Numbered from the stretch's first letter, positions 1 through 64,000 are shown. The stretch is 64,000 nucleotides of DNA from Candidatus Latescibacterota bacterium (GCA_965205975.1 OZ242195.1:5376001-5440000); one strand, 5' to 3'. Notes: a model not told the origin generated them from the letters alone. Numbers and translations: made by a program.

Positions 1-371
1 GCATGTAAAAATATGGCGATTAGACCCAAAATCAATGCGCCTTGAGCCAGCCCCAGAGCAATGCCACCAAATGCGTCAATCGCGCCGAGGGGCGAGGCAC
101 GCAACATTCCGTGAAGGGTGCGCCCGATAAAATAGCAGGCGGCCAGGACGCCCGCAAATACCACAAAGAACCCGATTAGCGCGGTGCCCGTGCCGAGGTC
201 TTCTGTTGTATCGAACAAAGCGCGCGCAGTCGTTTCGCCATAAGTGAGGGCAAAGCCATAAGCCAATATCACGCTGAGTAGCATGATGAGGCTTTGTACC
301 AGCCCAATTTGCCATCCTTTTCGAGCGAACCAGAAGAGGCCGAGGGCAAAAATGAGATCGACGATGTTCAT
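1..371 (-). CDS. cvpA: CvpA (colicin V production) family membrane protein, 3' end runs off the window
   Basis: Manual translation from ATG at 371: MNIVDLIFALGLFWFARKGWQIGLVQSLIMLLSVILAYGFA...LGAIDAFGGIALGLAQGALILG; matches the CvpA pattern. Not in the ORF track because there is no stop inside the window. Confidence 0.8.
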   Translation of the reverse strand, partial: MNIVDLIFALGLFWFARKGWQIGLVQSLIMLLSVILAYGFALTYGETTARALFDTTEDLGTGTALIGFFVVFAGVLAACYFIGRTLHGMLRASPLGAIDAFGGIALGLAQGALILGLIAIFLH

Positions 372-395
372 TTGAAGTGCAAAATGGGAATGGAT

Positions 396-432
396 AAAAA
401 AAAGCGATAGCCACCCTGAGTGATTATCGCTT
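396..432 (-). terminator. Intrinsic terminator after rpsU
   Basis: Inverted repeat aagcgata...tatcgctt followed on the minus strand by a T8 run. Confidence 0.6.
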
Positions 433-454
433 AATTCAAATAATTGCGAAAGAC

Positions 455-652
455 TTAGCGGGTGTATTGCTGGTCTAATTTGATCCGCTTGCGTCTTGCT
501 GCGGCAATTTTGCGTTTCCGACGTTCACTCGGTTTTTCAAAGTGCTGATTTTTCTTCATGTCGGAAATAACACCGGCTTTTTCGCAGGCCTTTTTGAACC
601 GTTTGAGTGCTCTTTCGAACGGCTCGTCGTCGCGTACGAGGACACCAGGCAT
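455..652 (-). CDS. rpsU: 30S ribosomal protein S21
   Basis: 65 aa MPGVLVRDDEPFERALKRFKKACEKAGVISDMKKNQHFEKPSERRKRK; start trimmed from ORF 455..763. Confidence 0.97.
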   Translation of the reverse strand: MPGVLVRDDEPFERALKRFKKACEKAGVISDMKKNQHFEKPSERRKRKIAAARRKRIKLDQQYTR

Positions 653-917
653 GCTGGGACTCACCCCTTTCTTTGGAAAATGTGATGAATAACCAAAACG
701 AATTTCAATATAACATATAAAATGTCCCGCACTTTTGCAACCCGTTTTTCCCACGTCGCCCAACTCAGAATTTGTTCGCTATAAAAAACGTCTTTGTTCA
801 TTTCAAGGTGTTTTTTATTTTTAGTACGGAAATTGTGGGGCTTTGGTTTTGAATGGGAACTCAAAAAAGTGTCGGGCGTTTTGGATGAGGGGAAAGGAAC
901 ACCAGACGGAGGGGTGA

Positions 918-2183
918 ATGCAGTTAATAAATAAAAATAAGATCGATGACAAGCTCAAGGATTTACACTTACGCCTGTCCAGCCAGAGTTTTTTAACGGC
1001 TTATTTTTTTCTTTTGGCGGTTATTATTGTCACCGCTTTTCTCATTTATACCCAGCTTTACGTGGTGCAACCCATGCGGCAAGAAGCCAGGCGTATGGGA
1101 GAGTTCTACGCTTTTATGCACAGTGTGGTTACGCTGGATACAATTGAGGTCAAGGGATTTTATAAGGATGTCATTTATCACACTGTCCAGAATCCCAATT
1201 TTCCAGTCGTAATCACAGACGAACAGGGTCTTCCCCGATACTGGAAAGCGATTGATATTCCCCCCTTTGGTGACCGTACCCCCGAAACCCTGGGCAAAGT
1301 GATGGACAAGGCTTACGCGCTTGATAGGGAAAAAGATCCGTTGCCGTTTGAATGGCCCGTCAACAAGGATCCGGAAATCTGGCATTTGCACTGGGGTGCG
1401 TCCGCGCTTGAGAAGCGTTTGAATTGGTTGCCCTGGGTCGCTTTTGGGGTGACAATCTTATTTACTGGGGGTGGATATCTCGGATTTCGGTATATTAAGA
1501 ACAGAGAACAGCGATCTATCTGGGTAGGGATGGCTCGGGAAACAGCCCATCAGTTGGGAACGCCGCTGTCTTCGCTGTACGGTTGGTTGGCATTGTTGAG
1601 GGACGAGTTGGATGCAGAGGGCAGTCAAAAGCTAAAAAATATCCTGGGAGAAATGGATCGGGATACGAGTCGGTTGGACAAGATCGCTTCTCGCTTTAGT
1701 CTGATTGGTTCCACGCCCGAATTGCGATTGGATCAGGTGCGCGATGTGGTGGCTGAGACAGCGGGTTATCTGCGCGCGCGCTTGCCGGAAAACGTGCAAA
1801 TTGTAGAGGAATTAGACGATGCGCCAGTTGTTCCGATCAATCGGGAACTTTTGGGATGGGCGTTTGAAAATCTTTTCAGGAATGCCGCCGATGCGATGGA
1901 GGGGAGAGGGGGCCGCATTGATGTATCGTCGCGTCTGGAGGAACATCGGGTGGTTATTGAAGTGCGCGATACGGGAAAGGGCATGCCTTCGCATATGTTT
2001 AAGCAAGTTTTTTTGCCGGGTACCAGCACTAAGAAACGCGGATGGGGACTCGGCCTGGCATTTGTGAAGCGCATTGTGGAAGACTATCACAGTGGAAAAG
2101 TATATATCAAAGAAAGTGTGCCAGATCAGGGTACGACATTTGTCGTCTTGCTGCCATTGTCACCAGTAGCCAGTAGTCAGTAG
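918..2183 (+). CDS. Membrane-bound sensor histidine kinase
   Basis: Two TM segments; H-box MARETAHQLGTPLSSL; N-box ENLFRNAADA; DTGKGM; TKKRGWGLGL. Confidence 0.92.
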   Translation: MQLINKNKIDDKLKDLHLRLSSQSFLTAYFFLLAVIIVTAFLIYTQLYVVQPMRQEARRMGEFYAFMHSVVTLDTIEVKGFYKDVIYHTVQNPNFPVVITDEQGLPRYWKAIDIPPFGDRTPETLGKVMDKAYALDREKDPLPFEWPVNKDPEIWHLHWGASALEKRLNWLPWVAFGVTILFTGGGYLGFRYIKNREQRSIWVGMARETAHQLGTPLSSLYGWLALLRDELDAEGSQKLKNILGEMDRDTSRLDKIASRFSLIGSTPELRLDQVRDVVAETAGYLRARLPENVQIVEELDDAPVVPINRELLGWAFENLFRNAADAMEGRGGRIDVSSRLEEHRVVIEVRDTGKGMPSHMFKQVFLPGTSTKKRGWGLGLAFVKRIVEDYHSGKVYIKESVPDQGTTFVVLLPLSPVASSQ

Positions 2184-2257
2184 CCAGTTACCCCGCACTA
2201 CCCCACCGGGGTTGGGTGGTTGGGACTGACAACTGATAACTGATAACTGATAACTAA
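2163..2257. repeat. Dispersed repeat, copy 1: GC-rich core flanked by heptamer arrays (CAGTAGC)n and (ACTGATA)n
   Basis: Reverse complement recurs at 11337-11418 with few mismatches. Confidence 0.85.
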
Positions 2258-2269
2258 CGAGAGGTGCAT

Positions 2270-3838
2270 GTGAATCAAACACAAGAAGCCAAGCAGATTT
2301 TGTGGGCGGATGACGAGATCGATTTGTTGCGACCCCATCAAATTTTTCTCAAAGATCGGGGGTATGATATAACCCCTGTGACCAATGGCGACGATGCTAT
2401 TGCCCTGGTTCAGAAGCGCGGATTTGATGCGGTATTGCTCGATGAGATGATGGCTGGACGAGATGGGTTGTCAACCCTGGCGGCGATTAAGGATATCAAT
2501 CCGCATATTCCGGTTATTATGATTACGAAAAACGAAGAAGAACGGTTGATGGAACAGGCTATTGGACAGCGGATTGACGACTATTTGACCAAGCCCGTGA
2601 ATCCGAGTCAGATTTTGCTGGCGTGCAAAAAATTGCTCGACGCACGTCAAATTCAAAAAGACCGCATGGGTCTGGACTATGCGGCTGCATCCAATAGGTT
2701 GCGCGAATCTCTCATATTGGCGGAGTCCTGGCGAGATTGGATTGATCTTCATGTGCGCCTGTCCGAGTGGGATTTGGAATTGGACCGCTTTTACGATCCG
2801 GGCTTGCGCACCATGCACGACGATTTGCGCCGTGCATGCAATTTGGGGTTTGGCAAGTTTGTAGAGGACAATTACAGCCAATGGGTACAAGATGAAGAGG
2901 ATTCACCCACGCTTTCTGTGGATATTGTATCCGAATTTGTCGCGCCCTGTGTGCAAGATGGGCAACAGGTGTTTTTTGTAGTGGTCGATTGTATGCGATT
3001 GGATCACTGGCTTGCCATTTTGCCGTTGTTGTCCGATATTTTCGATATTGAGCAACACTACCATTACTCTATTTTGCCCACTGCGACGCCGTATTCTCGC
3101 AATGCCATTTTTAGCGGTCTTTTTCCCATTGACCTCGCGGTTTTGTATCCAGATGAGTGGCAGGTGGCGCGTGACGACGACATGAGTCGCAACCGACACG
3201 AACACCAATTGCTCGATCAACAACTCGCAGAAATTGATCCAGAATTGAATTTGGATACGCGCTATGTCAAAATACTGGATATTGCTGAGGGCAACCGGCT
3301 GGCGAAGAAGGTGCATTCGTACCGGTCTTTTCCGCTTATGTCCGTTGTGGTCAATTTTTTGGATATGCTCACGCATGGTCGTTCCGAATCCGAATTGTTG
3401 CAAGAAATGGCGCCCAATGAGTCTGCTTATCGGTCTTTGACGCGGTCCTGGTTCTCGCATTCTTCTCTTTTTGAGATGTTGCGCAAGTTGTCTGAGACCG
3501 ATTCGACAGTGGTGTTGACGACAGATCACGGCTGTATGCTGAGTGCGCGGGCTTCTCTGGCTTATGGCAATCGGGATACTTCGACGGGGATTCGTTTCAA
3601 ATACGGCAAAAATTTGCGATGCGATAACCGTCATGCGATGCATATTCGAGATCCCGAGGCTTTTGGTCTGCCGAGTGTGGGGCAAGGGACCAATTACATT
3701 ATTTGTAGGGAAGATTACTTTTTTGTGTATCCCACCAATTTCAATGAGTACCAGGCTAAATACGCCAATAGTTTTCAACACGGGGGAATTTCCCTCGAAG
3801 AGTGTATTTTGCCGGTTGCTATTATGCGCGGGAAATGA
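2270..3838 (+). CDS. PorX-like response regulator with C-terminal PglZ (alkaline-phosphatase fold) domain
   Basis: N-terminal REC (ILWADDEID, VLLDEMM, MITK, YLTKPVN); PglZ motifs VVDCMRLD, SILPTATPYSRNAIFSG, TTDHG, FQHGGISLEE; followed by tsaE. GTG 2270 chosen for SD GAGAGG spacing. Confidence 0.9.
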   Translation: MNQTQEAKQILWADDEIDLLRPHQIFLKDRGYDITPVTNGDDAIALVQKRGFDAVLLDEMMAGRDGLSTLAAIKDINPHIPVIMITKNEEERLMEQAIGQRIDDYLTKPVNPSQILLACKKLLDARQIQKDRMGLDYAAASNRLRESLILAESWRDWIDLHVRLSEWDLELDRFYDPGLRTMHDDLRRACNLGFGKFVEDNYSQWVQDEEDSPTLSVDIVSEFVAPCVQDGQQVFFVVVDCMRLDHWLAILPLLSDIFDIEQHYHYSILPTATPYSRNAIFSGLFPIDLAVLYPDEWQVARDDDMSRNRHEHQLLDQQLAEIDPELNLDTRYVKILDIAEGNRLAKKVHSYRSFPLMSVVVNFLDMLTHGRSESELLQEMAPNESAYRSLTRSWFSHSSLFEMLRKLSETDSTVVLTTDHGCMLSARASLAYGNRDTSTGIRFKYGKNLRCDNRHAMHIRDPEAFGLPSVGQGTNYIICREDYFFVYPTNFNEYQAKYANSFQHGGISLEECILPVAIMRGK

Positions 3839-3882
3839 GGCGAATAGGCGAATAGACGAATAGACGAATCAACGAATAGACG
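3839..3882 (+). repeat. Tandem octamer repeat (G[G/A]CGAATA), about 5.5 units
   Basis: ggcgaata ggcgaata gacgaata gacgaatc aacgaata gacg. Confidence 0.8.
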
Positions 3883-3947
3883 GAACGGGTATAGCTGAGA
3901 TAGCGGTTCGTTGACCTATAAGAGAGGTGCATTCTGCACTTTTAACC

Positions 3948-4421
3948 ATGTCAGATAGAACGATCACACAGGTGTCTTCGTCGCCCGATCAAACACATCG
4001 GTTTGGACGCGATCTCGCGGCCCGGCTCGAGCCGGGCGATTGCGTTGCTCTTACAGGAGATTTGGGTAGCGGGAAGACCTGTTTTGTACAGGGTGTTTGC
4101 GCGGGCTTGAATGTGACCGATTATGTGACGAGTCCAACTTTTGTAATCGTCAATGAATACGAGGGGGTTTCGCCCGATGGAAAGCAGATGCCGGTGTATC
4201 ATTTTGATCTTTATCGGTTGGGCAGTCCCGACGAACTCTATGAGATTGGGTGTGATGATTTATTTTACGGCGAGGGTGTGTGTTTGATTGAGTGGGCAGA
4301 TTTGGGGGGCGATTTGATTCCCGACCATGCAATTGATGTGCATTTTGCCCATGCGGGGGAGATGGTTCGGAACCTGACGATCTCTACCAGGACGAGGTTG
4401 TACACCGCTTCAGAGGGGTGA
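3948..4421 (+). CDS. tsaE: tRNA threonylcarbamoyladenosine biosynthesis ATPase TsaE
   Basis: LTGDLGSGKT P-loop, VTSPTF, YHFDLYRL, LIEW motifs; start could be 3927. Confidence 0.95.
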   Translation: MSDRTITQVSSSPDQTHRFGRDLAARLEPGDCVALTGDLGSGKTCFVQGVCAGLNVTDYVTSPTFVIVNEYEGVSPDGKQMPVYHFDLYRLGSPDELYEIGCDDLFYGEGVCLIEWADLGGDLIPDHAIDVHFAHAGEMVRNLTISTRTRLYTASEG

Positions 4422-4422
4422 C

Positions 4423-5223
4423 GTGTCAAAAAAAAGATATAATTGCAGACCTTTTTGGGTTCGACCAGGACGAGAATGTACACTACTTGCCATGTGTGTT
4501 TACTTTATGGCGTTTGCACCGGTTTGGGCACAGCAGGACTTACAGCCGAGACAATTGGTTGAAGCTCCTACGGCGGGTTTGTTGCCCAGTCGCGGTTTGG
4601 GGTTGGATCTTCGGTTTTATGGAGACGATGGCATTTTGGGCGGTGTATCGGTTGGTTTGTTCAGCCGGGGTATGGTTGGGGTGTCTTTTGGCGGTAGCGA
4701 TCTTTTGGGCAACGAGGCGGTGAATTTAAACCCGCGGATCGAATTTTCAGGTCGCGTGCGGGTGCTTGAAGAGGGATATACAATTCCGGCTCTGGCAGTG
4801 GGTTATACATCGCAGGGATACGGGATGTTCGATGACGAGTTGAAGCGCTATACCCGCAAGTCCAAGGGTGTTTATGTCGTTGCCAGCAAAAATTTTAAGT
4901 TGCCTTTGGGGCATACGGGTCTTCACGTTGGCGCGAACCGAAGTTTTGAAGATGGCGATGGCGATAGTGATTTTACGGGTTATGTCGGGGTAGATACAGG
5001 GCTTGGGAAATATGTGGTGGTGCTGGCGGAATACGATTTTGGGTTGAATGATAATTCGGACAATAGCCTGGGTTCTGGAAAGGGATTTTTAAATGCCGGT
5101 ATCAGATGGACGCTGTCTGAGGCATTTGCTCTGGAATTTGATTTGAAGAATATTTTCCGCAATGGCACGCAAAATCCACACCCCGATCGGGAGCTTCGCA
5201 TTGCGTATTTTGGAAAATTTTGA
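4423..5223 (+). CDS. Putative outer-membrane beta-barrel protein (YjbH-like)
   Basis: Signal-peptide-like segment ending APVWA-QQ, PTAGLL motif, alternating amphipathic strands, C-terminal Phe; start uncertain. Confidence 0.55.
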   Translation: MSKKRYNCRPFWVRPGRECTLLAMCVYFMAFAPVWAQQDLQPRQLVEAPTAGLLPSRGLGLDLRFYGDDGILGGVSVGLFSRGMVGVSFGGSDLLGNEAVNLNPRIEFSGRVRVLEEGYTIPALAVGYTSQGYGMFDDELKRYTRKSKGVYVVASKNFKLPLGHTGLHVGANRSFEDGDGDSDFTGYVGVDTGLGKYVVVLAEYDFGLNDNSDNSLGSGKGFLNAGIRWTLSEAFALEFDLKNIFRNGTQNPHPDRELRIAYFGKF

Positions 5224-5237
5224 TTTTTTAGTGAGTT

Positions 5238-5696
5238 TTACCATCCCTCTCTCATCCACTCAAACATTTTGTAGTGGTTGCCATCCATTCCCATTGCGTT
5301 ATAAGTTTTTTGCGCCCGTTCATTTTCTCGCTCGACATATAGCCTGAGTCCGCGCAGATCGGCAGATTGTTCGACTGCGGTTTTTAAGGTTTCATACATC
5401 ATCCGAAAAATACCGCGCCGCCGTGCGCTGGGGATCACGTAAAGCGAATGAATCCACAGTACTGTTCCGTTGCGCCAATCACTCCATTCGGGGACGGTGA
5501 GCAAGCAGCCGACGACTTCATTGTCTAACTCAGCAATCCAATATGCCCCCTTGTGCGGGTCGTCAAAAACGGCCTGGACGCCTTTTTCAACGGTTGGGCG
5601 ATCCAGTGCAAAGTCTTCTGTTTCTTTTGCCATTCGGATTTGAAAATCTACGATATTGGACGCATCCTTTCGTCGCCCCTGACGAATCTCGATCAT
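5238..5696 (-). CDS. GNAT family N-acetyltransferase
   Basis: EWSDWRNG, WIHSLYV, RRRGIF, LRLYVE..N..AQ..Y motifs; ATGA overlap with upstream gene. Confidence 0.9.
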   Translation of the reverse strand: MIEIRQGRRKDASNIVDFQIRMAKETEDFALDRPTVEKGVQAVFDDPHKGAYWIAELDNEVVGCLLTVPEWSDWRNGTVLWIHSLYVIPSARRRGIFRMMYETLKTAVEQSADLRGLRLYVERENERAQKTYNAMGMDGNHYKMFEWMREGW

Positions 5697-6430
5697 AATC
5701 CCTTCTTCCATTTGCGATACAGTTCGAATGTTTCTTCATCTGGCGGATAGTATTTGCCAGGGGAGAGGTTTTCCGTGTCCAGGCGCCTTCTGATCCATTC
5801 TTCGAGGTCGTCGTATTCTATCGCTTTTTGAGCCATTTCTGGCGCGACTTTGCGCGGGATGACGACTACGCCGTCGTCGTCGGCTACGATGTAGTCTCCC
5901 GGTCTGACGAGGACGCCATCGACCTGTACCCAGTCATTGGTCGAATAAGGCGTTCCAACGCGGGTGCCGAGGTTTGATGTTTTGCCATATCCCCACAGCA
6001 TGACGCCGTAGTCTTTGACGGTGTGCATGTCGCGGATGCCGCCATCGCAGATCAGACCATCTACTTCCCGCTGTTTTAAGCGAAGAAATTTGATGTCTCC
6101 GCCAATGGACATCAGTTTGGTGCGCATGGATTCCATGACGATGACGTCGCCTGGACCCGCGAGTTCAAAGGCGGCGTATTCAGGGGATTCTTCGCCGCCC
6201 GGTTTTTCTTCGTCGGCATCGGGACGCGAGGGCACAAAGCGCACGGTGATTGCTCTGGCGACCAATCGCTTTCCGGGGTTCATGGTTTGCAGATTGGGCA
6301 TGTAGGTGTATCGCGCGTCGTAGCCATTGCGCGCGAGCACATCGACCACAGCGGTTGTGTTCACGCGCTTGAGTGCTTCTCGCGTTGCTTTGTCCAATAC
6401 GTGATCGGGGGTGGGTTGTACAATTGCCAT
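5693..6430 (-). CDS. RraA / HMG-CHA aldolase family protein
   Basis: GGDI, DGGIRD, VRPGDYIVADDDGVVVIP motifs. Confidence 0.85.
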   Translation of the reverse strand: MAIVQPTPDHVLDKATREALKRVNTTAVVDVLARNGYDARYTYMPNLQTMNPGKRLVARAITVRFVPSRPDADEEKPGGEESPEYAAFELAGPGDVIVMESMRTKLMSIGGDIKFLRLKQREVDGLICDGGIRDMHTVKDYGVMLWGYGKTSNLGTRVGTPYSTNDWVQVDGVLVRPGDYIVADDDGVVVIPRKVAPEMAQKAIEYDDLEEWIRRRLDTENLSPGKYYPPDEETFELYRKWKKGL

Positions 6431-6443
6431 ATATTCTCCTGTT

Positions 6444-7424
6444 TTATTTACTCTCGTTTTCGACTGCCTGGATCAATGCGATGATGTACCCAAATTGGAA
6501 TGCCCACGCCTGGGTTACGCGGCTCGATACGCCTTCGGGGGCTGTGTCGTCGGGATGACGGGGAGCGTGGTCGGGCATGAGCATGTAGGGATAGTCTGCC
6601 TGGTGTAGAGCTTTTACAATCTCGTACATGTTGACGTCGCCTTCATCTGGCCAGGTTTCGCAAAAGTCGTGCAGGCCCCCGCGGATGTTTCTGAAGTGTA
6701 CGTTGAAGATTTTTTTTCTTTCTGCGAAATATTTGATGATGGGCGGGAGTTCTTCGGCTGGATTTTCCAGTCCTTCGGCGGCTACGCCGCAGCAAAAATT
6801 GAATCCGTGATAGGGGCTGTCAACCAGTTCGCTGAATCGCTTCAGGCCTTCAAATACGGGATAATTCCATTTTTCTATGCCGTTTAGCACGGGTGCTGGC
6901 GGGTCGTTGAGGTGGCATGCTATTTGAATTTTGTATTCTTCGGCAACGGGTATTACGCGTTCGAGAAAGTACGCTGCCCGTTCAAAAGCCTCTTCCCGGC
7001 TTACGCGGCCGACTTCGGTGAGGGTGTCGTTGTCGTATTCAGAAAGGACAAAGGAACTGTACGTTGTCCCGCCGCGCCCCGGCCTGCGTCCGGTGCGTTG
7101 TACAAGACCGCCCGAGGGTGCGCGCAAGACGCAGAAGTTGTAGTTCAGACCGCGCAGTCCGGCTTTGTGCGCGTTTTCGATGTATTGACAGAACAGGTCG
7201 ATGTCTTTGTCGCGCTGCGGATCTTTTGCCATGGGGATGCTGTCCATTGGGGGGACGTGAATCATTTCGAGTTCGACCCCATAAGCGGCGGCATCTTCTC
7301 TGTGCCGCGTGAGGGTGTCGGCATCCATGCCATCTACTGTGGCATCAAAATGGGTGACGCCATGGCGGGATAGAAATTCCATTTCTATTTTTGATGTGCC
7401 AAAATACTGTGTGCCTACGTACAT
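6444..7424 (-). CDS. Mannonate dehydratase (UxuA) family protein
   Basis: YFLERVIPVAEEY, HLNDPP, GFNFCCG, VHFRN, DEGDVNM, MPDH motifs. Confidence 0.85.
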   Translation of the reverse strand: MYVGTQYFGTSKIEMEFLSRHGVTHFDATVDGMDADTLTRHREDAAAYGVELEMIHVPPMDSIPMAKDPQRDKDIDLFCQYIENAHKAGLRGLNYNFCVLRAPSGGLVQRTGRRPGRGGTTYSSFVLSEYDNDTLTEVGRVSREEAFERAAYFLERVIPVAEEYKIQIACHLNDPPAPVLNGIEKWNYPVFEGLKRFSELVDSPYHGFNFCCGVAAEGLENPAEELPPIIKYFAERKKIFNVHFRNIRGGLHDFCETWPDEGDVNMYEIVKALHQADYPYMLMPDHAPRHPDDTAPEGVSSRVTQAWAFQFGYIIALIQAVENESK

Positions 7425-7435
7425 GATTCATCCTT

Positions 7436-8551
7436 TCAAAGAATTTGGGATAGAGCTTCGTCGAGTTTTTGGACGGTGCGGTCGATGTTCTGGAGTTTGT
7501 CCAGGCCAAATAGGCCCAGGCGGAAGGTCTGAAAATCTTCTGGTTCGTCGCATTGTAATGGTACGCCAGCGGCGATTTGGAGGCCCACGTCCATGAATTT
7601 TTTGCCGGTGTGTATGTCGGGATCTTCCGTGTAGCTGACTACTACTCCCGGTGCCTGGAATCCCTCTGCCGCCACGCTTTTTATGCCTTTGCTGTTCAAG
7701 AGTGCGCGAACTTTGGCGCCGAGTTCTCGTTGCTGCGCGCAGATTTTATCAAAGCCGTAATTTTCGGTTTCTTTCATTGTGTTGCGAAAGACTGTGAGGG
7801 CATCCGTGGGCATGGTCGCGTGATACGCATGGCCGCCACCTTCATAAGCTTCCATAATTTGAAGCCATTTGTGCAGGTCGCAGGCAAAACTGGTGCTGGT
7901 GGTGGATTCAATTCTTTCCAGTGCAGGGGAAGACAGCATGACCAGGCCACAACACGCAGCGGCACTCCAGCCTTTTTGTGGGGCGCTGATCAGGATATCG
8001 ACACCGCGGGCTTTCATGTCGGTCCAGATTGTTCCCGAGGCGATGCAGTCCAATATCAGGAGGCCGCCAACAGCGTGTACGGCGTCTGCTACGGAACGGA
8101 TGTAGTCGTCGGGGAGTATGATCCCGGATGCGGTTTCGACGTGTGGCGCAAAGACAAAGTCGGGTTTTTCCGTCGCGATTGTTTGCACGACTTCTTCGAT
8201 GGGCGCGGGTGCAAATGGGGCGTGTTTGTCATTGCCCGTGCGCCGCGCTTTGAGGACTATAGATTGGGATGGGATGTCGCCCATTTCGAAAATTTGGCTC
8301 CAGCGATAGCTGAACCATCCATTGCGAATGACGAGGCATTTTTTGTCTGTGGCAAATTGTCGCGCTACGGCTTCCATGCCGAATGTGCCACTGCCGGGAA
8401 CGACGATGACCGCGCTGGCGCAATACACTTTTTTGAGTGTGGTGGAGATATCTCGCATGACGCCCTGGAAGGATTGCGACATGTGGTTGAGTGCGCGGTC
8501 TGTATAGACGACAGAGTATTCCAGGAGTTTATCGGGAAGTAAATCTGACAT
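7436..8551 (-). CDS. Class V aminotransferase (alanine-glyoxylate/serine-pyruvate family)
   Basis: EYSVVYTDRALNHMS, PGSGTFGMEA, HVETASG, DCIASG, SAPQKGW (PLP lysine). Confidence 0.9.
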   Translation of the reverse strand: MSDLLPDKLLEYSVVYTDRALNHMSQSFQGVMRDISTTLKKVYCASAVIVVPGSGTFGMEAVARQFATDKKCLVIRNGWFSYRWSQIFEMGDIPSQSIVLKARRTGNDKHAPFAPAPIEEVVQTIATEKPDFVFAPHVETASGIILPDDYIRSVADAVHAVGGLLILDCIASGTIWTDMKARGVDILISAPQKGWSAAACCGLVMLSSPALERIESTTSTSFACDLHKWLQIMEAYEGGGHAYHATMPTDALTVFRNTMKETENYGFDKICAQQRELGAKVRALLNSKGIKSVAAEGFQAPGVVVSYTEDPDIHTGKKFMDVGLQIAAGVPLQCDEPEDFQTFRLGLFGLDKLQNIDRTVQKLDEALSQIL

Positions 8552-8582
8552 TATTGGCCTCTCGGTGGATAGATGGTTTGAT

Positions 8583-9551
8583 CTATAGTTCCACTTCTGC
8601 TATGGCTATGCCGCTTTCTCCTGCGACGGCATATAATAAATAGGTGTGGTTATTTTCTTCAAAGATTGCCGGGTCGCGCAATTGGTTGACGTGTCCATAG
8701 GCCACGCTGCGAATAGAGGGTTCCAGAGGTGCGTTCGCGCCTTCCCATGGATGTTCTGGGCGCAAGATTTCTATGCTTTCTGTTTCGCGCCAATTTTGCC
8801 AGTCAGCCGAGATGTCAATGGTGCTTAGCAATATGCTTTCGGGTACGTCTCCTACCTGTGTCCAGAATATGTACAGGGTATTTTCGCGTTTTAACAGCGC
8901 TGCGTGGCGCATGTTTTTGTTGAATAGCAATGGGCCTTCTTCAAAGTGCGAGAGTCCGTTGGCTGACCGATAAAATTGGCCCGGCATTGCCATGCCATAG
9001 ACATAACCCGTGTGTCGAAAGATTCTGAGATAGCTTTTGGCAAAGGTTTCTGGGCGCGCTGTGAAGTTGATGCCATCGGGAGATGTGGCGACGCGGCTGA
9101 TTTGATGTGCGAGTTTTTCAAGGCCGTGATAGTACATGACTATGGTTTGATCGGTGTGGTTGACGTGTACATCTGGCGATGCGATATGCGGTGTGGTGGC
9201 TTCTGTCATCAGGTCGTGGGATAATTTTTGAGGGCCTTTTTCTTCGTGCCAGAGGACTTTGATTTGTGCTATGTCTTTTTCTGATGTGGTGAGTGACTGT
9301 GTGGGAAAATGCGAGTCGGCGAGTTGCAGGGTTCCCGGTGGATGTATTTTCCAGGGTCCGCGCAGGTTATCTGCATAAGCGAGGCGGATGTACCTGCCTT
9401 TGTGGTCGGCAAAATACAGGTAATACGATCCGAGTGGTTCGGATACCCAGTCGGGTACGCGGATTAGCGAGGGTCCCTGGATGTTGTGTCCGATACTCGG
9501 GTGCAGATCCGGGGTGATGATGGGGGCATTGAGTAGTCGGGTGACGCGCAT
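8583..9551 (-). CDS. Conserved hypothetical protein, probable five-bladed beta-propeller glycoside-hydrolase-like fold
   Basis: GPSLIRVPDW, YYLYFADHKG, HIASPDV, QLRDPAIF motifs. Confidence 0.6.
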   Translation of the reverse strand: MRVTRLLNAPIITPDLHPSIGHNIQGPSLIRVPDWVSEPLGSYYLYFADHKGRYIRLAYADNLRGPWKIHPPGTLQLADSHFPTQSLTTSEKDIAQIKVLWHEEKGPQKLSHDLMTEATTPHIASPDVHVNHTDQTIVMYYHGLEKLAHQISRVATSPDGINFTARPETFAKSYLRIFRHTGYVYGMAMPGQFYRSANGLSHFEEGPLLFNKNMRHAALLKRENTLYIFWTQVGDVPESILLSTIDISADWQNWRETESIEILRPEHPWEGANAPLEPSIRSVAYGHVNQLRDPAIFEENNHTYLLYAVAGESGIAIAEVEL

Positions 9552-9600
9552 GTTATTTTTCCTTCAGTTTATTGAAACACGCCTCAAAGTTGGTGGATAA

Positions 9601-9662
9601 GGCACAGAGACACCGCCCCTACACGCGCGTTTCTTTTGTGTCTTTTGTGCTTTTTGTGGCTA
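9601..9662. repeat. Intergenic REP-like patch (half GTAG-type motif plus TTTGTG-based short repeats)
   Basis: cgcccctac followed by ttttgtgtc ttttgtgc tttttgtggc. Confidence 0.4.
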
Positions 9663-9666
9663 AAAT

Positions 9667-10659
9667 CTATACCAGTCCCGGTGTGAAAAGTACCATATCA
9701 TCTTCAAAATTTCTCAATGGCGCTATGCCGAGTTTTTTGAGTGCGTTGTGATAGATTTTGACCCCTTCTTCAGGGCTGATAAGGCCATCTGCGATGTCGC
9801 GCAGGATTTCGACAAATGCTCTGGGATTTTCGGCTCCTTTGATGCGGCGGCCAAAGAGGGCGACGCGCGCGCCGTGTTTTTTGGCTTCGGATATGAGTTT
9901 GAATGAATCGTAAGTGGTGCTCGTTGGTCCGCCGAGTATGCCGACGACGACTGTGGAATCGTAGTTGACGAGGCTCTCCATCGCTTCTGGGCCATTGTAG
10001 GCTATTTTCAGAAATTCGGGTCGCGATGCCCGGGGTATGCCGGCGAGCATCCGGGCGATCTGGTCATTTACATAAGTGGGGATTTCTTCTGGATTCAACC
10101 CGCAGTCTGCTACATTGGGGTTAAAGACTTCGAGGAAGTATCGAAATCCTTTGCGTGTGGCTTCTGTTCTGAAGGCTTTGAACTGCATTAGTGAGAGCCA
10201 GTCTGTGTCCAGATTGTTGTTGAATGTGATGGAGTACAGGCCGAGGTCGATGTCTGGTTTCTGGTCGGGTTGGGGCAATAGTGTGCCGTATTGCGCTTCT
10301 TCAATTGTGGGTGAGGCAAAGGGGCGGGATGGTAGAGAGGTGTATTCTGCGCCTGTTGCATCCCACAGGTCGGTTGTGTCATTGGCGCGTACAGCAGGTG
10401 TTACGGGCGATGTGTCAAAGAGCCGTTTCTCATGTGCCAGGATATCCATAGTGGAGACAGAGGTCAGTAAAACATCGATTTTTGCTTGTTCAGTGATATC
10501 CACAAGGTCATCGTAATAGGCTTGTATAGATGGTGTGGCATCTGTGAGTGTTGCAATCCCTTTTGACATGTCGGGATCAGCGGCATACGCGATGATAAAG
10601 GCATCGCTGTTGGGGTTGTTGCGTATGTCGGCGAGTTTTACGTCTAATGATTTTTCCAT
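9667..10659 (-). CDS. Hypothetical protein, probable class I aldolase-like TIM barrel
   Basis: AVRANDTTD, YFLEVFNPN, FLKIAY (candidate Schiff-base Lys), VGILGG, ALFGRRI. Confidence 0.55.
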   Translation of the reverse strand: MEKSLDVKLADIRNNPNSDAFIIAYAADPDMSKGIATLTDATPSIQAYYDDLVDITEQAKIDVLLTSVSTMDILAHEKRLFDTSPVTPAVRANDTTDLWDATGAEYTSLPSRPFASPTIEEAQYGTLLPQPDQKPDIDLGLYSITFNNNLDTDWLSLMQFKAFRTEATRKGFRYFLEVFNPNVADCGLNPEEIPTYVNDQIARMLAGIPRASRPEFLKIAYNGPEAMESLVNYDSTVVVGILGGPTSTTYDSFKLISEAKKHGARVALFGRRIKGAENPRAFVEILRDIADGLISPEEGVKIYHNALKKLGIAPLRNFEDDMVLFTPGLV

Positions 10660-10743
10660 CTGTATCCTTTTCCTGTTTTGTGAATTAAGACTACATCGGC
10701 TCCGATGAATTCGATTTTTGATTTATAGGTGTTTCCCAACCAT

Positions 10744-11319
10744 TCAAATGTGGTTTTGAAAAAAACAGATGTGTGTTGGGTCTCTTTTGTAATGCCAATT
10801 TTCAAATGCGGATTTGTCGATTGCGAGTTTGGTCATGATGCCGAGTATGCCGCCTGGTTTTACAAGGTGATAAAGTCTTTGCAATTCACGTTGGGGATTT
10901 TTCAGGTGTTCGACGACTTCTGTTGCGGTTACAAAGTCGTATTCGCGCTGGAAGACTTCGGGGTTGTGTGCGTAAAATTTGTCGTATATATCGACGGTAT
11001 GTCCGCGTTCTTGCAACATGAGGGATAATGTCGGTCCGGGACCGCATCCAAAATCCAGGCCGTGCGCGCGTTTGGGTAGGCGCGCTTTTAAAGGGTTGCA
11101 AATTCGCGATAGAAATGTCCTGTATTTTGGGTCTGCGGGGTCGTTTTTGTGCAGGTCGTAGCGTTGTTTTTCCTCTTTTTCAGATAGGTGAAAAGTTTTG
11201 GGGACAAAGATGAGAGAACAATCCGTACAGATCAGGTATTCCCTGAATGCGTCGCGGAGATAGTGGGTTGTGTTCTGGCTTTTGCAAAGCGGACAGGTGT
11301 CCGCTGGAGAGTTGTGCAT
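10744..11319 (-). CDS. Class I SAM-dependent methyltransferase with N-terminal CxxC pairs; apparent frameshift near 3' end
   Basis: CPLC/CTDC, GLDFGCGPG, ATEVVEH, WHYKRDPTH; ORF stops after a T7 run while TTFEWLG... continues in another frame. Confidence 0.85.
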   Translation of the reverse strand: MHNSPADTCPLCKSQNTTHYLRDAFREYLICTDCSLIFVPKTFHLSEKEEKQRYDLHKNDPADPKYRTFLSRICNPLKARLPKRAHGLDFGCGPGPTLSLMLQERGHTVDIYDKFYAHNPEVFQREYDFVTATEVVEHLKNPQRELQRLYHLVKPGGILGIMTKLAIDKSAFENWHYKRDPTHICFFQNHI

Positions 11320-11336
11320 GATGATAGTAAATGAAG

Positions 11337-11418
11337 ATCAGTTGTCAGTTGTCGGTTGTCAGTCCCAACCACCCAACTCTGGTGGGGTCGTGCGGGGAAC
11401 TGGCTACTGGCTACTGAT
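11337..11418. repeat. Dispersed repeat, copy 2 (inverted relative to 2163-2257)
   Basis: atcagttgtcagttgtcggttgtcagtcccaaccacccaactctggtggggtcgtgcggggaactggctactggctactga. Confidence 0.85.
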
Positions 11419-11521
11419 AAATTCCCATTGTATTATTTGTGCAATCAGAATATCTTTGGCTCCGACCCTGCATAAGGTAACAATTTATCGTTTTTTCACA
11501 ATACACAAAACGGAGATTTTC

Positions 11522-13150
11522 ATGACTGGTTACGATGCTATGGCGCGTGTGCTCAAGGCAGAAGGCGTTGAGTTTCTGGTGGCTTTTCCCCATCAACACC
11601 TTATTGAGTCCGCGGCCAAAGTGGGTATTACCCCTATTATTTGTCGTCAGGAGCGCGCGGGTGTCAATATGGCCGATGGTTTTAGTCGCGTGTCCAATGG
11701 AAAAAGGTTTGGCGTTTTTACGATGCAGCAAGGTCCCGGTGCGGAAAATGCGTTTGGGGGGGTGGCGCAGGCGTTTGCAGATTCGGTGCCTGTGTTGCAT
11801 TTGCCCGGCGGGGAATCGCTGTTGCGCCAGGGTATTCATCCCACTTTTGAAGCGGTGCGGAATTACCGTCATATTACGAAGTGGGCGGCTCAAATATACG
11901 CGGTGGAGGATATTCCGGTTATGCTGCGCCGCGCGGTTGTGCAGATGAAGAGCGGGCGTTTGGGTCCTGTGTTGTTGGAGATGCCCAGAGAGGCTATGGC
12001 GGTCGAATATCCAGGTGAGGATGTCGCTTATACGCCGGTTCAGATCCGGCGTTCCACGGCTGCGTCTGAGGATGTGCGAGATATGATTACAGATCTTCTC
12101 GGTGCTCACCGTCCGGTTATTATTGCGGGGCAGGGGGTGTTGTATGCCGAGGCGACGGAGGAGTTGATTGAGTTTGCGGAGTTGACGAGTATTCCCGTGA
12201 TGACGACGCTTGCGGGCAAGAGTGCTTTTCCAGAGACGCATCCACTGTCATTGGGTACTGGCGGGCATACATATACGTTGATGGTCAAGCGGTTTTTGGC
12301 GTCGATGGATTTTGGGCTGGGGATTGGGACGAGTTTTACGCGCAATACATTTACTACGCCGATGCCAGAGGGGGTTCCTCTGGCTCAGGTGACGAATTGC
12401 GCGGAGGATATGGGCAAGGATTTCGAGGTTGCTGTGGGTGCGCTGGGGGATGCGAAGCTGGTGTTGCGGCAGATGATTGAGGAGGTTAAGCGACAGGTTG
12501 GCGAGGGTGGGCGTGAGAATGATGCTGAAGGCCGGGTTGCCGCTGTGAGCCGCGAGTTTGCCGATTTGTGGGAGCCGCATTTTACGTCGGATGAGATTCC
12601 GATCAGTCCGTATCGCGTGATTCGAGAGTTGGAAAATGCGGTCGATGTGGGCAATACGATTATTACCCACGATTCGGGTTATCCGCGGGATCAACTCGTT
12701 CCGACGTGGAAACCCGTGACACCGCGCGGGTACCTGGGATGGGGCAAGTCAACGCAACTGGGCTATGGTCTGGGGCTGGCGTTGGGCGCGAAGTTGGCCG
12801 CGCCGGAGAAGCAGGTGATCAATTTGATGGGCGATGCCGCGTTTGGGATGGCGGGACTGGATCTGGAGACGGGTGTTCGGGCAGAGATTCCGATTTTTAC
12901 GGTTGTGCTCAATAATGGGGTGATGACGAAGTACGATTCGCATATGCCGTATGCGTCAGATCGCTTTGGGAGCAATGAGATGAGCGGGAATTACACCCAG
13001 GTGAGCGCGGGGTTGGGCACACATGCCGAGCGCGTGGATACGCCCGCAGAACTCGCACCCGCGATCCATCGCGCACTCGCCGCGAATAGAGAGGGCAAAA
13101 CCGCTGTGCTGGAGGTTATGACCAAGGCAGAGCCGAATGTCCCGACGTGA
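11522..13150 (+). CDS. Thiamine pyrophosphate-dependent enzyme (acetolactate synthase-like)
   Basis: RQERAGVNMADG, QGPGAEN, GDAAFGM...VLNN TPP motif; ATG 11522 preceded by SD GGAG. Confidence 0.9.
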   Translation: MTGYDAMARVLKAEGVEFLVAFPHQHLIESAAKVGITPIICRQERAGVNMADGFSRVSNGKRFGVFTMQQGPGAENAFGGVAQAFADSVPVLHLPGGESLLRQGIHPTFEAVRNYRHITKWAAQIYAVEDIPVMLRRAVVQMKSGRLGPVLLEMPREAMAVEYPGEDVAYTPVQIRRSTAASEDVRDMITDLLGAHRPVIIAGQGVLYAEATEELIEFAELTSIPVMTTLAGKSAFPETHPLSLGTGGHTYTLMVKRFLASMDFGLGIGTSFTRNTFTTPMPEGVPLAQVTNCAEDMGKDFEVAVGALGDAKLVLRQMIEEVKRQVGEGGRENDAEGRVAAVSREFADLWEPHFTSDEIPISPYRVIRELENAVDVGNTIITHDSGYPRDQLVPTWKPVTPRGYLGWGKSTQLGYGLGLALGAKLAAPEKQVINLMGDAAFGMAGLDLETGVRAEIPIFTVVLNNGVMTKYDSHMPYASDRFGSNEMSGNYTQVSAGLGTHAERVDTPAELAPAIHRALAANREGKTAVLEVMTKAEPNVPT

Positions 13151-13259
13151 TGTAGTGTGGGTATTTTAGGATAGTTAAGTAGTCATTCTGGAGTTTTTTG
13201 GGTATATTCATAGGAAGGATAGTGGCGTCAAAGGAATGGGCTGCCATGTCCTATGTCCT

Positions 13260-13318
13260 GTCATCGCGGCATGGTCCCTGTTTACACCATACAGGGACAT
13301 GCTTTAGCCGCGATCCAG
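13260..13318. repeat. Nested palindromic REP-like element at the left edge of the accessory island
   Basis: gtcATCGCGGC atgGTCCCTGT ttacaccat ACAGGGAC atgcttta GCCGCGAT ccag: two nested stems. Confidence 0.6.
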
Positions 13319-13361
13319 AAGGTTTTTCGCTATTTTGTCAGATAAAAGGAGGTGGTTCGGC

Positions 13362-13988
13362 ATGAAAGGTGTTTTCATTTATTGGGACAATTCCAATATT
13401 TTCCATGAAGCACAACGGCTGGCAGAGGAACGGCGCGAAGGCCCCAATGCCCGTTATCGCGTGCGTATTAACTTTGATAATATACTGCGTCTGGCGCATG
13501 CTGACCGCCCTTTGAAGAAGGCTCTTGCCGCTGGCTCTGTGCCGCCGGAGATGCGCCAGTTGTGGAATCGGATGGAGAGCAAGGGGGTGGAAGTCCATCT
13601 GTTTGACCGGGGTGAATCTGCGCGTGGTGAACAGGAAATGCCTGACCGGGTGTTGCAGTTGCGGATGCTGGAAGATGCGCTGGATTATAACGGCAATCCG
13701 GGTATTGTGGTGTTGTTGACGGGCGATGGCGCAGGTTATCTGGAAGGCGCGGGTTTTCACAGTACGTTGGAGCGCATGCACAAGCGCGGCTGGCGGGTGG
13801 AAATTCTTTCCTGGAAGCATTCCTGCAACCAGCGAATGCGCAAGTGGGCGCAGGAAAACGGTGTGTTTGTGGCGTTGGACGACTTTTACGAGGCCATTAC
13901 ATTTATGGAACCGTCCAGGCCAGGGGCTGAGCTTGCTGTTCCACGCGATTCCGCAGAATTAGACTTGTCGAAAAGGCCAATGGCTTGA
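13362..13988 (+). CDS. NYN domain (PIN-like) putative ribonuclease
   Basis: IYWDNSN, QEMPD, VLLTGDG, GWRVEILSW, FVALDD acidic motifs; SD AGGAGG. Confidence 0.88.
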   Translation: MKGVFIYWDNSNIFHEAQRLAEERREGPNARYRVRINFDNILRLAHADRPLKKALAAGSVPPEMRQLWNRMESKGVEVHLFDRGESARGEQEMPDRVLQLRMLEDALDYNGNPGIVVLLTGDGAGYLEGAGFHSTLERMHKRGWRVEILSWKHSCNQRMRKWAQENGVFVALDDFYEAITFMEPSRPGAELAVPRDSAELDLSKRPMA

Positions 13989-14023
13989 TTGGGGAAGCAA
14001 ATTAACAAGTCGTAGGTATAGAA

Positions 14024-14803
14024 ATGTCAAAAATAAAAAGATGGACGCGACAGGAGTTGCTTGTAGCGTTTAGGCTTTACTGTCAAATACCATTTGGCAG
14101 ATTGCACGCACGAAATCCAGAGATTATTAAGATTGCCGAACTCATTGATAGAACGCCATCCGCATTGGCAATGAAATTAACGAATATTGCAAGTCTTGAT
14201 CCGGTTATAATCTCGACGGGTCGCAAAGGGTTATGGCGGGCATCTAAAGCGGATAGAGAAATGTGGCAAGAAATGCAAAATAATTGGGAAAATTTTGCAT
14301 TAGAGTCAGAAAACACTATCAATTCTATTCTGCAAGGTAGCGAGTCGTATGTTGCGGAAAATGAAAGTGCATCTGAATACCAGGATTACACTGGTCAGGA
14401 TAGAATTGTGCCAACCAAAACACGAATTGGTCAGAAGTTTTTCAGGAAGTCGGTGATGAGTGCTTATAGATATAGGTGCTGTATCACTGGCCTTGCCATG
14501 CCAAAACTCTTAGTAGCGAGTCATATTGTGCCGTGGCGTGATGATCCAGGGAATAGACTCAACCCGAGGAATGGGTTGGCTTTGTCAATACTTCACGACA
14601 AGGCGTTTGATCTTGGAATGATCACGATTAATGATGATATGACTGTTCGGGTATCACGGAAGGATTTTAGGGTGAAAAATAAATTTTTTGTGACTGCTTT
14701 GAGAAACTATGACGGAAAAATGATAGAGTTACCAGATAAGTTTCAGCCACATGAGAACTTTCTTGCATATCATCGTGAAAGGATATTCACGGGAAACCGC
14801 TGA
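14024..14803 (+). CDS. HNH endonuclease (predicted restriction-endonuclease-like)
   Basis: RIGQKFFR...Y..RCCITG..LLVASHIVPW...NGLAL...HDKAFD.G; N-terminal RTPSALAMKL.N.ASLDP domain. Confidence 0.9.
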   Translation: MSKIKRWTRQELLVAFRLYCQIPFGRLHARNPEIIKIAELIDRTPSALAMKLTNIASLDPVIISTGRKGLWRASKADREMWQEMQNNWENFALESENTINSILQGSESYVAENESASEYQDYTGQDRIVPTKTRIGQKFFRKSVMSAYRYRCCITGLAMPKLLVASHIVPWRDDPGNRLNPRNGLALSILHDKAFDLGMITINDDMTVRVSRKDFRVKNKFFVTALRNYDGKMIELPDKFQPHENFLAYHRERIFTGNR

Positions 14804-14812
14804 GAAGAAAGC

Positions 14813-14878
14813 ACCGATCTTTGAAGAAGTCACTTGCCGTTGATTTTGTGCCACCAGAGATGCGCCAGTTGTGGAATC
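14813..14878 (+). pseudogene. 66-bp degenerate copy of an internal segment of the NYN gene (13504-13569)
   Basis: 56/66 identical by manual alignment; reads RSLKKSLAVDFVPPEMRQLWNH* versus RPLKKALAAGSVPPEMRQLWNR. Confidence 0.85.
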
Positions 14879-14879
14879 A

Positions 14880-15761
14880 TTAGATGAATTCTTGGCCGAT
14901 TTTCCATACCCCTTTCTCGCGGAAAGCGGGAATGGTCTGGCGGCGGGCGGCGTTGGTGATAGCAGGTGCAGAGAGTCCATTCTGTCTGATGTAATCCGAT
15001 AGCTTGATGATTGCCTCTCCCTTCAAATAGCTCAATCGCTTGTGCAACGATTCTGTGAGAGCCAGTGATAGAATTCCCTCCATCGTCCTGGTCGTTCTGT
15101 TATCTCCGTAGTCTCTGAATGCCCGATAGTACGTTTCTTTCTCCGAGTTGCGGATGATAAGGCGCGGTAGGCCGAGTTGCAGGAGTTGAAAGTTGATAAT
15201 GACCCGCCCCATGCGGCCATTGCCGTCGCAAAAGGGATGAATGGTCTCGAAATCCAGATGAAATCGGGCAATTTTATCTATGAAGTAAGTGTCGAGATCA
15301 CTGGAATACTCGACGAGGATATTATCTATCATGCGCTCTACATGCTCGGGTGCTGGCGCAATATGAGTGCCTACCCGCACGTATTCTCCCTGCTGGCGAA
15401 AGCGCCCTGCAATGTCATCGTTAATGCCGCCGATAAGCATTTGATGCAAGAGTAGTATCAGGTCTTTGTTCAGTTCGCTATCTTTGGCTCTGTTGCGCTT
15501 ATATTCTGTGACACGAGCCAGGTTTTTCGCCTCAAAGACTTCCCGCACAGATACATTCCGAGATAGCATCTGTTCCAACAGGATTTTCTCTGTTTCATTG
15601 AGGGTGAGGGTGGAGTTTTCAATGGCGTTCGAGTTGTACACGCTCTCAGGTACCTCTACTTCGTCAATCATCGACAGTAGCGATTCTTTACCCTGACGCA
15701 AGATATCGTACTCTCGTTTCAGATCTTGAATGCGGTTTTTTATCGGTTGTCTGCTTGCCAT
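14880..15761 (-). CDS. Fic family protein (class II) with putative C-terminal HTH-like tail
   Basis: HPFCDGNGRMGR Fic motif; N-terminal inhibitory SNAIEN; tail LSDYIRQNGLSAPAITNAARRQTIPAFREKGVWKI. Confidence 0.93.
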   Translation of the reverse strand: MASRQPIKNRIQDLKREYDILRQGKESLLSMIDEVEVPESVYNSNAIENSTLTLNETEKILLEQMLSRNVSVREVFEAKNLARVTEYKRNRAKDSELNKDLILLLHQMLIGGINDDIAGRFRQQGEYVRVGTHIAPAPEHVERMIDNILVEYSSDLDTYFIDKIARFHLDFETIHPFCDGNGRMGRVIINFQLLQLGLPRLIIRNSEKETYYRAFRDYGDNRTTRTMEGILSLALTESLHKRLSYLKGEAIIKLSDYIRQNGLSAPAITNAARRQTIPAFREKGVWKIGQEFI

Positions 15762-15767
15762 ATCATT

Positions 15768-15860
15768 AGGATACCCTATTCACTGTATATTGTCAAATTT
15801 TAGTGAATAGATAGGTCAAAATGGACGTCATTCACTGTATATTGTCAAATTTTAGTGAAT
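15768..15860 (-). promoter_or_regulatory. Sigma70-type promoter of fic (probably leaderless) overlapped by two identical 31-bp operator-like repeats
   Basis: TTGACA (15796-15791), 17 nt, TATCCT (15773-15768), ATG 7 nt downstream; ATTCACT-N17-AGTGAAT at 15778-15808 and 15830-15860. Confidence 0.7.
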
Positions 15861-15894
15861 GGATGGGCAAAAAAGAGTGCCATTCACGGTTTTT

Positions 15895-15940
15895 TCAGGT
15901 TAAGTAGCGAAAATTTTGTATGTGAAAGCCTTTCAATATC
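15895..15940 (-). pseudogene. 5' stub of a probable AAA/OLD-type ATPase gene
   Basis: SD GAGGAG, 8 nt, then ATA (decayed ATG?) LKGFHIQNFR YLT*; resembles the MLKxxHIxNFR N-terminus of ABC/AAA ATPases. Confidence 0.5.
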
Positions 15941-15944
15941 GCTT

Positions 15945-16724
15945 TCACTCCTCGCGTGGCGCACCCGCCACTTGTAACGAAGTGCCGTGTATTTGATTGT
16001 GTTTTATATCGGGATATTCCTGCCATTGCCTTCCATCCAGCGTGTTGCCGCCAGCCTTGGGTGTGCGACCACCCCATTGCTTAAAGAAGAAAGCAACATT
16101 CTGCGCCTGACATTGATCGCGCAATTCACGTAGCCATTCCACTTTGACTGGACGTGCCCCCGGTCCGCTCTCTCCTCCGGCGATTATCCAATGAATATCC
16201 GTAAGATCCACCGTACCAAGTGCATCGAGTAACGGCTCGAATGAAACAAAGCGCGTTGAGGCGTTGGTCTGTCTCAAGTGACGTAGGCGCGTCATGGCCG
16301 CCGCGTTTTCGATGGAAACACCGAGCCAGATATGTGGCGGGGCGGACAGTCTCCCATAGCGTTGATGGACAAAATCGCGCATCAGCGAACTGCGCTTGGT
16401 CAGCACTTGATAGATGTGCCAATCCGCCTGCTCCATTGTATCAAATACACGATGGATGTACTGAGTTGGTATGTCCTTATGGAACAGGTCGCTCATCGAA
16501 TTGACAAAGATGAGTTGCGGACGCCGCCAGTGCCTGGGTTGCTCAAGGCGTTCGGGGCGAAGCGTGAGATCAAAACCCGTTTCAAAAGGGTTGCCCTTGA
16601 CGCCGCGGAAACGCTCCGATAATCGCTCGGCATAGCAATGGTCGCAACCCGCACTCACCTTTGTGCAGCCGGTGACCGGATTCCATGTGCTGTTGGTCCA
16701 CTCAATAGTGCTTTTACGCGACAT
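15945..16724 (-). CDS. DUF5131 / phage Gp37-Gp68 family protein
   Basis: IEWT..TWNPVTGCTKVSAGCDHCYA, FVNSMSDLFH, QVLTKR, FVSFEPLL, GGESG, FFFKQWGG. Confidence 0.95.
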   Translation of the reverse strand: MSRKSTIEWTNSTWNPVTGCTKVSAGCDHCYAERLSERFRGVKGNPFETGFDLTLRPERLEQPRHWRRPQLIFVNSMSDLFHKDIPTQYIHRVFDTMEQADWHIYQVLTKRSSLMRDFVHQRYGRLSAPPHIWLGVSIENAAAMTRLRHLRQTNASTRFVSFEPLLDALGTVDLTDIHWIIAGGESGPGARPVKVEWLRELRDQCQAQNVAFFFKQWGGRTPKAGGNTLDGRQWQEYPDIKHNQIHGTSLQVAGAPREE

Positions 16725-16978
16725 GTAATCCCCCTATGTGCCACTTGAAGCGTCTAAAGATTACTGCACATAAGTATAGTTTGTTCTTGCCGAAAGAGCA
16801 AGTATGTGGTATTTTCTCTCAAAAAAAGATAGGTTATATTCGGCTTATGATACTCGGCTAATGTGATGATAAGCCGAAGTCCCGCCGGTTAGGCAAATTA
16901 ATCTTACGACCTTGACAAATTGTCAATCTCAATCTAATTATATATGTCAACCTTTAATTGTACATTGGAGGTGGTTGC

Positions 16979-18106
16979 ATGAGTGAATCTCTTAATCAAG
17001 AGGTGTACAACCGCGATAGCAGTCCATTCAATGCACAAGTGTTTGATCTGTTTTGCAGCATTGGAGGTTTGACCTATGGACTAAAAAGGGCTGGAATCGC
17101 AGTCAACGCCGGTCTGGATATTGATGGTTCGTGCCGTTACGCTTATGAAAATAACTGCGAAGCGACTTTTATTGAAGCGGATATTAGAGAAATCTCTTTT
17201 TCAGATATTTCAAGGTATTTTAATGATGCGGAATATCGCGTGCTTGTGGGTTGCGCACCCTGTCAACCGTTCTCCAGCCACACAGCCAAAATGAAGTCTG
17301 GTGAGTCGGATTCAAGGTGGAACCTGATAGATGAATTTCTGAGAATAATTCTTGAGGGCAGACCAGAGATTATCTCTATGGAGAATGTGCCCCAACTCAT
17401 GGATAAGCCAATTTACAATAATTTTAAGCACGAGTTAGCCGATGCAGGATATAGTATTTCTGATGGGATTATATCCTGTGCCGGCTTCGGGGTTCCGCAA
17501 AGCCGAAGTCGCTTGGTTATGCTGGCATCTTTGTTGGGCAGAATTAATATGCCGAAATCCAACACCCAAAAGCCCAAAACGGTTAGGCAAGCAATTGGAC
17601 ACCTCGCACCTCTTGATCAGGGGCAATCAAACGAGGATGATTTTTTGCATGTTTGTTCTCGATTGGAGTCAATCAACCTAAAACGCATCCGGGCTTCTAA
17701 GCCCGGTGGAAGTTGGCGAGATTGGCCTACTGAATTATTGCCAGATTGCTACAAAAAAGATAGTGGCTTAAGCTATGGGAGCGTTTACGGGCGTATGCAG
17801 TGGGATAAGCCAGCACCTACGCTGACCACGCAATTTTATCGTTATGGAACTGGTCGCTATGGGCATCCAGAACAAGATCGTGCTCTGAGCTTGAGAGAAG
17901 GTGCAATTCTCCAAACTTTCCCCGAGGAGTATCAGTTTGTTGCTCCCGATGAAAAAGCGTCATTTTCGAGAATTGGCCGTCAAATAGGCAATGCTGTTCC
18001 GCCATCTTTGGCTTATGCTATTGGGAAAGCAATTACAGGTCATATAAAAAAAAGGGCAGCAAAAATGCTTGAAAGACTTAAGCTGTCTGTCTTTTTTAGT
18101 GCCTGA
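16979..18106 (+). CDS. dcm: DNA (cytosine-5) methyltransferase 1
   Basis: Motif I DLFCSIGG (variant), IV GCAPCQPFS, VI MENV, VIII PQSRSR, IX R.LSLRE...LQTFP, X QIGNAVPP; SD GGAGG. Confidence 0.93.
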   Translation: MSESLNQEVYNRDSSPFNAQVFDLFCSIGGLTYGLKRAGIAVNAGLDIDGSCRYAYENNCEATFIEADIREISFSDISRYFNDAEYRVLVGCAPCQPFSSHTAKMKSGESDSRWNLIDEFLRIILEGRPEIISMENVPQLMDKPIYNNFKHELADAGYSISDGIISCAGFGVPQSRSRLVMLASLLGRINMPKSNTQKPKTVRQAIGHLAPLDQGQSNEDDFLHVCSRLESINLKRIRASKPGGSWRDWPTELLPDCYKKDSGLSYGSVYGRMQWDKPAPTLTTQFYRYGTGRYGHPEQDRALSLREGAILQTFPEEYQFVAPDEKASFSRIGRQIGNAVPPSLAYAIGKAITGHIKKRAAKMLERLKLSVFFSA

Positions 18107-18133
18107 TAAATAGAAGAAAATGGAAATCACAGC

Positions 18134-19396
18134 ATGAATAGGGGCCTAAAATTTCTGGATCTTTTCGCGGGTGCTGGAGGGCTGTCCGAGGGATTTATAC
18201 AAGCGGGATTCGAGCCTGTCGCACATATTGAATCAGATAAAGCGGCATGTTTCACTCTACGCACACGGATGGCATACCACTATTTGAAGGACCGTGACAG
18301 GGTAGAACTGTATGCAGATTATCTGAATGGAACACTGAGCCGTCCAGATTTCTATGAACAAGTTCCGGAACGGATTATCGAATCAGTCATCGATGCCGAG
18401 ATAGGTGACAAAACACTGCCGGATATTTTTCGGCGGGTTGACGCTCTACTGGATAATTGTAGGCTTGATTTGATTGTCGGTGGGCCTCCTTGCCAAGCCT
18501 ATTCCCTAATAGGTCGTTCTCGTGATTTGAATAGTATGAAGGGGGATAAGCGTAACTATCTGTATAACTATTACGCCGAATTTTTGAAGAGGTACAAACC
18601 ATTATACTTTGTCTTCGAAAATGTCACCGGTCTTCTATCTGCTAGAAATGGGGATGGCAGCCGCTATTTTGACGCCATGCAAAGCCTCTTCCGCGAATGT
18701 GGTTACAAAACGGACTTCCTGAAGTTATCAGCAGAGGATTATGGCGTCCTACAGAGGCGAGAAAGAATCATTCTTGTCGGAAGAAAGGGTAAAATGACCG
18801 GCTTTTATCCAGAGCCAGACAAGTGGAATCCTAATGCCTGTGTCAGGGAAATATTCTGTGATCTGCCCATTATCGCCGCGGGTGAAGGCGACCCAGGCCC
18901 ATGCAATGTCAGGCCATATCTTGGAACATATCAGTATGAAGCAGGGATAAGAGATGACGAGCTTCCAGTCACTTGGCATCAAGCAAGACCTAATACGGAA
19001 CAAGACCTTGAAATTTACCGGAGAGCTGTTAATCTCTGGAATAAAGAAAAGACTCGTCTAAATTACAATATGCTTCCGGAGCATCTGAAAACACATAGAC
19101 ACCGAAACTCGTTTCTGGATAGGTTCAAAGTCGTCGCTGAGGATCTGCCGTTTTCTCATACTGTAGTTGCCCATATCGCCAAGGACGGTCACTATTACAT
19201 TCATCCGGACATTAATCAGAATCGATCAATCACACCTAGAGAGGCTGCGCGATTGCAGACATTCCCAGATGATTATTACTTTGAGAGCGTCAGATATGTT
19301 CCCGGACGCACGCCTGCTTTCAGTCAGATCGGCAATGCAGTGCCTGTGCTTCTGGCACGGAAAATAGCTGATAAATTGCAGGGGGTCTGGTTATGA
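18134..19396 (+). CDS. dcm: DNA (cytosine-5) methyltransferase 2
   Basis: DLFAGAGG, GGPPCQAYS, FENV, QRRER, REAARLQTFPD, QIGNAVP. Confidence 0.95.
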   Translation: MNRGLKFLDLFAGAGGLSEGFIQAGFEPVAHIESDKAACFTLRTRMAYHYLKDRDRVELYADYLNGTLSRPDFYEQVPERIIESVIDAEIGDKTLPDIFRRVDALLDNCRLDLIVGGPPCQAYSLIGRSRDLNSMKGDKRNYLYNYYAEFLKRYKPLYFVFENVTGLLSARNGDGSRYFDAMQSLFRECGYKTDFLKLSAEDYGVLQRRERIILVGRKGKMTGFYPEPDKWNPNACVREIFCDLPIIAAGEGDPGPCNVRPYLGTYQYEAGIRDDELPVTWHQARPNTEQDLEIYRRAVNLWNKEKTRLNYNMLPEHLKTHRHRNSFLDRFKVVAEDLPFSHTVVAHIAKDGHYYIHPDINQNRSITPREAARLQTFPDDYYFESVRYVPGRTPAFSQIGNAVPVLLARKIADKLQGVWL

Positions 19397-21546
19397 GCAC
19401 AAGCGGAACATACAGAATAAGACCGGCTGGTCGGCATATCCTGACCATTGGCCGTGACCTGATTCAGGATGTCTATGCGGCGGTCGTAGAACTGGTGAAG
19501 AATGCTTATGACGCCGATTCTCCTGATGTAAATATCAAATTTATGGCCAATCCTGACCACAGCGGATATTCCATCATTATCTCAGACCATGGTCACGGAA
19601 TGTCCAGGGATACTGTCATTAACAAGTGGATGGTGCCGTCAACCCGAGACAAACTTGATCGGCGCACGAGTCCTTCCGGAAGGATTATGCAGGGACGTAA
19701 GGGGGTGGGGCGCTACGCCGCATCCATTCTCGGCACAGACTTGCTTCTCGAAACAGTGACTGCTGAAGGCGAGAAGACAACGGTCTATGTTGAGTGGGAG
19801 AATTTCGAGGCTGCCGAATATCTGGATGACGTGGAAATCCTCATTGAAACCACTGAGGTATCCGAACCGCCGGGTACACAACTGACTATGGCTGGGGATA
19901 TTGAGCTTCTTGCTGACTGGGACAAGAAACAGTTCGAAAAACTTCGTTTTGAACTAAAAAAACTGAAATCGCCTGTGAGTGCTGCTCTTAGCGATGATGA
20001 CTTTTGTATCATTCTGGAGGTTGAAGGTTTTCCTGCCGTAGAGGACATTAGTGAAACTGTCGAGTCATTTCCGATCTTCGATCTCTTTGATTATAAGATA
20101 GCTGGCAAAATTAGTGCTGATGGCAATGGTACCCTGACGTATTCGTCTCAGAAAGTTCGTAATATCGCCGATGAGAGTATTACTTTTGATTTTGGTCAGC
20201 CTACCGAATGCGGTGAACTTGATATTGATGTACGGGTGTATGACCGTGACAAAGATGCTATTGATTCTTTGATAGGACGTGGTCTTAAAGATGAATCTGG
20301 CAACTATGTCGGAAAACTTCAAGCAAGGCAACTTCTCAACGCTTCCAACGGCATAGGTGTTTACCGAAACGGATTTCGTATCCGGCCGCTGGGTGATCCA
20401 GACTTTGATTGGTTGAAACTGAACGAGCAGCGTGTTCAAAACCCATCGCTCAGAATCGGTAGCAACCAAGCAATCGGATATGTGCAGATTCAGTCAGATG
20501 AGCAATCCGGTCTAATTGAAAAAAGTGCCAGAGATGGACTCAGGGAAAATGCGGCCTTTAGTCATCTAAAAGAAATTACCACAAAGGTCATTGCTGAACT
20601 CGAAACGCGACGGTTCGAGTTCAGAATGAAAGCCGGTTTGAGCAGGCCTGTTATTAAAGTCGAACGCGAATTGGAACGCCTTTTTTCGTTTCAGGAACTG
20701 AAACAGGATGTTATGGAAAGACTTATCAGATCTGGAATTGATCCCAAAACCTCTAATAAAATTATTGATATCATTAGTCGTGAAGAAGAGGATAAGAATA
20801 AAATTGCCGCTGAAATCCGTCAAGCTGTCGCCATTTATCAGGGACAAGCTACCTTGGGGAAAATCATTAACGTGATCCTTCACGAAGGCAGACGGCCACT
20901 CAATTACTTCCGAAACCAAATACCAAACCTTCGGTACTGGTACAAATCATTTCGGAAAACTGAGAATTTAGAAAATCTTGAGAAATCTCTATCAATTGTT
21001 GAGGGCATAGGCATGAATGCAGAGTTTTTTGTCAATCTCTTCAACAAACTTGATCCTCTGGCAGCGGGGAAGCGCTCTAAAAGAGAGTCCCTTGCGCTGA
21101 AGAAAGAGATAGAGAACGTGCTTGCTGTCTTTGAACAAGAAATGAAATCTCAGAAGGTAATCGCTGAAATTACAGGATCCGACGACTTTAGATTTTCCTC
21201 TTGGCGTCAAGATATCAGTGCGATTTTCACAAATCTTGTGGACAACAGTCTGTACTGGATGAACGAAAAGAATACGCCCAAGCGAAAAATCATTATTGAA
21301 CTCGCAACAAACAAGAATTCTCTTCTTCAGATTGATTATCATGACACCGGGCCAGGTATTGAACCTGACCACATTGCAAGTGAAGTGATTTTTGAACCTG
21401 AGTTTACCACCAAACCATCTGGTACTGGTCTGGGGCTGGCAATTGCAGGTGAGGCTGCCGCACGTAACGATCTTGAATTGAAAGCTTTTGAATCTCAAGA
21501 AGGGGCTTGGTTCAGGTTACAACCTAAAACGGAGGATGAGGAATGA
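19393..21546 (+). CDS. Soluble fusion of an N-terminal GHKL (MORC/MutL-like) ATPase and a C-terminal histidine kinase
   Basis: N-terminal ELVKNAYDAD, DHGHGM, GRKGVGR, GTQLT; C-terminal H-box LHEGRRPL, NLVDNS, DTGPGI, FTTKPSGTGLGL; no TM; ATGA overlap with dcm2. Confidence 0.9.
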   Translation: MSTSGTYRIRPAGRHILTIGRDLIQDVYAAVVELVKNAYDADSPDVNIKFMANPDHSGYSIIISDHGHGMSRDTVINKWMVPSTRDKLDRRTSPSGRIMQGRKGVGRYAASILGTDLLLETVTAEGEKTTVYVEWENFEAAEYLDDVEILIETTEVSEPPGTQLTMAGDIELLADWDKKQFEKLRFELKKLKSPVSAALSDDDFCIILEVEGFPAVEDISETVESFPIFDLFDYKIAGKISADGNGTLTYSSQKVRNIADESITFDFGQPTECGELDIDVRVYDRDKDAIDSLIGRGLKDESGNYVGKLQARQLLNASNGIGVYRNGFRIRPLGDPDFDWLKLNEQRVQNPSLRIGSNQAIGYVQIQSDEQSGLIEKSARDGLRENAAFSHLKEITTKVIAELETRRFEFRMKAGLSRPVIKVERELERLFSFQELKQDVMERLIRSGIDPKTSNKIIDIISREEEDKNKIAAEIRQAVAIYQGQATLGKIINVILHEGRRPLNYFRNQIPNLRYWYKSFRKTENLENLEKSLSIVEGIGMNAEFFVNLFNKLDPLAAGKRSKRESLALKKEIENVLAVFEQEMKSQKVIAEITGSDDFRFSSWRQDISAIFTNLVDNSLYWMNEKNTPKRKIIIELATNKNSLLQIDYHDTGPGIEPDHIASEVIFEPEFTTKPSGTGLGLAIAGEAAARNDLELKAFESQEGAWFRLQPKTEDEE

Positions 21547-22604
21547 GTGTGTTGCGACTGCTTATAGTTGAGGATGATGAACAGGATCTATCTACCTGTA
21601 GAGATACTGTCGAAAGATACGAAAATGAAAAGCAGCGCAAAGTCGAACTCGTCGAATGCAAGGATGTCAGTGCGGCTTTCGAGTGCCTTGACAATTCCTT
21701 CGATGGTGCGATTATTGACCTGAAGCTCGGGGATCAGGGCGATGAAGGCAATCAGGTTATATGTAAAATCGAAGATTCACAGTTCCGGATTCCAGTCTTT
21801 ATTTTAACTGGAACCCCTGTCAACACGGAGTTTACACATATAAAAGTTTTCAAAAAAGGGGACTCTGGAGCAGGATACGATGATTTATTGGACAGATTCT
21901 GGGATATTTATAACACGGGGCTAACTCGTATCATGGGTGGCAGGGGCATCATCGAACAAACATTGAGCCAAGTATTTTTGGGAAATCTCCTCCCACAGAT
22001 AGATACATGGATACATTATGGTGAGGACGATTCTTCCAGAACTGAAAAGGCTCTTCTTCGGCACACGCTGAATCATCTGCTTCAGCTTCTTGACGATGAC
22101 GCAGACAGTTGCTTTCCCGAAGAAGTCTATCTGCACCCGCCGCTTAATGACGATATCCGGACTGGTAGCCTTGTTAAAGAAAAGGAAAGTGGGAAGTGGT
22201 TTGCTGTCATGAGTCCAGCCTGCGACCTTGTCGTGAGGGAAGATGGCAGCCGTAATACTGACAGGATTCTTATTGTCGAAGTTGATCTTGGAACGACGTT
22301 ATTTCCGTGGTTTGATGATACAAATCTGAGTAAAACCAGAAAGGGAGAGTTGAAACGAGCATTCGGGAACAACAAATCAGCCTATCATCACTGGCTTCCT
22401 AAGACGGATTTCTTTGAAGGCGGTTTCCTCAATTTTAGAAAACTTTTCACTTGGGAAATTGAACAATTCCAAGAAAAATTCCACACCCCTCCTGAAATAC
22501 AAATCTCGCTATCTTTTGTGAAGGATATTGTGGCGCGTTTTTCATCATACTACGCTCGTCAGGGACAGCCAGATATCGATTTTGACAGATTTATCAACTC
22601 TTGA
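21543..22604 (+). CDS. Response regulator: REC domain plus uncharacterised C-terminal domain
   Basis: LLIVEDD, IIDLKL (phospho-Asp), ILTG, FKK; C-terminal VMSPACDL and RFSSYYARQGQPD; no HTH; ATGA overlap with kinase. Confidence 0.85.
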   Translation: MSVLRLLIVEDDEQDLSTCRDTVERYENEKQRKVELVECKDVSAAFECLDNSFDGAIIDLKLGDQGDEGNQVICKIEDSQFRIPVFILTGTPVNTEFTHIKVFKKGDSGAGYDDLLDRFWDIYNTGLTRIMGGRGIIEQTLSQVFLGNLLPQIDTWIHYGEDDSSRTEKALLRHTLNHLLQLLDDDADSCFPEEVYLHPPLNDDIRTGSLVKEKESGKWFAVMSPACDLVVREDGSRNTDRILIVEVDLGTTLFPWFDDTNLSKTRKGELKRAFGNNKSAYHHWLPKTDFFEGGFLNFRKLFTWEIEQFQEKFHTPPEIQISLSFVKDIVARFSSYYARQGQPDIDFDRFINS

Positions 22605-22669
22605 AATAGGCATACAGGAAGTTGCAGGATTGAAGTTCGCTACATTTCGATGGGTTCACGTTTTTTAAC

Positions 22670-22742
22670 TCACCTCCACACCCATTCCACCATATCCTGT
22701 ATCTTCTTTTCGAATCGCTCAATCAACGTATTTCCTATTCTC
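22670..22742 (-). pseudogene. Possible C-terminal remnant of a type I R-M HsdM/HsdS-like gene
   Basis: Reads RIGNTLIERFEKKIQDMVEWVWR*; resembles from memory the LIxRFEKKIQxxxxxVW tail of fused type I M/S proteins. Confidence 0.4.
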
Positions 22743-22747
22743 AGGTC

Positions 22748-23014
22748 TCATTGTTTTTCGATAGCCTCGGGCGCAATAGCAGTCGGCTGACTTTCCAGAT
22801 AGAGCGTATCATAGCTCAGATCTAACTCGCCTGGCCATTCCACGGAACCTGCTACTACACGGACTGCCTGGAAGGTGGCGCGATTCTGAAGGCGCACAAA
22901 GACGCCGCGCTGGAGATAAGGCTTCACATCGAATATCCGCTGTTCACCATTCTCAAATATTAATTCCAGTTGATAATCTTCGAGTGGGCGTACTTGCTTG
23001 ACATAGGGATTCAT
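22748..23014 (-). CDS. DUF2442 family protein (antitoxin-like), orphan
   Basis: VRPLEDYQLELIFENGEQRIFDVKPYL..GVF, VEWPGELDL.YDTLY. Confidence 0.85.
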   Translation of the reverse strand: MNPYVKQVRPLEDYQLELIFENGEQRIFDVKPYLQRGVFVRLQNRATFQAVRVVAGSVEWPGELDLSYDTLYLESQPTAIAPEAIEKQ

Positions 23015-23031
23015 TGCAATCTCTCAAGCCA

Positions 23032-23907
23032 TCATCTCTCACCCGATAATTTCGCATACTCAATTTCCAGTGGCTGGGTGATTCGGTTTGTTAATTCTAT
23101 GAGATCGGGCCGGTCAGGTGGGAAATCTTTCTCCATCTTTCCATCGGGATATACGGTAACAGTGTCTATCCTTTTTATGAATCCCTTCTTGGCTGTCGCA
23201 CGATTGACTTGGAGGCCGTCTTTTGAAATTCCCATGCGAGTCTGTAAAATGCGTCCTTCGCCGATAATGCGAAAAAGAAAACCCAGTATGCCGGATGTTG
23301 GGCGCCCTGTAAGTCCTTTGATCTCGTCATAGGCAACCCAATTTCCAAAATCCAGCAGTCGATAGGTCATCACCCGTTGATTGGTTACTTTGAGATTCGG
23401 CGTCGAAAGCGTATCCATGTACGAATATCGATCCGGCTTGCCGGACTGGTCTTCCCACCAGATTCGCACATTTACTGCCAGTTCTGGCGTTGGGGCTTCC
23501 ACTACCTCGCGGATGACCCGATCTATTCGATAATCTACTTCCATATTCTGTTTGTATTGATAGGATAACTGCGCGTACTGGGGCATCGCGTTTTCCGCGC
23601 GTGCGGTCACTTCCATAAATGCCTGAAACCAGTTTTCGTACCCGATAAATAGCGGCAGTCCCTGTGGATCATGCGCCCTTGCCTTCTGTGCGAGATAAAG
23701 GATCATCTCCCCCTGAAAACGCACACCATTGGTCGTCGCTATCGGGTCGTAATCGTCACATTGTCGCATCGCCTCTACGATCTCTGCGCGACTTACCACC
23801 TGATATCCCGGACGCACGCCGTCTGCACATGCTGACCGATCCAGCAAAAAGAAAAAACAAAGGAGGGTTGCGATTCTCAACCCTCCAATGCAGTGAAAGC
23901 CCGTCAT
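23032..23907 (-). CDS. Hypothetical exported protein
   Basis: 291-aa ORF with signal-peptide-like N-terminus (LLCFFFLLDRSACA); no family recognised. Confidence 0.7.
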   Translation of the reverse strand: MTGFHCIGGLRIATLLCFFFLLDRSACADGVRPGYQVVSRAEIVEAMRQCDDYDPIATTNGVRFQGEMILYLAQKARAHDPQGLPLFIGYENWFQAFMEVTARAENAMPQYAQLSYQYKQNMEVDYRIDRVIREVVEAPTPELAVNVRIWWEDQSGKPDRYSYMDTLSTPNLKVTNQRVMTYRLLDFGNWVAYDEIKGLTGRPTSGILGFLFRIIGEGRILQTRMGISKDGLQVNRATAKKGFIKRIDTVTVYPDGKMEKDFPPDRPDLIELTNRITQPLEIEYAKLSGER

Positions 23908-23936
23908 GTTATCCCTAATTCGTTACGCCACGCGGT

Positions 23937-24791
23937 CTAATTTTTCAACACAATGAGGATGCGCTGACCGACGAGCAAGGGATCGGAAAAGGAGATGGTG
24001 AGGGTTTGGGCTTCTTTATCCTCGCTGAGTGCGTATTCTTTGTCTTTGCTCAGTTTGCCATGGTCGTCGCATACGGCGGCGAGTTCGCCCTGTACGGTAA
24101 TGTTTTCTCCAATGGACACTTTCTTAACGTCGGTGTTGTCAACATCGGGGAAATTTATAATTTTGTAGTTTTTGCGAATCCTTCGCCATGTATGGAGATA
24201 CCCCTGTTCTTTCAGATTATCTTCGATGCCGACATAGACGAGGACTGAACTGATAATTTCCTCAGCATCCTTAAGGTCTTCTTTGGTGACCTGGAGGTCT
24301 TCTTTGGTAACCTTAAGGTCTTCCTGGGTAACCTTAAGATCTTCCTGGGTAGCCTGAAGGTCCTTATGAGCTTTTTCGAGGGCTTCTGTTACGCGTTGAA
24401 GGCGATTGGTTTGCTCGAAGAGGCTGTTGCGGAGGCTGTCGCGTGCGGCTGCCACCTGTTCGAGATCACCTCTCAGAGTGGTGGTGAGACGCCGGTATTC
24501 TTTCATCTCATTGGTAAGGCGGTGGAGGGTGGTCAGCAAAACTTTATTTGATGTGCTGGTACTATCCATTTGTGCACGCACAGAATCGATGCGGACATTT
24601 AGTCCTTCGACCACCATATTTAGAGAGTCTATCAGTGCTTCATCGCGTTTGGCTTCTTCCTCTATTTGCATGACGTAGGGACTTTCTTTAATAATTTCCT
24701 CTTCGCTGGGCAAAAACGCGATGTACAAAAGAAGGGCTACTGCGATGGCTGCAATGCCAATTACCAGGATGATTTGCTTGTTGTTCTGCAT
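23937..24791 (-). CDS. Membrane-anchored coiled-coil protein with heptad repeat
   Basis: N-terminal TM helix, long coiled coil, repeats DLQATQE/DLKVTQE/DLKVTKE/DLQVTKE; SD GGAGG before ATG 24791. Confidence 0.75.
   Translation of the reverse strand: MQNNKQIILVIGIAAIAVALLLYIAFLPSEEEIIKESPYVMQIEEEAKRDEALIDSLNMVVEGLNVRIDSVRAQMDSTSTSNKVLLTTLHRLTNEMKEYRRLTTTLRGDLEQVAAARDSLRNSLFEQTNRLQRVTEALEKAHKDLQATQEDLKVTQEDLKVTKEDLQVTKEDLKDAEEIISSVLVYVGIEDNLKEQGYLHTWRRIRKNYKIINFPDVDNTDVKKVSIGENITVQGELAAVCDDHGKLSKDKEYALSEDKEAQTLTISFSDPLLVGQRILIVLKN
24269..24373. repeat. Intragenic 21-bp tandem repeat, about 5 units
   Basis: ccttaaggtcttctttggtga / cctggaggtcttctttggtaa / ccttaaggtcttcctgggtaa / ccttaagatcttcctgggtag / cctgaaggtcc... 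Confidence 0.85.
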
Positions 24792-24917
24792 GATTACCTC
24801 CAAAAAGAGACGGTTGCAGGAAATGAGGGCTATAGGTGTTGGAGAGCAAGGGACTTTTTATGGGGCTGTCCCACTTTGGCTTATTCTTTAGTGGTGAAGC
24901 TGTGAGGTCCTCCCTTG

Positions 24918-26345
24918 TTATGGTGTTATTATGGTTTCGCGGTTGGGAAACCCGCCGCCCAATGCGAGATGTAGGTCAATGCGCGTCTGGAGTCGTTGCT
25001 GGCGCACAACGAGCAATTGGCTTTCGGTGAGGTAAGCCGTGTTACGTGTTTGAAGCACGGTCAACAGGTCTGTAAGCCCTCTGTAATATCTATCTTCTGC
25101 CAATCGACGTGCTTCCCTCGCTTGTTCAGCGGCGGTTTCTAACGCGGTCTGGCGTTTTGCCAGATGCGCTTCTGCTGAGAGTGCATTTTCAACTTCGCTA
25201 TATGCTTGCAAAACGGTTTGGGCAAATAGTGCGGCGGCTTCGTTTTCTCTGGCACTGGCCAGGTCGATATTGCCCTGTATGCGCCCGCCCTGAAAGAGGG
25301 GTTGTGTAAGGTTGCCGATCAGGCTCCACACGCTGAAGTCTCCATTGAGCAGGTTGCCCAATGCATCGCTGCTGGTTCCGCTTGACGCAGTCAGGCTGAT
25401 GCGCGGATAACGCAGGCGTTTGGCGGCTTTGTGATTGGCCTGAGACGCGGCAAATTGGCGTTCAACTACAATGAGGTCGGGGCGTCGGGAAATGAGATCT
25501 GCCGGGAGGCCCGCGGGCACTGGATGTGGTACCTGGGGGAGGTTTTCGGCAATGGCGAACGTGCCCGAGGGATAGCGACCGGTGAGTACTTCGAGTTGGC
25601 GAATAGCCATTTCATAGCGTTGTTCACGCTGGTGCAGACGGTCTTGCGATAACGCGAGTTCGGATTTGCTCTGGCGCATGTCGAGTGAGGGCCGCACCCC
25701 CCGTTCGTAGCGCGTGCGTACCTGTTCGTGGTTGGTGAGGCTGTTTTCGTACGTCGCCTGCGCGAGTTCGAGTTGGCGCCTGGCTTCTATGGTGGCAAAC
25801 CACGCTTTGGCGGTTTGTGCTGCCAGTGACATGCGCGCGCCCCGATACATAGCCTGTGTTGCCTGATAGGAGGCTTGTGCAGCCGCAGCACTTGCGCCAA
25901 GCCGCCCCCAGAGGTCGATTTCCCACGCGGCATTTATGGAAACGCCATAGGTGGTGCTGGTGTTTGAGAGTGCCTCTCCAGGCGCCTGACCGGGAATGGG
26001 AAATCCAATGAAGTTTTGTTTGCGTCTCAATCCCAATGAGCCCGCGCTGATTTGCGGGTATAGCGGTGCGCCGGCCATTTTGGCCTGTGCGCGTGCGGCT
26101 TTGAGACGTGCCGCGGCAGCGTGCAGATTGTGGTTGTACGCGAGTGCCTGGGCGATTAAACTGTCGAGACGGCTATCGTTAAATGTCGCCCACCAGAGGG
26201 TGTCTGCAGGTGTTGTTGCGGCGGTTTCTGTTTGATAAGTTTGAGGTGGCTGAACCTGGGATTGTTGAACGCGAGGCGCAGACGCACAGGCGGTTATAAG
26301 TGCAAAGCAGAGTGCAAAGAAGTGCCATGTCGCGTGGGTACTCAT
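24918..26345 (-). CDS. NodT/OprM-type efflux outer-membrane lipoprotein (TolC family)
   Basis: Lipobox LITA-C, WWATFND..L..LI..AL..N, AWEIDLWGR, LPADLISRRPDL, LHLALGGG. Confidence 0.92.
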   Translation of the reverse strand: MSTHATWHFFALCFALITACASAPRVQQSQVQPPQTYQTETAATTPADTLWWATFNDSRLDSLIAQALAYNHNLHAAAARLKAARAQAKMAGAPLYPQISAGSLGLRRKQNFIGFPIPGQAPGEALSNTSTTYGVSINAAWEIDLWGRLGASAAAAQASYQATQAMYRGARMSLAAQTAKAWFATIEARRQLELAQATYENSLTNHEQVRTRYERGVRPSLDMRQSKSELALSQDRLHQREQRYEMAIRQLEVLTGRYPSGTFAIAENLPQVPHPVPAGLPADLISRRPDLIVVERQFAASQANHKAAKRLRYPRISLTASSGTSSDALGNLLNGDFSVWSLIGNLTQPLFQGGRIQGNIDLASARENEAAALFAQTVLQAYSEVENALSAEAHLAKRQTALETAAEQAREARRLAEDRYYRGLTDLLTVLQTRNTAYLTESQLLVVRQQRLQTRIDLHLALGGGFPNRETIITP

Positions 26346-26430
26346 TCTCGATCTCCTGAAAGAAGCTGACTTTATCATAAAGAAACTTTTATTTTTGTCA
26401 ATATATATCGCAATCAGAGAGGATTAGATT

Positions 26431-27378
26431 ATGGCGGCGCATTGTTTTGAGGGTGTACTTGAGAGTACGTCGGTTAATATAGGATTGACACTGGGATCGG
26501 GACAAGTGTTTCGGTGGGGACGAGATGTCGATGGATGGTGGAAGGGTATTGCTTATGGCGTGGTTGTGCATCTGAGACAAATGGGAGATCAGATCGCGTA
26601 TCGCGCATCGTCTGAGCAGGTGGCTACATACTGTAGTGAGATGGCGATTGATGATTTTTTGAGGTGGTATTTAAGGCTGGATCACATGCCCTGGATCAGG
26701 GTGCCGCGCGAGGATACCTATTTGCGAAAGGCGAGGGATTTGTTGAAGGGGCTACAATTTGTTCGCCAGGATCCATTCGAGTGTATTATTTCCTATGTTC
26801 TCTCGGTTCAAGCACATATGTCGTTGACTAAAAAGCGGATCGGATTTATTGCGCGAACTCTGGGTGAGAGACGAGTTTTTGAGGGCGAGACATACTGGAC
26901 ATTCCCGGGTCCAGATGCACTATCTGAGTTGGATGGCGGATTTTACAGGTGCCACCGTTTTGGCTGGCGTTCGGAGCGAGTGGCTGAAACCGCACAGTTT
27001 ATCGCCGGGGCGGTGCGCGATGAGGCAGACCTGGATACCTGGCGGTGTGTTTCTGATGATTTGTACGCACTGCCCGGCAGTGGGGTTGGTATTAAGGTGG
27101 CGCGGTGTATCGATCTGTTCTCGTTGGATCGGCTCTATGCGGTTCCCGTTGATACCTGGGTGCGAAAATTTGCCCGAGAATGGTATGGTGTAACGGGTTC
27201 AGATGCGAAGATATGCCGGTGGGGCGAGGCGCGATGGGGCAAGTGGGCGGGCTATTGCAATGAGTATTTGTTCGCGTATTATCGCGAGTTGCACGGTCCA
27301 ACACTGTACGATCGGGTGCTTTCTTTTGATGCTTCTGGTGAAGCGTCAGCGGTGATGCCGTTTGAAGATGCGGGATGA
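26431..27378 (+). CDS. 8-oxoguanine DNA glycosylase (OGG1-type, HhH-GPD)
   Basis: TLGSGQVFRW, RQDPFECIISY, FPGP..L, HhH GVGIKVARC, PVDTWV, WAGY. Confidence 0.85.
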   Translation: MAAHCFEGVLESTSVNIGLTLGSGQVFRWGRDVDGWWKGIAYGVVVHLRQMGDQIAYRASSEQVATYCSEMAIDDFLRWYLRLDHMPWIRVPREDTYLRKARDLLKGLQFVRQDPFECIISYVLSVQAHMSLTKKRIGFIARTLGERRVFEGETYWTFPGPDALSELDGGFYRCHRFGWRSERVAETAQFIAGAVRDEADLDTWRCVSDDLYALPGSGVGIKVARCIDLFSLDRLYAVPVDTWVRKFAREWYGVTGSDAKICRWGEARWGKWAGYCNEYLFAYYRELHGPTLYDRVLSFDASGEASAVMPFEDAG

Positions 27379-27385
27379 TTGTTTT

Positions 27386-28657
27386 TTATTCCCTGTCGTA
27401 TTTGGGGTTGCCAAAGCCGTCGTTGACGATGTGGGAACGCGCGGGGATTTCGGATTTGTCGGGGATGATGAGATCCAGTTCGGTGCTGTTTTCGACGATT
27501 GTGCCGTCGCCTACGCGCACGTGATCTCCCAGGATGATTTTTCCAGGGTCTCGGGAACCAGAGCGCACGGTGCCGAGTACGACTGACGATGCGATTTGAC
27601 AGCCCATGCCCGTTTCGACATAGCCGTAGATGTCTGTGCCACTGCCGATCGTGGAGCGGTTGCCAATGACGACGGGACCCAGCAGGGTGGCGTCTGTGCC
27701 TATTCTTACAAAATTGCCAATGGTGGGATGCCGTTGTCGCGCTCTTCCTGTCAATCCGCCGAGTGTGCAGGGATAGATGATGCACCCGTAGCCTATGATA
27801 CCTGTTTGACCTGTTGTGAGGCCGCGGTGCGGGTGTTCGAGAAAGTTGGCGTCTGCGATGATGGTTTCCGGGTGAATATCGGCTTGATAATAACGCCCGC
27901 CGAGTTCTGAAATGGCACGGGGTAAGAGGGGGATGGGCGTGCAGTCAAAATTTTCAACCTCGCCGGTTTGCGTGAGGGCATTGGCGATGTCGTGATAAAA
28001 CAAGACGCGCCATCCGGGATACGCACTGGCGACGAGTTGCATCTGATATGAGAAGGCAGATTGCAGGTCTTTTTCGGCGAGAAATGTTTCGTAGAGATCA
28101 AAGGTGCGCGCTTCAATAGCTTTGTCAATGACGGGCGCAAATGTGAGGGCGGCGAGGTCGCTGTTATCCAGATTGTGTACTTTGCGTAAATACGCATCCC
28201 ACACAGCGGGGTCTTTGAGCGATGCAAAGCGGTTCCAGAGTGCGCGAGTTTTTAATTGGGGCAGTCGAGAAATGAGCGCGAAGGCGGATTGTAGTGCCAT
28301 GTCTTCTATCGGGCCGTTTTCGCCCTGTGCGGCTTGAAGCGATTGGTAGATCATGGCGTAGAGCTGGTCGGCGATTTCTTCGATATTTTCTGTCAGGGTT
28401 GCCTGCGCGGCTTCAGACGCATTGTGGGAGCCGGGTGCGACGCATTCGAGCAGGTTGCCCAGTACGGTTTCGAGCAGGTCGCGGTTGACAAAACCGCGTC
28501 CTGAACGCTGTGAGAGAATCGCGCGATTGATGGGGTCAATGCGAAGCGCAGCCAGTTCTTCTGCTGTGTAAATCGGTCGAATTTGTTGGATTACTTTTTC
28601 GAGAAGCGGACGTTTGCGATTTGCATACGCGGCGTCGAATAAGGTGGTGTTGTTCAC
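27386..28657 (-). CDS. Divergent serine O-acetyltransferase (CysE)-like hexapeptide-repeat acyltransferase with long N-terminal extension
   Basis: AYPG..L..H.IA..L, ADIHP, EH, TLGG, RHPTIG..V.IG..A.LLG hexapeptide repeats. Confidence 0.7.
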   Translation of the reverse strand: MNNTTLFDAAYANRKRPLLEKVIQQIRPIYTAEELAALRIDPINRAILSQRSGRGFVNRDLLETVLGNLLECVAPGSHNASEAAQATLTENIEEIADQLYAMIYQSLQAAQGENGPIEDMALQSAFALISRLPQLKTRALWNRFASLKDPAVWDAYLRKVHNLDNSDLAALTFAPVIDKAIEARTFDLYETFLAEKDLQSAFSYQMQLVASAYPGWRVLFYHDIANALTQTGEVENFDCTPIPLLPRAISELGGRYYQADIHPETIIADANFLEHPHRGLTTGQTGIIGYGCIIYPCTLGGLTGRARQRHPTIGNFVRIGTDATLLGPVVIGNRSTIGSGTDIYGYVETGMGCQIASSVVLGTVRSGSRDPGKIILGDHVRVGDGTIVENSTELDLIIPDKSEIPARSHIVNDGFGNPKYDRE

Positions 28658-28684
28658 AGAAGAGTCCTTTGTGATTCTGTTTAT

Positions 28685-29488
28685 TTAACTTCCGGTGGAG
28701 CGATAATGGCGCACACCGATTTTCCATATCTGGAGGGCGATAATGAGAAATATAACGCAAATCAGGGGCGCGCTCCACTGTAAGGCGATGGGAAATCCCA
28801 GGGGGTCGCCTCGTTCGAGAATTGCCAGTGCCGGCAAGTAATTTACACACGCAAGGGGTACGATGTAAGTAAAAAATTTGCGAAAATAGGTGCGGTAGAT
28901 GGGTAAGGGATACTGCGCGGTCTCTACACCACCGTAAGTCATGGTGTTCATGAGTTCGAGGGATTCGGTGGTCCAAAACGCAATGGTGGCTTGAATGACC
29001 ATGAGGCCGATGAAGAGGCAAGCGCCTCCAAATATGGCGGTGAAGACGAGATAGATTTTTGGCACTGACCAGGCGATGTCGAGGGTGTAGCTTGCCCAGG
29101 AGAAGACTGCGAGGCCCTGGAGCAGGCGACCGACGCGGCGGAGGGTAAGTTCATGGCCTGCGAGTTGCAGAGCGGTGCTGCGGGGGCGAAGCAAGAGGCG
29201 GTCGAAGTCGCCGCTTTTGACCATGGTGCCGAATATGTCGAAGCCGCGCGAGGCAGCGTCGGCAAAAGCAAAGGAGATGTTGATGAGGCCGTAGAGAAAG
29301 GCTACTTCGGGGAGTGCCCAACCCTGGATGTGTTTGAATCGCGCGAAGAGGGAGGCAATGGCGAGAAATTCGACGCTGGTGGTGAGGAAATGTCCAAATG
29401 AGAGCATGATGAATGACGCGCGATATTGCATTTGGCTGCGGACAGATTGGCTGAGATAGTGGATGTAGAGGCGAAGCGCGTTGGCCAT
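28685..29488 (-). CDS. ABC-2 type transporter permease (DUF990-like)
   Basis: QYRASF, GW...EV, G.FDRLLLRP, YPL.IY; hydrophobic. Confidence 0.9.
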   Translation of the reverse strand: MANALRLYIHYLSQSVRSQMQYRASFIMLSFGHFLTTSVEFLAIASLFARFKHIQGWALPEVAFLYGLINISFAFADAASRGFDIFGTMVKSGDFDRLLLRPRSTALQLAGHELTLRRVGRLLQGLAVFSWASYTLDIAWSVPKIYLVFTAIFGGACLFIGLMVIQATIAFWTTESLELMNTMTYGGVETAQYPLPIYRTYFRKFFTYIVPLACVNYLPALAILERGDPLGFPIALQWSAPLICVIFLIIALQIWKIGVRHYRSTGS

Positions 29489-29492
29489 CGCA

Positions 29493-30323
29493 TTATCCTC
29501 CTTGCGCGACGAGGCGGCGAATACCGCGGGTGAGGATGAGGTGCCCGGCAATGGTCAGCGCAATCAGATAGGCGATTTGAAACGGCAGGTGATACCAGAT
29601 TTGTTCTGGTGGGATGTGGCCCATGTAGAAGCGGAAGGGGATGTCCATGAGGTATCGAAATGGGAGGATGTTGATGGCTGCCTGTGCCCAGTCGGGAAAA
29701 AAGAGCAAGGGGATGATGATGCCGCTGAAGAGCCAGGTCAAACTACTCAGGAGTACGCCCAGGCCCTCGCCAGATATGGTCCACAAGAGGGCAATGGTCA
29801 GGAGATTGGTGATGGCCGCACTGATGAGGACGGCAAAGAGCATCGATACGAGCCAGGCACCTGTAGCCGGGATATTGGGAGGCATTTGCAGACTAAAGAA
29901 AAGACTGGCTGTGATGAACATGGGGAGGGCGCGGAAGACGCCGGGCGCAGTGCGTTGCGCTATAGCGCGGCTGTACCAGAAGAAATACAGGTTGGTCGGG
30001 CGCACGAGTTCATAGACGACATTGCCGGAACGCACCATGGCGCGCACGTCGGGGTCGGCACCCTGGTAGGGAATGAGAACGAGAAATGCCTGACCGAGCC
30101 ATATATAGGTGATGACTTCATCGACAGTCATGGGTTGTGGCGCGGTGGTTGATCTGTAGAAGGCTTCAAAGATCATGACGCGGATGAGGCCCCAGAAGAG
30201 TTGGGTGCCGAATCCCGCGAATGCCGCGGCGCGGTATTGCAAGAGGGTGCGAAATCTGGCGGAGAGGACGGCTATGTAGGATTTGATAGCCAGCGATGAT
30301 GTGCGGTTAGCGATTTTCGGCAT
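29493..30323 (-). CDS. ABC-2 type transporter permease
   Basis: QYRAAAFAG, G.V.YEL.RP, SG..IPL.FFP, LPF; start uncertain. Confidence 0.88.
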   Translation of the reverse strand: MPKIANRTSSLAIKSYIAVLSARFRTLLQYRAAAFAGFGTQLFWGLIRVMIFEAFYRSTTAPQPMTVDEVITYIWLGQAFLVLIPYQGADPDVRAMVRSGNVVYELVRPTNLYFFWYSRAIAQRTAPGVFRALPMFITASLFFSLQMPPNIPATGAWLVSMLFAVLISAAITNLLTIALLWTISGEGLGVLLSSLTWLFSGIIIPLLFFPDWAQAAINILPFRYLMDIPFRFYMGHIPPEQIWYHLPFQIAYLIALTIAGHLILTRGIRRLVAQGG

Positions 30324-31284
30324 AGAGGCGTGAGATGATTTCTTCGATGGGCGTGTTTTCGACAAAGAGGTCGCGCACGGGGTGCTGCGCCGTGATGCGG
30401 GCGATCAAATCAGCCGTGGCAACGCGGTCGGGGTCAAATGTGAGGTGTACGCGGTGTCCGTCGCGCAATACAACAGATGCGTCGGGGTCGGTGATGTCTT
30501 CTGTGCCTTCGAGATCGACGATGAGGCGGCGCTCTGTTGTGACGCGAGCGCGAAGGTTTTCGAGTGGGCCGTCGGATAGTATCTGGCCCTGCCCTATGAC
30601 CATTACCCGCGTGCAGAGGGCTTCGATGTCGTCCAGGTCGTGAGTGGTGAGGATGACGGTGACATCGCGCTCCTGGTTGAGGCGTTTGATGAAGTCGCGC
30701 ACGGCGAGTTTGGAGACGACGTCGAGGCCAATTGTCGGTTCGTCTAAGAAGAGGATTGATGGACGGTGTATGAGAGCAGCGGCGAGGTCACAGCGCATGC
30801 GCTGGCCCAGGCTGAGCTGGCGCACGGGTATGTCGAGAAGCGATTCGAGGTCGAGAATGGCGATCATTTCATCGCGGGTTTGCGCGTATTGGTGATGATC
30901 GACGCGATAGATGTCGCAGAGCAGGTCAAAAGATTCTATGACGGGCAGGTCCCACCACAATTGCGTGCGTTGCCCAAATACCACGCCGATTTGTGCGACG
31001 TGTGCGATGCGTTCTTTCCAGGGTACGCGACCGAGGATTTCACAGCGGCCAGAATCGGGTACGAGGATGCCGGACAATACTTTGACGGTGGTGGATTTGC
31101 CCGCGCCATTGGGACCGATATAACCGATGAGTTCGCCGGGTTCAATTGTAAAGTAGATGCCGTCGAGGGCAGTTATCTGGCGATAGTTGCGGTGCATGAC
31201 ACCGCGCAGAGCACCCCACACACCGGGCTGGCGTTGGGCGATTTGGAAGGTTTTGACGAGGTTTTCGACAATGATGTGGGGCAT
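30307..31284 (-). CDS. ABC transporter ATP-binding protein
   Basis: GPNGAGKST, LSLGQRMR, LFLDEPT, TTHD. Confidence 0.95.
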   Translation of the reverse strand: MPHIIVENLVKTFQIAQRQPGVWGALRGVMHRNYRQITALDGIYFTIEPGELIGYIGPNGAGKSTTVKVLSGILVPDSGRCEILGRVPWKERIAHVAQIGVVFGQRTQLWWDLPVIESFDLLCDIYRVDHHQYAQTRDEMIAILDLESLLDIPVRQLSLGQRMRCDLAAALIHRPSILFLDEPTIGLDVVSKLAVRDFIKRLNQERDVTVILTTHDLDDIEALCTRVMVIGQGQILSDGPLENLRARVTTERRLIVDLEGTEDITDPDASVVLRDGHRVHLTFDPDRVATADLIARITAQHPVRDLFVENTPIEEIISRLYAENR

Positions 31285-31390
31285 GGCGCAATGTGCAGGG
31301 TTTATATTTCTGCGTGTTTATTAGACGGGTATCTCGGCAGGTGTGTTTTGGTTTGTGGGATTTTTTTTGGACTGGACGAATTACGTCCTG

Positions 31391-31437
31391 AAAATAGCGT
31401 GCCCGATTCTGTATGTACGAATCGGGCACGCGCTTTT
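31391..31437. terminator. Hairpin terminator after the suf operon
   Basis: 13-bp stem gcgtgcccgattc / gaatcgggcacgc with flanking A and T runs. Confidence 0.7.
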
Positions 31438-31457
31438 GTAGAGATGGAATTCAGAGC

Positions 31458-32042
31458 TTACTGCGTGGTCTGGTAATACGGGTTGGTGCCTTCGGCGTGG
31501 TCTGTGATATCGCGGATGTTTGCGATTTCGGGAACGGCTTCTTTGATCATGACTTCCACGCCCTGTTTGAGAGTGACATCGACCATCCCGCAGCCCTGGC
31601 ATCCACCGCCAAATTGAAGAAAGGCCGTGTCTTCTTTTACATCGACGAGTGATACGTGACCGCCGTGTGCGGCAATGCCCGGGTTGATTTTTTCGTCGAT
31701 TACCATTTGGATTTTTTCGGCTACACTGCCTTTGAGGTGCGGAGGAACTTTGTGCGGGTTGTCAATTTTGAAGCCGCGTCCCATCAGGCCATCGACAAAA
31801 TCGAGCGTGATGTCCTGGGCATAAGGCACGCTGTTTTCGTCAATGTAAATGTTGAAGCCGTCGTAGGGTATCGCGGTGTCGCGGTCGGTGTCCTGTCCCT
31901 CGGCTACAAAAGCGAGGCGGTAGTTGGCCTGTAAGGGCGATGTTGCTTCGGCGGTGATGCGCACGCCTGTAATTACCTGTTCTTGTTCGTGTATCAAGCG
32001 GGTAATTTCTGTTTGTGCAACGTCTGTGACGGTGATGTCCAT
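31458..32042 (-). CDS. nfuA: NfuA-like Fe-S carrier (degenerate A-type domain plus Nfu domain)
   Basis: GFKIDNP; INPGIAAHGG, FGGGCQGCG, TLKQGVE, DITDH..G.NPYY. Confidence 0.9.
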   Translation of the reverse strand: MDITVTDVAQTEITRLIHEQEQVITGVRITAEATSPLQANYRLAFVAEGQDTDRDTAIPYDGFNIYIDENSVPYAQDITLDFVDGLMGRGFKIDNPHKVPPHLKGSVAEKIQMVIDEKINPGIAAHGGHVSLVDVKEDTAFLQFGGGCQGCGMVDVTLKQGVEVMIKEAVPEIANIRDITDHAEGTNPYYQTTQ

Positions 32043-32052
32043 GGGGTTTCTC

Positions 32053-32544
32053 CTATGTCAATTGCGGCATTGTGACTTGTAAGAGTTCGTCTGCTTTATG
32101 CGCGAGATGATTTTCGAGCTGGTGTCCATCTCCCATCAGGTCTTGCAATGTAATGCGGTCGAGCATCTGGTCAACCACAAATTGGATGGCGTTCCAGAGG
32201 GAGCGAATTGAGCAATCGACAGAATGTGTGCAGCAGGCTTCATAGCCGGTGTGTTCGTCGCAAAAGTCTTCATTGAAGAACGGGTCGCCGAGGGTACCGA
32301 GTACATCGGAGATCAGGATTTCACTGGCGGGACGAGCCAATTTATACCCGCCGGCTTGACCTCGCACGCTTTCGACGAGGTTGCCCAGGCGCAAGAGGCG
32401 GACGAGTTTGCCGACATGGGCGGTGGATAATCCTTCGGCGCGGCTGATTTCGGGAATCGAAATGCTACCACCAGTTTCAGATGCACGCTGTGCTACTTGC
32501 ATGAGACAGCGAAGGCCGTATTCTTCTTGCGTGCTCAATTTCAT
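32053..32544 (-). CDS. Rrf2 family transcriptional regulator (SUF system regulator)
   Basis: EEYGLRCL, SVRGQAGGYKLAR, Cys cluster FC...ACC....C. Confidence 0.92.
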   Translation of the reverse strand: MKLSTQEEYGLRCLMQVAQRASETGGSISIPEISRAEGLSTAHVGKLVRLLRLGNLVESVRGQAGGYKLARPASEILISDVLGTLGDPFFNEDFCDEHTGYEACCTHSVDCSIRSLWNAIQFVVDQMLDRITLQDLMGDGHQLENHLAHKADELLQVTMPQLT

Positions 32545-32572
32545 ACCAAAACCTTTTCAGTAAGAGGCATTG

Positions 32573-33013
32573 TCAAAACATGCCCAATTCGAGTTTGGCC
32601 GCTTCTGACATGCGTTCTGGCGTCCAGGGAGGGTCGAATACGAGGTCGAGTTTGACATCGTAAACGCCTTCGACAGATCGGGCTGCAGATTCGATCTGTC
32701 CGGGCAAAATACCCGCGGCGGGGCAATTGGGTGCTGTGAGTGTCATTTGAACGTAGGTATTGCCGTCTTCTTCTACTTTGATTTCGTAGATGAGGCCCAG
32801 TTCGTAAATGTCAACGGGGATTTCTGGATCATATACTGTTTTGAGTGCTTTTACGATTTCTTCTTTTACGGCCTCGGTGTCGATGGGGCCTTCTGACGAG
32901 GGTTTTTCGAGCGGTGATTCTGGCGCTTCAATATTGTGCATTTCTTCAGTAGGGTCGGAATCATTGTTGGACTGTGCGTCTGTGTCTTTGCGGAAAATGT
33001 TCAGGAGGCTCAT
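32573..33013 (-). CDS. sufT: SufT / DUF59 Fe-S assembly protein
   Basis: VYDPEIPVDIYELGLIY, MTLTAPNCP, FDPPW..ERMSEAAKLELG. Confidence 0.9.
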   Translation of the reverse strand: MSLLNIFRKDTDAQSNNDSDPTEEMHNIEAPESPLEKPSSEGPIDTEAVKEEIVKALKTVYDPEIPVDIYELGLIYEIKVEEDGNTYVQMTLTAPNCPAAGILPGQIESAARSVEGVYDVKLDLVFDPPWTPERMSEAAKLELGMF

Positions 33014-33016
33014 GTG

Positions 33017-33469
33017 TTATCTCTCTGTTGTTATGGGAGTTTGGACATTGTCTATGGCTGCCCGAAGCGCGTGCCACGATAGGGTCGCGCATTTGATACG
33101 GATGGGATAGTCACGCACGCCGGCAAAAACGAATAATTTGCCCATCTGGTCGAAGCCGAGATTGCTGGATGGGTCGGTGAGCATCGCTTGAAAGTCTTTG
33201 AAATAGGTTTCTATTTCACCGAGAGTTTTGCCTTTGATGGTTTCGGTCATTAAAGAAGCCGACGCTTTGGAAATGGCGCATCCCGAACCCTGAAAGCCAA
33301 TGTCTTTTATGCGGTCGCCATGGAGTTGGAGATAAACTTCCACTTTATCGCCGCACAGTGGATTGTAGCCTTCGGCAAAGCGGTCTGCTGGATCGAGTAC
33401 GTGAAAATTTCTGGGGTTTTTGTTGTGATCCAGAATGAGTTGCTGATAGAGTTCGCGCAAATCTGACAT
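33017..33469 (-). CDS. sufU: SUF system NifU-family protein SufU
   Basis: ILDH..NPRN, NPLCGD, GSGCAIS.AS, RIKCATL.W. Confidence 0.95.
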   Translation of the reverse strand: MSDLRELYQQLILDHNKNPRNFHVLDPADRFAEGYNPLCGDKVEVYLQLHGDRIKDIGFQGSGCAISKASASLMTETIKGKTLGEIETYFKDFQAMLTDPSSNLGFDQMGKLFVFAGVRDYPIRIKCATLSWHALRAAIDNVQTPITTER

Positions 33470-34749
33470 CAGCCAAAAATCTTTCGCACACTGTGAAGGC
33501 CAGAGACCAGCGCGTCAATGTCTTCACGCGTGTTGTAAAGTGCCAGCGAAGCACGCGTTGCTGCAGGTATGTCGTAGTGTTTCATAATGGGTTGCGCGCA
33601 GTGGTGCCCGGCGCGAACGGCAACGCCGGCCTGGTCGAGAATGGTGCCCACATCGTGGGGATGAATATCGGAGAGGGTAAATGAGAGCACGCCTACTTTG
33701 CGCTCGGCTGTGCCGATCAGGTTGAGGTCCGGCACGTCGCGCAGTGCGTCGTGTGCGTATTCCAGCAGATTGGCTTCGTATTTTGTTGCGCCATCAAAGT
33801 CGATGCTGTTGAGGTAATCAATAGCGGCACCCAGGCCAATACTGCCCGCGATATTGGGCGTTCCCGCTTCAAATTTGTTGGGCGAGTTTCCGTACGTAAT
33901 ATTGTCAAAGTCAACGTTTTGGATCATGCTGCCGCCGCCCTGGTAGGGCGGCATGGTATCGAGATATGTTTCGCAGCCGTACAGGACGCCAATGCCTGTG
34001 GGTGCAAACATTTTGTGTCCCGAGAAGGTGTAGAACTCGCAGCCCAGAGCGCGGACATCCACGCGCTGATGAGGTACGGCTTGTGCGCCGTCGATATGTA
34101 CGGGCACGCCGTGTGCGTGCGCGATTTGCACGATTTCTTCCACGGGATTGACTGTGCCGAGCACATTGGAGATGTGTACGATGGAGACGAGTTTTGTGTG
34201 CGGGGAGAATAGGGTTTGATATGTGTCCATGCAGAGTTCGCCCCGGTCGTTCATGGGGATAACGCGCAGTTTGGCTCCCTTTTCCCGGCAGAGCATCCAC
34301 CAGGGGACGATGTTGGAATGGTGCTCCATTTCAGTGATGATGATTTCATCGCCCTCGCCGATTTGTTCGCGTCCAAAGGTTTGTGCAATGAGATTGATGC
34401 CTTCGGTGGTTCCGCGCACAAAGATGATTTCTCTGTCTGAGGTCGCGTTGATAAAGGTCGCCACTTTTCTTCTGGCGGCTTCATAAACATCGGTCGCTAT
34501 TTGCGAGAGGTGGTGTACGCCTCTGTGTACATTGGCATTCTGGTCGGTGTAATAATGCGAGAGGGCATCGATGACCGCGCGGGGTTTTTGCGCTGTGGCG
34601 CCATTGTCGAGGTACACGAGCGGTTGCCCCTGGACTTGTTGGCCCAAAATGGGGAAGTCCGCGCGAATGCGGCGCACGTCAAAAGGCAGTGCTGGACGCA
34701 CGGCTGTCTCGGGCGGCTGAAGTGTTAATATGTCCAGAGGCGAATTCAT
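33469..34749 (-). CDS. sufS: Cysteine desulfurase SufS
   Basis: YLDNGATAQKP, NVHRG, FSGHKM, EAGTP, RAGHHCAQP. Confidence 0.96.
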   Translation of the reverse strand: MNSPLDILTLQPPETAVRPALPFDVRRIRADFPILGQQVQGQPLVYLDNGATAQKPRAVIDALSHYYTDQNANVHRGVHHLSQIATDVYEAARRKVATFINATSDREIIFVRGTTEGINLIAQTFGREQIGEGDEIIITEMEHHSNIVPWWMLCREKGAKLRVIPMNDRGELCMDTYQTLFSPHTKLVSIVHISNVLGTVNPVEEIVQIAHAHGVPVHIDGAQAVPHQRVDVRALGCEFYTFSGHKMFAPTGIGVLYGCETYLDTMPPYQGGGSMIQNVDFDNITYGNSPNKFEAGTPNIAGSIGLGAAIDYLNSIDFDGATKYEANLLEYAHDALRDVPDLNLIGTAERKVGVLSFTLSDIHPHDVGTILDQAGVAVRAGHHCAQPIMKHYDIPAATRASLALYNTREDIDALVSGLHSVRKIFG

Positions 34750-36071
34750 GCCGTGTCCTTTGCCTCGATGTGTTCGAGACGGGTGTCGATTAAGTCGCTG
34801 AGGTGCGACCGCACGGGGGCAAGGGTCACGCGCCCGATAATATCATCGGCAAAAGCGCGGAGCAAAATTCGCTTTGCCTCGGCTTTGGGAATGCCGCGCG
34901 CTTGCAGGTAAAAGAGCGCGTTTTCGTCGAGTTGGCCTATTGTTGCGCCATGCGAGCATTTGACTTCGTCGGCATAGATTTCGAGCTGGGGTTTGGTATT
35001 GACGCGTGCGTTGTCCGAAAGCAGAATATTTTCGTTTTGCTGGTACGCATCGGTGTGTTGCGCTTTTTGATGTACGTGAATTTTTCCCCGAAAAATTGCG
35101 CGCGATGAGCCTCCCAGAATCCCTTTGTAGAGTTCGTGACTGGGGCAATGGGGTTCGGCGTGCTCCAGCAGGGTATAGTTATCGACTTGTTGTGATCCTT
35201 CGAGGGCGTAGAATCCATTTACAGTGGCTTCACTGCCTTCGCCGCGCATGTACGCGCTTACGTCATTGCGAACAAATGCCCCGCCGAGTGTAAAATCGTG
35301 AAAGGTCATCCTGCTGCTGCGCCCGAGTTGTGCCTGAAAATTGGCGACGTGCAAACCCGCTGTGCCCTGCAATTCGAGGCGGATACAATTCACGCTGGCG
35401 TTGTCGCGGGCGATGATTTCTGTGACTGCATTGGTAAAATAGGTCTCTGTGCCCGTTCCCGAGTATGTTTCAACAATTGAGAGCTGACTGTTCTCATCGG
35501 CAATGATCAGGTTGCGCGGATGAGATATTGTGGGGGTTTCAGACACCGTTGTGATATAGAGGATATGTATGGGGACTTCAACTGTGACATTTGACTGAAC
35601 ATGGATGAATACGCCATCGCGCATGAATGCCGTATTGAGGGCGGTGAAGGCTAAATCTGCGGTTTGTGCGAGTTTGCCCAGGTGCGCTTTGACGAGTGAA
35701 TGGTCGTAAACATCGGCGAGGTTGGCAATGGTTATGCCTTCTGGTGTGTCAGATGTGTGTTCTGGCGCGTAATACCCGTTGACGAATACGAGGCGGATGG
35801 CCTGCAGGTCGGGATAGATGAAGGGTTCCAGTTCTGCGTCTGCAAGGGCGGTAGGAGCTGCAGGCTCAAAATCGGTTCTGGTGAGCGCAGATGGATTCAC
35901 GCTTTTCCAGGCTTCATCCGCTGTGGTGGGATATCCCAGGCGGTCAAAGTCGGCTATTGCGCGTTGGCGCAATGCTCGCAGTGGTTGACCATTGAGGCTG
36001 GATTCAAATTTTTGAATCCAGGATGTGTGATTAGACGCTGTGTGTCGCGTGTTCTTCTTTGATCCAGTCAT
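34746..36071 (-). CDS. sufD: Fe-S cluster assembly protein SufD
   Basis: [33 protein letters not shown]...LFYLQARGI; start approximate (ATG 36071 overlaps sufC end). Confidence 0.92.
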
Positions 36072-36792
36072 AGCCTTTTTCTTCCAGTTCCAGGGCGAGT
36101 GTTTTATCGCCCGATTGCACGATGCGCCCGTCGAGCATAACGTGGACCACGTCGGGCACGATATTGTTGAGCAAGCGCTGATAGTGCGTGACCACAATGG
36201 TCGCTTTGTCCGCGCTGTGGAGTGTATTGACGCCGTTGGCTACAACGCGCAGGGCGTCGATATCAAGTCCAGAATCGGTTTCGTCGAGTATGGCGAGGCG
36301 GGGTTCTAAAACGGCCATTTGCAGTATTTCATGGCGTTTTTTTTCGCCGCCAGAAAAGCCCTCGTTGACCGAACGTTTGAGGAATTTTTCGTCCATTTCG
36401 ACCAGTTTGAGTTTGTCGCGAATCAGTGTGAGAAAGTCTATGGCATCGACTTCTTCTTCATCTCTGGCCGTTCGAAGGGCGTTGAGTGCGGTGCGCAAGA
36501 AGTACGCGCTGTTGACACCGGGTATTTCTACCGGGTACTGAAAGGCGAGGAAGACGCCCTGTGCTGCGCGTTCATCCGGGTCCATATCGAGCAGGTCCTG
36601 GCCTTCGTAGATGACTTCGCCTTCTGTAACACCATAGGCTTCGTGACCTGCGAGTACCTGAGCCAATGTGCTTTTGCCCGACCCGTTGGGTCCCATAATG
36701 GCGTGAATTTCTCCCGCGTTGACCGTGAGGTCGATGCCGTGAAGAATTTCCGCGTCTTCCACACCTGCGTGCAGGTTCCGAATTTCGAGCAT
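36031..36792 (-). CDS. sufC: Fe-S cluster assembly ATPase SufC
   Basis: [41 protein letters not shown]. Confidence 0.97.
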
Positions 36793-36816
36793 GTTATTTT
36801 TTCCTTAAATTGAGAT

Positions 36817-38286
36817 CTAACCGACGCTGCCTTCGAGGCTGATGCCGAGGAGTTTTTGGGCTTCGACTGCAAATTCCATGGGCAGTTCTGCGAGGACTTC
36901 TTTGCAGAAGCCGTTGACGATCATTGAGACGGCGTCTTCTGTGGAGATGCCGCGCTGGTTGCAATAGAAGATCTGGTCTTCGCCAATTTTGGATGTGGTG
37001 GCTTCGTGTTCGACCTGCGCGGATGGGTTGCGCACGTCGATATAGGGAAAGGTGTGTGCGCCGCACTGGTCGCCGATGAGCATGGAGTCGCATTGGGTAA
37101 AGTTTCTGGCGTTGTGCGCGCCTTTGAGCACTTGCACGGCGCCGCGATAGGTGTTTTGTCCACGCAGGGCGGATATGCCTTTGGAGATGACGGTACTTCG
37201 GGTGTTTTTCCCAATGTGGATCATTTTTGTGCCGGTGTCTGCCTGTTGCTTGAGGGAGGTGACGGCGACAGAGTAAAATTCGCCAACTGAGTTGTCACCC
37301 TGAAGAATGCAACTGGGATATTTCCAGGTGATGGCCGATCCGGTTTCGACCTGTGTCCAGGAGATTTTGGAATTTGCGCCCCGGCAGGCACCGCGTTTGG
37401 TGACAAAGTTATAGATGCCGCCTTTGCCGTCTATGTCGCCGGGATACCAGTTTTGGACGGTGGAGTATTTGATCTGTGCATTGTCGAGTGCGACGAGTTC
37501 GACCACGGCGGCGTGAAGTTGATTTTCATCGCGCATTGGCGCCGTACACCCTTCCAAATACGATACATAAGCACCTTCTTCGGCGATGACGAGCGTGCGC
37601 TCAAATTGTCCGGTGTTGGCGGCGTTGATGCGGAAATAAGTCGATAATTCCATTGGACAGCGCACGCCTTTGGGGATATAACAGAAGGATCCATCGCTAA
37701 AGACAGCCGAGTTGAGGGCGGCAAAATAATTGTCGGTGTGCGGGACGACAGAACCGAGATACTGGCGCACGAGGTCGGGGTGATCTTGTACGGCTTCTGA
37801 AAAAGAGCAAAAGATAACGCCTGCTTCTGCCAGTGTTTCCTTAAAGGTGGTAGCGACCGAGACGCTGTCAAAGACCGCATCGACAGCCACACCGGCGAGC
37901 ATTTTTTGCTCTTCGAGGGGGATGCCGAGTTTTTCATAGGTGGCGAGCAGTTCGGGATCGACTTCGTCCAGGCTTGCGGGACCATCGCCTGCGTTTTTCG
38001 GTGCTGAGTAATACACGATGCTTTGATAGTCGATATCGGGATAGGTAACCATGGCCCACTGTTCGCTTTTTTTGCGTTTGAGCGGGTCTGTCATGGTCAG
38101 CCAGTGGCGATAGGCTTTTAAACGCCATTCGAGCAGCCAATCGGGTTCATTTTTTTTCTCTGAAATAAATCGAATAATATCTTCATTCAGACCTGGGGGT
38201 GCAGATTCTTGCTCGATATCTGTCACCCATCCAAATTTGTAATCACTCGTTGCGAGCGTTTCAAGTTCCTGGGTCTGTGAACTCAT
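36817..38286 (-). CDS. sufB: Fe-S cluster assembly protein SufB
   Basis: [44 protein letters not shown] 38286 with SD AAGGAG. Confidence 0.97.
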
Positions 38287-38330
38287 TGTAGCACTCCTTT
38301 TGAGGTCTAAAAAGTAGTCGCGCAATGGCT

Positions 38331-38364
38331 AACTTACCCAAAGCATACAAAAATGTCAAGATTA
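38331..38364 (-). promoter_or_regulatory. suf operon promoter with overlapping Rrf2-type operator candidate
   Basis: TTGACA (38359-38354), 17 nt, TAAGTT (38336-38331); imperfect palindrome AATCTTGAC-ATTTTT-GTATGCTTT over the -35. Confidence 0.55.
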
Positions 38365-38418
38365 AAGACGAAAAAAATAAACAAGGTATTCTACATCTGA
38401 TCGGTCCTGTGCATACGA

Positions 38419-38841
38419 CTATCCCCAGGCCTTGCCGCTGGCACGTCTGCGACGCTTGCTGCCGGGCAGGTCTTTTTTGGCAACGGCAAAGCCGAGTAGC
38501 CCTTTTTGCCCGAGTTTTTTGAGATAGGCGAGGAGTGATATTTCGGCTTCTTTTACATTGAGTTGGTGGGTTTTGCTCAGGCGTCTGATGATGGCTTCGA
38601 CGGTTGTGCGCCCGTCGCACATATCCCAGACCTGTGCGCCTATTTCGTCGAGTACCAGTGTTTTCTGTTGGGGGATCCAAAAAATTTTAGATAGCGTGCG
38701 TACTTTCCACGAATCGCCGCGGGTAAGGGTGACGTGGATCTCGCCATCGTCGTTTTTTTCCCATTCGACCTGATTGTTGCGAACGGGTTTGGATTGGAAC
38801 ATGGCCTCGCGACCAATTTTGGGTTGTTTTTTGAATAGCAT
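38419..38841 (-). CDS. PqqD-family (RRE-like) protein
   Basis: LDEIGAQVWDMCDGRTTVEAII..L...H.L...EAE.SL.AYL..L..KGLL winged-helix pattern. Confidence 0.85.
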   Translation of the reverse strand: MLFKKQPKIGREAMFQSKPVRNNQVEWEKNDDGEIHVTLTRGDSWKVRTLSKIFWIPQQKTLVLDEIGAQVWDMCDGRTTVEAIIRRLSKTHQLNVKEAEISLLAYLKKLGQKGLLGFAVAKKDLPGSKRRRRASGKAWG

Positions 38842-38880
38842 AACAGGACTCCGCTGAATAGACAGGGTAAATGTATTCTG

Positions 38881-39822
38881 TCAGGAAATGGCTGTTACAT
38901 CTTTGCAATAGGCATCGAGGTTTGGGGCACCTTCGGATTTTTTCCAGAAGGTCTGTACAACAAAAATTTTATTGGTCTCCATATCGGTCCAAATCCGTCC
39001 CGAAAGATTCTGGCGGGGGCGCATGTTCCAAAAGGGCAAGGGTTGAAGAAAGCCCTGCCATCGGCTTTTAGGATGTCCATTGACCGATAGTACGATGTTG
39101 GTGCCCAGGGTTTGGATATCGGTTTCAATGTGAATATGTCGAAGGTCTTTTGTAAAAAATTCAACATACCATTCATCGAGGTCTTTGCTATTGAGGATTG
39201 TGCGCGCTAAGCTGAAGCGGTCAATATTGAGCCGCGTGCTGTCTTTTTGAAATCTCAAGCCTATATGCCCGGATTTGAGTTCAAAATTTTCGAGTTCGTA
39301 TTCTGGGGGCGATTGGCAGATCATATCGTAGAGTGCCCAGGTCAGGGGGCCGCCGGGCGGGGTGTCTCGAAGGGTGTTGAGGACGAGGGGCAAAACGGCG
39401 TCGAGATTTTCGTCTGTGCGTCCCATAATTCGAATGAAAATGAGCCGATCCGAGGCTGGACTATACGTTGCAAGGGTGTGTACTGTGTAACGCGATTGCC
39501 AAACAAAATACTGCGTGTTTTGCATGGTGGGAAGATCGAGGTCAATGGCTTTGGGGTTGCGTTCAACGCGCAGGCGGCTTTTTTGTTTTTTGGCATTTTT
39601 TGCCAGACCTTCGATGTAGCGATCCACAATTTGCGCCACGCGGTCATCCCCCCGTGCTTCTTTCCATTCGAGTTCGAGGCGTGCAATTTGGGAATCGTCG
39701 AGGCGCACTTCGCCCGAGTTGGCCTCTCCCGATATTTTGCCCGGGTTCCATTCTGATGGTATGGTCAGGCCAATGCCATGCCAGGCAAAGGGTATGTATT
39801 CGTCAAATGTGAGATTTTTCAT
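38881..39822 (-). CDS. Hypothetical protein upstream of the PqqD-family gene
   Basis: 313-aa ORF; two loosely similar halves starting FAWHGIGLTIP.EW and WALYDMICQSP.EY. Confidence 0.7.
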   Translation of the reverse strand: MKNLTFDEYIPFAWHGIGLTIPSEWNPGKISGEANSGEVRLDDSQIARLELEWKEARGDDRVAQIVDRYIEGLAKNAKKQKSRLRVERNPKAIDLDLPTMQNTQYFVWQSRYTVHTLATYSPASDRLIFIRIMGRTDENLDAVLPLVLNTLRDTPPGGPLTWALYDMICQSPPEYELENFELKSGHIGLRFQKDSTRLNIDRFSLARTILNSKDLDEWYVEFFTKDLRHIHIETDIQTLGTNIVLSVNGHPKSRWQGFLQPLPFWNMRPRQNLSGRIWTDMETNKIFVVQTFWKKSEGAPNLDAYCKDVTAIS

Positions 39823-39985
39823 GGTGTTTTTCCGTTCAGTGCTCGTGTGTCTGCGCTCACACAGATAAGATACAAGGGGGTATTTGCGGTGTCAAGAGAG
39901 GATATATAGATGTATTTACGTTGTTTAGAATGGGCGAGATGGGGAAAGACAATACATTTTTTTAAAAATTATTTGAGATGATAAC

Positions 39986-40014
39986 TTGACGGATGCACGA
40001 ACGTTCACTATATT
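39986..40014 (+). promoter_or_regulatory. lexA promoter with a palindrome in the spacer
   Basis: TTGACG-N17-TATATT; GAACGTTC palindrome between -35 and -10. Confidence 0.55.
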
Positions 40015-40069
40015 CAAATGTGCAGGTTATGGATATACGCGTTTTGGACTAATAATAAGGAGGTGTGTT

Positions 40070-40699
40070 ATGCGAAAAAAACTAACTGCGCGCCAACAGG
40101 AGATATACGATTTTATCGCTCAGGTGATTCGCGATCAGGGATATCCGCCTACGATCCGAGAAATTATGGAGGCTTTTGGGATTGCTTCAACCAATGGTGT
40201 GCGAACCACGCTGTCTGCATTGGAAAAGAAAGGGTATATTCGGCGGACTGCTATGTTGTCGCGCAGCATTGAGCTGACGGATTATCAGGCACGCGATGCC
40301 TCGCTTTCCGGGGATGTGCGCGAAGTGCCAGTGATTGGGCGCGTTGCTGCCGGTGAACCGATTCTGGCGATGGAAAATATTGAGAGCACGCTTGCGGTAG
40401 ATTCCGGGTTTGTGCCGCGCGGCGATGTTTTTGCCCTTCAGGTTGAGGGTGATAGCATGCGCGATGCAGGGATATTAGATGGCGATTTTGTGCTCGCGCG
40501 CCATCAAGAATCCGCCCATCAAGGTGAGATTGTCGTGGCTGTGATTGGCGAAGAAGCGACGGTTAAGCGCTACTATCGAGAAGGGTCACAAGTCAAGCTG
40601 ATACCCGAAAATGAAGCCTATCAACCCATTGTGGTGGGTGATAGCCACGAGTCATTCCGAATTGCCGGTAAAATTGTGGGTTTGATGCGATCTTTTTAG
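40070..40699 (+). CDS. lexA: SOS repressor LexA
   Basis: LTARQQEI, GYPPTIREI, VAAG.P (Ala-Gly cleavage site), GDSM (Ser), ATVK (Lys); SD AGGAGG. Confidence 0.96.
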   Translation: MRKKLTARQQEIYDFIAQVIRDQGYPPTIREIMEAFGIASTNGVRTTLSALEKKGYIRRTAMLSRSIELTDYQARDASLSGDVREVPVIGRVAAGEPILAMENIESTLAVDSGFVPRGDVFALQVEGDSMRDAGILDGDFVLARHQESAHQGEIVVAVIGEEATVKRYYREGSQVKLIPENEAYQPIVVGDSHESFRIAGKIVGLMRSF

Positions 40700-40723
40700 A
40701 TGTGGTGGGATGTTTAAGAGCAC

Positions 40724-40755
40724 AAAAGAGAGGTCTTAACAGATCTCTCTTTTTT
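40724..40755. terminator. Bidirectional terminator between lexA and dprA
   Basis: aaaagagag...ctctctttt between convergent genes. Confidence 0.65.
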
Positions 40756-41851
40756 ATTTTTTTATCTTGAAATGCATGCCGGATAGTTGTTCGACAAGGC
40801 CCTTGATTTCGAGGCTCAAGAGGATGTTGAGGGTTTCTCCAGAAGAGAATTCCACAGCTTTGGTGAGGGCATCAATATGTACCGGAGTCGCATCGTCAGA
40901 CGGGTTGGCAAGAGCGTCCCATACGCGTTGTTCTCGGTCAGATAAGACAGGTTGCTCAGAGGGGTGAGGGGGGAGTGCTGGCCGATGTTCAATTTCGTTC
41001 AAGATGTCTTGTGTCGTTTGTACGAGAATGGCTCCCTGGCCGAGGAGGCTATTTGTGCCCTGACTTTTGCCCGAATAAATTGGACCGGGTACGGCAAAGA
41101 CATCGCGGTTCTGGTCAAGTGCAAATTGAGCTGTGATGAGGGCGCCGCTCTGTTTGCCCGCTTCAACAACGACTGTGCCGAGGCTCAAGCCACTGATAAT
41201 GCGGTTGCGTCTTGGAAAGTTGTGGGCTTCTGGGGTAGTGCCCATTGGGAATTCTGAGAAAGCCACACCGCGTTCACATATTTGTTGAAATAGGGTGCGA
41301 TTTTCAGGTGGATAAGGACAATCCAGGCTGCTGCCGAGTACTGCTGCTGTTGCGCCGTGTTCGAGTGCCCCCCGGTGTGCATGGGTATCAATGCCAACGG
41401 CCATGCCGCTGACCACTGTGACCCCTGCTCTGGCGAGATCACTTCCCAGGCGATGCGCGGTTTCTCGTCCATAAGTCGTGAAAGAGCGCGAACCGACAAT
41501 GCTGATGGTAGGGCTGTGACACAGGCTTATATCGCCTTTTGCAAAGAGCAGAGGTGGTGGGGCGTAGATTTGATTTAGTATTTCGGGATAGAGGGGATCG
41601 GTGAGCGTGCAGATCTGGATGTCGAGGTCTTTTGCGCGTGCGATTTGATCTCGCGCCCATGTCCAGTTCCGTTTGGTAGAGATAGATTGCGCGGTGCTGG
41701 GGCCAATACCGGGGATCTCGCACAGCGCTCTGGGAGATTGGGAAAGAATATTTTCCGGCGTTTCAAAATGTTCGAGAAGAGCGCAATAGGCAGCGGGACC
41801 CAGGCCCGGTACCGCGTAGAGTACCAGCCAGGATAGGGTGTGGTCACACAT
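40754..41851 (-). CDS. dprA: DNA-processing protein DprA
   Basis: IVGSR, VSGMAVGID..AH, FPRRNRIISGLS, VVEA...SGALITA, FAVPG. Confidence 0.96.
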   Translation of the reverse strand: MCDHTLSWLVLYAVPGLGPAAYCALLEHFETPENILSQSPRALCEIPGIGPSTAQSISTKRNWTWARDQIARAKDLDIQICTLTDPLYPEILNQIYAPPPLLFAKGDISLCHSPTISIVGSRSFTTYGRETAHRLGSDLARAGVTVVSGMAVGIDTHAHRGALEHGATAAVLGSSLDCPYPPENRTLFQQICERGVAFSEFPMGTTPEAHNFPRRNRIISGLSLGTVVVEAGKQSGALITAQFALDQNRDVFAVPGPIYSGKSQGTNSLLGQGAILVQTTQDILNEIEHRPALPPHPSEQPVLSDREQRVWDALANPSDDATPVHIDALTKAVEFSSGETLNILLSLEIKGLVEQLSGMHFKIKK

Positions 41852-41905
41852 AATGTCTCGTTTGGGGTGAAGGTTTTTAGGGATATAGACAGCAATGTTT
41901 ATGCC

Positions 41906-41936
41906 AAAAAAAAAGCCCGTTAAATGGGCTTTTTTT
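41906..41936. terminator. Intrinsic terminator after the sulfatase gene
   Basis: A9-gccc-loop-gggc-T7. Confidence 0.6.
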
Positions 41937-42008
41937 CTTTTTTATGTGAATATTTTGTTCACAATGCGGATGATGGGTTGAAATATTTGAATACTGGAAG
42001 AGAAGGAT

Positions 42009-43487
42009 TCAGTCTCTTGAATATCCGGGGATATTGTAGAGAGGAACTGCCCATCCCGCATCCTGAATTAACAAATTTGCATCCACGCTTTTGGGTTCAG
42101 AAATCGCGCCAAAGTCTTTCCATTGGTTGCCATCCAGGGGGTCGGTATAGCTTTCGTTTTGGAAAAAGCCAATTAGATTTTCGCGCATTGTTTTTATTTC
42201 TGAGGCGTACAAAATATTGTACGCACAGTTGCGCGTTTCCGCTGCATCTGTGCGGTGATCAAGCAGGTATTCCTTCTGGTCGCCCGCCGAATATATATAT
42301 TTCAAATTGCCGTTATAGGCCATGTACATGCCGCGTTGTCCGCGCTGAATCTGACCGTAAATCATTCGTTCACGCCCATTGCCGACGAGATCGGCCATGT
42401 CCAGGCCGTCTAAATCTGCTTTGTGATCGGAAATACCTGCTGCGCCCAAAAATGTGGGGATCAGGTCCATTAATCCACACGGTGTTTCTTCTACGGCACC
42501 GCGAGGGAAGCGCTCGGGATATCGCACCAGCATGGGCACTCGGGCTGCTGCATCGAGAAAGCTGCGTTTGCCAAAACAGTTGTAATCCCCCAATAGTTCA
42601 CCGTGATCCGATGACCAGGCAATAAGGGTGTTGTCCAGTTCGCCCTGTTGTTCGAGTTCGTCAATGATTCGGCCCACGCTGTAGTCGATGAACGATATAC
42701 ACGCCCAGTAATACCCGCGCATGACCTGTAACATGCGATTATCCAATCCCGCATCGCGGTACTTGTACCGGTTCTGATGGCGGTTGAAATGCGTCCACAG
42801 GTCTTCCATGTTATCGGGGCGTTTGGGAAAGGGCATCAAGGCACCGCGATAGAGTTTGTTCCAGGGCGTTGGCGGTGAAAAGGGTGGGTGCGGATGGATA
42901 AAACTCGACCAGAGGAAGAACGGTTTGGATGTATCGCGATTTTTCAGAAAGTCAATGCTGCGATCCGCGACCCAGGCTGTTGGATGATGGCGTGCGGGAA
43001 GTTGTGAAATTTGCGGGATATAATACATTTCTCCTCTTGCGCCCATTGGGTCGTGTACATAGTCATAGCCATGGGCATGTAGATATTGTAGATAATCGTT
43101 TGCATCAGTTGCTCCCGAGATTTCTTCCTGTACATCTCGTGCGTGAAACCCCCGCAATCCTGTTCGATCACCGGTAAAGTGCATTTTGCCCGCGCCGTGA
43201 CAGAGGTATCCACCCTGTGCGAGGAGGTCCATCAGAGATGGGCGGTCTGTGGGTTGTGGAAATCCATTGTCAAAGCACCCATTTTTGTGCGGATACTGCC
43301 CGGTGATAAGGGATGCCCGCGCCGATACACAAACGGGCGATGGCGTATATCCCCTGGTAAAATTCACTCCTTCATGACACAATCGATCCATTACTGGCGT
43401 GCGAATATGCGGATTGCCAGCCGCGTGAATGGTGTCCCAGCGTTGCTGGTCGGTAAATACGAATAGAATATTGGGTTGTTTGGACAT
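42009..43487 (-). CDS. Sulfatase (Cys-type)
   Basis: PNILFVFTDQQR, CVSARASLITG, GKMH, PHPP, SDHG. Confidence 0.93.
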   Translation of the reverse strand: MSKQPNILFVFTDQQRWDTIHAAGNPHIRTPVMDRLCHEGVNFTRGYTPSPVCVSARASLITGQYPHKNGCFDNGFPQPTDRPSLMDLLAQGGYLCHGAGKMHFTGDRTGLRGFHARDVQEEISGATDANDYLQYLHAHGYDYVHDPMGARGEMYYIPQISQLPARHHPTAWVADRSIDFLKNRDTSKPFFLWSSFIHPHPPFSPPTPWNKLYRGALMPFPKRPDNMEDLWTHFNRHQNRYKYRDAGLDNRMLQVMRGYYWACISFIDYSVGRIIDELEQQGELDNTLIAWSSDHGELLGDYNCFGKRSFLDAAARVPMLVRYPERFPRGAVEETPCGLMDLIPTFLGAAGISDHKADLDGLDMADLVGNGRERMIYGQIQRGQRGMYMAYNGNLKYIYSAGDQKEYLLDHRTDAAETRNCAYNILYASEIKTMRENLIGFFQNESYTDPLDGNQWKDFGAISEPKSVDANLLIQDAGWAVPLYNIPGYSRD

Positions 43488-43506
43488 TCTCAACTCCTTG
43501 GAAAAT

Positions 43507-44787
43507 TTAATAATCTGACGCTTTCATGTAAAAACACAGCCAAAATCCCACCAAAACGGTTGTGGCAGATAGGGCAAACACACCTTGGAGATGTACGAGG
43601 TCTGCGAGTACGCCTCCAAATATGGGATAGAGCGAACCAATGCCCAGCACAGTGTTGGTGATGCCGATATAGGTTGGGCGGCGCTCTGCTGGCGCGATGT
43701 CCAAAAGATAACTTTTGAATCCGATGAAGATGCCTGTTGTCGTTCCGCCTATTAAGAGAAAAATTGGCGAAAAACACGCCGCGATTATCCACTCAGAAGT
43801 CTGTCTTAAGAAACTCGCCTGGTTGCTCAAGATCAATGCCATACACGGAATTAAAGCCACGCCCAGCACGGCGAACAAGACCACGCGGTGGTTTCCGTAG
43901 TTGAGAGAGAGTCTTCCCCATATCACATTAAAAATAGCTGCGCCTATGGTTTGTATGGCTAAAAAGAAGCCGACTGTGCTTTCCGAGATGTAAAATGTCT
44001 CCTGGGCGAGTACTACGTAAAATGGAAGTGAGAATCCGATGCCCGATGCCAGCATTTGAACCAGTAGAAACCGAGCAAAATTGTGATCGCGACGCAACAA
44101 TAGGGGGATACCGCGAATTACCTGAATGGCATTGCGGTGGGTCGTGCCCATATCACCCTCTGGCTCTCGAACCAGACAAAAACACCCGATGCCCAGGCTC
44201 ATCATTCCGGCGCCCAGCGCGAAGATCATGACGTAATTTACCGGAAAGTCATAACCGTTCTCCGAGTCGAGAAAATACTTGACCAATATGCCTGCGAGAA
44301 TGCTCAATATGCCGCCGAGAAATGAACGGGATGCGTAAAACAATCCCGTGTGTGACCTCGGCAGAGATCTGCCCACGATATCTGTATAGGCATTGCCCGC
44401 GGGGCCTCCAAAAAGAGAAGCAATGCCATATAGAATGAGAAAACTGCTCAATACCAGACTGGGCCGTTCGAGTCCGTACCACGCAAGCAGTAGCACGGTG
44501 GTCCAGATCAGCGACATACGCATGAGGTTGGCCTGCCTGTAAACAGGTAGCCGACGCGCACGCCGCTCCAGATATCCCGCTACGAACAATTGGGGCAAAT
44601 GCCAACCTGCGCGGTGTAGAGAAGAGGCCAGACCGACCAGCGTATCTGAGGTTGTAAAGTGCCGAATAAAAACGGGTAAGACTGTGGTGGGGTCTAAAAA
44701 CGCCGTGCCAAATGCAAAGATGCCGCCATTTAATGTTCCCACAATAAAGTTGAAGCGCGCATTGCCCTTTTCAGGTAAGAATCCCAA
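43507..44787 (-). CDS. MFS transporter
   Basis: About 12 hydrophobic segments; DPTTVLPVF, LLDIAP..RRPTYIG. Confidence 0.85.
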   Translation of the reverse strand: MGFLPEKGNARFNFIVGTLNGGIFAFGTAFLDPTTVLPVFIRHFTTSDTLVGLASSLHRAGWHLPQLFVAGYLERRARRLPVYRQANLMRMSLIWTTVLLLAWYGLERPSLVLSSFLILYGIASLFGGPAGNAYTDIVGRSLPRSHTGLFYASRSFLGGILSILAGILVKYFLDSENGYDFPVNYVMIFALGAGMMSLGIGCFCLVREPEGDMGTTHRNAIQVIRGIPLLLRRDHNFARFLLVQMLASGIGFSLPFYVVLAQETFYISESTVGFFLAIQTIGAAIFNVIWGRLSLNYGNHRVVLFAVLGVALIPCMALILSNQASFLRQTSEWIIAACFSPIFLLIGGTTTGIFIGFKSYLLDIAPAERRPTYIGITNTVLGIGSLYPIFGGVLADLVHLQGVFALSATTVLVGFWLCFYMKASDY

Positions 44788-44917
44788 GGAATTGTCCCTA
44801 CACCCAATGAACTGCTAAGTAGTTATACGCTGTTCTACAATATAAAGCTTCTTGACAATCGGAAAACTCATTTCTATATCTTGGTTATAGATCAATTTTT
44901 AGTATGAGGAGAATCCT

Positions 44918-45388
44918 ATGTCCAAAATTATTTATCTCGCCAGTCCCTACGGTTTTTCGTCTCAACAGAAACAGAAACTTTTGCCCGAGTTTGTTCAGGT
45001 GCTCGAGTCTCTCGGCGCAGAAGTGTGGGAGCCTTTTGATCGCAATAATCAGATTGATAAGGCACAGCCTGGATGGGCGTATCAAATCGGGCAGGCAGAT
45101 GTGCGCGATGTCAAAGAATCAGACGCGATATTTGCCATTGTCAATGGTACGCCGCCCGATGAAGGTGTGATGGTTGAGCTTGGGATTGCCATTGCTTTGG
45201 GAAAAAAGACATTTCTCTTTCGAGACGATTTTCGCCGCTGTACCGATTCAGAAGACTATGCGCTTAACCTTATGCTTTTTACTGGTCTGCCAGAACACGG
45301 CTGGGAAGATTATTATTACACCTCTTTGGATGAAGTGGCCGATCCGGATAAGGCTCTGGTGCGCTGGCTGAATGGAGCGGTAGATTGA
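44918..45388 (+). CDS. Nucleoside 2-deoxyribosyltransferase family protein
   Basis: IYLASPYGF, D..DV..SDA, PDEGVMVELGIA.ALGK, NLM. Confidence 0.9.
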   Translation: MSKIIYLASPYGFSSQQKQKLLPEFVQVLESLGAEVWEPFDRNNQIDKAQPGWAYQIGQADVRDVKESDAIFAIVNGTPPDEGVMVELGIAIALGKKTFLFRDDFRRCTDSEDYALNLMLFTGLPEHGWEDYYYTSLDEVADPDKALVRWLNGAVD

Positions 45389-45404
45389 CGATATGATGTG
45401 TTCT

Positions 45405-45436
45405 AAAAAAAGGGCGACCAAAAGGTCGCCTTTTTT
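45405..45436. terminator. Bidirectional terminator
   Basis: A7-gggcgacc-aaaa-ggtcgcc-T6 between convergent genes. Confidence 0.75.
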
Positions 45437-45453
45437 ATTGTATTTGCTATGTA

Positions 45454-46815
45454 TTACCGCGCGGCCTCTATGGCCTCGGCTTTCATTTTTTCCCTCTCCA
45501 CATCATCCTGCCATCGCGCTTGAATATCTTCGCGCAAACGCCAGAGTGGATCAAAATAAAAGAAAAAAGTATCGGGTTTTACGACGGGACTGATATAAAC
45601 GGCGATTCCAGTTTCCCTGTTGTAATATTCATAGGAGTGCGCGTCTCGTTTTCCGCCACCACCCAATGTATCTACAATAAATGTGGGCATGTTAAACCCG
45701 GATGTGGTGCCGCGTATGGTTTTTTCAATGGCGAGGCCATCGTCGAGCGTTGTGCGCAGGTCTTCAACGCCGCGCACGAGGTCGTGGAAATATACATAAT
45801 AGGGTTGTACGTTTAAGTAGCTCAACCGCTTGACCAGGAGTCTCATCGTCTCGGTGCTGTTATTTACGCCGCTTTGAAGTACTGCCTGGTTGCGTATTGT
45901 TATTCCGCGCGACTGTAGCCGATTAAGCCCATCTTGGGTAATGCCGGTGATTTCAGCGGGGTGATTAAAATGGGTGTGTAGGACGACTTCTTTGTGCATT
46001 TTGCGCCCGCGATCTACCACGCGCGTCAGCGCATCTACCCAGTCATCATCTGTGACGAGTTTTTGCGGCATGACTGCCGGGCCTTTGGTCGCAAAGCGAA
46101 ATCGCCGAATGTGGTCAATATCCAGCAGACGATTGCCCAGTTCTTCGAGTTGATCGGCTTTGAGCTGGTACATGTCGCCGCCGCTGACCACTACGTCTTC
46201 GATTTCGGGACGCGATTGAATATACCCAATCGCATCGTCCCATCGCGCGCGATTGACTCGCAGATTAACTTTTTCCACATCTTCTGTATCCAGCCCCACG
46301 GCATAGCTGCGGGTGCAAAATCGGCAATATACGGGACAGGTGTCGAGTACGAGGAATAACACGCGGTCTGGATAGCGATGTGTCAAGCCAGCAACAGGAG
46401 CATCCCCCAATTCATTGAGCGAATCGAGGTGCAGTTCGGGATGATCGTGTTCTTGCTCGCATCTGAGAGACAAAAATTGTTTGCGAAGCGGATCGCGATA
46501 CGGGTCATCCCAATTGATCAAGCTCGTGATATACGGCGAGATTCGCACGCTCATGGGCGCGTGTTGCAGACCCGCTGCGACTTCCTGATAAAAGTCATTG
46601 GGTACCCGATTCTCAAGTACTCGCATCAATTTGCCCACGCTGGTTATTGAATGGCGCATTTGAAAGATGTGCGAGTGAAAGGTGTGCGCGTCTATGTTTG
46701 CAAAAGCGGGGATATGTCGCCAGAATTCGTCCCGACGCAACTCGCGATGCGCGAGATCCTCGGGGTCAACGGGCGGTTTTGTGCGATGTGAATACGCGGT
46801 TTCGGTAATAGCCAT
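45454..46815 (-). CDS. KamA family radical SAM aminomutase
   Basis: THRYPDRVL, CPVYCRFC, SGGD, HTHFNHP.EI, NQAVL, GGGGK. Confidence 0.92.
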   Translation of the reverse strand: MAITETAYSHRTKPPVDPEDLAHRELRRDEFWRHIPAFANIDAHTFHSHIFQMRHSITSVGKLMRVLENRVPNDFYQEVAAGLQHAPMSVRISPYITSLINWDDPYRDPLRKQFLSLRCEQEHDHPELHLDSLNELGDAPVAGLTHRYPDRVLFLVLDTCPVYCRFCTRSYAVGLDTEDVEKVNLRVNRARWDDAIGYIQSRPEIEDVVVSGGDMYQLKADQLEELGNRLLDIDHIRRFRFATKGPAVMPQKLVTDDDWVDALTRVVDRGRKMHKEVVLHTHFNHPAEITGITQDGLNRLQSRGITIRNQAVLQSGVNNSTETMRLLVKRLSYLNVQPYYVYFHDLVRGVEDLRTTLDDGLAIEKTIRGTTSGFNMPTFIVDTLGGGGKRDAHSYEYYNRETGIAVYISPVVKPDTFFFYFDPLWRLREDIQARWQDDVEREKMKAEAIEAAR

Positions 46816-47010
46816 CTTGCTGCCTTTTTAATTAGAATACAGAGTAAGGAGTGGTTTCGCCATACTGCGTGTGTGCCTGTGCGCAAACTATCTATAATAC
46901 ACCCACAGTATATGTCTGTCAAGTCTGGGCGTGGACAAAAACCTTGTCCGACCCGTTTGTTTATTTTACTTTAGAAAATCTGTTGCTATCATTTTGAATG
47001 GAATTTTTTT

Positions 47011-49773
47011 ATGCCAAAGCGCGCGTTTATTATCCTCATTTTGGGTTTTACTGTTTTTGCAGCTTTTGTTGGGCTGAGGCTGCTCTCGGTGATTTATACC
47101 GATTTTCTCTGGTTTTCAGAACTCGGCTTTCAAAACGCTTTTGTCACTATTATACGCACCAAAACCCTCGCCCTTTTCGCATTTGGAAGTGTTTTTGCAC
47201 TGCTCTGCGGTATTAGTATTGTCGCTGCCCGGCGCTATGGACAGCCCACCCGCATCATGGCGCTTGAGGTTATTATCGATGGCGATGTTCCCATACCGCC
47301 AGATCACTCTCTCCGACAGCGCTACGCCTGGATCGGGATTGTTGCGCTGTTGTCCTTTTTTATGGGTGTTGCGGGCACTTCAGCCTGGTCCGTTGTTCTC
47401 AAATACGCCAATCCCACGCCTTTTGATCTGACCGATCCCATATTTGGGTACGACATAGCATTTTATGTTTTTAGTTTGCCGCTGTACAATTTTCTGCAGG
47501 GTTGGCTCATTTCTGCAGTTATTGTGACGGGGATTGCTACAGTTGTTTCCTATCATCAGGATAGAGCGATTCGGTTCGATGACAAGCGCTGGATTACGAC
47601 CCCGTATGTGCGGGCACACGTCTCAATTCTCGGCGCTGTTCTCGCTCTTTTACTCGCGTGGGGGTATTGGCTAAAAAAATACGAATTGCTCTTTTCTTTT
47701 CGCAAAGAAGCTTTTTTTGGCGCGGGTTATACAGACCTCACTATTCAGATTTGGGCTTATTATTTGATGCTTTTGGGGCTTATTGTTCTGGCGGGTTTGC
47801 TCTTTTACAACGTGCGCGTTCGCACATGGACGATTCCCGGATTTGGCGCGGCGGGCTATCTCGGTGCGCTCATTGTCGTGAGTTGGTGCATCCCTGTGGT
47901 CTTTGAACTGGTGGTTGTGCGGCCCAATGAATTTGATAGAGAAAAGCCGTATATACAACATGCTATTAATTATACGCGCAAAGCATATAGTCTGGACAAG
48001 ATTGAGGAAGTACCTTTTCCCGGCGAATCTGATCTCACTGCGGATGATATCGCAGATAATCAGGCTACCATACAAAGTATTCCGCTGTGGGATCGCCGCC
48101 CGCTTATGGATACGTATTCGCAGATTCAGGAAATTCGGTCCTACTACAAATTTCGAAGTGTCGATGTGGATCGGTATCACATTGAGGGAACGTATCGGCA
48201 GGTTATGCTGGCCGCACGCGAACTGGCGAGAAATCCGCGCGATTTACCAGGGGATACATGGGTCAATCGACGTCTTGTGTACACGCATGGATACGGTCTG
48301 GTCATGAGTCCGGCGAATGAGATTGCAGCCGAAGGACTGCCGGGATTTCTGCTCAAAGATATTCCACCGGTTACATCGGACGGCCTCGAAGTTGTTCGTC
48401 CCGAACTCTATTACGGGGAGGATATGCGCGATTATGTTATCGTTCGGACCAATACACCCGAATTTGACTATCCCAAAGGCGATGAGAATATATACACGAC
48501 TTATAAGGGGCGCGGTGGTGTGCCAATGGGCGGATTTTTGACACGCCTTGTATTTGCCATTCGCTTTGTCGATCCATTTATTCTTTTTACCGATGCGATA
48601 ACGCCTCAAAGTCGCATTGTGTTTGACCGGCACATCGGCACTCGCTTTGGCGAAGATGCCCCGCGGCGATTTGACAAAATAGCTCCGTTTCTCCGTTTTG
48701 ACAACGATCCCTATCTCGCTCTGGTTGAAGGTCGCCTGGTCTGGATACAAGATGCCTATACCATCTCCAATATGTTTCCCTATTCGATGCCTTATGGACG
48801 GCCTTATGTGCGAGAGATGAACTATATCCGAAATTCTGTCAAAGTGGTGCTCGACGCGTATAATGGTAGCGTCACTTTTTATGCCTGGGATACGAGCGAC
48901 CCTCTTCTCAAGACCTATATGGCGATTTTCCCGCATCTGTTCAAGTCGGCCGATGAAATCAGTCCCGAACTTCGAGTACACCTGCGGTATCCGATAGATC
49001 TCTTTGATATTCAGGCGTCGCTTTTCAATACGTATCACATGACCACTCCGATTGTGTTCTACAACCGCGAAGATGTGTGGGAGATTCCCACCGAATATTA
49101 TGGGACAGTTGACCGCCCCATTCGCATGCGTCCGTATTATGTGATGGCGCGTTTGCCGGATGAAGACCGCGAAGAATATATTCTTATGCTGCCGGCTACG
49201 CCTTCCAACAAACCCAATATGATCGGTTGGATATTTGCGCGCTGTGACGGGGAAAATTACGGACGACTCGTGGTCTATAAATTGCCCAAGGAAAAGCTCA
49301 TTTACGGGCCGATGCTTATCGAACAACGCATCAATCAAGATACTGATATTTCTCGAGAGATTACGCTATGGGACCAGCGAGGATCAGATGTCATACGCGG
49401 TAATTTGCTGGTTATTCCCATCCGCAATTCGTTCATTTATGTCGAGCCGCTTTATTTGCGCGCGTCCCAACACGGTATGCCAGAACTCAAGCGCGTACTC
49501 GCTATTCACGGCGACCGCCTCGCTATGGGCGAAGATCTCAACGATGCCCTCAACAGGGTTTTTGCCAAAAAAACGGGTACGCGAGTTCGGGATACTAAAA
49601 TTTTGCCAGAAGACCTCAAAGCACTTGCTCGCCAGGCCTATCGGCAATTTGAAGAGGCTCAAAAGCAGTTGCGCGCAGGCGAGTTCTCCGATTATGGACA
49701 AAGCGTTGAGGCACTGCGTCAAACTCTTCGGCGTATGTATGAAAGTGAAGAACAAAATAGACGAGATGAATAG
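47011..49773 (+). CDS. UPF0182 family membrane protein
   Basis: D.LWF.ELG, DPIFG.DI.FY.F.LP, VDVDRY, YTHGYG, NYIRNSVK, GNLLVIP...FIYVEPLY. Confidence 0.95.
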   Translation: MPKRAFIILILGFTVFAAFVGLRLLSVIYTDFLWFSELGFQNAFVTIIRTKTLALFAFGSVFALLCGISIVAARRYGQPTRIMALEVIIDGDVPIPPDHSLRQRYAWIGIVALLSFFMGVAGTSAWSVVLKYANPTPFDLTDPIFGYDIAFYVFSLPLYNFLQGWLISAVIVTGIATVVSYHQDRAIRFDDKRWITTPYVRAHVSILGAVLALLLAWGYWLKKYELLFSFRKEAFFGAGYTDLTIQIWAYYLMLLGLIVLAGLLFYNVRVRTWTIPGFGAAGYLGALIVVSWCIPVVFELVVVRPNEFDREKPYIQHAINYTRKAYSLDKIEEVPFPGESDLTADDIADNQATIQSIPLWDRRPLMDTYSQIQEIRSYYKFRSVDVDRYHIEGTYRQVMLAARELARNPRDLPGDTWVNRRLVYTHGYGLVMSPANEIAAEGLPGFLLKDIPPVTSDGLEVVRPELYYGEDMRDYVIVRTNTPEFDYPKGDENIYTTYKGRGGVPMGGFLTRLVFAIRFVDPFILFTDAITPQSRIVFDRHIGTRFGEDAPRRFDKIAPFLRFDNDPYLALVEGRLVWIQDAYTISNMFPYSMPYGRPYVREMNYIRNSVKVVLDAYNGSVTFYAWDTSDPLLKTYMAIFPHLFKSADEISPELRVHLRYPIDLFDIQASLFNTYHMTTPIVFYNREDVWEIPTEYYGTVDRPIRMRPYYVMARLPDEDREEYILMLPATPSNKPNMIGWIFARCDGENYGRLVVYKLPKEKLIYGPMLIEQRINQDTDISREITLWDQRGSDVIRGNLLVIPIRNSFIYVEPLYLRASQHGMPELKRVLAIHGDRLAMGEDLNDALNRVFAKKTGTRVRDTKILPEDLKALARQAYRQFEEAQKQLRAGEFSDYGQSVEALRQTLRRMYESEEQNRRDE

Positions 49774-50674
49774 ACAGGTCTCAAAGTGGGCCGATTTACT
49801 CACTGAACAGCGCAATCCCAATAGCACCCACATTGACCGGTGTTCGACGGCGGATGCATTGCGCCTTATCAATGCCGAAGATCAAAAAGTAGCGCGTGCT
49901 GTTGAAGATGTGATAGGTGATGTTGCCAGTGCTGTCGATATCGTGGTATCGGCATTTCAAAAGGGCGGCCGCCTCTTTTATGTCGGTGCGGGAACCAGTG
50001 GTCGCCTCGGCGTTCTCGATGCGTCTGAATGCCCGCCGACCTATGGCGTGTCACCCGATCTCGTGCAAGGTATTATCGCTGGCGGTATTCCCGCTTTGAC
50101 GCATTCACAAGAAGGCGCGGAAGACTATCCTGAAGATGGCGAAGAAGCACTCAAAGATCGCGGCTGTACCTCTGAGGATGTCGTTATGGGTATTGCGGCG
50201 AGTGGGGTTACACCTTTTGTGCTCGGTGCGCTTGAATACGCACAACGCATTGGCGCGAAAGCTTTGTTTTTTACATGTAATCCGGATGTGGCGGAAAAAG
50301 TACGCGCAGATGTTGCGATTATCCCTATTGTAGGGCCAGAAGTCATTGCCGGTTCGACGCGCATGAAAGCGGGCACGGCTACCAAGCTCGTGCTCAATAT
50401 GATTACTACAACGGCTATGATCCGTCTGGGTAAGGTCTATGAAAATCTGATGGTTGACCTCGCGCCGACTTGCGACAAACTCATAGACCGTGCCGAACGC
50501 ATTTTGGGGATCGTATCTGATCTGACGCCTGAAGAGAGTCGCCGGGTACTCGACGATGCAGAGGGTGATCTCAAAACGGCTATTATCATGACAAAACGGG
50601 CTGTCTCTATAGAAACAGCCCGCGATTTACTGCGGCAAAACGACGGCGTTATCAATAAGGTTCTGGTAGATTAA
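49766..50674 (+). CDS. murQ: N-acetylmuramic acid 6-phosphate etherase
   Basis: TEQRNP, GAGTSGRLGVLDASECPPT, GPEVIAGSTRMKAGTA; start trimmed to ATG 49766. Confidence 0.95.
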   Translation: MNRQVSKWADLLTEQRNPNSTHIDRCSTADALRLINAEDQKVARAVEDVIGDVASAVDIVVSAFQKGGRLFYVGAGTSGRLGVLDASECPPTYGVSPDLVQGIIAGGIPALTHSQEGAEDYPEDGEEALKDRGCTSEDVVMGIAASGVTPFVLGALEYAQRIGAKALFFTCNPDVAEKVRADVAIIPIVGPEVIAGSTRMKAGTATKLVLNMITTTAMIRLGKVYENLMVDLAPTCDKLIDRAERILGIVSDLTPEESRRVLDDAEGDLKTAIIMTKRAVSIETARDLLRQNDGVINKVLVD

Positions 50675-52200
50675 GCCTTGTTTTGTTCTCCTTGATAGAA
50701 TGCTTTTACCAGACTGTCGAGAAAGTTTTTGGGCTGGCGCACGGCTTCTGCGGTAATGACAAAAGATTGGTGCCCTAACAGCTTTAGCCCATGCCCGTAA
50801 TCATCGAATAAATCCGGACACACTTCGTCAACTGTTCGATTTTCTTTTGTGGCCTTTTCGGCAAGTGCGCCCAGTGCGTCATCGTCAAAGATGAGTGCGA
50901 TGCCATAAGCGTCCTGGAATCGCTTGACAAACGCGTTTGTGCCCCGCAGGATCAGCAACTGCTGAAGTGCGTGATCGGGATTTTCAATCACATTTTTTGT
51001 GACGTGAAACGAATCGATGTTTGTCGAAGGTAATGATTTTTCAAATTTGAGTAATGTGCGCTCACATACGCTGACCAGACTTCGCGCGCCGGTTTGTTCC
51101 TGGGCTGCCTGTTCGGCCAATAACCTGAGCGCATCGTCATCAAAAGTTAGATCAATGCCATAGGCTTTGAAGTCGCGTTTCTTGCCCAGGATCACCGAAC
51201 TGGTCTGGCTCTGCAAAATCGCGTAGAGATCGTCAACGTTCAAGGGCGTTAAAACTGCTGTTACGGGCAACCGCCCCACAAACTCAGACTCAAAACCGTA
51301 TTCGATCAGGTCTTCTGTTTTGGCGTATTGCAAAAGTTCTGTGCGATCCTGTTCGTGAGACATGTCGCGCCCAGATTGAAACCCGACTTTGCCCAGATTG
51401 AGACGTTTTCGCACGATGTCATTGAGTCCGCTGAATGCACCGCTTACGATAAACAGGATATTGCGCGTGTTAATTTTTTGACGCTCTACTTTGCCACTGC
51501 GCTGAAATTGCATCATGGATTCCATCTGCGATGTGAGGTCGTGCGGTGCTTTGAGATCGACGTCGGTTTCTTCCATGAGTTTGAGCAGGTTGCGCTGAAC
51601 GCCCGTGCGCGATACATCTGGGCCAACCAGATTTGAGGCTGATGCAATTTTGTCTATTTCGTCGATGTACACAATGCCGTATTGCGCCATTTCAATGCTG
51701 CCATCGGCTTCGCGCACGAGTTCTCGAATCAGGTCTTCGACATCGCCACCCACATATCCGGTTTCGCTGAATTTTGTCGCATCGCCCTTGACAAATGGAA
51801 CGCCAATGCGTTGTGCAATCAACTTGATCAAATACGTTTTTCCCACGCCCGTAGGACCAATCAGGAGTATATTGTTTTTGATTTGTCCTACATTTTTGCG
51901 CGAAAATTCCGGGTCTTCGCGGTCGAGTTTCATGCGATTGTAGTGCGTACATATTTTGGTGGCTAATACTTCTTTTGCTTCGGACTGCTGCACCACATAC
52001 TCGTTTAAGTAAGCCTCCAACTCTTCGGGCTTGAGGTCAAAATCTATGGTTTGTTCTGCGGGTTCTTCCACGCGGGGACCTTCCTGCATTCCGTCAGTTT
52101 CCCCTTCGGGAAATACCACCTGATTCCCGTATTTTTCTTCGAGGAAGTTTTTGAGATCTTTTTGCAATTCTGCAGGAGAAAAAGGTCGTTTTTCAGACAT
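50671..52200 (-). CDS. ClpX-like AAA+ ATPase lacking the N-terminal zinc finger
   Basis: NILLIGPTGVGKT, DATKFSETGYVG.DVE, YIDEIDKI, DVSRTGVQ, EFVGRLPV, TGARSL; VGF at the IGF-loop position. Confidence 0.85.
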   Translation of the reverse strand: MSEKRPFSPAELQKDLKNFLEEKYGNQVVFPEGETDGMQEGPRVEEPAEQTIDFDLKPEELEAYLNEYVVQQSEAKEVLATKICTHYNRMKLDREDPEFSRKNVGQIKNNILLIGPTGVGKTYLIKLIAQRIGVPFVKGDATKFSETGYVGGDVEDLIRELVREADGSIEMAQYGIVYIDEIDKIASASNLVGPDVSRTGVQRNLLKLMEETDVDLKAPHDLTSQMESMMQFQRSGKVERQKINTRNILFIVSGAFSGLNDIVRKRLNLGKVGFQSGRDMSHEQDRTELLQYAKTEDLIEYGFESEFVGRLPVTAVLTPLNVDDLYAILQSQTSSVILGKKRDFKAYGIDLTFDDDALRLLAEQAAQEQTGARSLVSVCERTLLKFEKSLPSTNIDSFHVTKNVIENPDHALQQLLILRGTNAFVKRFQDAYGIALIFDDDALGALAEKATKENRTVDEVCPDLFDDYGHGLKLLGHQSFVITAEAVRQPKNFLDSLVKAFYQGEQNKA

Positions 52201-52302
52201 AAAAAAAGCTCCAGGGTCAAGGGGCTGGGGATAAGCTCTCAGTCCATCCAGGGTAATAACTGAAAGCACCTAAACAATACCAATACTGCTTCTAACTGTC
52301 AA
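52201..52302 (-). promoter_or_regulatory. Promoter and structured 5' leader of the clpX-like gene
   Basis: TTGACA (52302-52297), 17 nt, TATTGT; leader has two hairpins, the second followed by U7 directly before the ATG. Confidence 0.5.
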
Positions 52303-52342
52303 GTTATCATCAAAACATACTATGCCAGGATGAGATACAGAT

Positions 52343-54064
52343 ATGAACCTCAGCCCACTAACACTTCGCAGATTATGCGATGAATTGCAGCCTCAGATTG
52401 ACCATCGTCTGATCCGCGATGTGTACCTCGTAGGTCGGCACGATCTGTTTTTGCATCTGGGCGATGCAGGGGACCTCTTGCTTTCCTCACATCCAGGTCG
52501 AAGTTGTCTGATGCTGACCCAGCCGCCTATCGACGCCCAGCGTGTGCGCATCCCCTGGGCGGATCGCTATTTGCGCGGTGCGGGTATTATTGGCATTGAA
52601 CATGTTCCCCACGAACGCATTGTGCATCTCGTGGTTCGCAAGCGCGACCGCATTGGCACAGCTACCGATTCTCGCATTATATGCGAGTTGATCAACAGGT
52701 ATGCCAATGTTGTTCTCGTAGATATGAAAACCGAACGAATTCTGGGAGCGCTCAGGTCCATTCGCACGCGTCAGAACCGCGTGCGAGAAATATCCCCGGG
52801 AAAGATCTATCAGCCGCCGCCAGCACTTGACCGCATGCCACCGGAAAGCGCGAAGTTTTCTTTTTTGATCGATATTCCCCAGGATATGCGCGCAAACGCG
52901 CTTGTGCAACATATTGCGGGGCTTGATCTTATATCCGCACGCGAATTGCTTCATATTGCTGGTTTTGTGGAAAAACGCCGGCTTTCCGCCAGCGATCTCG
53001 CAAATTTTGAAGAGATTATTCGCACCTTTTTTGCGAATCCGCCATTTTGTGACGGGGGCCTGCGCGTGCGCGAAGGGGATAATCACAACGCGATTTGTGC
53101 TCTTGATGTTCGGCATACGCAGATAGAACAAGCGTACAGTACGCTCAGCGAAGCCATATCGGATGTTGTGGCGTGTGAAGTTCAGGCTGAAGCACTTAAA
53201 GGCCGACAGAAAAATATCGAGAAGGATGTGAAAAAACGCCTGACTGTCTGCGAGCGGAAAATTGCGCGGATCCGCGCAGATATCAACGATGCGAGCAATG
53301 CAGATTTGTATGAAAAGATGGGGAATGTACTGATGTGCCACATCGCACAGATTCCTCCGAATATCGATACTATCACGTTGCCCGATGTGTTTAGTCCATC
53401 CAGTGGGGATATGGTTATTCCCCTCAATCCGCGGCGCACGGCTTCGGAAAATGCCAGTGCGTATCTCAAGCGGGCACGGAAAGCGAGAAAAGGCGTGCCT
53501 ATTCTCGCCAAACGCCTCGTGACCGCGCAGAGGGAGAAAGATGAAATCCAGCAGTACATAGATCGCCTCAATACTGTCCGTTCAGAAGCTGAGTTTGATG
53601 AGATACGACAGGAATTGGAAGACGCACGTCTGATCAAAGCGCCAAAAAAGAGACCGCAAGTCAGGTCTAAACGCCAGAGCGGCGATATTCATCCCAGACG
53701 GTATCGCACACAAGATGGTTGGCGCGTGCTGGTGGGGCGGAATAATGCGGAAAATGACAGGCTTACCAAAAGTTCAGGCCGCGACGATCTCTTTTTGCAT
53801 GTTCACGGATGTCCGGGATCCCATGTGATTCTCAAACGCGATGGCAGAGCGGACCGCCCTTCTCGAAAAACACTTGAAGAAGCGGCCAGTCTGGCGGCTT
53901 ACTGGAGCAAAGCGCGGGGTGCCCAAAGTGTGCCGGTCAATTATACGGAGGTGCGCTATGTGCAAAAGCCGCGCGGGGCACCGCCGGGCCTGGTGACTAT
54001 TCGCAACGAAAAAACTGTGATGGTCTCGCCTCGTGAACTCAAGCGCGAGGATGAGTATTCGTAA
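52343..54064 (+). CDS. rqcH: NFACT / RqcH (FbpA-like) ribosome quality control protein
   Basis: ERIV, ELINRYANVVL, ENA..Y.KR.RK, VGRN..END.LT, H....PGSHV, AA.LAAYWS, KP.GAPPG.V. Confidence 0.9.
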   Translation: MNLSPLTLRRLCDELQPQIDHRLIRDVYLVGRHDLFLHLGDAGDLLLSSHPGRSCLMLTQPPIDAQRVRIPWADRYLRGAGIIGIEHVPHERIVHLVVRKRDRIGTATDSRIICELINRYANVVLVDMKTERILGALRSIRTRQNRVREISPGKIYQPPPALDRMPPESAKFSFLIDIPQDMRANALVQHIAGLDLISARELLHIAGFVEKRRLSASDLANFEEIIRTFFANPPFCDGGLRVREGDNHNAICALDVRHTQIEQAYSTLSEAISDVVACEVQAEALKGRQKNIEKDVKKRLTVCERKIARIRADINDASNADLYEKMGNVLMCHIAQIPPNIDTITLPDVFSPSSGDMVIPLNPRRTASENASAYLKRARKARKGVPILAKRLVTAQREKDEIQQYIDRLNTVRSEAEFDEIRQELEDARLIKAPKKRPQVRSKRQSGDIHPRRYRTQDGWRVLVGRNNAENDRLTKSSGRDDLFLHVHGCPGSHVILKRDGRADRPSRKTLEEAASLAAYWSKARGAQSVPVNYTEVRYVQKPRGAPPGLVTIRNEKTVMVSPRELKREDEYS

Positions 54065-54092
54065 ATTTTTATATCTTTTCAAGGGAGATATT

Positions 54093-54824
54093 GTGTCGAG
54101 AAAGAAGGTGTTGATTACAGGTGCAGCAGGGCGAATTGGCGTGGTGCTTACAGATGGTTTGCACGAGCGGTATCAACTGCGAGTGCTTTACAATCGCACG
54201 ATTTTAGATCAGAAGTATGACGAGGAAGTGATGGTGGGGAATATCACGGATCTGGAGAAGATGGAAGAGGCAGTGGATGGAATGGATGCGGTGGTTCACA
54301 TGGCGGGCAATCCGTCGGGTGGTGCGACGTTTGAAGAAACAGTTGAGGCGAATATTATTGGTACCTACAATATTTACGAGGCGTGCAAGCGCAGGGGGGT
54401 GAAGCGGGTGATTTTTGCCAGTACAAATCACGTTACGGGCATGTATGAAAAGAAGGGACCGATTTACACGACCTGGGAAATGCCCGTGCGTCCCGATAGT
54501 TATTACGGTGCGAGCAAAGCGTATGGCGAAGCGTTGGGACGGTATTATGTCGATGCGTATGGCCTGTCTGTAATTTGCCATCGCATCGGGTCTTTTCAGC
54601 CCGTTTCTTCTGTCCTCAAACGGGGTAGTGACCGCATTTTATCGACCTGGTTGAGTTATAAGGATACGGTGCAACTGACCTGGCGAAGTATTGAGGCATC
54701 GAAGAAAATTGATTTTGCGATTTATTACGGGATTTCGGGCAATACGCGAGCGTATTGGGATCTTCAGAATGCGCGTGAAGAGATCGGATATGATCCCGTG
54801 GATAATGCTGAGGATTATGTGTAG
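54093..54824 (+). CDS. NAD-dependent epimerase/dehydratase (uronate dehydrogenase-like)
   Basis: ITGAAGRIG, ASTNH..G, RPDSYYGASK, RIGSF, STWLS; GTG start after SD GGGAG. Confidence 0.85.
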   Translation: MSRKKVLITGAAGRIGVVLTDGLHERYQLRVLYNRTILDQKYDEEVMVGNITDLEKMEEAVDGMDAVVHMAGNPSGGATFEETVEANIIGTYNIYEACKRRGVKRVIFASTNHVTGMYEKKGPIYTTWEMPVRPDSYYGASKAYGEALGRYYVDAYGLSVICHRIGSFQPVSSVLKRGSDRILSTWLSYKDTVQLTWRSIEASKKIDFAIYYGISGNTRAYWDLQNAREEIGYDPVDNAEDYV

Positions 54825-54835
54825 CGAGAAATGCT

Positions 54836-54871
54836 AAAAACCGCCGATTGCTCAAGATCGGCGGTTTTTTT
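54836..54871. terminator. Bidirectional terminator
   Basis: A5-ccgccgat-loop-atcggcgg-T7. Confidence 0.75.
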
Positions 54872-55751
54872 ATGCGAGGCCGTGCATGCGTTTGGCAGAT
54901 GTTATGGTGTTGTACAGGAGCATGGTGATGGTCATGGGACCAACGCCGCCCGGGACGGGTGTGATGGCGTGCGCTTTTTTGCTGATGGCTTTGTAATCGA
55001 CATCGCCAACGAGGCGATAGCCCGCTTTTTTGGATTTGTCGGGTACTCGGTTGACGCCGATGTCGATGACGACTGTGCCATCCTGTACCATGTCGGCTGT
55101 GACGGTATTGGGATGCCCTGTTACCACTATGAGGATATCGGCCTGACGGGTGAAGTGGCCGAGGTCGCGCGTGCCTGTATGGCATAAGGTGACGGTGGCA
55201 TTTGTGGCTTTTTGCGAGAGGATATTGGCGAGGGGGCGGCCCACCAGGGTGCTGCGCCCCACGATGACGACGTGTTTGCCGGCGACTTCGAAGTTGCCGC
55301 GTTTGAGGATTTGTTGAACGCCGTGCGGCGTGCATGGCAAAAAGCCTTCTTCGCCGCGCATGAGGCGACCGAGGTTGACCGGGTGGAGACCATCTACATC
55401 TTTGTCGGGTGAGAGGCTGTTGAGGACGGTTTGTTCGTCAAAGCCTTCGGGCAGGGGAAGTTGAACGAGGATGCCGTGAATGGCGGGATCGTCGTTGAGT
55501 TGTTCAATGGTGCCGAGGAGGTCGGATTCGGGCTGGTCGGCTGTCAGGGTGTGTTCGATAGAATATATGCCGATGTCTGCACATGCTTTGCGTTTGCCTT
55601 TGATGTAGGATATGGATGCAGGATCGTCGCCGACGAGTACGACTGCGAGGCCAGGGGTGAGGTTGTGATTTGTTTTGAGATTTTTGACTTCTTCAGCCAT
55701 TTCAGCGCGCATGGTTTGGGACAGGTCTGTGCCGTTTATGATTTTTGCCAT
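54870..55751 (-). CDS. folD: Bifunctional methylene-THF dehydrogenase/cyclohydrolase
   Basis: PGLAVVLVGDDPAS, GILVQLPLP, KDVDG, PCTP, GRS.LVGRP, TPVPGGVGPMT; start ATG 55751. Confidence 0.97.
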   Translation of the reverse strand: MAKIINGTDLSQTMRAEMAEEVKNLKTNHNLTPGLAVVLVGDDPASISYIKGKRKACADIGIYSIEHTLTADQPESDLLGTIEQLNDDPAIHGILVQLPLPEGFDEQTVLNSLSPDKDVDGLHPVNLGRLMRGEEGFLPCTPHGVQQILKRGNFEVAGKHVVIVGRSTLVGRPLANILSQKATNATVTLCHTGTRDLGHFTRQADILIVVTGHPNTVTADMVQDGTVVIDIGVNRVPDKSKKAGYRLVGDVDYKAISKKAHAITPVPGGVGPMTITMLLYNTITSAKRMHGLA

Positions 55752-55782
55752 GGTCGCTTTCTCCCATGTGAATGCCCAAAAT

Positions 55783-55822
55783 AAAAATACGCCCGGGCGA
55801 TGTGATTGTTTTCTGCCCAGGC
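55783..55822 (-). terminator. Riboswitch expression-platform terminator
   Basis: GCCUGGGC pairs with downstream GCCCGGGC, followed by GUAUUUUUAUUUU; overlaps the aptamer 3' hairpin. Confidence 0.75.
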
Positions 55823-55889
55823 GGTCGGCGTGTGATATAGTCCAGTGCTTCCTCGTGGTTATTTCCACTTTTCCGCCAGTTACACTGGA
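55814..55889 (-). ncRNA. ZMP/ZTP (pfl) riboswitch
   Basis: Minus strand UCCAGUGUAACUGGCGGAAAAGUGGAAAUAACCACGAGGAAGCACUGGA...CGCCGACCGCCUGGGCA: P1, P2 and the 3' GCCGACCGCCUGGGC hairpin; upstream of folD. Confidence 0.9.
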
Positions 55890-55955
55890 AATTTCTGTAA
55901 ATTTAAAGGATTTGGGCAGATAGTCCAAATTTTTTTGGTTACCAGCCCACATTTT

Positions 55956-57365
55956 TTAAAGGGAAATCGGATACTCGAAATCTCTTTCCATTGTTTCGGG
56001 GAGTTGATAGACGTTGCCTTTTTTGTCGGAGAAGTAAAGGCAGGATTTGGATGCTTGTCGCGCATTGCCGTCAGCCCACAGGGCGTAGAAGTCGGGATGT
56101 GCATTGACGGGGCTTCGGGCATAGGTGTGGTTGCGGGTGCTGTTTTGCGTGAGTTGTTTGACGCGCCTCCACGTTTGTCCTTTGCGTTCCCACATTGCCA
56201 TTTCCCCACCGGGATTGTAGGGTTGTGGTCCGGTTTCTGTGGGGGCGATAACGCGCCAGGTGCCGTCTGCTTCGAGGTAGAGGGATCCCATGTCGTAGTT
56301 GCTGTCGGATATGGTGATGGGGTGGGCGTGCCAGTCGCTCCCGGTCCATTGTAATAGGGTCCAGGTGCGCGGGCTATTTCCCGGGCCAGATTCATAACCT
56401 TTGCTGGTGATGATGAGGATGACGGGTTTGCCCTGTGGATCGAGGCGAATGTCTTTGAGATAGACTTTTAATCCTTCGGCTGCGTAATCGCGCACGAGGG
56501 CGTTGTTGTGTGGGGTTGTGAGCGGAACTTCAATGGGTTCTCCGGCTGCATTTTGCCAGGTTTGTCCAAAGTCGGGGGTTTCGAGATAGTAGAGGTTGGT
56601 GCGCCAGTTGAGACCGTGAGGGTCGGGGTGGTAGTTAAAGGCTGTGACGGCTTTGTGGTTGGAGCATATACTGATTTGATAATGTCCTTTTTCGATGGCT
56701 GCGAGGCGCGTCCATTCAGACCATTTGACGCCGTTGGGGCTGGTCGTGAAGAAGAGGGTGCGGTCGGCTGGATCTTTGTAGCGCGTGACAAAGTTGATGA
56801 AGCCGCGATCTGGTAAGTGCCAGGCTTGCATGTAGGAGAAGTTGTCCATGGGGCGTTCTTCGCCATTGAGGCGATAGGTCGCGTCAATTTGGTCAAATTT
56901 GTCAATGGTGTAGGGTTTTGCGCTTCGGTGGATATATGAGGGGCGCGATAAGCCGTGTGCGGTTGAGAAGATCCATATATAGCCGTCGTCGTCTATGGAT
57001 ATGACGGGATTGTCGTGGGCATCTGCTGTGTTTTTGTCGAGGAGGATGGTCGGACGGGGAACCTGTTGGGTTTTGTGGTCGAAGTAGGAGATCATGTGCA
57101 GGAGAAAACCGTTGCGATTGCGCGCGAAAGATCGGTCGCCATTGAGGTCTGCTTCTGTGTGTTTGAGATGTGCGTCAAGAGGCGTGCCACCGTAACAGAA
57201 GAAGGTTTTGTCAACTTCGGGACGGTACACGGCAAAGGGGCGATGTTTGGCACAGTAAGTGCCCAATCCACCGCTGTATTTGTACACGTATTCATCGCCG
57301 GATGGCTGATTGTAATACCATATCCCGCGATAGCCCGTGTCTTTTTGGTTTAAGGTGAGGGTCAT
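55956..57365 (-). CDS. BNR/Asp-box repeat protein (BNR_4-like)
   Basis: DAHDNP, FSY.Q.W, TS.NG..WS, T.D.G.TW Asp-box-like motifs. Confidence 0.75.
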   Translation of the reverse strand: MTLTLNQKDTGYRGIWYYNQPSGDEYVYKYSGGLGTYCAKHRPFAVYRPEVDKTFFCYGGTPLDAHLKHTEADLNGDRSFARNRNGFLLHMISYFDHKTQQVPRPTILLDKNTADAHDNPVISIDDDGYIWIFSTAHGLSRPSYIHRSAKPYTIDKFDQIDATYRLNGEERPMDNFSYMQAWHLPDRGFINFVTRYKDPADRTLFFTTSPNGVKWSEWTRLAAIEKGHYQISICSNHKAVTAFNYHPDPHGLNWRTNLYYLETPDFGQTWQNAAGEPIEVPLTTPHNNALVRDYAAEGLKVYLKDIRLDPQGKPVILIITSKGYESGPGNSPRTWTLLQWTGSDWHAHPITISDSNYDMGSLYLEADGTWRVIAPTETGPQPYNPGGEMAMWERKGQTWRRVKQLTQNSTRNHTYARSPVNAHPDFYALWADGNARQASKSCLYFSDKKGNVYQLPETMERDFEYPISL

Positions 57366-57478
57366 GTTTTCTCCTTTGTATGAAATTTGAAGATGGTAAA
57401 AAAAGGGAAAAAGAAATTCGCGTCAAGTTTCTTGACAAAGTTCGGTTTCATGGCTTCATTGAAAAAATAATATGCCAT

Positions 57479-57505
57479 GTAGAGGCGGTGCCCCCGTGCC
57501 CTCCC
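57479..57505 (+). repeat. GTAG-type REP-like palindrome
   Basis: gtagaggcggtgcccccgtgccctccc in the intergenic region. Confidence 0.45.
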
Positions 57506-57524
57506 TCCCTTAGAAAGGATTATT

Positions 57525-58277
57525 ATGTCGAATCCCACGATTGATGTGCTGATGTCGCACAGGAGTATTCGGAGGTTTGAAGATCGGCCGTTGCCCGATG
57601 GCGTGTTGGAGACTCTGATTCGGTGTGGGCAGCAGGCGAGTACGTCGAGCAATTTGCAGGCTTATACGGTGATTCATGTGGCTGATCCCGGGCGCAAGAA
57701 GAAGTTGGCCGAGTTGTGTGCCGATCAGGTGCAAATTCATCAGAGTGCGGCTTTTTTGGCTTTTTGTGCGGATTTGCATCGGGATTGGATGGCGAATCAG
57801 ATGCACGGGGTTGAGCGGTTTGATGGGGATTATGTCGAGGCGTTGATGATTGCGACGGTGGATGTCGCGCTGATGATGCAGAATGTGGCGATTGCAGCGG
57901 AGTCTATGGGGTTGGGCATTTGTATGATTGGGGCGATGCGGAATAATCCAAAGGCTGTGGGTGAATTGCTCGGTTTGCCGCCTTATGTCGTGGCTGTGTC
58001 TGGTTTTTGTATTGGATATCCGGCGCAGGAGCCAGAGGTGAAACCGCGTTTGCCCGTCAATGCGGTGTTGCATCGGGAGCGTTATCTGGATGACGAGACG
58101 CATCGCGCGATTATGAAGGATTACGATCAGAAGATGGTGGAATTTTATGCGTCACAGGGAATGCACGAAGGAGACCAGCGCTGGACGACGGTGGTGGGAG
58201 GGCGTACCGGGCAATTTCATGTGCGTGAGGAATTGGACGAATTTTTGACGGCGCAGGGGTTTAAGTTGCGGCGGTGA
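57525..58277 (+). CDS. NfrA/Frp-type nitroreductase (flavin reductase)
   Basis: HRSIRRF, ASTSSNLQAY, FCADLHR, AAESMGLG.C.IGAMRN, KPRLP. Confidence 0.92.
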   Translation: MSNPTIDVLMSHRSIRRFEDRPLPDGVLETLIRCGQQASTSSNLQAYTVIHVADPGRKKKLAELCADQVQIHQSAAFLAFCADLHRDWMANQMHGVERFDGDYVEALMIATVDVALMMQNVAIAAESMGLGICMIGAMRNNPKAVGELLGLPPYVVAVSGFCIGYPAQEPEVKPRLPVNAVLHRERYLDDETHRAIMKDYDQKMVEFYASQGMHEGDQRWTTVVGGRTGQFHVREELDEFLTAQGFKLRR

Positions 58278-58383
58278 AGGGACTCACACGAAGGCGCAAA
58301 GGGATATTTGGGACTTTGTAGTTTTGTGTGGGAATATTCTTTATATTTTAGTTTCGGTTAGTGTCTTTGTGTGAGAATATACC

Positions 58384-59241
58384 ATGAGCAATGTCATTGA
58401 AGAAATTGATCGGCTGAAAAGAGAGTTGGACGCATTGCGCCCATTGCCTCCTGATGTCCTCGCGCGGATAGAACAAAAGCTCCGAATTGAGTCGAACTAC
58501 CACTCCAATGCCGTAGAAGGCAATAGCCTGACGCTCGGAGAAACGAGAAGTCTAATCCTCCATGGGCTTACTGCTCACGGGAAGCCTATGCGCGATCATC
58601 TGGACATTGAAGGGCATGATGAGGCGATAAAGGCGATGGAGGATGCAGTAAAAAGAAATGAATTGCTTAACGAGGTCTTTATCCGAAATCTTCATAAAGT
58701 ACTGTTGAAGGAGCCGTACGAAAACGACGCGATAACGCCAGATGGACAGTCTGTGAAACGGCGCATTGCTATCGGAGAGTATAAGACACAGCCAAATAAC
58801 GTGCGGACTTCTACGGGAGAGATTTATTATTTTACACCGCCGGATCAAGTGAAACCGGCGATGGGCGATCTCATAGATTGGTATAGAAAGCAAGAAGATG
58901 AGGGCGAGCATCCGATTATCATAGCTGCTACGTTTCACTACCGTTTTATCCGTATTCACCCTTTTGATGATGGTAATGGTCGTATGGCGCGGCTTTTGAT
59001 GAATATGATTTTGATCAAGCACGGATACACGGTGGCTGTAGTCCCTGTTGAGGAGAGAGATCAATATATCGGGATGCTGGAGCAAGCGGATAAGACCGAA
59101 GATTTGGCCGATTTTATCACCTATATTGCACATTGTTGCAAATATGCCCTGAATCTATACCTAAAAGCCGCTCGTGGAGAGGATATTGAAGATATGGAGG
59201 ACATAGATAAAGAGATTGCACTCTTCAAATCTCGACTCTAA
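58384..59241 (+). CDS. Fic family protein (class II)
   Basis: SNAVEGN inhibitory motif; HPFDDGNGRMAR. Confidence 0.93.
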   Translation: MSNVIEEIDRLKRELDALRPLPPDVLARIEQKLRIESNYHSNAVEGNSLTLGETRSLILHGLTAHGKPMRDHLDIEGHDEAIKAMEDAVKRNELLNEVFIRNLHKVLLKEPYENDAITPDGQSVKRRIAIGEYKTQPNNVRTSTGEIYYFTPPDQVKPAMGDLIDWYRKQEDEGEHPIIIAATFHYRFIRIHPFDDGNGRMARLLMNMILIKHGYTVAVVPVEERDQYIGMLEQADKTEDLADFITYIAHCCKYALNLYLKAARGEDIEDMEDIDKEIALFKSRL

Positions 59242-59321
59242 AAAAGAAGCTATGTGGGGCAAGATCTGGATGTGCTCAAGAAGATGTTTAACGGAATGAT
59301 ACAGTAAAAAAGGAAACAATT

Positions 59322-59540
59322 ATGAATGTGACGGATATACTCGAAAAAGCTCAATTTGTCGTGGATGCTGGTGGCGAAAAAAAATCGGTGCTGCTTGACT
59401 ACACGACTTGGGAAGCGTTGCTGATCTTACTGGAAGACTTGGAAGATGCAGAGGAGATTCACCATTTTCGCGACGCAGATGAAGAAATAATTCCCTGGGA
59501 ACAGGCCAAAGTAGAACTACAAGTAGATCGCTCATTTTGA
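59322..59540 (+). CDS. Putative antitoxin, small acidic protein
   Basis: QFVVD..G.KKSVLL...WE.LL..LEDLED, IPWEQAK tail typical of type II antitoxins. Confidence 0.7.
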   Translation: MNVTDILEKAQFVVDAGGEKKSVLLDYTTWEALLILLEDLEDAEEIHHFRDADEEIIPWEQAKVELQVDRSF

Positions 59541-59607
59541 AAAGCGCTTGACCAGATTTCAGGCGTGTATTATATACGCCGATATAAGTTTGAAAAGGAG
59601 ACTGATT

Positions 59608-59925
59608 ATGAGTGTACCTGAACTACTCGAAAAAGCCCAATTTGTTGTAGATGCCAGCGGCGAAAAAAAATCGGTGCTGCTTGACTACGCGGCTTGGGAG
59701 GCTTTACTGACCTTATTGGATGACTTGGAAGATATAGAAGATATGCGCCATCTTCGCGACCCAGATGAAAAAGTGATTGCTTGGAAACAGGCAAAAGCGG
59801 AGCTGAGATTGAATGACGAACCATCGCGCCCTTTTGGGTTGTGCGCTGGGGAGTTCTCAGTGCCTGATGATTTCGACGATCCATTGCCGGAGTATGTGAT
59901 TGAAGAATTTGAAGGTAAAAAATAA
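59608..59925 (+). CDS. Paralogous antitoxin fused to a VapB-type tail
   Basis: N-terminal ~65 aa closely similar to 59322..59540, then RPFGLCAGEFSVPDDFDDPLP. Confidence 0.7.
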   Translation: MSVPELLEKAQFVVDASGEKKSVLLDYAAWEALLTLLDDLEDIEDMRHLRDPDEKVIAWKQAKAELRLNDEPSRPFGLCAGEFSVPDDFDDPLPEYVIEEFEGKK

Positions 59926-59958
59926 ATGAGGCTTCTGCTAGATACTCACATCTTCCTC
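59926..59958 (+). pseudogene. 5' stub of a VapC (PIN) toxin gene
   Basis: ATG immediately after the antitoxin stop; reads MRLLLDTHIFL, then PIN similarity is lost. Confidence 0.7.
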
Positions 59959-60034
59959 ACGAGAATGGTACACAGCGAGGTCGTCTTCAACACACTCATA
60001 CAAGTTTGGAAATTACCACTACAAAGGAGAAAAA

Positions 60035-60688
60035 ATGAAAGTGCTGGTTTTGTCAGGGCCGAACCATCGGTTTGATGCAAGTGCTGAGGTTATCAATGGG
60101 TTTTTGGGCGCTCAGGACGATTTGTCTGTGGCGCTTGAAGACAATAAGGATGTGCTGACTTCAGACTCTTTGAACGATTTTGATGTGCTGGTACACGGTA
60201 CGGGATTTACGCGCACAGAGCGGGATGCGGATGGGACGGTGAATCGCTTGCCGGATTTGACGCCTGAGCAAGAAGAGGGATTGTTCGATTTTGTGGCGGG
60301 TGGCAAAGGTCTGGTGGGTATTCACGGTACGGCATGGTGGATTGGCGGGCGAGCGGTGGATTTGATCGGCGGGCACGCAAACTGGCATCCGCCGGGATTG
60401 ACGTTCACCGTGAATATTGCGGATGACGCGCACCCCATTACACAGGGGGTTGATGATTTTGAAGTGGAAGACGAGATTTATATGTCGGCATGGGATCCCG
60501 CCGTTCATATTTTGGCAACCGCGGATTGGAGCGATAAGCAGCATCCTATGGCGTGGGTGAAGGGTTATGGCGAAGGACGGGTATTTTACACGACTCTGGG
60601 ACACGGGCCAGGTACATTTGAGCGGGCAGGGATGCAGCGACTGGTGACGCAGGGCGTGAGGTGGGCTGGAGGAACTCGTGATGCTTAG
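60035..60688 (+). CDS. ThuA-like (class I glutamine amidotransferase fold) protein
   Basis: FV.GGKGLVGIH, HP, HPIT.G..DF...DE.Y, G.GRVFYTTLGH. Confidence 0.9.
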   Translation: MKVLVLSGPNHRFDASAEVINGFLGAQDDLSVALEDNKDVLTSDSLNDFDVLVHGTGFTRTERDADGTVNRLPDLTPEQEEGLFDFVAGGKGLVGIHGTAWWIGGRAVDLIGGHANWHPPGLTFTVNIADDAHPITQGVDDFEVEDEIYMSAWDPAVHILATADWSDKQHPMAWVKGYGEGRVFYTTLGHGPGTFERAGMQRLVTQGVRWAGGTRDA

Positions 60689-61331
60689 ATTTGCCGAAGA
60701 ACTCTTGCTTCTGACACTCGACGATGAAAATGGGAGATTTGCTCGCGTGCCAGACCGGCTAATGCGGTACGCGCTCGCCGGTGGTGTGTTGATGGATTTG
60801 GCGCTGGAGAATCGGATTGACACGGATCTCAAAAATTTGATCCTCGTCGATTCGACTCCGGTTCAGGATAGCTTGCTCGATCCGACGCTCGCGGATATTG
60901 CCCAGGCGGACGATACTAAAGATGCGCGATTTTGGGTGGAGCGCACCGCGCTTCGCGCCGATACGATTCGAGAAGTGGCACTCAATCGGCTCGTAGAACA
61001 GGGTATTCTCAAGCGCGAAGAGGACCGGTTCATGTGGGTATTCCAGGCGCGGCGCTATCCCATTATCGACAATACAGCCGAGCGCGAGGTCAAGCTGAGG
61101 ATTATGGAGGTGTTGTTCAGCGACCAGATCCCCGGTCCGCGCGATGTCGTGATTATTGGTCTGGCGCATGCGTGCGATATATTTAAGGAGATTCTGTCCG
61201 CACGAGAACTGGCGCGTGTTTCAGATCGCATCGACCAGGTGCGAAAGCTGGATTTGATCGGTCAGGCTATGTCGCAGGCGATTACAGATATCGAGCTATC
61301 CCTCGCCCTCGCCGTGCAGATGATGCCGTAA
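60681..61331 (+). CDS. GPP34 / GOLPH3-like family protein
   Basis: FAEELLLL.LDD..G, ALAGGVLMDLALE.RID, D.LLD..L, LVEQGIL, RYP. Confidence 0.85.
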   Translation: MLRFAEELLLLTLDDENGRFARVPDRLMRYALAGGVLMDLALENRIDTDLKNLILVDSTPVQDSLLDPTLADIAQADDTKDARFWVERTALRADTIREVALNRLVEQGILKREEDRFMWVFQARRYPIIDNTAEREVKLRIMEVLFSDQIPGPRDVVIIGLAHACDIFKEILSARELARVSDRIDQVRKLDLIGQAMSQAITDIELSLALAVQMMP

Positions 61332-61365
61332 GAAGTGGGAAGGGTGAAGTGTGAAGGACGAAGTG

Positions 61366-61397
61366 AAAAGCCGCCTTGTTGAAGGGCGGCTTTTTTT
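61366..61397. terminator. Bidirectional terminator
   Basis: aaaagccgcc...ggcggcttttttt. Confidence 0.75.
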
Positions 61398-61407
61398 GCG
61401 GTGCGTT

Positions 61408-62691
61408 TTAAGTCTGAAGGTCTGCGGGGTCGTTGATGCGCGCGCCTTCAGGGGCAGAAACTGAGCCTGCGAGCAGTGGGTCGTCGGTTGTTTCCATCCA
61501 GGTTTGGAGGCGATGGCGCAGGTCTTTTAACGCGTCTTGATATTTGGGGTCAGAGGCGAGATTGTTGGTTTCGTAGGGGTCAAAAATCAGGTCGTAGAGT
61601 TGTTCAGGGGGTTGGTTTTTTTGCCGCCAGCCCTGGTCGAGAAAGTAGGATTTGCTGGGGCTGCCGTCGCAGTTGATGTCGCCAGGGCGCTGTGTGGGAT
61701 ACCAGTGGCGGATGTATTTCCATTTTTTTGTGCGTATGGCGCGTTGTGGGTCGTAATAGCTGTGGTAGTTGACTTCTGCGAAAATTTCATCGTGGATTTC
61801 ATCTGTTTCTTCGCGGACGAGTGGTAGTATGGATTTGCCTTGTAGCCAGTTTGGATGGTCTATGCCGATTATATCGCACAAGGTGGGGAAGAGATCGATT
61901 TGAGAGACCATGCCATCGATGATTTTGCCGCCTGAAAAACCCGGTCCGCGCATGATGAGCATGACGCCGATGCCGTGATCGGTGAGGTTGCATTTCATCA
62001 TGGGGAATGCGATGCCGTGATCGGTGGTGCTTATGACGATGGTGTTTTCGGCAAGTCCGGCATGATCTATAGCATTGAGGACGCGCCCGACTTCGGTATC
62101 GAGAATGCGAACGCAGGTTTTGTATGCGGCGGTGTCGTATCGGGTTTCGGGGGTATCGGGCAAGGGTGCAGGTGGTATGCAATAGCGCGGGTCGTCTCCG
62201 GGTCCCGGTTCGGGAAAGCTGCGATGGGTGACGGTATATCCGACGTCGAGGAAGAAGGGCTTGTCGTGAGATCTGTTGAGAAATGCGATGGCCGCGTCAG
62301 AGGTTGTCTGTTGATTTTTAGCTGTATCGAATATTTCGTCATAACCGATTTCCGAGGGATCGGCTGCGGGGGGACGACCGACGTGCTGAAAACCCGATAG
62401 AGCGGTTGTGTAACCCGCTTTTTTGAGTGTGTGAACGAGGTGATGGCTGTAATCGTTGAGGCGAAAGCCGCGGTGGGCAAGCCCTAGCATGCCACAACTG
62501 TGGGGCGATTGTCCGGTCAGGAGTGCGGCTCGGCTTGGCGAGCAGGTCGGGTTGGCGCAAAATGCCTGGCGAAAGAGAACGCCCTGTTCGGCGAGGTGCT
62601 GAAAATTTGGGGTGGGTATGGCATGCCCAAAGGGCTGAATGTAGCGACCTGTGTCGTGAGAGTGAATGTAGAGGATGTTTGGATGGGGCAT
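61408..62691 (-). CDS. Sulfatase (Cys-type)
   Basis: PNILYIHSHD, CSPSRAALLTG, TTDHG, EQLYDL..DP.E..NL. Confidence 0.93.
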   Translation of the reverse strand: MPHPNILYIHSHDTGRYIQPFGHAIPTPNFQHLAEQGVLFRQAFCANPTCSPSRAALLTGQSPHSCGMLGLAHRGFRLNDYSHHLVHTLKKAGYTTALSGFQHVGRPPAADPSEIGYDEIFDTAKNQQTTSDAAIAFLNRSHDKPFFLDVGYTVTHRSFPEPGPGDDPRYCIPPAPLPDTPETRYDTAAYKTCVRILDTEVGRVLNAIDHAGLAENTIVISTTDHGIAFPMMKCNLTDHGIGVMLIMRGPGFSGGKIIDGMVSQIDLFPTLCDIIGIDHPNWLQGKSILPLVREETDEIHDEIFAEVNYHSYYDPQRAIRTKKWKYIRHWYPTQRPGDINCDGSPSKSYFLDQGWRQKNQPPEQLYDLIFDPYETNNLASDPKYQDALKDLRHRLQTWMETTDDPLLAGSVSAPEGARINDPADLQT

Positions 62692-62709
62692 TGAATTCTC
62701 CTGTGATTA

Positions 62710-64000
62710 TCACGCATGAGATAGATATGCTCGAAGGTGTTTGAGGGCACGGTCATTGTCTATTGCTTCTCGTGTCTGTCGAATTGCATCGTGGGGATCG
62801 GTGGTGAAACCGAGCAGGTAATCTGTGAGGGCTGCATTGAGTACAATGCGGTCGTAAACCGGACCTTTTTCCCCCGAAAGAGCTGCAAGGCCGAGTTTGG
62901 CAAAGGTCTGTGCATTGACGGCTTTGGGGCGTGGATTTTGTGTGTAGTGAAAGCCATAAGTGGCGGGATTGATGTCGCAAGCATAAGTTTGGTTGGCGCG
63001 AAAGCCCTGTGAAAAATTGATGGCGTTGCGCGTTTTATCGGTGGGTTTTCCCAGGCGAAGAGAAAAGTGGCTGGTGCCTTCTTCTCCCTTGATCGCTACT
63101 GCAGATGTAAATCCGGTCTCGCGTGCGATTTTCAGAAGGGGGATTTCGTATCCCGAATGGTAATAACCGATGACGATGTGATTGCTGCCAGCACAGGTGA
63201 AGAGTTGCTGCGCTTTTTCTGTGGCAGACCACGGGGGGCGTTTGCCTATGTGGGCGCGAAGGTCGCGGGCTGCGTAAGCCAATGGCGCATATTCGCGTTG
63301 GCTGATGTAGGCAAAGCCCATCTCGGGATTTTCGAGTCGTTCTGCTGCTTCTGAAAGCGATAAATTGGTGCGGGCATTGAGGGCGTTGAGGATCAGTTCG
63401 TCGGTTACACCCCATTTGGGTGGCATGGCATCTACACCGTGAAGTACGGTGGGGCGACCAAGGGCCGCGCGCAGTGCCGCGACAAAAATGGTGGGTTTGA
63501 AGTAGCGGGTTGAGCCATTGTAGGGTTGACCAAAGTGGGTGAGGTTATTCACCTGTACTGCGTGGATGCGTTCGGGTGCAAAGGTCGAGTGGAGGTATCC
63601 TCGCACCTCGTCATAGGATTCGAGGTTCATGCGCTGGCCGATCAGTGCGGCACCTTTGAGGCTGCCGCGAACGCTTTCGGTGAGAATAGCTTCGCACATA
63701 AGGCGCGTTTGCTCATAGGTGAGATGACCACCGGCGAGAATGGTTTTTAGCGAGGCAATGACGGTTTGCTCGTCGGGTGATTCTGCGGGACAGTGATCTT
63801 TAAAGCCGAAGATATACTGGAGGTCCGATGGTAGCCGGGTTTGTAGAAGGGGGGTATATTGTTCAAATGCACTGATTTCAGTCTGACTCCAGGCTGTTTT
63901 GGGCGGGTAATTGCGCCGCAGACGCATCGCGGTAAAAAAGGCTCCCATCTGGATATCGGAGACCGGATGATGTGCTTTGTTTTGCAGCGTATTGAGGATG
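62710..64000 (-). CDS. Anthranilate phosphoribosyltransferase-like (glycosyltransferase family 3) protein, 5' end outside window
   Basis: Frame open to the window edge; Q.GAF..A.R and GA.LIG.RM helical repeats, PY.G..R, LHG....PPK.GVT, IGKRP...T.EK, KGEEG. Confidence 0.75.
   Translation of the reverse strand, partial: ILNTLQNKAHHPVSDIQMGAFFTAMRLRRNYPPKTAWSQTEISAFEQYTPLLQTRLPSDLQYIFGFKDHCPAESPDEQTVIASLKTILAGGHLTYEQTRLMCEAILTESVRGSLKGAALIGQRMNLESYDEVRGYLHSTFAPERIHAVQVNNLTHFGQPYNGSTRYFKPTIFVAALRAALGRPTVLHGVDAMPPKWGVTDELILNALNARTNLSLSEAAERLENPEMGFAYISQREYAPLAYAARDLRAHIGKRPPWSATEKAQQLFTCAGSNHIVIGYYHSGYEIPLLKIARETGFTSAVAIKGEEGTSHFSLRLGKPTDKTRNAINFSQGFRANQTYACDINPATYGFHYTQNPRPKAVNAQTFAKLGLAALSGEKGPVYDRIVLNAALTDYLLGFTTDPHDAIRQTREAIDNDRALKHLRAYLSHA

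Follow-up and report, generated by a model that had tools for sequence, protein, structure and literature searches.

The window, a 64,000-nt stretch of Candidatus Latescibacterota DNA, contains four co-oriented genes, dcm1 through a receiver gene. The dcm1 and dcm2 genes are separated by 27 nt (18107-18133), and ATGA overlaps join dcm2 to the kinase gene (19393-19396) and the kinase gene to the receiver gene (21543-21546). Every coordinate in the preliminary description of these genes, overlaps, gap and motifs checks out, and we agree with it that the operon holds no endonuclease gene. The features are as follows:

16979-18106, + strand: dcm1, 375 aa counted from ATG
18080-18103, + strand: putative remnant left by deletion of a BbrUII/HgiDII-type nuclease gene, now forming the end of the dcm1 frame (evidence modest)
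18134-19396, + strand: dcm2, cassette core gene, C5 cytosine methyltransferase, 420 aa
19393-21546, + strand: kinase, 717 aa, soluble paraMORC-like GHKL ATPase fused to a histidine kinase
21543-22604, + strand: receiver-effector, 353 aa, REC domain, helical linker and predicted MazF-fold output domain
receiver residues ~1-130: REC domain, key residues E10, D11, D59, T89 and K105
receiver residues ~135-186: helical linker
22107-22601, + strand (receiver residues 189-353): output domain, predicted MazF/PemK/CcdB/Kid fold

The longest other ORF overlapping 16725-16980 is just 41 aa, and a promoter scan performed at chance level (9 found versus 10.0 expected). Contigs from RNA libraries (3 runs, 2 studies) span parts of all four genes, an observation that cannot demonstrate transcription. 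One DNA contig from a different sample runs from dcm1 through the receiver.

The conserved unit and its neighbours

Judged by gene order among relatives, just three genes form the conserved unit: dcm2, the gene for the fused GHKL/histidine-kinase protein and the receiver gene. Among non-redundant loci, 61 of 63 have the kinase adjoining the receiver, and in 42 of 51 the gene directly before the kinase is a dcm2 orthologue. Of the four-gene operon first described, the co-orientation stands, but dcm1 falls outside the conserved unit and comes from another system. Where dcm2 is missing (9/51 clusters), eight of the nine carry R-M-type or nuclease genes of another kind next to the kinase-receiver pair, and methylase-free clusters keep both the kinase and the receiver as full-length frames. 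The R-M-type systems that the pair joins are varied (type I, EcoRII, Z1/DUF4420/AIPR, HNH). Because these nine clusters have no cognate methylase, reading of the Dcm2 mark cannot be the sole trigger.

In 38 of 60 non-redundant loci the gene right after the receiver is vsr; unlike most relatives, the source genome has no vsr match. Apart from Vsr, no nuclease family is found repeatedly beside the cassette in the neighbourhoods of relatives, leaving the receiver output domain as the only conserved candidate effector. Most cassette loci sit amid R-M and other defence genes. The HNH gene suggested earlier as a partner lies 2.2 kb upstream, beyond two opposite-strand genes, and is not a fixed companion, being skipped in other strains; dcm1 and this HNH gene are island neighbours only.

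All cassette genes are under purifying selection by dN/dS. Dcm2 matches PF00145 (E 9e-56) and TIGR00675, has DrmMII as its best PADLOC model (E 2e-165), retains motif I, PCQ and ENV intact, and gives a dN/dS of 0.13-0.17 against loci L001-L003; a motif-avoidance analysis did not reveal its site (CCWGG ratio 0.84). The branch comprises 1544 clusters at 90% identity and 406 at 50% (E 1e-30 or better). Close copies occur in 4 of 21 same-genus genomes, the source genome included; in a distant class at least 4 of 300 genomes have the cassette (with genome G289 unscored), and it is also present on plasmids and on 2 viral contigs. Kinase matches were found on 41 Campylobacter plasmid records, and the one such plasmid inspected has a kinase, a receiver and a dcm gene, the last of these 46% identical. 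By its distribution across these sequences, the cassette is mobile and patchily distributed.

Dcm1 also matches PF00145 and TIGR00675, and its comparative record indicates a C5 methylase left behind by the decay of a BbrUII/HgiDII-type R-M system, lying beside the cassette without being a partner in it. In L003, dcm1 is followed by a 126-aa BbrUII/HgiDII-type stub (NF050001, E 3e-52); in L001 and L002 it is eroded to fragments; and its homologue on a plasmid is followed by a complete 676-aa nuclease of that type. Motif I of Dcm1 has Ser where the plasmid homologue has Gly. Positions 18080-18103 aligned to the L003 and L002 stubs (MAFFT), with a KLSV peptide common to the L003 stub; blastn on the nuclease remnant matched 18102-18140 alone, 18080-18103 being too short for it. 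That two methylases guard both strands of one asymmetric site within a four-gene unit, as first proposed, is therefore hardly credible: only one of 33 non-redundant relatives has dcm1 at full length, and the gene shares 22% identity with dcm2 and belongs with the BbrUII/HgiDII-type nuclease. The co-orientation, the short gap, a dcm1 dN/dS of 0.13 against L003 and the DNA contig spanning dcm1 to receiver are the points in favour of that proposal.

Kinase and receiver architecture

The 717-aa protein has, as described from the start, two ATP-binding modules, a catalytic Glu, its own His and no TM sensor. Pfam/NCBIfam searches place HATPase_c_3 at residues 29-141 and HATPase_c at 607-712, PDB profile matches are to histidine kinases and HtpG, and no TM segment was found (peak 19-residue hydropathy 1.17). 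All 40 aligned kinases share E33 (ELVKNAYDAD), H497-E498 and the N, G1 and G2 boxes without variation, and dN/dS is 0.11-0.17. The N-terminus weakly matches NF050001. The middle region, in which K377 is conserved in 39/40 and R380 in 40/40, may be S5-like; paraMORC ATPases have, after the GHKL domain, an S5 domain containing a conserved basic residue.

The full-length receiver model (pLDDT 95.1) comprises a REC domain, two long helices and a MazF fold, with no helix-turn-helix output. Its REC region matches REC folds at Z 13-15, and D11 and D59 are invariant, D59 in 131 of 131 receivers. Because full-length fold searches were swamped by REC domains, the output domain was folded alone (residues 189-353, pLDDT 89.7). 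In a wide fold search (VIA), the best match was 4mzm_A (Z 10.9, rmsd 3.0, 104 aligned), all 11 matches with Z of at least 8 were MazF/CcdB/Kid/PemK-type toxins, and the type III toxins ToxN/AbiQ came next; unrelated folds scored Z 4.1 or less, versus 10.9-11.0 for the best toxin folds. With Foldseek, 146 of 996 ranked chains reached Z of at least 8, the 50 listed all having a MazF/CcdB-type fold, and searches against PDB and BFVD agreed on this assignment. An output domain previously called unknown is now predicted, from the structure model, to adopt a MazF/CcdB toxin fold.

This link to toxins is structural only, resting on a model, and a common fold does not show function. Identity to toxin structures is 3-16%, the output domain had no sequence match in PDB or PADLOC, and hhalign of its fused and standalone forms to 31 PemK/MazF sequences was blank. 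PemK (PF02452) is absent among the 25 of 42 Pfam families listed for 131 receivers, each remaining family having at most one member. The domain also exists as a standalone protein. Its dN/dS is 0.05-0.14, and G208, P225, C227, R339, G341 and P343 are invariant across 131 output domains, with D228 present in 129. MazF RNases have conserved catalytic Arg and Thr residues (PMC10893535). By motif-anchored mapping, without superposition, the equivalent positions here are variable (218 is Lys in 31/131; 248 is mostly Glu/Asp), so that the domain appears to do without the MazF Arg/Thr pair and to conserve P-x-C-D and R-x-G instead. In the distant branches L119-L122, C-H replaces C-D and the Arg is missing. 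The receivers of loci L099, L100 and L101 have C-D and a late Arg by eye, gave no score with the output-domain profile and were left out of counts; those of L102 and L103 (~227 aa) gave no score with that profile either. A homodimer prediction for the output domain (score 0.01, mark 0.42) counts neither for nor against.

Relation to known systems

That similar architectures might already be catalogued proved right. A 2021 computational study described HEF_HK (PF19191)/Response_reg_2 (PF19192) two-component-like elements beside R-M systems, reporting 644 such regions in 628 strains without assigning them an output; its accessible text gives no fold, function or experiment for the Response_reg_2 output domain (Bellieny-Rabelo et al., PMC8011034). 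Like the cassette, these elements have a soluble kinase with HATPase_c_3, a His box and HATPase_c, an adjacent receiver, an upstream C5 methylase and a downstream vsr, though the source genome is without vsr. Neither Pfam model is matched by cassette kinases or receivers. PF19191 matched 0 of 40 kinases at E 0.1, although the model was present in the searched library, where it weakly matched the L099 kinase. Response_reg_2 had no match in the window receiver or the source genome and is absent among the 25 of 42 families listed for 131 relatives. At 353 aa and with a canonical-like REC, the cassette receiver differs from the ~600-aa Response_reg_2 proteins, and the kinases of the two PF19192 loci inspected are ~1000 aa, versus 717 aa here.

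The C-termini of the two receiver groups are nonetheless alike. ESM Atlas gave clusters without names, plus a hint of Response_reg_2 that fell below threshold (0.75) and prompted a profile comparison. In it, the Response_reg_2 C-terminal domain matched the cassette output domain at an hhalign probability of about 95-97, a local match that covers 35-76 columns around G...P-x-C-D; control comparisons, reversed or N-terminal, gave 0.5 or less. The output-domain profile matched 117 of 120 PF19192 proteins, and by homology we infer a MazF fold for Response_reg_2 C-termini as well. What is new, on the strength of the models, is the toxin-like fold of the output domain; the cassette layout was already known. 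In the literature searched, which took in few subscription journals, we found no published report of a MazF/CcdB-fold output on such receivers.

A related system, Ambrosia (AbrR-AbrA-AbrB-AbrC-AbrD), has validated anti-phage activity that requires the receiver Asp; its relay is proposed to control transcription, its expression is infection-induced, methylation gave phages no protection and toxicity to the host was not observed (van den Berg et al., 10.1101/2025.09.30.679545). Like the cassette, Ambrosia unites a methylase, a HATPase/histidine kinase and a receiver in one cluster. Going by its description, the two differ: the Ambrosia methylase is of the N6-adenine type and that of the cassette a C5 enzyme; Ambrosia includes an XRE regulator and an HNH nuclease, where the cassette has no regulator and conserves no nuclease; and the Ambrosia receiver is REC-wHTH, where the cassette receiver has a predicted MazF-fold output. 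The prokaryotic MORC/paraMORC GHKL ATPases of R-M systems, BbrUII/HgiDII among them, resemble the kinase in their N-terminal GHKL domain with its catalytic motifs and in their methylase/vsr neighbourhoods. In place of their nuclease or TIR domain, the kinase carries a histidine kinase at its C-terminus, and it has no conserved helicase partner; the terms "two-component" and "receiver" do not occur in their description (Iyer et al. 2008, PMC2292703).

Among toxins, the MazF/CcdB/Kid group, in which MazF, PemK and Kid are RNases and CcdB is a gyrase poison, shares the modelled fold over ~95-108 aligned residues (Z 8.3-11.0), with ToxN/AbiQ more distant (Z 4.6-7.5). Unlike all of these, the output domain is fused behind a receiver, carries ~45 extra residues and invariant P-x-C and R-x-G-x-P motifs, and has neither a sequence-level match to them nor an adjacent antitoxin gene. 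In type II Gabija, the divergent MazF-like domain of GajC is a required anti-phage component (PMC13069673); that likeness, drawn from description, is to a system with a UvrD helicase partner and no phosphorelay or methylase.

A proposed phosphorelay and its alternatives

We propose, at about even confidence, that the cassette is a mobile, methylase-linked defence system of abortive type, its toxin-fold effector switched through a His-Asp relay. Dcm2 would methylate host cytosines, as its domains suggest, and Vsr, in most relatives, would repair the resulting T:G mismatches. In place of a membrane sensor, the MutL/MORC-like ATPase portion of the kinase protein would read a DNA-linked signal, which may be incoming DNA that bears unmethylated sites, or else disturbance of a nearby R-M system. 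H497 would then be autophosphorylated and pass its phosphate to D59, and phosphorylation would control the predicted MazF/CcdB-fold domain, arresting or killing the infected cell. The methylation link and the His-Asp relay to an effector, both anticipated in the preliminary description, draw support from the adjacencies (61/63 and 42/51) and the invariance of D11, D59 and H497. The patchy distribution, the need of Ambrosia for its receiver Asp and the required MazF-like domain of GajC also favour the model, whereas the structure-only link to toxins, the variable residues of distant branches and, in Ambrosia, the proposed transcriptional role, the lack of phage protection by methylation and the missing host toxicity count against it. 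Within this defence model, our leading candidate, rated slightly below even, is an RNase with a non-canonical active site; a CcdB-like protein poison is appreciably less probable, and another chemistry using the invariant Cys a little less so again.

A broader reading, which we regard as possible and hold more tentatively than the defence model itself, takes Response_reg_2 and cassette receivers together as MazF/CcdB-fold toxins under His-to-Asp phosphorylation set by a DNA-reading MORC-like ATPase, replacing a protein or RNA antitoxin. P-x-C-D/R-x-G would be a new active site, and the pair would guard many R-M systems and kill the cell once self/non-self methylation breaks down or a block is placed on restriction.

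The same architecture could instead serve regulation, as proposed for Ambrosia and by Bellieny-Rabelo et al., with the relay controlling how neighbouring R-M enzymes are expressed or how active they are, and the MazF-fold domain acting as a non-toxic nucleic-acid or protein binder. The apparently unconserved MazF catalytic pair, the joining of the kinase-receiver pair to several different R-M-type systems and the infection-induced expression of Ambrosia would suit this reading. We judge it fairly unlikely, as the receiver model has no helix-turn-helix output, no nuclease family save Vsr recurs as a target, and the invariant Cys, Asp and Arg fit a catalytic or binding site. Selfish addiction, in which the methylase or a methylase-kept kinase state acts as antitoxin, loss or dilution of the cassette frees the toxin-fold effector and so stabilises the element, and phage defence is secondary, would account for a fold matching plasmid addiction toxins (Kid, CcdB), for the Campylobacter plasmid records and for the patchy presence among close relatives. 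It seems decidedly unlikely given that loci lie mostly amid defence genes, that a two-ATPase relay is elaborate for such a role, and that methylase-free clusters persist with intact-length frames.

DNA-damage or mismatch signalling outside defence, with the MutL-like ATPase and Vsr acting at T:G mismatches in Dcm2 sites to cause growth arrest, would explain the frequent vsr gene right after the receiver and recalls the fact that MutL works with Vsr (PMC2292703). We consider this very improbable, since the source genome has no vsr match, yet its cassette genes are under purifying selection. Vsr, moreover, generally accompanies C5 methylases.

Collectively, the predicted MazF/CcdB fold turns the "unknown effector" of Response_reg_2-type proteins into a specific, testable domain of 165 residues. 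If the defence model is true, the cassette would represent a toxin governed by two-component phosphorylation and coupled to DNA methylation, for which we found no precedent in the literature searched, and would offer an explanation of how methylase/MORC cassettes that have no nuclease might protect the cell.

A conserved kinase–receiver pair beside methylase genes

The four open reading frames of the preliminary description, together with its 27-nt gap and two ATGA overlaps, were confirmed as described and lie close to a defence island (window coordinates):

13335-16724: NYN protein, HNH_2 nuclease (PADLOC HNH, E 3e-125), Fic protein and DUF5131 (PDC-M41B/M30B), from profile matches
16979-18106: dcm1, C5 methylase
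18134-19396: dcm2, C5 methylase
19393-21546: 717-aa GHKL/histidine-kinase fusion
21543-22604: 353-aa receiver, with an output domain at residues 189-353

Both methylases matched PF00145, and the 717-aa protein matched HATPase_c_3 and HATPase_c, bearing out its two proposed ATP-binding modules; as also proposed, it has no TM sensor, with no hydrophobic segment and a maximum 19-residue hydropathy of 1.17. An alignment of 40 kinases showed no variation at E33 or N37, in the glycine motifs of the N-terminal module, at H497-E498 or in the N/G1/G2 boxes of the C-terminal module. GC content is 44-46% in the four genes versus 51% genome-wide, and NYN, HNH_2, Fic, DUF5131 and DUF2442 genes surround them. 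The slot occupied by the upstream HNH gene is variable (7013 different letters in one other strain), and two further runs, X5 and X16, have operon-bearing contigs that lack the gene. In three other runs, contigs covering the kinase/receiver junction (window 21540-21622) have a 26-letter insertion and loose ends there, which suggests strain variation at the receiver's start. Among named relatives, Latescibacterota and Poribacteria MAGs are the nearest, and runs containing the stretch are labelled mostly sponge or marine metagenomes.

We gathered 96 receiver loci (one contributing search supplied its best 80 of 217), forming 69 clusters at 90% identity, and counted neighbours only at loci with sufficient flank. 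The kinase adjoins the receiver at 81/86 loci (61/63 clusters); in the two exceptional clusters, L045 and L091, the kinase is present and the receiver frame is split or truncated. A dcm2 orthologue lies upstream of the kinase at 56/68 loci (42/51 clusters), so the methylase linkage whose conservation the preliminary description proposed to check does hold. Eight of the nine clusters without dcm2 have other R-M-type or nuclease genes adjoining the pair, and none was evident in the ninth (L051). Apart from Vsr, no nuclease family recurred beside the cassette in the relative loci.

Genes beside the kinase–receiver pair at loci without dcm2
Type I R-M: L013, L014, L046
EcoRII with dcm: L034, L083
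Z1/DUF4420/AIPR: L035
Another dcm: L075
HNH: L092

Against the three sister loci (L001-L003), dN/dS was 0.11-0.17 for all core genes and 0.05-0.14 for the output domain. A close copy of the cassette occurs in 4/21 same-genus genomes, counting its own and possibly overlapping with the sister loci, while the output-domain profile matched 4/300 genomes of a distant class, including that search's centre genome. Campylobacter plasmids encode a 36%-identical kinase (41 records with a match). One conjugative plasmid that we inspected (L098:1-4454) encodes the kinase, the receiver and, in convergent orientation, a dcm sharing 46% identity with dcm2; its receiver has a MazF-fold domain (profile E 3e-27), and a literature listing held no paper centred on this plasmid.

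Predicted fold and reach of the output domain

In the receiver model (pLDDT 95.1), REC is followed by two long helices and then an alpha/beta domain, with REC residues E10/D11, D59, T89 and K105 conserved. Folded alone from a 60-sequence alignment (pLDDT 89.7) and compared with 48,161 PDB representatives, residues 189-353 gave 11 matches at Z 8 or more, every one a MazF, CcdB, Kid or PemK-type toxin. S. aureus MazF ranked first (Z 10.9, rmsd 3.0, 104 aligned, 11% identity) and CcdB reached Z 9.9; with these two toxin types tied to within one Z unit, an RNase and a gyrase poison cannot be told apart by fold. Type III toxins scored Z 7.5-4.6 and unrelated folds 4.1 or less. CptN and MazF led the Foldseek ranking, with one match at E below 0.001, and 146/996 ranked chains reached Z 8 or more upon re-alignment; the best named matches in a viral structure library were PemK-like. 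The output domain, called unknown in the preliminary description, indeed had no sequence-level match to MazF/PemK-type toxins, the PDB or Pfam toxin families, but its predicted model has a MazF/CcdB fold. G208, P225, C227, R339, G341 and P343 were invariant in 131/131 receivers and D228 in 129/131.

Response_reg_2 (PF19192) together with HEF_HK (PF19191) defines two-component-like elements beside R-M systems. The cassette is taken to work like these, but neither Pfam model matched it. The Response_reg_2 C-terminal region is nevertheless homologous to the output domain (hhalign probabilities of 95.0 and 96.6, against at most 0.5 for controls): 117/120 Response_reg_2 proteins matched its profile and 112/120 carry [PQ]-x-C-D and a terminal R-x-G, in a sample that covers one part of the family because every one of the 120 is homologous to a single query. 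Homologues of the domain also occur as standalone proteins of 185-200 aa (hhalign probability of 98.3 across 142 columns; 15/16 match the profile). In four related genomes, a 185-187-aa homologue ends a three-gene run between housekeeping genes, after a TIGR04255 protein and a ~140-190-aa gene; the last two genes had no Pfam, NCBIfam or PADLOC match, and the run is possibly a toxin-antitoxin-chaperone triad.

TIGR04255 runs ending in a standalone MazF-fold homologue
L115:1908-3630
L116:1812-3468
L117:3064-4747
L118:3068-4931

More distant kinase–receiver pairs near dcm and DrmE-family genes retain the output domain with altered motif residues. Loci L119-L122 form a second, divergent branch with unchanged gene order. 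Three of them (L119, L121 and L122) have the pair upstream of dcm and a DrmE-family gene, and the L120 receiver is truncated to 250 aa. An Acinetobacter baumannii record (L099:5635-13775) encodes a distant dual-GHKL kinase (weak HEF_HK match) and a 646-aa receiver; the genes convergent with them encode a PAPS-reductase-domain protein and another of 1014 aa, not a methylase. The 571-aa protein P0226 joins a dcm2 orthologue directly to the receiver linker and MazF-fold domain, lacking kinase and REC; it probably arose by deletion, though it may be an artefact of assembly.

Decay around dcm1

The two methylases share 22% identity. At L003, dcm1 is followed by what remains, 126 aa, of a GHKL nuclease of BbrUII/HgiDII type. 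On a plasmid, the gene after a dcm1 homologue encodes a full protein of 676 aa; the same nuclease model covers its length with a score below the curated cut-off. In the window the nuclease remnant is ~24 bp, where contigs from other samples vary by indels; at L001 and L002 dcm1 itself is reduced to fragments. Motif I of the window's dcm1 has Ser in place of the plasmid homologue's Gly, and dcm1 may still function as an orphan methylase despite this substitution, because dN/dS versus L003 is 0.13. Genome-wide, several sites are extremely avoided (ratios: GTCGAC 0.02, GTATAC 0.04, GTGCAC 0.18, CTAG 0.07). Avoidance of GTCGAC, the HgiDII site, is consistent with prolonged exposure to an R-M system of the dcm1 type, but other enzymes could account for it.

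Readings of the cassette

The best reading, held with intermediate confidence, is a methylase-linked phosphorelay gating a toxin-fold effector for abortive-type defence. Its established part comprises linkage, selection, catalytic residues and predicted fold. DNA sensing would precede the relay, the kinase would phosphorylate the receiver in an activating or silencing direction, and the MazF/CcdB-fold effector would be toxic and thereby defensive. Since the pair is also joined to R-M systems of unrelated kinds, the trigger could as plausibly be the guarding of R-M function as the reading of Dcm2's own mark.

Positions equivalent to the catalytic Arg and Thr reported for E. coli MazF in the available part of PMC10893535 are variable (mapping anchored on a shared V-x-S-P motif); that the domain has a regulatory output instead is conceivable, if rather unlikely, and an addiction module is unlikely. 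Mismatch signalling is improbable; in its favour, vsr lies downstream of the receiver at 52/82 loci (38/60 clusters), and against it, no vsr match was found in the window's own genome. Vsr repairs T:G mismatches at CCWGG-type sites, and CCWGG is the site of DISARM DrmMII and of EcoRII. The four-gene operon first proposed stands as a gene order with conserved three-gene linkage, but dcm1 is full-length at only 1/48 loci (1/33 clusters), and a four-gene system for an asymmetric site is very improbable.

That such architectures may be catalogued was correctly anticipated: this layout, and the association with C5 methylases and vsr, were described computationally in PMC8011034, whose available part contains no experiments and no output fold. 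Ambrosia is, from the available part of its source (10.1101/2025.09.30.679545) and leaving aside the details of AbrB and AbrC, an experimentally validated relative with different parts. Literature searches returned no paper describing such receivers with a MazF/CcdB-fold output. The feature is real and its layout already known; what is new, and testable, is the assignment of the output fold and its sharing with Response_reg_2.
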